A DNA stretch of 26,691 nt from a bacterium (lineage in GTDB: Bacteria > Hydrothermota > Tepidihabitantia > Tepidihabitantales > Tepidihabitantaceae): positions 1-26,691 of the forward strand of contig JAWOHE010000092.1 of assembly GCA_046485285.1 (NCBI GenBank), given 5' to 3'. The notes under the pieces are model-generated. The model was not told where the DNA came from. It saw nothing but the letters and a program-made list of their open reading frames with translations, and searched no databases. Shown here one piece after another: positions 1 through 26,691 of this stretch (its first letter is position 1; every line of letters starts with the position of its first letter). The translations under genes were made by a program, and so were the position numbers.

Positions 1-1400
1 ACCAGCCGGGCCGACTCGCCGGTGTCCTGCCTGCGGACGAAGTAGATGCCCGCCGGCAGTCTCGGGTAGTCATTCCGGCCGGGCGCAATGACGAGCTTCC
101 CGCTTGCGTCGTAGACCTCGAAGGTCCCAGTGGGCGGCCGGAATCCGGCCCCGGACCGGACCGTCGCAGGTTGGCCGCGACCCCGATCCGGAACCGGGTC
201 CGCCTCTGAAACGCCAGGGCTCCGGGTGACCTTCTGCACGTATGCGGTGTCGGACAGGCCGAGCATCCTCCCGGCGAGTACGATGTCGCCCTGCGGGCAC
301 AGGGCGAGTGATAGCCTGGGGCTGTAGACACTGGGGTGCAGCGGCAGATGAAGCCGCATTGTCCGCAGTACCCACGCCACCTCGCCATCGGGTCGGAACT
401 CCCTCAGTTCGGCCAGGAACAGGCTGCCGTGCGGCAGGTAGATCGCTCGCACAAGAAGCACATTGCCGGCGGCATCGGTACGGCAGGACACCGCGCCCCC
501 GTCCCCGGTCCACCCGGACAAGCCGACAACGTTGTTCTCCTCACTGAACCAGCGCCACCGGGCGGTTCCGTCCGGGTCGTGCTTGAAGAGGAAGGTACCG
601 TACCAGTTGCCTTCCGGGCTGGTGTAGGAGTAGATGGTGCCGTCACCGGCCAGCAGGATGTTGTCGGCGGGGTCAGCCGCAATGCTCCACGCGACGAGGC
701 AGGCAGCCGGCGATGAATCCGGGTCCGGGACGTACACCGCCGCGGCGAGGCTCTCACCGTCCGGGGAGTACTTGACGAACAAGGGGAACCACTGCCGATT
801 CCGGCCCTCGATTCCCCGACTGCCGCCGACGAGGACGTTGTCCGAGGGGTCGGCACTGACGGCAACCGCCCGGTCCGGTCCCCATCCCGAAGCGAAGGTG
901 CGCATCCAGTCAGGCGCGCCGCCAGCACCAAGCCGGAAGGTGAACCACATGCTCGAGTAAGTTGCATGGAGGTAGCCGGTGACCAGGACCCGGTTCTCGC
1001 TGTCGGTGGCGATGGCCGTGAGGGAGGGTGGATATGGAGGAGATGACCAGGTTGTCCGCCAGGTCCAGATCGAGTCGCCGGTCGGGCTGAGCTTCGTCAC
1101 CGTCCAGGTCGTGTCTTGATACCCGCCGTGAATGCCGAGCAGGATGTTGTCTTCGCGGTCGGTCGCGACCCGGACTCGAGTATGCAGGTGGAGACAGACC
1201 TGCTTCAACCAGAGCAAGCTGTCGCCATCCGGGCCGTACTTCCTGAGCCAGGGCGGGGCGGCAACAATCACATTGCCCCGAGTGTCCACCGCAACCTTCG
1301 GGCCCGTCGCGGAGGAATCGAGGAACGTTCTGGTCCAGACAATCTGCTGAGCCGTGATGACGCCGGCCAGCAGGGCGAGCAGAAGCAGTGTCTTGCTCAT
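1..1400 (-). CDS. Secreted beta-propeller repeat protein (SBBP/NHL-like) with C-terminal T9SS/FlgD-type sorting domain; 3' end runs off the window
   Basis: Absent from the ORF track because it has no stop in the window. Manual translation from ATG 1400 (ATGA overlap with the upstream TGA) gives MSKTLLLLALLAGVITAQQIVWTRTF (signal peptide), repeated units such as VAVDTRGNVIV, ATDSENRVLVTG, AADPADNILLAG and KYSPDG, and ends FEVYDASGKLV...LPAGIYFVRRQDTGESARLV. Confidence 0.85.
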   Translation of the reverse strand, partial: MSKTLLLLALLAGVITAQQIVWTRTFLDSSATGPKVAVDTRGNVIVAAPPWLRKYGPDGDSLLWLKQVCLHLHTRVRVATDREDNILLGIHGGYQDTTWTVTKLSPTGDSIWTWRTTWSSPPYPPSLTAIATDSENRVLVTGYLHATYSSMWFTFRLGAGGAPDWMRTFASGWGPDRAVAVSADPSDNVLVGGSRGIEGRNRQWFPLFVKYSPDGESLAAAVYVPDPDSSPAACLVAWSIAADPADNILLAGDGTIYSYTSPEGNWYGTFLFKHDPDGTARWRWFSEENNVVGLSGWTGDGGAVSCRTDAAGNVLLVRAIYLPHGSLFLAELREFRPDGEVAWVLRTMRLHLPLHPSVYSPRLSLALCPQGDIVLAGRMLGLSDTAYVQKVTRSPGVSEADPVPDRGRGQPATVRSGAGFRPPTGTFEVYDASGKLVIAPGRNDYPRLPAGIYFVRRQDTGESARL

Positions 1401-3778
1401 CGGACAAGCAGGACCTTCTTCACTTCGGTCCTCTCCCTGCCGATGGCCTTGATGAAGTAGACGCCCTCGGGCAACAGCCGTCCCTGCTGGTCAGTCCCCT
1501 GCCACAGCAGCTCCCCACGCTCCGCACGGAGCTGGTCCACGACTCGGCCGGCGCCATCACAGAGTCGAAGGGCCAAGGCGTAGCTCGGGACTACTATCCT
1601 GAACGTCTGGCCGGAAGCCAATGGTGAGACAGCGAGATTGGCGTATGGGTCAGCGGCCGCCGGGCCAGCCTGGTTCCCCTGGTCGGGTTGCTCGGGAGGT
1701 GGTTCCCAGGTTATGTGGGCAGCTCCTTCATGGGCGGCATGGTCGTGTTTCGTTGCTGTCACGAACATCGGCCCGGGTGTCAGGTTGAGCGGGATGGGGA
1801 ATCTCGCGTAGCCGCCCACGTCAGACAGTCTGTAGGCGTGGTAGTTGTCGTTTGGCTTCCAGAGGCAGACCACTACGTTCTGGGCGGGGTCGGGGTTGGG
1901 GGGATTGCTCCCGGGCCAGGTACGAACAAAGACGCTATACAGGTCTCCCGGGCGTGCGATGCCCGGGTGCTGCACGACGAGCTCCCGCTGGAGGCCCATT
2001 CGCACCTGCATGCTGGGGTCGCCGAAGATGTGCCAGGTGTTGAAGTTGTATTGCCCCCGGCCCGGGTAGGGGTAGTTCCTGATCATCGTAGCCCCGCCGA
2101 TGTACAGGGCCGGGGCCAGCATGTTCGGGAAGTCGTCGCCCACCAACAGGTCGTGCGAGAGGGCTCGGATGGCAACTCGGTCGGCGAGGATCGGCTCATC
2201 CCAATCCTGGAAGTCCGACCCGCCATAGAAGGCCACCGCGCCCGCCTGTTCCCTTCTCAGCCACGCTTCCGCAAAGCAGCAGTCGTTGAACTTGAAACTC
2301 CCGACCTTGCAGGCGACCGAGATGACTACGGGGTACATGTTCCCGTTGTCGAGGTTGTTCACGTCGTCAATGTGGAACACCGGATTCACGTTCGGACTGC
2401 AGAAGGACCAGCGGTCCCAATTCCCGTGACCGAGGAAGTTCACGAAGGCCCGGCCGTCGTCCAGCTCGGCCGAGACATTGGCCGGGACTGCCGCATGGTC
2501 GTACAGCTTGTCGACCAGCCAGTACTTCCGCTCGAGGTCCACTTTCATCAAGTTCTTGAAAACCGAGTCAGGGGTGGCATGGGGCCCCGGCTTCTCGCGG
2601 CTTGCCATGACAAGGGCCTTGCGCGTCCACGGCCAGGATGGCGGCTGCTGGTCCGGTAGCCGCTCATACCAGAGGAGTTTGTCAACCTGGCTCGTGATCG
2701 ACTGGCTTGTGCTTCCCGAGATACGGCCGATGAAGGCTGCCGGATAGGGAGGCGTGAATACAACATACCTGGGGTCGGATGCCGGGGGGTCCCATTGGGC
2801 GGGGACAGCGAGCGAGGGGACCTGCTCGTGGTCACCAACAAGCAGGAAGAACGTGACCGGACGACTCCCGTACCGCTGGTTATGGATGGTGTCCCTTATC
2901 GCCAGAGTGTCCGGGTTCTGGGGGTTGGTGATTTCCGAGAGCTTCATTACCCGGGTGACGATGCCCTTCTTCATCTTCCAGTCCCGGAGCGGAAGCACGT
3001 CGTCGTAGAACTGGTCGGCGGTGACTATCGTCATTCTCGGATTGCGAATGGCCCCGTAGTAAGTCGGCGAGAAGTTGTGGAAGAACCCCGAGTAGACTCC
3101 GAGGAATCCCGCGGCAAGGCTGTCGCGGTATACGAACTGAGGATTCGCATAGCTGACGGTCACCTCGAACTGCCTTGCCGCGACCAGCTTGCCGAGCGTC
3201 GGGTTGTGCCGAAACACGTTGAGCTGAACGGTCATTCCCCGGAAGTCGCCGAACGTGAACGGTTCCTGCGCGTCAAGCGGGCCGTCCGGGAACCACAGCC
3301 CGTTCGAGTAGATGCTGTCAAACACGTAGGGGATGGTGGCGGGGTCGACGCTCCTCGACAGACTGCCCTTGGACGGGACTATCGGCAGGACATCGAGTTC
3401 AACGGTATCGAGGTTGGCTATCGTGCAGTAGACGTCGCCCTCATCAGGCACAATTGTGCTGACATCCAGCTTGGGCAGGTCCGGGAAACTCCTCTGCGTC
3501 AGATGGGATGCGTCGGGTACCGTGACTCGGCTGTAGCTGCCTTCGGGCAACGTCAGCGTGTCGAGCCAGAACCCGTAGACCGTGACGAGGTAACGGGTGC
3601 TCTGGGCATCGTTGTCGAGCAACGCTATGTCAGGCGGCGTACCTGGCTGTACGAGTCCGGCGCTGAGGTCAACCCAGCCCGCGACTCCGACTGCCGTGAG
3701 CCCGGGCAGGGCCGCGAGGGTCAGCATCAGCAGAGCGACACGGGGTGAGGTGCTGGTGTGTGGGTTGTACTGGTGCAT
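1397..3778 (-). CDS. Gingipain-like C25 family cysteine peptidase (propeptide + catalytic domain + Ig-like domain + C-terminal sorting domain)
   Basis: AAGGAGG RBS before ATG 3778; signal peptide; propeptide motifs (FPDLP, PSKGSLSRS, FGDFRG); C25 motifs DWKMKKG, FFLLVGDHEQVP, FIGRISG, catalytic His in NFLGHG, catalytic Cys in ISVACKVG, FAEAWLR, WHIFGDPS; C-terminal WQGTDQQGRLLPEGVYFI...KKVLLVR. Confidence 0.92.
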   Translation of the reverse strand: MHQYNPHTSTSPRVALLMLTLAALPGLTAVGVAGWVDLSAGLVQPGTPPDIALLDNDAQSTRYLVTVYGFWLDTLTLPEGSYSRVTVPDASHLTQRSFPDLPKLDVSTIVPDEGDVYCTIANLDTVELDVLPIVPSKGSLSRSVDPATIPYVFDSIYSNGLWFPDGPLDAQEPFTFGDFRGMTVQLNVFRHNPTLGKLVAARQFEVTVSYANPQFVYRDSLAAGFLGVYSGFFHNFSPTYYGAIRNPRMTIVTADQFYDDVLPLRDWKMKKGIVTRVMKLSEITNPQNPDTLAIRDTIHNQRYGSRPVTFFLLVGDHEQVPSLAVPAQWDPPASDPRYVVFTPPYPAAFIGRISGSTSQSITSQVDKLLWYERLPDQQPPSWPWTRKALVMASREKPGPHATPDSVFKNLMKVDLERKYWLVDKLYDHAAVPANVSAELDDGRAFVNFLGHGNWDRWSFCSPNVNPVFHIDDVNNLDNGNMYPVVISVACKVGSFKFNDCCFAEAWLRREQAGAVAFYGGSDFQDWDEPILADRVAIRALSHDLLVGDDFPNMLAPALYIGGATMIRNYPYPGRGQYNFNTWHIFGDPSMQVRMGLQRELVVQHPGIARPGDLYSVFVRTWPGSNPPNPDPAQNVVVCLWKPNDNYHAYRLSDVGGYARFPIPLNLTPGPMFVTATKHDHAAHEGAAHITWEPPPEQPDQGNQAGPAAADPYANLAVSPLASGQTFRIVVPSYALALRLCDGAGRVVDQLRAERGELLWQGTDQQGRLLPEGVYFIKAIGRERTEVKKVLLVR

Positions 3779-4067
3779 ATCTTCCTCCTTGCGGGCGTTT
3801 CTGCACCAACTCATGGCAGACCGGGCACCTCGGCCTGCCGCTTCTCTTACTGCCCGGCGGTGCCTGCCGGCACACCCCGGCACTCCATCCCATCTGCTCG
3901 GCACCAGCATAGTCCATTGCGCCGGTCTGTCAAGCTGAAATCGCCCGCGCGGCGGGGTCTGGGCCCAGCGGCCTGCGGCGAGGAGGACGGTGCCGGGGAG
4001 AAAGGGCTCCAGCACCCGGCTCGCAGCACCGCGCGCCGCGCCGGGAGAATCCACCCCCACCCGCACT

Positions 4068-4290
4068 CCCCCAACCGCTACCCCTACCGTTCCCCCAGCC
4101 GTATGCCCTACCGTTCCCCCTACCGTTCCCCCAACCGTATGCCCTACGGCTACCCCTACCGCTGCCCCTACCGTAGGGCTAACGGTTACCCCAACGGTAG
4201 GGCTAACCGTCCCCCAACCGTACCCCCTACGGTTCCCCCTACGGTACCCCCTACGGTAGGGGGTACGGTAGGGGGTATGGGGGAGGGGGT
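4068..4290. repeat. Degenerate 12-bp tandem repeat array (about 18 units, consensus near CCCCCTACCGTW) ending in a 20-bp quasi-palindrome
   Basis: Units such as ccccctaccgtt, cccccaaccgta, tgccctaccgtt, ccccctacggta; the last units flip to the reverse-complement form gggggtacggta; arms 4235-4254 and 4256-4275 pair with one mismatch. Confidence 0.9.
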
Positions 4291-4389
4291 AAATTCAGAG
4301 GTGAATGAAGTGCTGATTTTCCAATCGATTGCGACGATTTTCTGATTGAGCTAGCCGTTAGTTTCTACTTACATAGGCTACGGGTAGTG

Positions 4390-4625
4390 ATGCGAAGGTG
4401 GCTGGTTTCAGACCGGCAGAGACGGTTGCGCCGGGTGCGGCGTTACGCGGGTTGCGGCCTCGGGCCGGACTGAGCCTGGTCGAGCTGGCGCACCTGATGG
4501 GCCGGAAGCCGGGCTTCTGCTCGCACCTCAGCCGGCTGCAGCACGGCCGGTAGCGGCATCCTTCGCTCGGGCTGATTGCCGACTACCTGCGGGCCTGCCC
4601 GCGCGTTGCGCGCAGGCGGGCCTGA
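4390..4625 (+). pseudogene. Degraded XRE/Cro-C1 family helix-turn-helix regulator
   Basis: ATG 4390 gives MRRWLVSDRQRRLR, then a frameshift into GAALRGLRPRAGLSLVELAHLMGRKPGFCSHLSRLQHGR*(TAG 4551-4553)RHPSLGLIADYLRAC. This fits the HTH_3 pattern LR..R...GLS..ELA..MG....S.LSRLE.G...PSL..I. Confidence 0.75.
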
Positions 4626-4673
4626 GGGGTGTCGTTCGAGATGCGGGAGGGTGTGGGCTCCGTGCGACTCGGA

Positions 4674-4791
4674 TGTAGGAGCGGTTTCCAAACCGCGATG
4701 TCCGAGGGCGAAACGAATCGCGACAGAGCTTGCCCCTTCGAGTGCCTCAGGGCAAGCTCTGAGCGGAGTCGAAGGGGATGTCGCTCCCACA
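4674..4791. repeat. Inverted pair of GTAG/GTGG-type REP palindromes, the second interrupted by nested hairpin repeats
   Basis: TGTAGGAGCGGTTTCCAAACCGCGA (4674-4698) and an inverted copy TCGCGAC...GGGATGTCGCTCCCACA (4718-4791) split by an insert with a perfect 12-bp stem CAGAGCTTGCCC/GGGCAAGCTCTG (4724-4735/4750-4761) and CTGAGCGGAGTCGAAGG. Confidence 0.7.
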
Positions 4792-4972
4792 GAGGACCAG
4801 GGCGCGGAAAGGACTCCCTCACTCCGGGCGGGCCACCGGACGGTATCGGGCCGTTACCAGCCGTCATTCGGCTTCGCGGCCTGCGCGAGTGCCCGCCAGA
4901 GGCGGCGGAGCCGCCGATTGAAGGAATCCCTTGGCCCGGGGTCGGCGCGGGCGGAGGCGGGGAAATCCTGAT

Positions 4973-5001
4973 TTGACAGGGCCGAAGCGAGGGCGGAGAA
5001 T
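4973..5001 (+). promoter_or_regulatory. sigma70-type promoter, probably giving a leaderless transcript
   Basis: TTGACA-N17-GAGAAT, 6 nt before GTG 5008; no SD sequence. Confidence 0.55.
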
Positions 5002-5007
5002 CTTTCC

Positions 5008-6141
5008 GTGCGAAACCACAACCTCCTGCTGGTGACGTGCGGGCTCGCCGCCTTGCTTCTGCTGACGGTGTCGGTTTCGGGCTGCGGGCCGGGCCAGGTG
5101 GCTTGGAGCCGGGTCATCGACCTCGGCGGGGACGATGTCGCGGCCGGGCTTGCCGGCAACGGTACGCACCTCGCCGCGCTCGCGACCGTCGGCACGGACT
5201 CAGGCCCGGCCTGGCTGGTGCTGAAGTTCGAGCCGGACGGCCGGGAGCTCTGGCGGCGGCAGTACCGCCAGGGCGAGGCGAGCATCGCCGGCGACGTCGC
5301 GATTGACGCGAGGGGCATCATCTACGCGACCGGCTCGGGCCGCGTCGAGGGCCGGGAGATGTGCCTCGCGGTCTGCTACCGGCCGGACGGCGCGATCCTG
5401 TGGCAGAGGGCGCTGGCGGTCGGCGACGCCTGTTGGGGCCGGGGCATCGCACTCGGGGCGGACCGGGTGTACGTCTGCGGCCGGGTCCGGGACGGCGAGC
5501 GCGATGAGGTGTTCGTCGCCGCGCTGACGCTTGACGGGCGGACCGAGTTCACCCGCAACTGGCGGCCGGGCCGGGACGCGGGCGGGGAGCGGCTGGCGCT
5601 CGCGCCGGACAGCGGCCTCGTGCTGGTCGGGACGGTCGGCGGCGCGGAGAACCCGGATATCCTGGTCGCGAAGCTCACCCCGCAGGGCGACACGGTGTGG
5701 ACCCGGACCTACGACGGCGGCGGCGAGGACGTCCCGGGCGGCGTCGCGGCGGACCAGTACGGCCACGTGCTGGCGACTGGGACCGCGCTGACCCCGGAGG
5801 GGCCGCGCTGCGTGATAATCGAGCACCAGCCGGATGGCGAGCTGATCCGGCGCACGGCCTACGGCGGCCGGGTGACGGCCGAGGGCCGGGCAATCGCGGT
5901 GACGGAGCAGGGCGACGTGTTCGTGGCCGGGACGCTGACCGGCGCCGGGCGTTCGATGCTCTCGTTCCAGTACCGGCCCGGTGCGACCTCGACCTGGGAG
6001 CGGAACTGGCGGCCGGGCAGCGACGCCGACGCCGCGGCCCTCGTCGTCGACGGCGACGTCTATGCGCTGGGGACGGTCGAGCAGGGCCGGGGCGGCCGCG
6101 ACGTCGCGCTGGTGCGGTTCGTCCGGCCGGACGCGGAGTAA
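5008..6141 (+). CDS. Beta-propeller repeat lipoprotein (SBBP-like)
   Basis: Hydrophobic leader ending VSGC (lipobox-like); repeats such as AGDVAIDARGIIYATG, LVAKLTPQGDTVWTRTYDG, GRAIAVTEQGDVFVAG; GC3-rich codon usage. Confidence 0.85.
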   Translation: MRNHNLLLVTCGLAALLLLTVSVSGCGPGQVAWSRVIDLGGDDVAAGLAGNGTHLAALATVGTDSGPAWLVLKFEPDGRELWRRQYRQGEASIAGDVAIDARGIIYATGSGRVEGREMCLAVCYRPDGAILWQRALAVGDACWGRGIALGADRVYVCGRVRDGERDEVFVAALTLDGRTEFTRNWRPGRDAGGERLALAPDSGLVLVGTVGGAENPDILVAKLTPQGDTVWTRTYDGGGEDVPGGVAADQYGHVLATGTALTPEGPRCVIIEHQPDGELIRRTAYGGRVTAEGRAIAVTEQGDVFVAGTLTGAGRSMLSFQYRPGATSTWERNWRPGSDADAAALVVDGDVYALGTVEQGRGGRDVALVRFVRPDAE

Positions 6142-6180
6142 GGGACAGGCGATGAAGACGGAAGAAAGGAGCCGCGGCTG

Positions 6181-6717
6181 ATGCTGTGGGACTTCCAGAA
6201 GCACGTCCCGCGGCTCGGGCGCGGGGTGTTCGTCGCGCCGAACGCGACCATCATCGGCCGGGTGTCGCTCGGTGACCGGGCCAGCGTCTGGTTCGGGTCG
6301 ATCCTGCGTGGCGACGTCGACAGCATCACGGTCGGGCCGGAGACGAATATCCAGGACCTGACCGTGGTCCACGCCGACGCGGACACGCCGACGGTCATCG
6401 GCGGCCGGGTGACGGTCGGGCACCGGGCGATTCTGCACGGCTGCCGGGTCGAGGACGAGTGCGTGATCGGGATGGGCGCGATCGTCCAGAACCGGGCCCG
6501 TGTCGGCAGTCACTCGATAGTCGCCTCGGGCTCGGTGGTGCGGGAGGGGTTCGACGTGCCGGCCGGGACGCTGGTCGCGGGTGTACCGGCGGTCATCAAG
6601 CGCGAGCTCACCGGCGCGGAGATCGACTACATCAACGAGCTGGCCGAGATCTACCTTGGCCGGGCCGAGCTGTACCTCGTCGAGATGGCGCGGGCCCGAC
6701 CCGCGGAACGGCCGTAG
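6181..6717 (+). CDS. Gamma carbonic anhydrase family (YrdA/CaiE-like) hexapeptide-repeat protein
   Basis: Motifs SVWFGSILRGDV, TNIQD, VVHAD, TVGHRAILHGC (three metal-binding His), IGMGA, GVPA. Confidence 0.93.
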   Translation: MLWDFQKHVPRLGRGVFVAPNATIIGRVSLGDRASVWFGSILRGDVDSITVGPETNIQDLTVVHADADTPTVIGGRVTVGHRAILHGCRVEDECVIGMGAIVQNRARVGSHSIVASGSVVREGFDVPAGTLVAGVPAVIKRELTGAEIDYINELAEIYLGRAELYLVEMARARPAERP

Positions 6718-6726
6718 CGGGCCGCG

Positions 6727-6927
6727 TCAGTCACCGAAGCGACCGACCGACGGCGGGCGGTCGAGTTGGTCGGTCCGTCGGGTGTGGAAGGGCCGGTGAT
6801 TCCGGGGCATTTCCTCCGAGGGCTCGGTGCATTCGCCGGCGCCGTTTTCCATCATCGGCTCCCGCTCGTCGGGCAGTATCCTGCCGAACTCGAGCCAGTC
6901 GGTCACGCAGCAATCACGCTCTTTCAT
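6727..6927 (-). CDS. Possible small hypothetical protein (66 aa)
   Basis: ATG 6927 overlaps the end of the 6914-7138 ORF; MKERDCCVTDWLEFGRILPDE...; no recognisable motif and weak RBS. Confidence 0.25.
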   Translation of the reverse strand: MKERDCCVTDWLEFGRILPDEREPMMENGAGECTEPSEEMPRNHRPFHTRRTDQLDRPPSVGRFGD

Positions 6928-7138
6928 CGTTGGCCTGGGCGCACCCGGGCGCCGTTTCGTTCTTCTCGCCGGACCGTTTCTCGCCCGGGCGGTGCTCTTC
7001 CGCGCCGCTGACCGGGCCGCAGATAGTCCAGGCACGACCTTGGAGCACGGCCGTCCGCTCGCAGGCGGGAAGCACCGAGGATAAGAGCATCCGGGCATCC
7101 CGCACTTCGTCACACAACTCATCTGAGACTACGAACAT
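6914..7138 (-). CDS. Small hypothetical protein (74 aa)
   Basis: Strong RBS GGGGAGGTG just before ATG 7138 and a sigma54-type promoter about 50 nt upstream; MFVVSDELCDEVRDARMLLSSVLPAC...; no family recognised. Confidence 0.45.
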   Translation of the reverse strand: MFVVSDELCDEVRDARMLLSSVLPACERTAVLQGRAWTICGPVSGAEEHRPGEKRSGEKNETAPGCAQANDERA

Positions 7139-7185
7139 CCAGCACCTCCCCAGCTCACATAGGACTCGAAGCCTCGAACTTGAAT

Positions 7186-7202
7186 ATGCACATTGCGTGC
7201 CG
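7186..7202 (-). promoter_or_regulatory. sigma54 (RpoN) -24/-12 promoter
   Basis: Minus strand CGGCACGCAATGTGCAT = GG-N10-GC with GGCAC and TGCA, upstream of the RBS and ATG at 7138. Confidence 0.6.
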
Positions 7203-7490
7203 CGATGTCGCACCAGCCCTGGAAGCTAAGTGGCTCACTTGAAGGCACTTCAGTAGAATGGCGAGGCCGCGACTGGAGCGAACGTGCCCTTGCCGCCGAT
7301 AATTGCCGTGCCGCTGTCGCAGATTTCGGCAGTCGCAGTGCAGGGTCGGGCGAGGCTCACGAGCTTCCTTCCGGCGCGGGCGGACGTCTGACAGGGAGGG
7401 AGGATGATGCGCTGACGCGCCCGTGGGGGCCGCACCGCGAGTGGCTGGGCCGACTTCCGCCTCCTGTCTTCAGCGATGCGGCCGACGTCA

Positions 7491-7518
7491 TTGACGACCC
7501 GGTGAACCGGGCTATCAT
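7491..7518 (+). promoter_or_regulatory. sigma70-type promoter for the DOMON/PPIase operon
   Basis: TTGACG-N16-TATCAT about 70 nt upstream of ATG 7587. Confidence 0.5.
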
Positions 7519-7586
7519 CTACTGTCTTGTCCGTTGTCTGCCCGCGACCCTACCCGGTACGGGCCCGAACTGAAAGGAGAAACGCG

Positions 7587-8282
7587 ATGATGAGACTGCT
7601 GGTATCCGTTGCCCTGCTGGCCGGCGCGCTCGCGGCCGCTGATGACATGCCGGTGATGTCCTACGACCCGGAGCTGGACGACCGCGCGTCGAGCGACGGC
7701 TGGGTCGAGCGGGAGGAAGGTGAGTTTGAGTACCCGGCCCAGTTCGTCAATGCCGCGACCGGGATGACGGTATCATGGGGCTACGACGACTCGCTGATGT
7801 ATGTCGGGGTCGAAACCCGGGGCCGGGGTTGGTTCGGCATCGGGTTCGGCTCGGCGACGATGGACGGCGCGAACATGGTCGTCGGCTTCGATACAGACGA
7901 CACGACCGACGCGTTCTGCCTGGTCGGCAAGGGCCACGCGCACCCGGTCGCGGGGAGCGCCGACCTGCTGCTGCCGGACTGGGACATTGACTTCGACGAT
8001 GAGACCGGCATCACCACGATGGAGTTCGCCTACCCGCTGACCTGGCGGGGCGAAGGCGCGCCGGCGCAGTTCGCGGGCAACGAGGTCCTCAAAGGCGCGG
8101 CCGTGTCCGGGCTCGTGCCCGGGGAGACCTACGACCTGATTCTCGCCCAGAACACCAAGACGTTCTCGCTCGACGCGAAACACACCCACTTCGCGTCGCT
8201 CAAGTTCCGGATGGGCGACAAGCCGGAGCCCGAGCCGGAGCCCGACCCGGCGCCGGCCCCCGCGCCCGGGACCGGGAAGTAG
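7587..8282 (+). CDS. Secreted DOMON domain protein
   Basis: AAGGAG RBS; signal peptide MMRLLVSVALLAGALAAA; DOMON signature MTVSW...GWFGIGFG...MDGANMVVG; C-terminal KHTH; Pro/Glu-rich tail. Confidence 0.8.
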   Translation: MMRLLVSVALLAGALAAADDMPVMSYDPELDDRASSDGWVEREEGEFEYPAQFVNAATGMTVSWGYDDSLMYVGVETRGRGWFGIGFGSATMDGANMVVGFDTDDTTDAFCLVGKGHAHPVAGSADLLLPDWDIDFDDETGITTMEFAYPLTWRGEGAPAQFAGNEVLKGAAVSGLVPGETYDLILAQNTKTFSLDAKHTHFASLKFRMGDKPEPEPEPDPAPAPAPGTGK

Positions 8283-8299
8283 CAGGCCTGCCCGGCATC

Positions 8300-9655
8300 G
8301 TGGGCACCGCGCCTGCCGGTACCGGCCGCCTCTTGGCCTGCGCGGCCGCGGCCTGCATCTTGACGTCGTGCCGGGCCGCACCGGGCGACCGGGTCGTCGC
8401 GCGCGTGAACGGACAGGCGATAACCGTCAGCCGGCTGGGCCGGTCCCTGCCCCGGAAGGTGGACCCGGAGCGTGACAACCTCGCGCTGGTCCGGCGCAGC
8501 CTCGACAACATCATCGATCACGAGCTCCTCATCCAGGAGGCAGTCCGGCAGGGTCTTGACAGCGTCATCGAGTTCGAGCTGGAGCGGGCCCGGAAGGCGT
8601 TCGTCAGTCAGGAGCTGTACGCCGACGTCGTGAGCCCGGCCCGGGACGTAAGCGAAGCGGCGCTCGACAGCGCGTACCGTGGGCTCGGGGTCGAGCTTCA
8701 CCTCCGGGTCATCGAGGTCGAGCAGAAGAGCCTAGCCCGGCGGCTGGAGCGGGAGCTGGCCGCGGGCGAGCGGTTCGACTCGCTGGCAGCGCGCTGGTCG
8801 GAGCTTCCCAACGCGGCGGCGGGCGGCGACGCCGGCTGGATGCCGGCGGCCTGGGTCGAGGCGCCGGTGAAGGACGCGGTCGGGCGGCTCGAGCCGGGCG
8901 GGCACACGCCGGCGTTGCCGGTCTACGGCCGGTGGCAGATACTCCGGCTCGAGGACCGGCGCGAGGCCGACCCGCAGCCGCCGCCGCTCGAACAGATCGG
9001 CGGCGAGCTGACGGTGCGGTTCCGGCAGTTCCGCCAGCACGGGCTCGCGCAGGAGTACATGGCCGCGCTCCGGAAGCGGCTCCTGTTCCTGCCCGAGGGG
9101 CTCGCGCTCTGCGTCCGGCCGGCCGACTCGCTGACCGAAGCGGAGTTCGAGGCGCCGGTCGCGGTCCGGGACGGCCGGCAGTACGTCAAGGTTGGCCGGC
9201 TGATGCACCTGCTGCGCCGGTTCCCGCCCGCGCTCGACAGCGCGATGCGGAGCTACGCGGTCCGGCGCGAAGTCGAGGAGGACCTGATTTACGAGGACGG
9301 GCTCGCGCGCGGGCTCGACCGGCGGCCGGCGGTGCGCGACTCGCTTGACGCGCGCCGGCAGGCCCTGCTCTACGAGGCGCTGCACGCGCGGGTGGTCGCC
9401 GACCGGGGCGAGATCAGCGAGGCGGAGCTCCGCGAGCATTTCGAGGAGAACCGGGACCGGTACCCGGGCGTCGAGTTCGAGGGCGCGGCCGAGCACATCG
9501 CGGTGCGGCTCCGCAGCGAGCGGCGCCGGGCGGCCCGGCTCGCGTACGCGGCCGGGCTGCGCAGTCGGGCGAAGGTCAGGGTCGATGAGCGGGTCCTGCG
9601 GAGCATCAGGCAGGGCCCGGACGGTAAGTGGCAACTGGCAAAGGAGAAGCAGTGA
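8300..9655 (+). CDS. PpiC-type peptidylprolyl isomerase / PrsA-like foldase lipoprotein
   Basis: Lipobox-like LTSC; VVARVNGQAIT; LDNIIDHELLIQEAVRQGL; rotamase FDSLAARWSE...GGDAGW; C-terminal LRSRAKVRVDE. Confidence 0.85.
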   Translation: MGTAPAGTGRLLACAAAACILTSCRAAPGDRVVARVNGQAITVSRLGRSLPRKVDPERDNLALVRRSLDNIIDHELLIQEAVRQGLDSVIEFELERARKAFVSQELYADVVSPARDVSEAALDSAYRGLGVELHLRVIEVEQKSLARRLERELAAGERFDSLAARWSELPNAAAGGDAGWMPAAWVEAPVKDAVGRLEPGGHTPALPVYGRWQILRLEDRREADPQPPPLEQIGGELTVRFRQFRQHGLAQEYMAALRKRLLFLPEGLALCVRPADSLTEAEFEAPVAVRDGRQYVKVGRLMHLLRRFPPALDSAMRSYAVRREVEEDLIYEDGLARGLDRRPAVRDSLDARRQALLYEALHARVVADRGEISEAELREHFEENRDRYPGVEFEGAAEHIAVRLRSERRRAARLAYAAGLRSRAKVRVDERVLRSIRQGPDGKWQLAKEKQ

Positions 9656-9665
9656 GGAGAGGCAC

Positions 9666-10511
9666 GTGACTCGACAGACAGGGTTCGGATTACGCGCGGG
9701 GCTGGCGGCGGCCGCCTGCGCGTGCCTGCTCGCGGCGGGATGCCCGGAGAAGCCGACGGGCAAGGTGTTGGTGCAGGTGAACGACGACCGGCTCACCAAG
9801 GACGACCTCGCGGCGCTCGCGCCGGACGGGTTCGTGGTGACGCGCGAGAACCTGCCGAAGATACTCGACAAGTGGGTTTCGAACTCGCTGATGTACCAGG
9901 AGGCGGCGCGGCGCGGGCTCAGGGATGAGCCGAAGACGAAGGTCTACCTTCAGCGGCTCGAGCGCGACTATCTCGTCAACGAACTCCTGCGCAAGCTCAC
10001 CGATGGCGTCACGGTCGGCCAGGCCGAGATGCTCGATTACTTCAACGCCCACCGCGACGAGTTCGCGGAAGAGGTCAAGATAATGCGCATCGTCCTCGGC
10101 GACAGCCTGCTCGCGGTCCAGACGCTGGACGAGGTGCGACGGGGCGGGGACTTCAAGCGGCTCGCCCGCGAGCGCTCGCAGGACCAGCTCCTGCCCGGCG
10201 GCGAGGAATCGAGCTTCCTGCCGCGTGGCTTCGGCGACCCGCGCGGCGGCGGCGACCCGAAGCTTGAGGAGGCGATTTTTGCGCTCGGCCGGGGCGAGGT
10301 GTCGGACGTGATCGCGAGCCAGGAGGGGTTCCAGGTAATCAAGCTAGTTGACCGGCGCAAGGTCAAGGCCGAGGTCAGCTTCGCGGACGCGCAGGGCTAC
10401 ATCCAGGCGGTGCTGGCATACCGCAAGGGCGAGGCGGCGGTCGATTCGCTCCTGAGCGAGCTCCGGCGCGGGGCGAGCATCGAACTCCGGCCCGATGCGT
10501 ACTTCGAGTAG
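9666..10511 (+). CDS. PpiC-type peptidylprolyl isomerase lipoprotein
   Basis: GAGGAG RBS with GTG 9666; lipobox LAAGC; VLVQVND; FKRLARERSQD; AIFALGRGEVSDVIASQEGFQVIKL. Confidence 0.88.
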   Translation: MTRQTGFGLRAGLAAAACACLLAAGCPEKPTGKVLVQVNDDRLTKDDLAALAPDGFVVTRENLPKILDKWVSNSLMYQEAARRGLRDEPKTKVYLQRLERDYLVNELLRKLTDGVTVGQAEMLDYFNAHRDEFAEEVKIMRIVLGDSLLAVQTLDEVRRGGDFKRLARERSQDQLLPGGEESSFLPRGFGDPRGGGDPKLEEAIFALGRGEVSDVIASQEGFQVIKLVDRRKVKAEVSFADAQGYIQAVLAYRKGEAAVDSLLSELRRGASIELRPDAYFE

Positions 10512-11790
10512 GCCGGCCGTCGCACTGCTTGTGCTGGCGCTCGCCGCGACGGCGGGCGGCGCGGGCGCGGACTCGGTCGTCGCGGTGGTCGGCGAGACAG
10601 CGATCCTCGAGAGCGAGCTGAGCCAGGCGGCCGACTTCTATCGGCTCGCGGCGATGGACTCGGTCACGCCCGCCGCGGTCCTGCGCGAGCAGACCCTCGC
10701 GAGCCTCGTCAGCAACCTCCTGCTCGAGGCGCTCGCGCGGCAGGACACGCTCTCGGTCACGCGCGAGGAAGTCGCGGCCGGGGTCGAGGAGCAGTTGGCG
10801 CGCCTGCGCGAGCGGTTCGAGACGGCCGATGAGTTCCGGGCCGCGCTGGCGGCCGAGGGGCTGTCCGAGCGGGACCTGCGCCGGCGCTACGAGGACGACG
10901 TCCAGCGCCAGCTCCTGTCGCGGAAGCTGCTCGAGAAGGAAGGGCTGACCGAGGTCTACGTCCCGCCGTCCGAGGCGGAGCGGTTCTACAACGAGCGCCG
11001 GGACTCGATCGCCCGGGTGCCGGGGCGGGTGGCGCTGGCCCACATCCTGGTCGCGGTCGAGCCGGCGGAGGCGGCCGAGGCCGAGGCCCGCCGGCGTGCC
11101 TCCGAGGTGCTCGACATCCTGGCCCGGGGCGGCGATTTCGGGGTCGTCGCCGGTTCGTTCTCGGACGACGCGCCGACGCGCGGCCAGGGCGGCGACCGGG
11201 GCTGGCGCGAGCTTGCCGAACTGCCGCCGGACATCGCGATGGTCGCGGACCAGCTCCAGCCCGGCCAGGTGTCGCCGCCGTTCCGGGGGATCGAGGGCTA
11301 CCAGGTCGTCAGGCTCGAGGCCAGGTCCGGCGACCGGGTCCGCCTGCGCACGATCCTGCTCAGGGTCGCGGTCGGCCGGGCCGACACCCTGCGCGCCCGC
11401 AACCGGGCGCTCGAGCTGAGGCGGCTGGCGCTCGAAGGCGCGGCCTTTGACTCGCTCGCGCGCCTCAGGTCGGACGACCCGGCGACCGCTCAGGAGGGCG
11501 GGTTCCTCGGCGAGTTCCTGCTCGAGGGGCTGAGCGCGCCGTTCGACACGGTCGTGGCCGGGCTCGACTCGGGCGCGGTATCCGAGCCGGTCCGGTCCGA
11601 GCACGGGCTCCACCTCGTCAAGGTTCTGGCCCGGGAGGACGAGCGGGTGATGAGCTATCTCGAGATGCAGGAGGTCATCCGTAACTACCTGCAACAGCAG
11701 AAGCTTGCGGCCCGGCTCGACGACTACCTCGCCCGCCGGTCGGACCGGGTGTTCGTGATGTGGCTCGACGGGGACCGCCGGCTCCCCTGA
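10495..11790 (+). CDS. surA: SurA-like periplasmic chaperone with two PpiC domains
   Basis: Signal peptide; SurA_N-like DSVVAVVGETAILESEL; two rotamase domains (HILV...FGVVAGSFSDD...GGDRGW and FDSLARLRSDD...GGFLG...SEPVRSEHGLHLVKV). Confidence 0.85.
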   Translation: MRTSSRPAVALLVLALAATAGGAGADSVVAVVGETAILESELSQAADFYRLAAMDSVTPAAVLREQTLASLVSNLLLEALARQDTLSVTREEVAAGVEEQLARLRERFETADEFRAALAAEGLSERDLRRRYEDDVQRQLLSRKLLEKEGLTEVYVPPSEAERFYNERRDSIARVPGRVALAHILVAVEPAEAAEAEARRRASEVLDILARGGDFGVVAGSFSDDAPTRGQGGDRGWRELAELPPDIAMVADQLQPGQVSPPFRGIEGYQVVRLEARSGDRVRLRTILLRVAVGRADTLRARNRALELRRLALEGAAFDSLARLRSDDPATAQEGGFLGEFLLEGLSAPFDTVVAGLDSGAVSEPVRSEHGLHLVKVLAREDERVMSYLEMQEVIRNYLQQQKLAARLDDYLARRSDRVFVMWLDGDRRLP

Positions 11791-11829
11791 CATCCGGAGC
11801 GCCTGCGCCGCGCGGGCAGGCGTTGAAAG

Positions 11830-11862
11830 CGTCGCGGGGGCGCTTTGGGCGCCCCCGCGACG
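11830..11862. terminator. GC-rich hairpin between convergent genes, probably a bidirectional terminator
   Basis: Perfect 14-bp stem CGTCGCGGGGGCGC / GCGCCCCCGCGACG with a 5-nt loop; only a short U-run on the minus strand. Confidence 0.6.
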
Positions 11863-11888
11863 TAACCCACCTCTGCTCGTGGCCCCAG

Positions 11889-12110
11889 TCAGATGTCTGC
11901 GCGGCCAGGGTCAGCCGGCCGCTCGCAGTCAAGCATCTCGTAGGTGGCCTGCATCCGGTCCTGGTAGATCCCGACCGCCTCCTCGCTTTCGATGGTCGGT
12001 CGCAGCCCGTCCCCGGCAACGGCGACCGCCCGCGAGGTGACCATCCCGCCCACTACCAGCAGGCCGCCGGCGAGGGCGAGGAGAATCCAGATCGAGGTTG
12101 TCCTGAGCAT
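11889..12110 (-). CDS. Small exported or membrane-anchored hypothetical protein (73 aa), paralog of 12141-12356
   Basis: GGAGG RBS before ATG 12110; N-terminal hydrophobic helix; motif EEAVGIYQDRMQATYEML. Confidence 0.7.
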   Translation of the reverse strand: MLRTTSIWILLALAGGLLVVGGMVTSRAVAVAGDGLRPTIESEEAVGIYQDRMQATYEMLDCERPADPGRADI

Positions 12111-12140
12111 CTCAGCCTCCTCCGTTTTCACGGTACCCGC

Positions 12141-12356
12141 CTAGCGAGTCCAACTGACCGACAGGCCGTCCTCGTCGTGCATCAGCCGGTCGGTTTCCTG
12201 CATCCGCTGCCGGTAGATCTTCGCGCCGTCTTCCGGCGCGACGCCGCGGCCCTCGTGGCGCTCGGCCGCGTGAGCCTCGCGGAGCATCCGGGCACCGGTC
12301 AGTATCAGTCCGAGCGCGAGGGCCAGCAGTGCGGTCTTCAGCATCCAGCTTTTCAT
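12141..12356 (-). CDS. Small exported or membrane-anchored hypothetical protein (71 aa), paralog of 11889-12110
   Basis: AAGGAG RBS 6 nt before ATG 12356; N-terminal hydrophobic helix and AHA site; motif EDGAKIYRQRMQETDRLM. Confidence 0.72.
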   Translation of the reverse strand: MKSWMLKTALLALALGLILTGARMLREAHAAERHEGRGVAPEDGAKIYRQRMQETDRLMHDEDGLSVSWTR

Positions 12357-12391
12357 CACATACTCCTTTTTGCTTGCGGACGACCGAACTA

Positions 12392-12409
12392 ATGCACACT
12401 CTGTGCCAG
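12392..12409 (-). promoter_or_regulatory. sigma54 (RpoN) -24/-12 promoter
   Basis: Minus strand CTGGCACAGAGTGTGCAT, close to the TGGCAC-N5-TTGCW consensus, about 25 nt upstream of the RBS of the small-gene pair. Confidence 0.72.
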
Positions 12410-12560
12410 ATGCCTACCCAGACAGTAAGTGTCATTTCTACAATATGTTATCGTGACAGCCGGGTCCTTGAGGGTTCTGTGTGCACTCGGACGGTGAGAC
12501 ACTCGACGAGTCGTAGAGACGCCTCCCTTCGACCAAGCTATTGCCCTACAGTGATTTATG

Positions 12561-12585
12561 GTGTGTCTCGTCAAATGAGACACAC
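12561..12585. promoter_or_regulatory. Palindromic operator or candidate enhancer-binding-protein UAS
   Basis: Perfect 9-bp inverted repeat GTGTGTCTC-gtcaaat-GAGACACAC, about 150-175 bp upstream of the sigma54 promoter and about 70 bp upstream of the divergent sigma70 -35. Confidence 0.55.
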
Positions 12586-12653
12586 AAGAGGTGCGTGGCA
12601 CAGGTGTCAGAGCCTCGGACAGCCGCCGCCGGGTCGGCTGAGACGGAAAAGCC

Positions 12654-12682
12654 TTGACTCCGTGCGGCCGGAAAGGCATAAT
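12654..12682 (+). promoter_or_regulatory. sigma70-type promoter of the FG-GAP gene
   Basis: TTGACT-N17-CATAAT about 80 nt upstream of ATG 12764. Confidence 0.65.
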
Positions 12683-12763
12683 CCAGTTGACACGACACTC
12701 GCGCCCGGTGCCATCGCGGAGCACCCGCGCGAGGAGACAGTGAGTTCGTCAACAGGAGGAACG

Positions 12764-13981
12764 ATGAGACGGTTGAGAGCAGTGGTGATGATCGGGCTTG
12801 CGGTGGCGCTGCCGGCTGCCGCCCAGGTCCCGCGCTTCCGCGCTGCGGAGCGAATCTCGTCCGGCGGCGTGCCGATCGACCTCGGGTACTACACCGCTCC
12901 GGTGATGTTCGACTGGAACGAGGACGGGCGGAAGGATATGGTCGTCGGCCAGTTCTCCTACGGCCACATCGCGTTCTTCGAGAACGTCGGCGACGACTCG
13001 GCGCCCGAGTTCGCGAGCCACGAGTACCTTCAGGCCAGCGGCCAGGTCATCCAGCTTCCCTACGGCTGATGCATGGGCTCGAGTCCACAGGTCGTGGACT
13101 GGAACTCGGACGGCATCCCGGACATCATCTCTGGCGACCGCAACGGCTACTTCAACGTCTTCATCCGCGACTCGCTGGGCGGGCTCGCGGCTCACATGCA
13201 GTACCGGCTCCTCGACTCGTTGGTCTGGGACGTCGGCTACAACTCCCAGCCGGCGGTGTTCGACTGGGACAACGACGGCAGGAAGGATGTCATTATCGGC
13301 AACGAGAGCTATGAGGTGCGGCTCTACCTCAACCAGGCGACGGACACCTGGCCGCTGTTCCAAGACTACGAACTGGTGACCGCCGGCGGCCAGGCGATAC
13401 GTTTCTACCGAGGCAACCCCTACGTCTTCGACCTCGACCGCGACGGGCTCGATGACCTGATCGTCGGCGAGAACAACGGCTGGGTGCACTTCTTCCGCAA
13501 CGTCGGCAGCATCGGGGCGCCGGGGTTCGCGGCGGGCGAGACGCTCAAGCTCGAAGACGGCTCGCCGCTCCGCTACAACCTCGGCAACTACTACGGCTCG
13601 CGGTGCGGGTTCGGGGACTGGAACAACGACGGGGTCCCGGATTTCCTGCTCGGCACCTACGAGGGCCACGTCGCGCTCTACCTCGGCATCGAAGAAACCG
13701 GCGTCGAGGAGGAACGTCAGGCCGCGGTCGGCAGGTTCGAGGCCGGGCCGGTACCGGGTCGGTCGGTCCGGTTCAGCCTCACGCTCAGCCGGCCGGGACG
13801 GCTCGGAGTGCTCGACGCCGCCGGCAGGGTCGTCCGCCGCTTTGCGGTGGCCGGGGGCGAGGCAAGCCTGGCTTGGGACGGGACCGACGAAAGCGGCGCC
13901 CGGCTCGCGGCCGGCGCCTACTTCGCCCGGCTCAACGTCGGCGGGCAAACCAGGACCGTGCGGTTGATGCTGACCGACTGA
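12764..13981 (+). CDS. Secreted FG-GAP/VCBS-repeat beta-propeller protein with C-terminal FlgD/T9SS-type domain; candidate selenoprotein (in-frame TGA at 13067-13069, codon 102, U-C motif), 405 aa
   Basis: AGGAGG RBS, signal peptide MRRLRAVVMIGLAVALPAAA; five DW/DL-N-x-DG-x-x-D repeats; track ORFs 12329-13069 and 13073-13981 share one frame, joined by TGA-TGC (QLPYG-U-C-MGSSPQVVDWNSDG); SECIS-like hairpin downstream; C-terminal WDGTDESGARLAAGAYF. Confidence 0.82.
13070..13103 (+). promoter_or_regulatory. Candidate bacterial SECIS element
   Basis: Perfect 7-bp stem AGTCCAC (13082-13088)/GTGGACT (13094-13100) with loop AGGTC; loop starts 19 nt after the TGA and has G at position 2; resembles the E. 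coli fdhF apical loop AGGUCU. Confidence 0.72.
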
Positions 13982-14067
13982 GGGCCAATTCGCCTCAAAC
14001 GGCTGTGTTTCAACAGCTTAGCTGACCTCAGGACGGTCGCGACCGCAGCCGGGGCGGTTTTCGGCTA

Positions 14068-14095
14068 TTGACAAACCTAGCGGTCCGGGTATATT
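14068..14095 (+). promoter_or_regulatory. sigma70-type promoter of the GT2 operon
   Basis: TTGACA-N16-TATATT; IHF-like TTTCAACAGCTTA at 14008-14020 upstream. Confidence 0.6.
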
Positions 14096-14146
14096 CTGGC
14101 TGACCGTTTGTCGAGAGCCGCGCCCGCTGCGGTTGACAGCCGGATA

Positions 14147-15160
14147 ATGGAACATCTAGAGCAGAACGAAGTGCCTGCCCAGGACGGGACAGCGCAGTCC
14201 GCGGCCGGGCCGGTGCCGGTCGAGCTGTCGATAATCGTCCCGGCCTACAACGAGGCCGAGAACCTGGAGCCGCTGCTGGCCGAGGTGGTCGAGAAGATGG
14301 CCCCCGGGTACGAGGTCATCCTGGTCGACGACGGCTCGACCGACCGGACCTGGGAAGCCGCGCTCGCGCTGGCGCAGAAGTACCCGTTCCTGGTCGCCCG
14401 CCGGCACCGGAGGAACATCGGCAAGACCGCGGCGATCGTGACCGGGCTTTCGGCCGCGCGCGGGAGCATCATCACCATCCTCGACGCGGACCTGCAGTTC
14501 GACCCGGACGACGTCACTCGCCAGCTCGCGAAGCTCAGGGAGGGGTTCGACCTCGTGACCGGCGAGAAGCGCGGCCATTACGAGAAGCGGTTCGTCTCCG
14601 GGGTCTACAACGGCCTGGCGCGGCTGCTGTTCAAGCTCCGGGTGAAGGACATGAATTCGCTCAAGACCTTCCGGCGCGAGGTGCTGGAAGGCGTCCACCT
14701 GCGCAAGGACTGGCACCGCTACATTGTCCCGCTGGCCGCGGCGCGGGGGTTCTCGGTGACCGAGATACCGGTCCTGCTCCGACCGCGGCTCCACGGCGTG
14801 CCGAAGTACGGGGGGGCGGCCCGGATGTTCGTCGGGTTCTTCGACCTCGTCGCGGTCGGGTTCCAGCTCACGTTCGTCCGCAAGCCGATGCTCTACTTCG
14901 GGACGCTCGGCACGGTCGCGCTCGGGACCGGTTTCCTTCTCGGCCTCCTCGCGGTCGTCCTGCGGCTGTTCGGGCACGGTTTCCGGCCACTGTTGTACCT
15001 TGTGATGCTGCTGGTGCTGGCCGGCATCCTGTTCTTCGCGGCCGGGTTCCTGGGCGAGTCGCTGGCGATGCTGGGCGACCGACTGGACGGCATCGAGCGG
15101 CGGCTCGGGCAGGGCGAAGGTGGAGGAAGGACCGAGGACGGGAGACGGGGGACGGAATAG
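14147..15160 (+). CDS. Glycosyltransferase family 2, polyprenol-phosphate glycosyltransferase (ArnC/Dpm1-like)
   Basis: LSIIVPAYNEAENL, VDDGSTD, RNIGKTAA, LDADLQ (DxD), HRYI, two C-terminal TM helices. Confidence 0.92.
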   Translation: MEHLEQNEVPAQDGTAQSAAGPVPVELSIIVPAYNEAENLEPLLAEVVEKMAPGYEVILVDDGSTDRTWEAALALAQKYPFLVARRHRRNIGKTAAIVTGLSAARGSIITILDADLQFDPDDVTRQLAKLREGFDLVTGEKRGHYEKRFVSGVYNGLARLLFKLRVKDMNSLKTFRREVLEGVHLRKDWHRYIVPLAAARGFSVTEIPVLLRPRLHGVPKYGGAARMFVGFFDLVAVGFQLTFVRKPMLYFGTLGTVALGTGFLLGLLAVVLRLFGHGFRPLLYLVMLLVLAGILFFAAGFLGESLAMLGDRLDGIERRLGQGEGGGRTEDGRRGTE

Positions 15161-15177
15161 CACGCGCGGCAGCGAAG

Positions 15178-16350
15178 GTGGTCGGGCGCGCGCTCCTGTC
15201 GGCGGTCCTGCTTGGGCTCCTGCTCTGGATCTTCCGCGAGAAGCTTCCGGAGGTCGGCAGGGCGATTCGCGGGGTCAGGGCCTGGCCGCTGGTGATGGCC
15301 GCCGGGTGGTACGTCGCGTTCATCGTCATCTCGAGCTGGCGCTGGCAGGTTCTGCTGGCGGCACGCGGGCTCAGGTTCTCGACCTGGTATCTCGCCCGGG
15401 TGTTCACGCTGTCGCTGTTCTTCTGCAAGCTCCTGCCGACGTCGATCGGCGGCGATGTTTTCCGCATCACCTACACCGCGGGCCGGAACCGCGGCGCGGA
15501 CGCGCTCTCGGCAACCCTGCTCGACCGGCTGATCGGTTTCGTGAGCCTCCTGTTTCTCGCGGTGGTCGTGTCGCTGGGGCTGTTCGCCCTGAGCCCGGAG
15601 GCGCGTGCGCTGGAGCTGCCGGTCGCCGGCATCACCTTCCGCGGGGCCGGGGTCGCCCTGCCGCTCGCGGCCGGGCTGGTCCTGCTGGTGCTGGTCACGC
15701 TTGCGTTCCTGAGCGACACCGCGCACCGGCTGGCGATGCGGGCGTTCGGGCGGGTCCGGTTCCTCCGGCTCGGCGAGCGGGTCGACCGGGCCTACACCGC
15801 CGTGAAGTCCTACCGCGACCGGCCGCGGGCGCTGGCGCTGAGTTTCCTGTCCGGCATCGGGGTGCAGGCGGCGCTCGCCGCGAGCTGGGCGAGCGTCGCG
15901 GCCGCGCTCGGCGGCACGGTGCCGGCGGTCTACTACTTCGTGTTCATACCGCTCCTGAACATCGTCGTCAACATCCCGACGATCGGCGGGCTGGGCGTGC
16001 GGGAATGGGCGTTCGTGCTGTTTTTTACGCCCGGCTGGCTGGCTGGCCGCCTGCCCGAGGAGCTGGCGCTGGCGACCGCGTTGCTGTTCCTGGCGCTGGA
16101 CCTGGCGTTCGCGCTGGCCGGCGGGGTGGTTTTCGCGGTGATGCGCCCGGCGGCCCCCGGCCGCCGGGAAGCCGCGCCTTCGGCGCGGAACGGAGACAGA
16201 ATTCCTTCAAGATTCAGAAACGGACTCCCGGCGCGTGCCGCGCCAGCAGTTCCCAGCACCGGGAGCGAGAGTTTGTCCGCAACGGGCGCAAAGGAGGACG
16301 GAGATGCAACCGGACATCAGTCCCGGGTCGTACCCGACACCCAGGCCTAA
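15178..16350 (+). CDS. Lysylphosphatidylglycerol synthase TM domain / flippase-like membrane protein (UPF0104)
   Basis: WRWQVLL, LLPTSIGGDVFR, LLDRLIG, IPTIGGLGVREWAFV; multiple TM helices; start approximate; low-complexity tail overlaps hisC. Confidence 0.85.
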   Translation: MVGRALLSAVLLGLLLWIFREKLPEVGRAIRGVRAWPLVMAAGWYVAFIVISSWRWQVLLAARGLRFSTWYLARVFTLSLFFCKLLPTSIGGDVFRITYTAGRNRGADALSATLLDRLIGFVSLLFLAVVVSLGLFALSPEARALELPVAGITFRGAGVALPLAAGLVLLVLVTLAFLSDTAHRLAMRAFGRVRFLRLGERVDRAYTAVKSYRDRPRALALSFLSGIGVQAALAASWASVAAALGGTVPAVYYFVFIPLLNIVVNIPTIGGLGVREWAFVLFFTPGWLAGRLPEELALATALLFLALDLAFALAGGVVFAVMRPAAPGRREAAPSARNGDRIPSRFRNGLPARAAPAVPSTGSESLSATGAKEDGDATGHQSRVVPDTQA

Positions 16351-17440
16351 TATCGAGTCGATCCAGCAGTACAAGCCGGGCAAGCCGGTCGAGCAGGTCG
16401 CGCGCGAGCTCGCCCTGCGCGGGCAGATCGACAAGCTGGCGTCGAATGAGAATCCACTCGGGCCCTCGCCGAAGGCGCTCAACGCCCTCCGCCGCGAGCT
16501 CGGGAGCCTCAACTTCTACCCGGACGACACCTGCTGGCTCCTGCGCGACAAGCTCGCGAAGAAGCACCGGGTCGACATCGAGGCGGTGATCGTCGGCAAC
16601 GGGTCGGTCGAGCTGATAATGATGGCCTGTCTCGCCTACCTCCGGCCCGAGGACGAATTGGCGATGTCATCGGGGTCGTTCATCATGGCGAAGGTCGGCG
16701 CGATGATAATGGACTGCCGCCTGCGCGAGATCCCGACCAAGGAGTACCGCCACGACCTCGCCCGGATGCGCGAGAACATCACCGAGCGCACGAAGATCGT
16801 CTACCTCGACAACCCGATGAACCCGATCGGCACGATGGTAACCCGGCGCGAGCTCGACGCGTTCATCGACGGGATGCCGCCGCACGTGCTGGTCATCATC
16901 GACGAGGCATACGCCGATTACATGACGACCAAGCAGTACCCGCGCTCGCTCGACTACTACAACGCCAACCGGAACGTGCTGATCCTGCGGACGTTCTCGA
17001 AGATCTACGGCCTCGCCGGGCTCCGGGTCGGCTACGGCATCGCCCGGCCGGAAATCGTCGCGACGATCGGCAAGGTCCACACGCCGTTCAACGTCAGCCG
17101 TGCGGCCCAGCTCGCGGCGATGGCGGCGATGGACGACAAGACGCACGCCGAGCGGAGCCGGAAGCTGGTCGAGGCGGGGCGTAAGTACCTGCACGCCGAG
17201 CTAGAGGCGCTACAGGTGTTCCACATCCCGGGCTTCACGAACTTCGTGCTGGTCAACTTCGCAGTGGACTCGCAGGTCGTGTTCGAAGGCCTCCAGCGGC
17301 GGGGAATCATCACCCGGCCGGTCAAGAACTACGGCTACCCAAACGCGCTCCGCGTAACGATCGGCACGGCTCAGCAGAACAAGCGGTTCGTGAAGGCGCT
17401 GGCCGCGGTCCTCAAGGAAATCCAGAGCGCGCCGGCCTGA
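16304..17440 (+). CDS. hisC: Histidinol-phosphate aminotransferase
   Basis: AAGGAGG RBS; YKPGK, KLASNENPLGPSP, GNGSVELI, NPMNPIGT, DEAYADY, LRTFSKIYGLAGLRVGY (PLP Lys), LRVTIGT. Confidence 0.93.
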   Translation: MQPDISPGSYPTPRPNIESIQQYKPGKPVEQVARELALRGQIDKLASNENPLGPSPKALNALRRELGSLNFYPDDTCWLLRDKLAKKHRVDIEAVIVGNGSVELIMMACLAYLRPEDELAMSSGSFIMAKVGAMIMDCRLREIPTKEYRHDLARMRENITERTKIVYLDNPMNPIGTMVTRRELDAFIDGMPPHVLVIIDEAYADYMTTKQYPRSLDYYNANRNVLILRTFSKIYGLAGLRVGYGIARPEIVATIGKVHTPFNVSRAAQLAAMAAMDDKTHAERSRKLVEAGRKYLHAELEALQVFHIPGFTNFVLVNFAVDSQVVFEGLQRRGIITRPVKNYGYPNALRVTIGTAQQNKRFVKALAAVLKEIQSAPA

Positions 17441-17460
17441 GCCGGCGCCCGGGCGAGCGG

Positions 17461-18204
17461 CTAGCCGGGGCCGACCGGCCGGGCGTGGACCCGGGCCTTG
17501 ACGAGGTCCATCACGCAGCGGAAGCCGAGCCAGGTCGAGCCGGGCAGGTCCGGCTCGATGCCCCAGCGGCAGGTGGTCCGGCAGAACGCGGCCGGGTTGG
17601 AGTAGCTGCCGCCGCGGATCGCCTTGCCCATGCCGGCCCAGTTGCCGGACGTGAGCTCCCAGACGTTGCCGGCCATGTCGTGCGCGCCGACCGGGCTCGC
17701 GCCGTTCGGGAACCGGCCGACGGCGGTCGTGCCGGCGAAGCCGGACTCGCGCGAGCTACAGCAGCCCGGCGCGAACGTGTCGCCCCAGGGCCAGGTCCGG
17801 CCGTCGGTGCCGCGCGCGGCCCGCTCCCACTCCTCCTCGGTCGGCAGGCGCTTCTCGGCCCAGCGGGCGTAGGCCTCGGCGTCGCGGTAGCTGATCCCGA
17901 CGACCGGCGCGTCAGGGCGGTTCCAGCGCGGGTCAGTCCAGTAGCGGGGCGGCGAGTGCTTCGTCGCCTCGAGGAACTTCGCGTAGCGGCGGTTCGTGAC
18001 CGGGTAGCGGTCGATGTAGCAGTTGCGGACGATGGCGGTCCGGGGCGCGAACTCGGTCTCGAACAGCGGCTCGGGTTCCTGGTGGAGTTCGGCGAGGAGG
18101 GCCTTGACCCGGGCCGGGTCAATTCCGAACTGAAACCGGCCCGCGGGGACGAGGACAGCTTCACCTTCGTCCTTCGGGGTCTTGACCAGCAGAGGGAGGC
18201 TCAT
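17461..18204 (-). CDS. FGE-sulfatase (SUMF1/EgtB/PvdO-like) domain protein
   Basis: VPAGRFQFG, YPVTNRRY, PVVGISYRDAEAYARWAEKRLPTEEEWERAARG, DMAGNVWE, RGGS, GFRC; TTGACG-N16-TATATT promoter just upstream. Confidence 0.9.
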   Translation of the reverse strand: MSLPLLVKTPKDEGEAVLVPAGRFQFGIDPARVKALLAELHQEPEPLFETEFAPRTAIVRNCYIDRYPVTNRRYAKFLEATKHSPPRYWTDPRWNRPDAPVVGISYRDAEAYARWAEKRLPTEEEWERAARGTDGRTWPWGDTFAPGCCSSRESGFAGTTAVGRFPNGASPVGAHDMAGNVWELTSGNWAGMGKAIRGGSYSNPAAFCRTTCRWGIEPDLPGSTWLGFRCVMDLVKARVHARPVGPG

Positions 18205-18238
18205 CGCTGGTGGCAATATACTGACGCAGGGCGGCGCG

Positions 18239-18982
18239 TCAAGCTCCCGGCGCGAGCCAGCCCGGCCGGGGACCGGCCTCGGTCCGAACCGCGAGCGGCG
18301 TCCAGCCGGGCGGCGGCGCGACGCCCGCCTCCGCGCCCGGGCGCAACGCGAGCACAAGCGCCGGGCCGGCGAGCAGGGTGAAGAGGCGGGTCGGGTCGGG
18401 GCCGGCCGGCAGGGCGACGACCGCGGTGTCGAACCCGCCGCTGGCGACGGCTGCCTCGAGCGGACCGGCGACGGTGCTCGCCCGCCGTACCCCGGCGAGC
18501 GCGGCCTTACGTCGGGTGTAGGCGGCCAGTGCCGGGCAGGGCTCGACGACCATGACGCCGGCAGCGCGGCGGCACCGGGCCGCGGTGATCGACGACGAGT
18601 CGCCGGCGAGGAGCAGGCGGGTCCGCCATACCGGCCAGCGCCGGCTGACGACGGTGAAGTCCCAGTCGAAGAACGGAAGGGTCTCGAACAGCGCCGGCGA
18701 CTTCGCGGCGAGGAGGTCAAAGGCGTACGCGCGGACCAGCGCGGCTTCGAGCGCGCGGTCGTCGTCGCGCCCGGCTGGCCAGTCGCGGCGCCCCGGGTCG
18801 GCCCGGAGCAGGGCGCGAAGGACCGGGGGGTGGCGCGCGAGCAGGGGCGTGAGCCGCGCGGGTTCGACCGCGCCGAGCGCGGCGAGCAGGCGCGGGCCGT
18901 TGAGGCGCGCGAAGTCGGCGAAGCAGAGCCGGCCGAGGCGGACGAGCCGGTCGGCCGGGTCTGCCGGCGGTCCGGCAGTCAC
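18239..18982 (-). CDS. Hypothetical protein, possibly a degenerate class I SAM-methyltransferase fold
   Basis: GTG directly after the aminotransferase stop; LLLAGDSSSIT...VMVVEPCPALAAY...FDTAVV echoes MTase motifs but lacks an intact GxGxG. Confidence 0.6.
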   Translation of the reverse strand: MTAGPPADPADRLVRLGRLCFADFARLNGPRLLAALGAVEPARLTPLLARHPPVLRALLRADPGRRDWPAGRDDDRALEAALVRAYAFDLLAAKSPALFETLPFFDWDFTVVSRRWPVWRTRLLLAGDSSSITAARCRRAAGVMVVEPCPALAAYTRRKAALAGVRRASTVAGPLEAAVASGGFDTAVVALPAGPDPTRLFTLLAGPALVLALRPGAEAGVAPPPGWTPLAVRTEAGPRPGWLAPGA

Positions 18983-18983
18983 G

Positions 18984-20147
18984 TCAGCGGGCGGTAAGGA
19001 ACCGCCGGAGCTTGTCGAGCGCGCGTTCGATGTTGGCGACCGAGTTCGCGTAGCTGAAGCGCAGGAAGCCGTTGCCGTGCTTGCCGAAGCAGGTCCCGTC
19101 GAGGCAGGCGACGCCGGTCTCCTCGAGCAGGCGCCCGGCGAGGACCTTGCAGTCGATGCCGGTGTCCTCGACGTTGGGGAAGGCGTAGAACGCTCCGCTG
19201 GGCAGGCGGCAGCGGAAGCCGGGCAGGTCGTTGAGACCCTTGACGATGACATCGCGGCGGCGACGGAACTCGGCGAGCATCGCGTCGACCTCGTCGCGCG
19301 GGCCTTCGAGCGCGGCGATGCAGGCCCGCTGGCTGAATGAGGCGGTGCAGGAGTTGGTGTTGGTCTGGATGCGGGCGAGCTTCTCGGCCATCGCCAGCGG
19401 CATTATCCCGTAGCCGACCCGCCAGCCGGTCATCGCGAAGGTCTTGGAGAAGCCGTCGAGGATGATGAGGTGGCGGGCGATTTCCGAGACCTGGCTGATG
19501 CTGGCGAAGGTTCCTTCGTAGAGGGTCTCGGAGTAGATTTCGTCGGCGAGGACCCAGCAGTCGTGTTCGAGGGCGATATCGGCGATGCGCCGGAGGTCTT
19601 CGGGCGTGAGGACCCCGCCGGTCGGGTTCTGGGGCGAGTTGATGATGATGAGCTTGGTGCGGCGGTTGACGAGCGCGGCGAGCTCCTCGACGTCGAGCCG
19701 GAAGTCGTGGTCCTCGCGCAGGCGGACCGGCACGGCCCGGCCGCCCATGTACTCGATCATCGATTCGTAGATCGGGAACCCGGGGTTGGGGTAGATGACC
19801 TCGTCGTTTTCCTCGATGAGCGCCATTATCGCGAAGGCGAGCACCGGCTTGGCGCCGGGGGTGACGACGACCTGCTCCGGGCTGAAGCGGACGCCGCGCA
19901 GGCGGCCGGCGTAGTCGGCGATTGCGGTCCGGAGCTCGGGCAGGCCGGCCGACGGGCCGTAGTGGGTCCAGCCTTCGTCGAGCGCGCGCTTGGCCGCCTC
20001 GCGGATGTGCGTCGGGGTCGCGAAGTCGGGCTCGCCGATTTCGAGGTGGACGACTTCCATCCGGCATTCGAGCGCCTTCGCCCGGCACAGGCAGTCGAAC
20101 GCGGTCTCGGTGCCGAGCCGGTTCATCCTCTGGGCGAGCCGTTCCAC
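18984..20147 (-). CDS. Class I/II PLP-dependent aminotransferase (aspartate/aromatic aminotransferase family)
   Basis: HLEIGEPDF, THYGPSAGLPELR, TPGAK, NSPQNPTG, DEIY, DGFSKTFAMTGWRVGY, GAFYAF, LRFSYA. Confidence 0.93.
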   Translation of the reverse strand: MERLAQRMNRLGTETAFDCLCRAKALECRMEVVHLEIGEPDFATPTHIREAAKRALDEGWTHYGPSAGLPELRTAIADYAGRLRGVRFSPEQVVVTPGAKPVLAFAIMALIEENDEVIYPNPGFPIYESMIEYMGGRAVPVRLREDHDFRLDVEELAALVNRRTKLIIINSPQNPTGGVLTPEDLRRIADIALEHDCWVLADEIYSETLYEGTFASISQVSEIARHLIILDGFSKTFAMTGWRVGYGIMPLAMAEKLARIQTNTNSCTASFSQRACIAALEGPRDEVDAMLAEFRRRRDVIVKGLNDLPGFRCRLPSGAFYAFPNVEDTGIDCKVLAGRLLEETGVACLDGTCFGKHGNGFLRFSYANSVANIERALDKLRRFLTAR

Positions 20148-20148
20148 T

Positions 20149-22371
20149 CTAGTCCCCGGTCTTCGTCCGGCGAGCGGGCTTCTTCGCCGCCGGTTTCTTC
20201 GGGGCGGGTTTCTTCGCCGCCGGCTTCCTCGCGGCCGGTTTCCCGGCCGGCTTCGCGCCGGCCCGGGCCGCGTCGACCAGCTCCTTCGCCCGTGCGGCGA
20301 CATGCTCGCCTGAAACCTCGAACTCCCACATCAGTTCCCAGGGCTGGCCGGACTCGCCGAACCGGTCCTTGACCCCGACCGAGCCGAAGGCGAGCGGGTG
20401 GCCGTAGAGCCCGGGGTCGGCGAGCAGGGCGCGGGCGGCGAGGCCGGCGAGCGCGCCGACCTGGTGTTCCTCGGCGGTGAGGACGACGCCGGTCTCGAGC
20501 GCGGCCCGGACGAGCGGCGCGGGGTCGAAGGGCTTGAGGGTGTGATAGTTGAGCACCCGGGCGTCGAGGCCGAATTCCTCCTTGAGAATCCAGGCCGCGC
20601 GCAGGGCCTCGGGCACCATCGGGCCGCAGGCGACGATGGCGATGTCCTCCTTGCTGCCCTTGTCGTCGGAGGCGAGGCATACCTCGAACGCGTCCACGAA
20701 CCTGGGCTTCTCGCCCTTGTAGCGGTAGACGTTGGGCACGCCCCAGGCCCAGGGCGTGTGCGGGGTCGTGACGATCGGGGTCGCCTCGCGGGCGAAGCGC
20801 AGGTACTTGGGGCCCTGCTCAACCATCAGCAGGTGCTCGGTCGCCCGCCGGGTCTCGCCCGCGTCGCAGGGGACCGAGACCCGCATCCCGGGGATGCCGA
20901 GGACGTTGAACAGGTCTTCGAGCGCCTGGTGGGTCGCGCCGTCCGGGCCGACCGAGACGCCGCCGTGGGCGCCGGCGATGAGGACGTTGAAGTCGCCGTA
21001 GGCGACGGTGGTGCGGAGCTGGTCGAGGTTGCGTCCGGCGGCGAAGACGCCGTAGGTCCCGAAGACCGGCAGCTTGCCCTCCTTGGCGAGCCCGGCGGCG
21101 AGCGCGGTGCCGGACTGCTCGGCGATGCCGACCGATATCCAGCGGTCGCAGCGGCTGCCGTCGCACTCGAAGAACCGGGAGATCTGGATCGAGCCCGAGA
21201 TGTCGGCGCCGATGGCGATTGTCCGCTGGTCGGCGCCGCAGATTTCGAGCGCCTGGCCGAAGCCGAGCCGGGTCGGCTTCATCTCGACCTTCATCCACAC
21301 GCCATCGGCGTGTGCGTCCGCGTCGGGCTTATCGCCGGCGCCGCCCGGGAGTGCCGGTCGGCCTTCCTTGCTCGCCCCGGCCCCGGCGGCCGGCGGCCGC
21401 TGGCGGTTCCAGAAGTAGTCGCGGCCGAACTTCGGCACCCGGGCCATGAGCTCGGCGTCGACCCCGGCCTGGTAGTCAAGCGCGGCCCGCTTCATTGCCT
21501 TCGCGTCGAGCCGGAAGTCGACCTTGAGCTCGACCAGCGCCCGGTGGAGCTCGTCGTCGCTCGGCGCCTTGCCGTGCCAGCCCGCGACGTTCTCCATGAA
21601 GCTCACGCCCTTGCCCTTGGTGGTGTTGGCGATGATCAGGGTCGGCTTGCCGGTGAGCTTCGCCGCCTTCTCGAACGCGGAGAGGATCTGGTGCATGTTG
21701 TGGCCGTCGATCTCGGTCACGTGCCAGCCGAAGGCGCGGTACTTGTCCGCGATCGGCTCGATGTTCTGAACCTCCTTGACCCAGCCGTCGATCTGGAGCC
21801 GGTTGCGGTCGAGGACGCAGCAGAGGTTGTCGAGCCCGAAGTTGCCGGCCTCCATCGCCGCCTCCCAGACCTGGCCTTCCTGCTGTTCGCCGTCGCCGGT
21901 CAGGCAGTAGACCCGGCTCGCGCGCTTGTCGAGCCTGAGCGCGAGCGCGATGCCGACCGCGATCGACAGGCCCTGGCCGAGCGAGCCGGTCGAGGCCTCG
22001 ACGCCGGCCAGCTTGAGCCGGTGCGGGTGTCCCTGGTAGGGCGCGTTGAGCCGGCGCAGGCGGGCGACGTCCTCGACCGGGAAGTAGCCGGCCATCCCGA
22101 GCGCGACGTAGAGCGCCGGAGCCTTGTGGCCGGTCGACCAGATGATCCGGTCGCGGTCCGGCCAGTCCGGGTTCTCGGGGTCGTGGCGGGCGACGTTGAG
22201 GTAGAGCGCGGCGGCGACGTCCATTATCGAGAGCGTGCCGCCGGCGTGGCCGGAGCCGGCGGCGTTGAGCGCGATGAGGTTGTAGCCGCGCATCAGCTGG
22301 GCGGCCTGGGTCAGCGCGGCGGCGGGGTATTCCTTGCGGACCTTGCCGGTGCGGGAATCGAGTATCGGCAT
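20149..22371 (-). CDS. tkt: Transketolase (fusion of the split-type N- and C-terminal subunits) with Lys/Pro/Ala-rich tail
   Basis: GGAGG RBS before ATG 22371; GSGHAGG, RDRIIWSTGH, QGHP, STGSLGQG, GDGEQQEG (TPP motif), GIAEQ, GPDGATHQ, EEH. Confidence 0.92.
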   Translation of the reverse strand: MPILDSRTGKVRKEYPAAALTQAAQLMRGYNLIALNAAGSGHAGGTLSIMDVAAALYLNVARHDPENPDWPDRDRIIWSTGHKAPALYVALGMAGYFPVEDVARLRRLNAPYQGHPHRLKLAGVEASTGSLGQGLSIAVGIALALRLDKRASRVYCLTGDGEQQEGQVWEAAMEAGNFGLDNLCCVLDRNRLQIDGWVKEVQNIEPIADKYRAFGWHVTEIDGHNMHQILSAFEKAAKLTGKPTLIIANTTKGKGVSFMENVAGWHGKAPSDDELHRALVELKVDFRLDAKAMKRAALDYQAGVDAELMARVPKFGRDYFWNRQRPPAAGAGASKEGRPALPGGAGDKPDADAHADGVWMKVEMKPTRLGFGQALEICGADQRTIAIGADISGSIQISRFFECDGSRCDRWISVGIAEQSGTALAAGLAKEGKLPVFGTYGVFAAGRNLDQLRTTVAYGDFNVLIAGAHGGVSVGPDGATHQALEDLFNVLGIPGMRVSVPCDAGETRRATEHLLMVEQGPKYLRFAREATPIVTTPHTPWAWGVPNVYRYKGEKPRFVDAFEVCLASDDKGSKEDIAIVACGPMVPEALRAAWILKEEFGLDARVLNYHTLKPFDPAPLVRAALETGVVLTAEEHQVGALAGLAARALLADPGLYGHPLAFGSVGVKDRFGESGQPWELMWEFEVSGEHVAARAKELVDAARAGAKPAGKPAARKPAAKKPAPKKPAAKKPARRTKTGD

Positions 22372-22382
22372 CTTGCCTCCGG

Positions 22383-23045
22383 TTACTGCCGTCCGCCCGC
22401 GCCCGGGATCTTCAGGTAGTCCTCGTGGAACTTCCTGATGCCGGCCTCGGTGAGCGGGTGGTTCGCCATTGCCTTGAGCACCTTGAAGGGCACGGTCGCT
22501 ATGTGCGCGCCGGCCCGGGCGGCCTGGATGACGTGGAGCGGGTGGCGGAGGCTGGCCGCGATGAGCTCGGTGTCGAGGCCGTAGCTGTCGATGAAGTCGA
22601 CGATGTCGCTGACGAGGTCCATTCCGTCGTGGCCGATGTCGTCGAGGCGGCCGACGAAGGGCGAGAGGAACGTCGCCCCGGCCCGGCAGGCGAGCAGGGC
22701 CTGGGCAGGCGAGAAGACGAGGGTGCAGTTGGTCCGGATGTGCTCGTCGGCAAGCCCGCGCAGGGCCTTGAGGCCCTCGAGGCCCATCGGGATCTTGATG
22801 GTGACCTTGTCCGGGTCGAGCTCGGCCCACTGCTTGCCCTCGCGGAGCATTCCTGCGGCGTCGGCTGAGACCGCCTCGACCGAGACCGGGCCGTCGACGA
22901 CCGCGAGGATGTCCGCGACGCAGTCGCGGAACGGGCGACCGGTCTTCTGGACGAGCGACGGGTTGGTGGTGCAGCCTTCGAGGATGCCCCAGCTCGCGGC
23001 CTCGCGGATTTCGCCGATGTCGGCACTGTCGATGAACAGCTTCAT
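22383..23045 (-). CDS. tal: Transaldolase (short FSA/TalC-type family)
   Basis: MKLFIDSA, GCTTNPSL, Schiff-base Lys in IKIP, NCTLVFS, SPFVGRLDD; the Glu in PVSVE and Phe in SPF favour transaldolase over fructose-6-phosphate aldolase. Confidence 0.93.
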   Translation of the reverse strand: MKLFIDSADIGEIREAASWGILEGCTTNPSLVQKTGRPFRDCVADILAVVDGPVSVEAVSADAAGMLREGKQWAELDPDKVTIKIPMGLEGLKALRGLADEHIRTNCTLVFSPAQALLACRAGATFLSPFVGRLDDIGHDGMDLVSDIVDFIDSYGLDTELIAASLRHPLHVIQAARAGAHIATVPFKVLKAMANHPLTEAGIRKFHEDYLKIPGAGGRQ

Positions 23046-23262
23046 TGCGACCTCCTCACGGGGACGGGGTTTGTGTCATTGCGAATGGCTATTGTCAGCA
23101 TGGCAATCGGCCGTCGGGCGACCCGACGGATAATCGAGGTCAGTATATGCCCCAGAGGGCGGTTGGCAAGGCCGGCCGCGGCCGGCGGTTTGACTTCGCT
23201 GCCCGGCCGGCGATACTGGGGTGCCGGCGCGAGGCCGGCGAGAGAAGACAAAAGGAGTAACA

Positions 23263-23499
23263 ATGGCAGACACCGCCACGACCGCGGCCGGCACGTCCGA
23301 CAAGAAATGGGTCACGACACTGCTCCTGTGCATATTCCTCGGCGGACTCGGCGTCCACCGGTTCTACGTCGGCAAGACCGGCACCGGGATCGTCTGGCTG
23401 CTGACGCTGGGCTGCTTCGGCATCGGCACGCTCATCGACCTGATCATGATCATCGTCGGCAAGTTCACCGACAAGCAGGGCCGGCCGCTGGCGCGGTAG
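23263..23499 (+). CDS. TM2 domain-containing protein
   Basis: [52 protein letters not shown]. Confidence 0.93.
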
Positions 23500-23560
23500 C
23501 CACCCTGGCGGAATCGGCGCCCGGGCTTGTCCTGCGCCCGGGCTCGGGCTAGACTGGTTC

Positions 23561-24118
23561 GTGGAGTACCTGCTCGGCGTCCTGCTCGGCATCGGGCTGG
23601 CCGCGGCCTGCGGGTTCCGGGTCTTCGTACCGCTGCTGGTCATCTCGATCGCCGCGCTCGCCGGCCGGCTTGAACTCGCGCCCGACTTCGCCTGGCTCGG
23701 CTCGTGGCCGGCGCTGGTCATCTTCGCGGTCGCGACCGGGCTGGAGATCGCGGCCTACTACCTGCCTTGGCTCGACCAACTCCTCGACCTCGCCGCGACG
23801 CCGGCCGCGGTCGTCGCCGGCATCGTCGTCACCGCCTCGGTCGTGACCGGGATGAGCCCGGCCCTGCGCTGGCCGCTCGCGATCATCGCCGGCGGGGGCA
23901 TCGCGGGCGCGGTCCAGTTCGTGACGACGAGCCTGCGCCGCGCCTCGGCGTCGGTGACCGCCGGGCTCAGCCAGCCGGCCGCGGTGACGCTCGAGACCGG
24001 CGGTTCGGCCGGGATGTCGGTGCTGAGCGTGCTCCTGCCGGTCGCGGCCGGGGCGCTGGCGGTCGCCGTCCTCGGCCTCCTGTCCTGGCTCGCGTTCCGC
24101 CGCCGCCCGGCCCGCTGA
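23561..24118 (+). CDS. DUF4126 family membrane protein
   Basis: GIGLAAACGFRVFVPLL, EIAAYYLPWLDQLLD...TP, IIAGGG; TTGTCC-N17-TAGACT promoter 5 nt before GTG. Confidence 0.88.
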   Translation: MEYLLGVLLGIGLAAACGFRVFVPLLVISIAALAGRLELAPDFAWLGSWPALVIFAVATGLEIAAYYLPWLDQLLDLAATPAAVVAGIVVTASVVTGMSPALRWPLAIIAGGGIAGAVQFVTTSLRRASASVTAGLSQPAAVTLETGGSAGMSVLSVLLPVAAGALAVAVLGLLSWLAFRRRPAR

Positions 24119-24196
24119 AATTTCGCTTGCACCCCCCCGGTTTCCGCGCTATTATGGCCGCGGCTCCCGATGGAGAGCGGGGGCCGGAGGTTTCTG

Positions 24197-25021
24197 ATGG
24201 ATCCTACCGAAGAAGAGCGCCTTCGCGCGCCCGATATGAGCGCGCTGGCAACCGCCACCGAGAGGCGGCCGATGCCGGTCGGGTCTCGTTTCGAGTGGCT
24301 CGACCACAACCACATCGTGATGGGCACCGGGCTGCTGGCAGGGCGGCAGTTCGAGGTGACCACCGAGATCGAGACCGACCGCGCGGCGGTCTACCTTGCC
24401 GACCAGTCCGAGCGGGTCGGCCAGTGTCTCATCGAGCGCAAGCCCCCGGGCCAGGGCGTCGGGCTCTGGCACATCGCGGTCCGGCCCAACCTGCGGCGGG
24501 GCGGACTCTGCTCGGTGATGACCTGGCTCGCCTTCCGTGAACTCCTCGCAGCCCAGGAACAGGCCAGCTTCCGGATCCGGATGACGACCTCGATCCGGCC
24601 CGGCGAGCAGGCCCTGGTCCAGAACATCGGTATCTGCGTCGTCGGCAGCCGGCTCGGGATGACCAGCGACTTCGCCGCCGAGCGCTTCCTTGCCGGCGAC
24701 AACTTCGTCGCGAGCGAGGTGATACCGGCCCGGGACGAGTTCCCGCCCGGGCTCAGGCTCACGATCCGGAGCTACCCGCTGGTGCTGGTCGCGGTCGCAC
24801 TAGACCCGGACACCGAGCGGCCCTCGACCTCGCCCAGGCTCTACCAGCAGTTCGAGCAGGACCCGGACTTCATCCGGGACTGGGCCCAGCGCGGCCTGCT
24901 TGTCCTGAGCAACGGCAACTACTCGCTGCGCGAGGGCGGGGTGGACCGGTTCGTCAGCGCGCTGGCGCTCGACGCCGAAGAGGCGGAGAGCTTCTACCGA
25001 CGCATCGTGCCGCTGCCCTGA
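24197..25021 (+). CDS. Hypothetical protein with GNAT-like acetyl-CoA-binding motif
   Basis: GGAGG RBS; TTGCAC-N17-TATTAT promoter at 24127-24155; LWHIAVRPNLRRGGLCS resembles GNAT motif A. Confidence 0.7.
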   Translation: MDPTEEERLRAPDMSALATATERRPMPVGSRFEWLDHNHIVMGTGLLAGRQFEVTTEIETDRAAVYLADQSERVGQCLIERKPPGQGVGLWHIAVRPNLRRGGLCSVMTWLAFRELLAAQEQASFRIRMTTSIRPGEQALVQNIGICVVGSRLGMTSDFAAERFLAGDNFVASEVIPARDEFPPGLRLTIRSYPLVLVAVALDPDTERPSTSPRLYQQFEQDPDFIRDWAQRGLLVLSNGNYSLREGGVDRFVSALALDAEEAESFYRRIVPLP

Positions 25022-25027
25022 CCGGGG

Positions 25028-25531
25028 CTAGCGCAGCATCGTCCGCGAGTAGTCGGCGATCTCGGTGTAGCGGAGGTCGTGCTCGCTGTAGGTCATCGCC
25101 GCCCGCCGGGCATACATGTCGATGAAAGCGCGGTGTCCCTTGTGCGGCTCGCCGTACTCGAGGGGCAGGCGGATGGGTTCGTTGAGACCCTCCATCCGGA
25201 GTTCGTAGCCGCCCGGGTTCCGGGAGACGCCGAGTTGGATGAGCAGGACTTCCGGGAACGGGTGGTCGGGTGCGGGCCGCAACCGAAGGCCCAGGCCGAA
25301 GTGGAACGCCCCGTCGGCGCCGTACTCGAGCGCGGTCTCGACCGGCCGCACCTCGCGCGGGTCGTAGTCGACGTTCGGGGGCAGGAAGCAGAACTCCGAC
25401 AGCGGCGCGCCGATGTCGTCGGCGAGCTTGCCGACCAGGTCGCGGGCCATACCCCAACAGGCCTGACGGTGGTCCTCCCAAGCGCTACGGGACTTGGCAT
25501 AGGCGGCACAGATTTCCTCATACTTCGACAT
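25028..25531 (-). CDS. Hypothetical protein
   Basis: CAGGAGG RBS; TTGACA-N16-TATCTT promoter (25575-25602); globular composition and typical codon usage. Confidence 0.78.
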   Translation of the reverse strand: MSKYEEICAAYAKSRSAWEDHRQACWGMARDLVGKLADDIGAPLSEFCFLPPNVDYDPREVRPVETALEYGADGAFHFGLGLRLRPAPDHPFPEVLLIQLGVSRNPGGYELRMEGLNEPIRLPLEYGEPHKGHRAFIDMYARRAAMTYSEHDLRYTEIADYSRTMLR

Positions 25532-25706
25532 GCGGGCCTCCTGTAGTCTCGTTTGTCATTCGGGCCGTGCGGTGAAGATAGTTGACCGGGGCGTGGTGTC
25601 AAGCCGGCCGGCCTCGGCCGGGCGCGGCAGGGTTCGTCAAGCCGGGGAAGCGGGCGCGGAGCCAGATCAGGGGCCGGTACCGCGTGGCGGCAGGCCCGCG
25701 GCGGCG

Positions 25707-26165
25707 TCAGCGGGTGATGATGAGCAGGGCCTGGGCGCTGGGGCCATCGTACTTCGTGAGGCTCGCGCGGACGCGGTACAGGCCGGGACGAAGCGGGGCG
25801 CCGGTGGTCTGGCGCGCGAGTGGAATCTCGAAGGGGTAGTCCCTCCGTTCGAAGGCATCGAGCTCCAGCCGGCTGCAGGCCGGGACGCATATGCTGGGGC
25901 ACCAGACGACCGGAGTCACACCGGTCTCGTACAGGACGACCCTGACCTGGTGCCAGCAGGAGAAGTCCATCGTGACCGGGCGGGCGGTCTTGTTCCAGAC
26001 CGTCGCGGTGCAGGTCAGCGTATCGCCGACGCGCAGTTGACGCGAGTCGAGCCCGAGCGTGATGGCGAGGGGTGAGAGCGGGCTGCCGAGCAGCGAACAC
26101 CCGGCGGCGAGGAGCCCGGCCGCGGAGAGCCCGGTCCGGAGCGCCGGCAGGAGCTTCCCTTTCAT
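25707..26165 (-). CDS. Lipoprotein with BsuPI-like Ig-fold domain
   Basis: Lipobox LAAGC; TATVWNKTARPVTMDFS...LELDAFE...PLRPGLYRVRASL pattern; TTGACG-N17-TAGACT 6 nt before ATG. Confidence 0.72.
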   Translation of the reverse strand: MKGKLLPALRTGLSAAGLLAAGCSLLGSPLSPLAITLGLDSRQLRVGDTLTCTATVWNKTARPVTMDFSCWHQVRVVLYETGVTPVVWCPSICVPACSRLELDAFERRDYPFEIPLARQTTGAPLRPGLYRVRASLTKYDGPSAQALLIITR

Positions 26166-26262
26166 CGATCAAGTCTAGTTCCAGACCGGGAGGGCGTCAA
26201 GCGGACGGGAATCCGTGACGCTCCAGGTCCCCAAAATCCCCCGAAATCACCGGGCCGGTTGA

Positions 26263-26480
26263 CAGGCGGGCGGGCCGGGCGGACAGCCGGCGCAGTACGT
26301 GCTGCACCAGAACGTGCCGAACCCGTTCCGGCAGCGGACGGTGATCCGGTACGGGGTGCCGGTGCCGGCGCGGGCGAAGCTGGTGGTCCACGACCTTGCC
26401 GGCCGGGTGGTGCGGACGCTGGTGGACGACTACCAGCTGCCGGGGCGGTACGCGGTCGACTGGGACGGCCGGGACGCCGC
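26263..26480 (+). pseudogene. Orphan fragment of a FlgD-Ig/T9SS-type C-terminal sorting domain
   Basis: QYVLHQNVPNPFRQRTVIRYGVP...KLVVHDLAGRVVRTLVD...PGRYAVDWDGRDAA; no N-terminal cargo (in-frame TGA at 26260) and no final GVYF strand. Confidence 0.8.
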
Positions 26481-26502
26481 TCGACAATGCGCCGATGGAG
26501 AG

Positions 26503-26691
26503 TGGAGTGTACCCGGTCTGATGGACAGGCGGATGAACGTCTGTAACGTTAGACAGGAGGTACCGAATGGAAGCTGCGAAGCCAGCTCGCAAGAGCTACA
26601 CACGCGAGTTCAAGCGTGAGGCGGTCCGGCTGACGACCGAGGGCGGCGTGTCGGTTGCTCAGGCGGCCCGGGACCTGGGCATCAACGAGAA
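26503..26691 (+). mobile_element. Left end of an IS3-family insertion sequence (partial)
   Basis: IS3-type IRL TGGAGTGTACCCGGTCTGATGGACA starting 5'-TG, followed by orfA; right end outside the window. Confidence 0.85.
26567..26691 (+). CDS. IS3 family transposase OrfA (HTH_Tnp_1), partial
   Basis: AGGAGG RBS; MEAAKPARKSYTREFKREAVRLTTEGGVSVAQAARDLGINE; runs off the window. Confidence 0.9.
   Translation, partial: MEAAKPARKSYTREFKREAVRLTTEGGVSVAQAARDLGINE

Follow-up and report, generated by a model that had tools for sequence, protein, structure and literature searches.

The window, by which we mean the whole stretch of 26,691 nucleotides that was analysed, contains two successive open reading frames that look like the halves of a broken gene, and the question raised by this locus is whether the TGA that separates them marks a lesion or is translated. 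The initial annotation favoured translation, proposing that the product is an exported selenoprotein whose FG-GAP-type propeller displays Sec and Cys side by side. Reading of the sequence confirmed its starting point: positions 12764-13981 (+) form a single frame in which the sole internal stop is the TGA at 13067-13069, with TGC (13070-13072) directly 3' of it, and read-through would give a product of 405 aa (...VIQLPYG-U-C-MGSSPQVVDWNSDG...). The features of the gene and its start region are as follows.

12654..12682, + strand: promoter-like site TTGACT-17-CATAAT (10/12; consensus match only)
12754..12759, + strand: Shine-Dalgarno AGGAGG, 4 nt upstream of ATG 12764 (sequence read)
12764..13981, + strand: predicted selenoprotein gene of 405 codons and a stop, in which TGA occurs once internally (from the frame and TGA conservation)
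13067..13069, + strand: TGA read as selenocysteine, U102 (from TGA conservation in relatives)
13070..13072, + strand: TGC, Cys103, conserved whether or not the relative has Sec (at least 90% of columns in A3)
13979..13981, + strand: terminal stop TGA (sequence read)

Shuffles predict 0.1 promoter-like sites for the region, which has three. It had also been stated that ATG 13073, the first possible start after the TGA, has no Shine-Dalgarno sequence, and this held on inspection: no AGGAGG-type motif lies upstream of it, and AGGAGG precedes ATG 12764 only.

Conservation of the internal TGA

If TGA were a sense codon throughout the organism (code 4 or 25), the frame would simply be open, and the open frame is all that speaks for this explanation. 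TGA had, however, been described as a normal stop elsewhere, and it does terminate three of the five window genes checked (the selenoprotein gene itself and two of its four neighbours) as well as 6 of 20 homologs, the others ending in TAG (10) or TAA (4). Moreover, selA and selB of the source genome contain no internal stops, and in every extracted member of the family TGA occurs in frame just once. A genome-wide change of code is thus refuted by stop-codon usage.

Among 41 relatives, all 31 matches that spanned the site had exactly one TGA. In a search of 272 genomes of the phylum, 58 of which carried the family, TGA was present at the column in 93/93 spanning matches, the three rows without it being fragments that did not cover residue 102, and the extracted loci, at identities of 34-78%, all had it at this column too (20/20 and 43/43). 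The sequence was conserved on both flanks of the TGA, so the two comparisons that the initial annotation had proposed, of the codon itself and of its surroundings, both came out in favour of translation. Several paralogs were found per genome, every one with the TGA. The TGA pattern was recovered from at least 118 metagenome contigs; among the matches listed there were 109 distinct contexts, and the frame stayed open for 99 codons downstream in 117/118. The Sec form was also found outside WOR-3, in MAGs labelled Planctomycetota, Desulfobacteraceae and Gemmatimonadota.

These results bear on the possibility that the locus is a pseudogene, or that the TGA arose through an error of assembly or sequencing, with the two ORFs as remnants. 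Gene callers do split the gene, and the database entries are for the most part C-terminal pieces, about 295-300 aa long, as might be seen for a damaged gene. However, an identical TGA across all of these genomes and contigs, including every paralog, is hard to reconcile with decay or error, both halves are conserved, no other stops or frameshifts are present, and the Shine-Dalgarno sequence and promoter-like site are found only upstream of 12764. This explanation is effectively refuted, and we assign it a negligible chance. What looks like a broken gene is almost certainly intact and encodes an exported, Ca-binding propeller in which the internal TGA is selenocysteine beside a conserved cysteine, and it seems that a widespread selenoprotein family has been missed by standard catalogues and gene callers.

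Selenocysteine machinery and a SECIS-like hairpin

A search for selA, selB, selC and selD had been suggested, and all are present in the source genome: tRNA-Sec scored 73.2 bits and has the anticodon TCA, selA and selB scored 537.7 and 357.5 bits, and selD, at 334.8 bits, contains a TGA of its own. Across the phylum sample, 52 of the 58 family-bearing genomes had selA at E<=1e-30 and three more had tRNA-Sec of >70 bits, while no member of the protein family was found in f6, f7, f8 and f11, which belong to the same class and lack selA. All nine non-WOR-3 genomes with TGA forms had selA over the cut-off; for the Cys-only form described below this was so in three of the six genomes sampled. A closer look at two family-bearing genomes, G173 and G198, found no convincing Sec machinery in either: G173, a single contig, yielded no tRNA-Sec above the cut-off and, of selA, just a fragment, and G198 is 87% complete.

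A bacterial SECIS is defined as a stem-loop in the coding region immediately 3' of the UGA (PMC9312934). Folding and codon comparison pointed to such a structure here.

13074..13108, + strand: SECIS-like stem-loop (folding, codon comparison)
13082-13100, + strand: core hairpin AGUCCAC-AGGUC-GUGGACU, overlapping codons S107-W113

In the source gene the 7-bp hairpin with its AGGUC loop lies 15 nt after the UGA, and a hairpin was found in 43/43 copies, 15-17 nt past the UGA. Finer criteria for a SECIS are its position and a G/U-containing apical loop; the AGGUC loop may resemble the fdhF loop. The mean MFE of the blade-2 window was -13.2 kcal/mol, compared with -6.1 in 158 equivalent windows from other blades, and the blade-2 window was the most stable one in 37/42 proteins. 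The codons of the stem were frozen, with CCA for Pro in 34/34 (11.4% of 713 Pro codons elsewhere in the genes), GTG for Val in 34/34 (39.8% of 1026 Val codons elsewhere) and AGT for Ser in 24/26 (8.5% of 726 Ser codons elsewhere), whereas codons of the hairpin loop and flanks varied. Hairpin cells were paired in 77.5%, against 25-41% with the partners slid, and a second subfamily has a hairpin at the same place with a different stem, [AG]UCGC/GCGA[UC]. Column-wise covariation, with both-side changes in 4 of 13 pairs, was no better than in shuffles (268/500), a comparison that understates the case because the hairpin of the second subfamily sits in a shifted register. The whole 81-nt fold was not more stable than shuffles (z = -0.56), and an Rfam search of the hairpin returned no family, only four chance-level matches (E >1). 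The hairpin overlaps strongly conserved codons, and part of its conservation is therefore at the protein level.

As judged from these comparisons, the hairpin is a putative example of the in-frame stem-loops that SelB uses to deliver Sec-tRNA(Sec). The family has in common with the SelB/SECIS selenoproteins, for which E. coli FdhF is the paradigm, the in-frame UGA, the 3' stem-loop and selA, selB, selC and selD, but differs from them in fold and location and in having no Cys homolog at the Sec column and no Rfam or NCBIfam model. For the last of these, the NCBIfam search of the protein gave nine weak families, none over its own cut-off, so that the suggested check for an existing selenoprotein model came back empty.

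Glycine at the Sec column and the adjacent cysteine

For nearly all known selenoproteins there are homologs with Cys in place of Sec (PMC12013277), and the initial annotation had likewise expected Cys-Cys homologs. That expectation failed: a Cys-Cys motif, with Cys at the Sec column, had no matches in the metagenome collection, and non-Sec relatives have Gly at column 102 instead, in 25 of 28 motif matches (25 G, one N and one W among 27 database proteins) and in all seven named non-Sec loci. Gly at this column had been listed in advance as evidence against selenocysteine. The substitution is real, but the selenoprotein reading is kept, because the TGA forms sit only in Sec-competent genomes, because they retain the SECIS hairpin under nucleotide-level selection and because the adjacent conserved Cys shows Sec/Cys exchange in relatives. 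At column 103, two loci (L199 and L203) have G-U-L-G, with the codon checked and found to be TGA, and a third (L211) has G-U-Q-G, while about 30 relatives have a G-C-[LMQ]-G loop. These non-Sec relatives, mostly from Planctomycetota MAGs, share the architecture and the loop at 30-37% identity, including the Cys equivalent to C103, and occur in genomes with and without selA; they differ in having Gly for Sec102, and in many of them the last blade contributes a second conserved Cys (S-R-P-F-V-C-[DE]-W). Since the same loop carries a lone Cys (G-C-x-G) or a lone Sec (G-U-x-G) in relatives, the chalcogen at 103 would appear to be the ancestral functional residue and Sec102 an addition.

Two further candidates were set aside. 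The only C-C loop found, that of locus L226, was rejected as a Cys-Cys counterpart: its protein has several propellers and a length of at least 1324 aa, and the best alignment of the loop is to blade 5. A U102-C282 pairing was dropped as a conserved unit, because several Sec-form relatives replace C282 with Val or Leu and a subfamily lacks it.

The Gly column, with no Cys among non-Sec relatives, is also what might be expected if UGA were recoded without Sec, either by hairpin-aided insertion of Trp, Cys, Arg or Gly from a near-cognate tRNA, or as a means of setting the ratio of fragment to full-length protein. The two family-bearing genomes without clear Sec machinery fit this explanation, as does the database gene call P0047, which shows Trp at the column. 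A quick tree, built after removal of 17 rows in which no chalcogen loop could be recognised, placed P0047 inside the WOR-3 TGA clade, and its Trp is therefore most simply a gene call made with TGA as Trp. Against recoding of this kind, selA or a strong tRNA-Sec is present in 55 of the 58 carriers sampled from the phylum, members are missing from the selA-lacking families and accompanied by selA in every non-WOR-3 carrier, the hairpin agrees with a bacterial SECIS in its position and in its G/U-containing apical loop, and the 101-residue N-terminal fragment would consist only of the signal peptide and one blade. Recoding without Sec is thus improbable, although it carries more weight than a pseudogene or a change of code. 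The best explanation overall, and a highly probable one, is that the gene is intact and its product an exported selenoprotein with a Sec-Cys pair.

Architecture and possible role of the Sec-Cys loop

The domains of the read-through protein are given below.

12764..12823, + strand: predicted Sec-type signal peptide, residues 1-20, ...PAAA/QV (by inspection)
12830..13693, + strand: five-bladed FG-GAP/VCBS-type propeller, residues about 23-310 (Pfam, AlphaFold2, Foldseek, PDB profile)
13733..13972, + strand: C-terminal beta-sandwich, residues 324-403, FlgD_ig / Por_Secre_tail-like (Pfam, NCBIfam, model, PDB profile)

The signal peptide was judged by eye (MRRLRAVVMIGLAVALPAAA/Q); residues 3-14 form a helix with low pLDDT in the AlphaFold2 model, and the N-termini of homologs resemble it and have no RR motif. 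Each propeller blade contains D-x-[DN]-x-D-G-x-x-D, and Pfam FG-GAP_3 (PF13517) matched five stretches with 77.7 bits (cut-off 26.9). The AlphaFold2 model (mean pLDDT 92.8) has five blades and places U102/C103 immediately ahead of strand 107-111. The best structural and profile matches were the FG-GAP/VCBS propellers (integrin alpha, CRTAC1, BBS2/7, PorZ), with which the protein shares the FG-GAP_3 match and D-x-D-x-D-G in every blade; however, these have seven blades and the known ones are not selenoproteins, and the five-bladed model is not an integrin-type propeller, with Foldseek TM-scores of only 0.33-0.41 against seven-bladed structures. In agreement with the initial annotation, the corresponding loops of repeats 1, 3 and 4 are shorter than the one that holds U-C (IQLPYGUCMGSSP).

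The C-terminal domain had been called FlgD/T9SS-type. The first half of this label stands, as FlgD_ig matched residues 346-386 with 35.2 bits (cut-off 27), but the second does not, since NCBIfam Por_Secre_tail (TIGR04183) reached only 17.6 bits, under its cut-off of 23. T9SS cargo (TIGR04183 / PF18962) and FlgD Ig-like domains likewise have a C-terminal beta-sandwich of about 80 residues, and some homologs carry PF18962. In the genome (88% complete) the best PorV match, at 20.7 bits, was below the cut-off of 27, and SprA_N had no match, although its control also matched nowhere; assignment of the domain to the T9SS is thus not established. The C-terminal domain had 57 further matches in the genome, nearly all limited to the beta-sandwich.

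In the model, Sec102 and Cys103 lie in the lengthened loop leading into the innermost strand of blade 2, and strand order suggests that this loop is on the ligand-binding face of the propeller near its central axis. The selenol/thiol pair may form the reactive centre at that face. Given a selenoprotein, the likeliest role is a redox centre that acts on an extracytoplasmic substrate by vicinal selenenylsulfide cycling, though we would put this at somewhat below an even chance; a site binding a soft metal or a chalcogen/oxyanion substrate comes next and is a little less probable again. Thioredoxin reductase has a C-terminal Gly-Cys-Sec-Gly redox centre, and the propeller loop resembles it in function only, with adjacent, Gly-flanked Sec and Cys that could form a vicinal selenenylsulfide. 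In the propeller the order is reversed (G-U-C-x-G) and the pair is in an internal loop rather than a flexible C-terminal tail; the protein is predicted to be extracytoplasmic and has no flavin or NADPH domain, the pyridine nucleotide-disulfide oxidoreductase domain being absent from its Pfam matches. PQQ-dependent alcohol dehydrogenases have a vicinal Cys-Cys disulfide at a propeller active site and may serve as an analogy for two adjacent chalcogen residues on a beta-propeller taking part in electron transfer, but they are eight-bladed, of an unrelated repeat type, use a PQQ cofactor and have no Sec.

No conserved redox or metal partner gene was found nearby among 203 loci. The commonest neighbour was a SurA-like PPIase (13/203), with nitroreductase, Na/Pi cotransporter and unnamed genes more rarely, and the family is without an operon partner. 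Our tentative proposal, more doubtful than not, is of an extracytoplasmic selenoenzyme family in which Sec has been added beside an ancestral catalytic Cys, giving an inverted thioredoxin-reductase-like selenenylsulfide at the mouth of a five-bladed Ca propeller for redox chemistry outside the cytoplasm; example substrates would be polysulfide, metal or metalloid species.

Periplasmic formate dehydrogenases and hydrogenases are exported bacterial selenoproteins, and to our knowledge others are rare. A secreted propeller with vicinal Sec-Cys would place selenium chemistry in a new context. The family also falls into a blind spot of detection: gene callers leave just a C-terminal fragment, about 300 aa long, and pipelines that require Cys homologs at the Sec column (PMC12013277) would discard the family because its relatives have Gly there. 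It is large, with paralogs and members in several phyla in addition to the metagenome contigs, and corrected annotation would touch many MAGs. The natural loop variants, with U-C, C alone or U alone, offer a comparison for what Sec adds to a Cys site. If the tentative proposal of an extracytoplasmic selenoenzyme family is true, these proteins would belong to a secreted set of selenoproteins in WOR-3 and in several further anaerobic phyla.

Reading frame and conservation of the TGA

Translation of the gene confirmed the initial annotation's description of a single frame, broken by a TGA (U102) that is followed directly by TGC (C103), with the following features.

12654-12682, + strand: promoter-like site upstream of ATG 12764
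4 nt before ATG 12764, + strand: Shine-Dalgarno sequence AGGAGG, from sequence inspection
12764-13981, + strand: selenoprotein gene, ATG 12764 to TGA 13981, a single frame with TGA 13067-13069, then TGC (13070-13072), as its sole interruption
13082-13100, + strand: hairpin AGUCCAC-AGGUC-GUGGACU, from folding, with lower pairs out to 13074-13108

As had been claimed, ATG 13073 lacks a Shine-Dalgarno sequence, and no AGGAGG-like or promoter-like site comparable to those of ATG 12764 was found upstream of it. TGA is also an ordinary stop in the window, as proposed, terminating the selenoprotein gene and two of the four neighbours checked. At 405 aa, the read-through product begins with a hydrophobic stretch ending in AAA before Q and contains five FG-GAP_3 repeats (Pfam, 77.7 bits; cut-off 26.9), and every blade in the read-through sequence carries D-x-[DN]-x-D-G-x-x-D, which we take to be the Ca-type loop of FG-GAP repeats. 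The C-terminal domain, originally described as FlgD/T9SS-type, stood as FlgD_ig (Pfam, 35.2 bits; cut-off 27) and fell short as Por_Secre_tail (17.6 against 23); no existing NCBIfam model reached its own cut-off for the read-through protein.

An in-frame TGA could reflect a sequencing or assembly error, or mark a pseudogene, but both are excluded by its retention at the same column in relatives and by the open frame beyond it. Among 41 related genomes, six-frame searching yielded 31 matches that cross residue 102, with exactly one TGA in each. Matches were found in 58 of the 272 genomes of the phylum sample; three of the 96 rows are fragments that stop short of residue 102, and each of the 93 spanning the site has one TGA. 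This codon lies within one motif, G-U-C-x-G-[SA]-x-P-[QR]-V-V-D-W-N-x-D-G, in all of the first 20 and then all 43 extracted loci (34-78% identity), and several genomes have two to four paralogs, all with the TGA. Terminal stops vary among the 20 extracted homologs (TGA 6, TAG 10, TAA 4). Back-translation of the motif with TGA retrieved at least 118 contigs from a metagenome collection, representing 109 distinct contexts, and among the 118 listed the downstream frame was open for 99 codons in 117.

A hairpin under nucleotide-level selection and the Sec machinery

Finer criteria for a bacterial SECIS element are a G/U in the loop and the distance from the UGA. All 43 distinct copies fold into a hairpin of 6-8 bp that starts 15-17 nt past the U of UGA and has an apical loop with G/U, which we take to resemble the fdhF SECIS loop. 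No Rfam family matches it. One source defines a bacterial SECIS in general terms as a stem-loop that directly follows the UGA on its 3' side (PMC9312934). The mean fold energy of the window at blade 2 was -13.2 kcal/mol (n=43), against -6.1 (n=158) for the equivalent 33-nt windows preceding the other blades, and the blade-2 window ranked first in stability in 37 of 42 proteins. Codon choice in the stem is fixed or nearly so: CCA encodes Pro in 34/34 (against 11.4% of the 713 Pro codons at other sites of the same genes), GTG encodes Val in 34/34 (39.8% of 1026) and AGT encodes Ser in 24/26 (8.5% of 726), whereas variation is free in the loop Val codon and in the flanking codons for Gly and Ser. 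In a second subfamily [IV]-A-V-C-D-W replaces P-Q-V-V-D-W, and a different hairpin, [AG]UCGC ... GCGA[UC], occupies the same place; because its register is shifted, few column-wise double changes are seen. Pairing was present in 77.5% of cells of the named structure, compared to 25-41% when the partners were slid. The hairpin is under selection at the nucleotide level.

The Sec genes on which the original reading depended are all present in the window's genome (2.34 Mb, 88% complete): selA (537.7 bits), selB (357.5 bits), selD (334.8 bits) and, for selC, a tRNA-Sec with anticodon TCA (73.2 bits). The selD gene (G000:C37:9674-12542) adjoins selB and has an in-frame TGA of its own, giving a Sec-containing SelD. 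Across the TGA carriers the expectation was largely borne out, with selA at E<=1e-30 in 52 of the 58 family-bearing genomes, compared to 122 of 272 across the phylum sample, and over cut-off in 9/9 non-WOR-3 genomes with TGA forms. Five of the six remaining carriers, all except G199, were re-examined, and three have a tRNA-Sec above 70 bits. The exceptions are G198, where re-examination revealed no convincing Sec machinery, and G173, a single contig with a TGA-form member (C1, 1577550-1578746), a selA fragment only (70 bits) and no tRNA-Sec over cut-off, in which the Sec trait may be decaying or the assembly may be rich in errors. Within the same class, the families without selA (f6 0/11, f7 0/2, f8 0/1, f11 0/1) hold no member of the selenoprotein family. 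For the G-C form (Gly102-Cys103), selA was over cut-off in three of six genomes sampled, and one complete chromosome was without it.

Residues at the Sec column and its neighbour

Database entries for the family mostly cover just a C-terminal part of about 295-300 aa, the gene call having been cut at the TGA, and the named ones are labelled candidate division WOR-3. Full-length relatives without TGA (30-37% identity) read G-C-[LMQ]-G-x-x-P-R-V-V-x-W, in which Gly occupies the Sec column and the equivalent of C103 is conserved. The Cys-Cys homologs that had been anticipated did not appear: the Cys-Cys motif had no match in the metagenome collection, compared to at least 118 for the TGA version, and the residue before the Cys in 27 database proteins was G in 25, N in one and W in one. 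The W belongs to P0047, which lies inside the WOR-3 TGA clade and is most simply explained as a gene call made with TGA read as Trp. An F-C-C-G loop preceding one blade of a protein of at least 1324 aa with many FG-GAP blades (L226, uncultured bacterium) was considered as a Cys-Cys counterpart and rejected because it is not an orthologue of the Sec loop.

In three relatives TGA stands where the conserved Cys is expected (G-U-L-G in L199 and L203, G-U-Q-G in L211). The classical Sec/Cys pair is thus found at column 103, and the counterparts of Sec102 are Gly only. In a Kiritimatiellae MAG (L207, 2241-2411) the variant loop P-C-G-U-G-S-P-P-L-N-S-P-Q-V-V-D-W, with a C-G-U-G core, places the TGA two residues past a Cys; it has a four-residue insertion, and its GUCCGC/GUGGAC hairpin is displaced accordingly. 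The TGA was verified at codon level in L199, L203, L207, L216 and L217.

Among named genomes, MAGs of Planctomycetota are the chief carriers of the G-C form. The G-U-C form (Sec102-Cys103) was, unexpectedly, also present in MAGs with the labels Phycisphaerales, Planctomycetaceae, Desulfobacteraceae and Gemmatimonadota. One unclassified bacterium MAG has three G-U-C loops in a 5.6-kb locus (L218, at about 680, 2319 and 3985), suggesting that the Sec form is repeated there in tandem. In a quick maximum-likelihood tree (97 rows, leaving out 17 without a chalcogen loop), the WOR-3 U-C forms made one clade (45 rows, SH-aLRT 89), with the remaining U-C forms branching outside it, and the G-C forms made a supported clade (31 rows, 99) in which L199 and L203 were separately nested.

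Structure, genomic context and possible function

The AlphaFold2 model from a 60-row alignment (mean pLDDT 92.8, pTM 0.76) consists of five blades of four strands each, a short linker of low confidence and a beta-sandwich of seven strands (324-403). U102 and C103 sit in the loop immediately ahead of strand 107-111, the first of blade 2. Integrin alpha, BBS2/7, CRTAC1 and PorZ, along with FlgD, gave weak profile matches; the nearest solved folds are the first four, which are seven-bladed FG-GAP propellers, at a TM-score of only 0.33-0.41. Judged from strand order and integrin topology, the Sec-Cys pair would be on the ligand-binding face, close to the axis.

A SurA-like PPIase lies upstream; in the first set it directly adjoins the gene in eight homolog loci, and over all 203 loci it does so in 13. 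Downstream are genes for a GT2 glycosyltransferase, an LPG-synthase-like membrane protein and an aminotransferase. Across the 203 loci no neighbour recurred widely and none hinted at a redox partner. The gap after the SurA-like gene is about 970 nt (11791-12763) here and about 100 nt in a same-genus genome (L019); the extra stretch contains two small tandem ORFs.

11889-12131, - strand: ORF of 80 aa
12141-12359, - strand: ORF of 72 aa

Both have hydrophobic N-termini and a common motif, IY..RMQ.T..M, and neither has a Pfam match. A whole-protein search of the window's genome gave 57 further matches, nearly all within the FlgD_ig/Por_Secre_tail-like C-terminal domain. These matches point to what is probably a large secreted or surface proteome with one sorting domain, and are consistent with a role of the domain in sorting or anchoring. 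Of the T9SS core genes, PorV had a best match of 20.7 against a cut-off of 27 in this 88% complete genome, and SprA_N gave no hit, nor did its control.

In the mechanism we propose, SelB would read the hairpin and insert Sec102; the protein would be exported, probably through the Sec pathway because homolog N-termini are without RR motifs, and would bind Ca outside the cytoplasm, with the Sec-Cys pair as its reactive centre. We favour a redox centre that would cycle via a vicinal selenenylsulfide, by analogy with thioredoxin reductase, whose redox centre is G-C-U-G, although here the order is reversed and the site internal. A binding site for soft metals or chalcogen/oxyanions ranks second. 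In the loops of blades 4 and 5 that correspond to the Sec-Cys loop, conserved Arg and Ser residues (R216; S279 and R280, in alignment A1) might, speculatively, hint at an anionic ligand.

Full-text literature searches gave no relevant link of selenoprotein or selenocysteine to FG-GAP, VCBS, beta-propeller, WOR-3 or type IX secretion. The terms FG-GAP, VCBS, propeller and secret* are absent from the main texts of BSepDB (PMC13326102), a 2026 review (PMC13188914) and deep-Sep (PMC12013277). The conserved UGA, the selected hairpin, the Sec machinery of carriers and the secretory architecture are established and uphold the central claim of a genuine selenoprotein; we are confident that this is an uncatalogued family with canonical decoding. 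The motif is unusual, as is the protein in which it occurs, and the function is a matter of inference. What is new is that the family extends beyond WOR-3, that its Sec column lacks a Cys form, and that Sec and Cys exchange in the column next to it.
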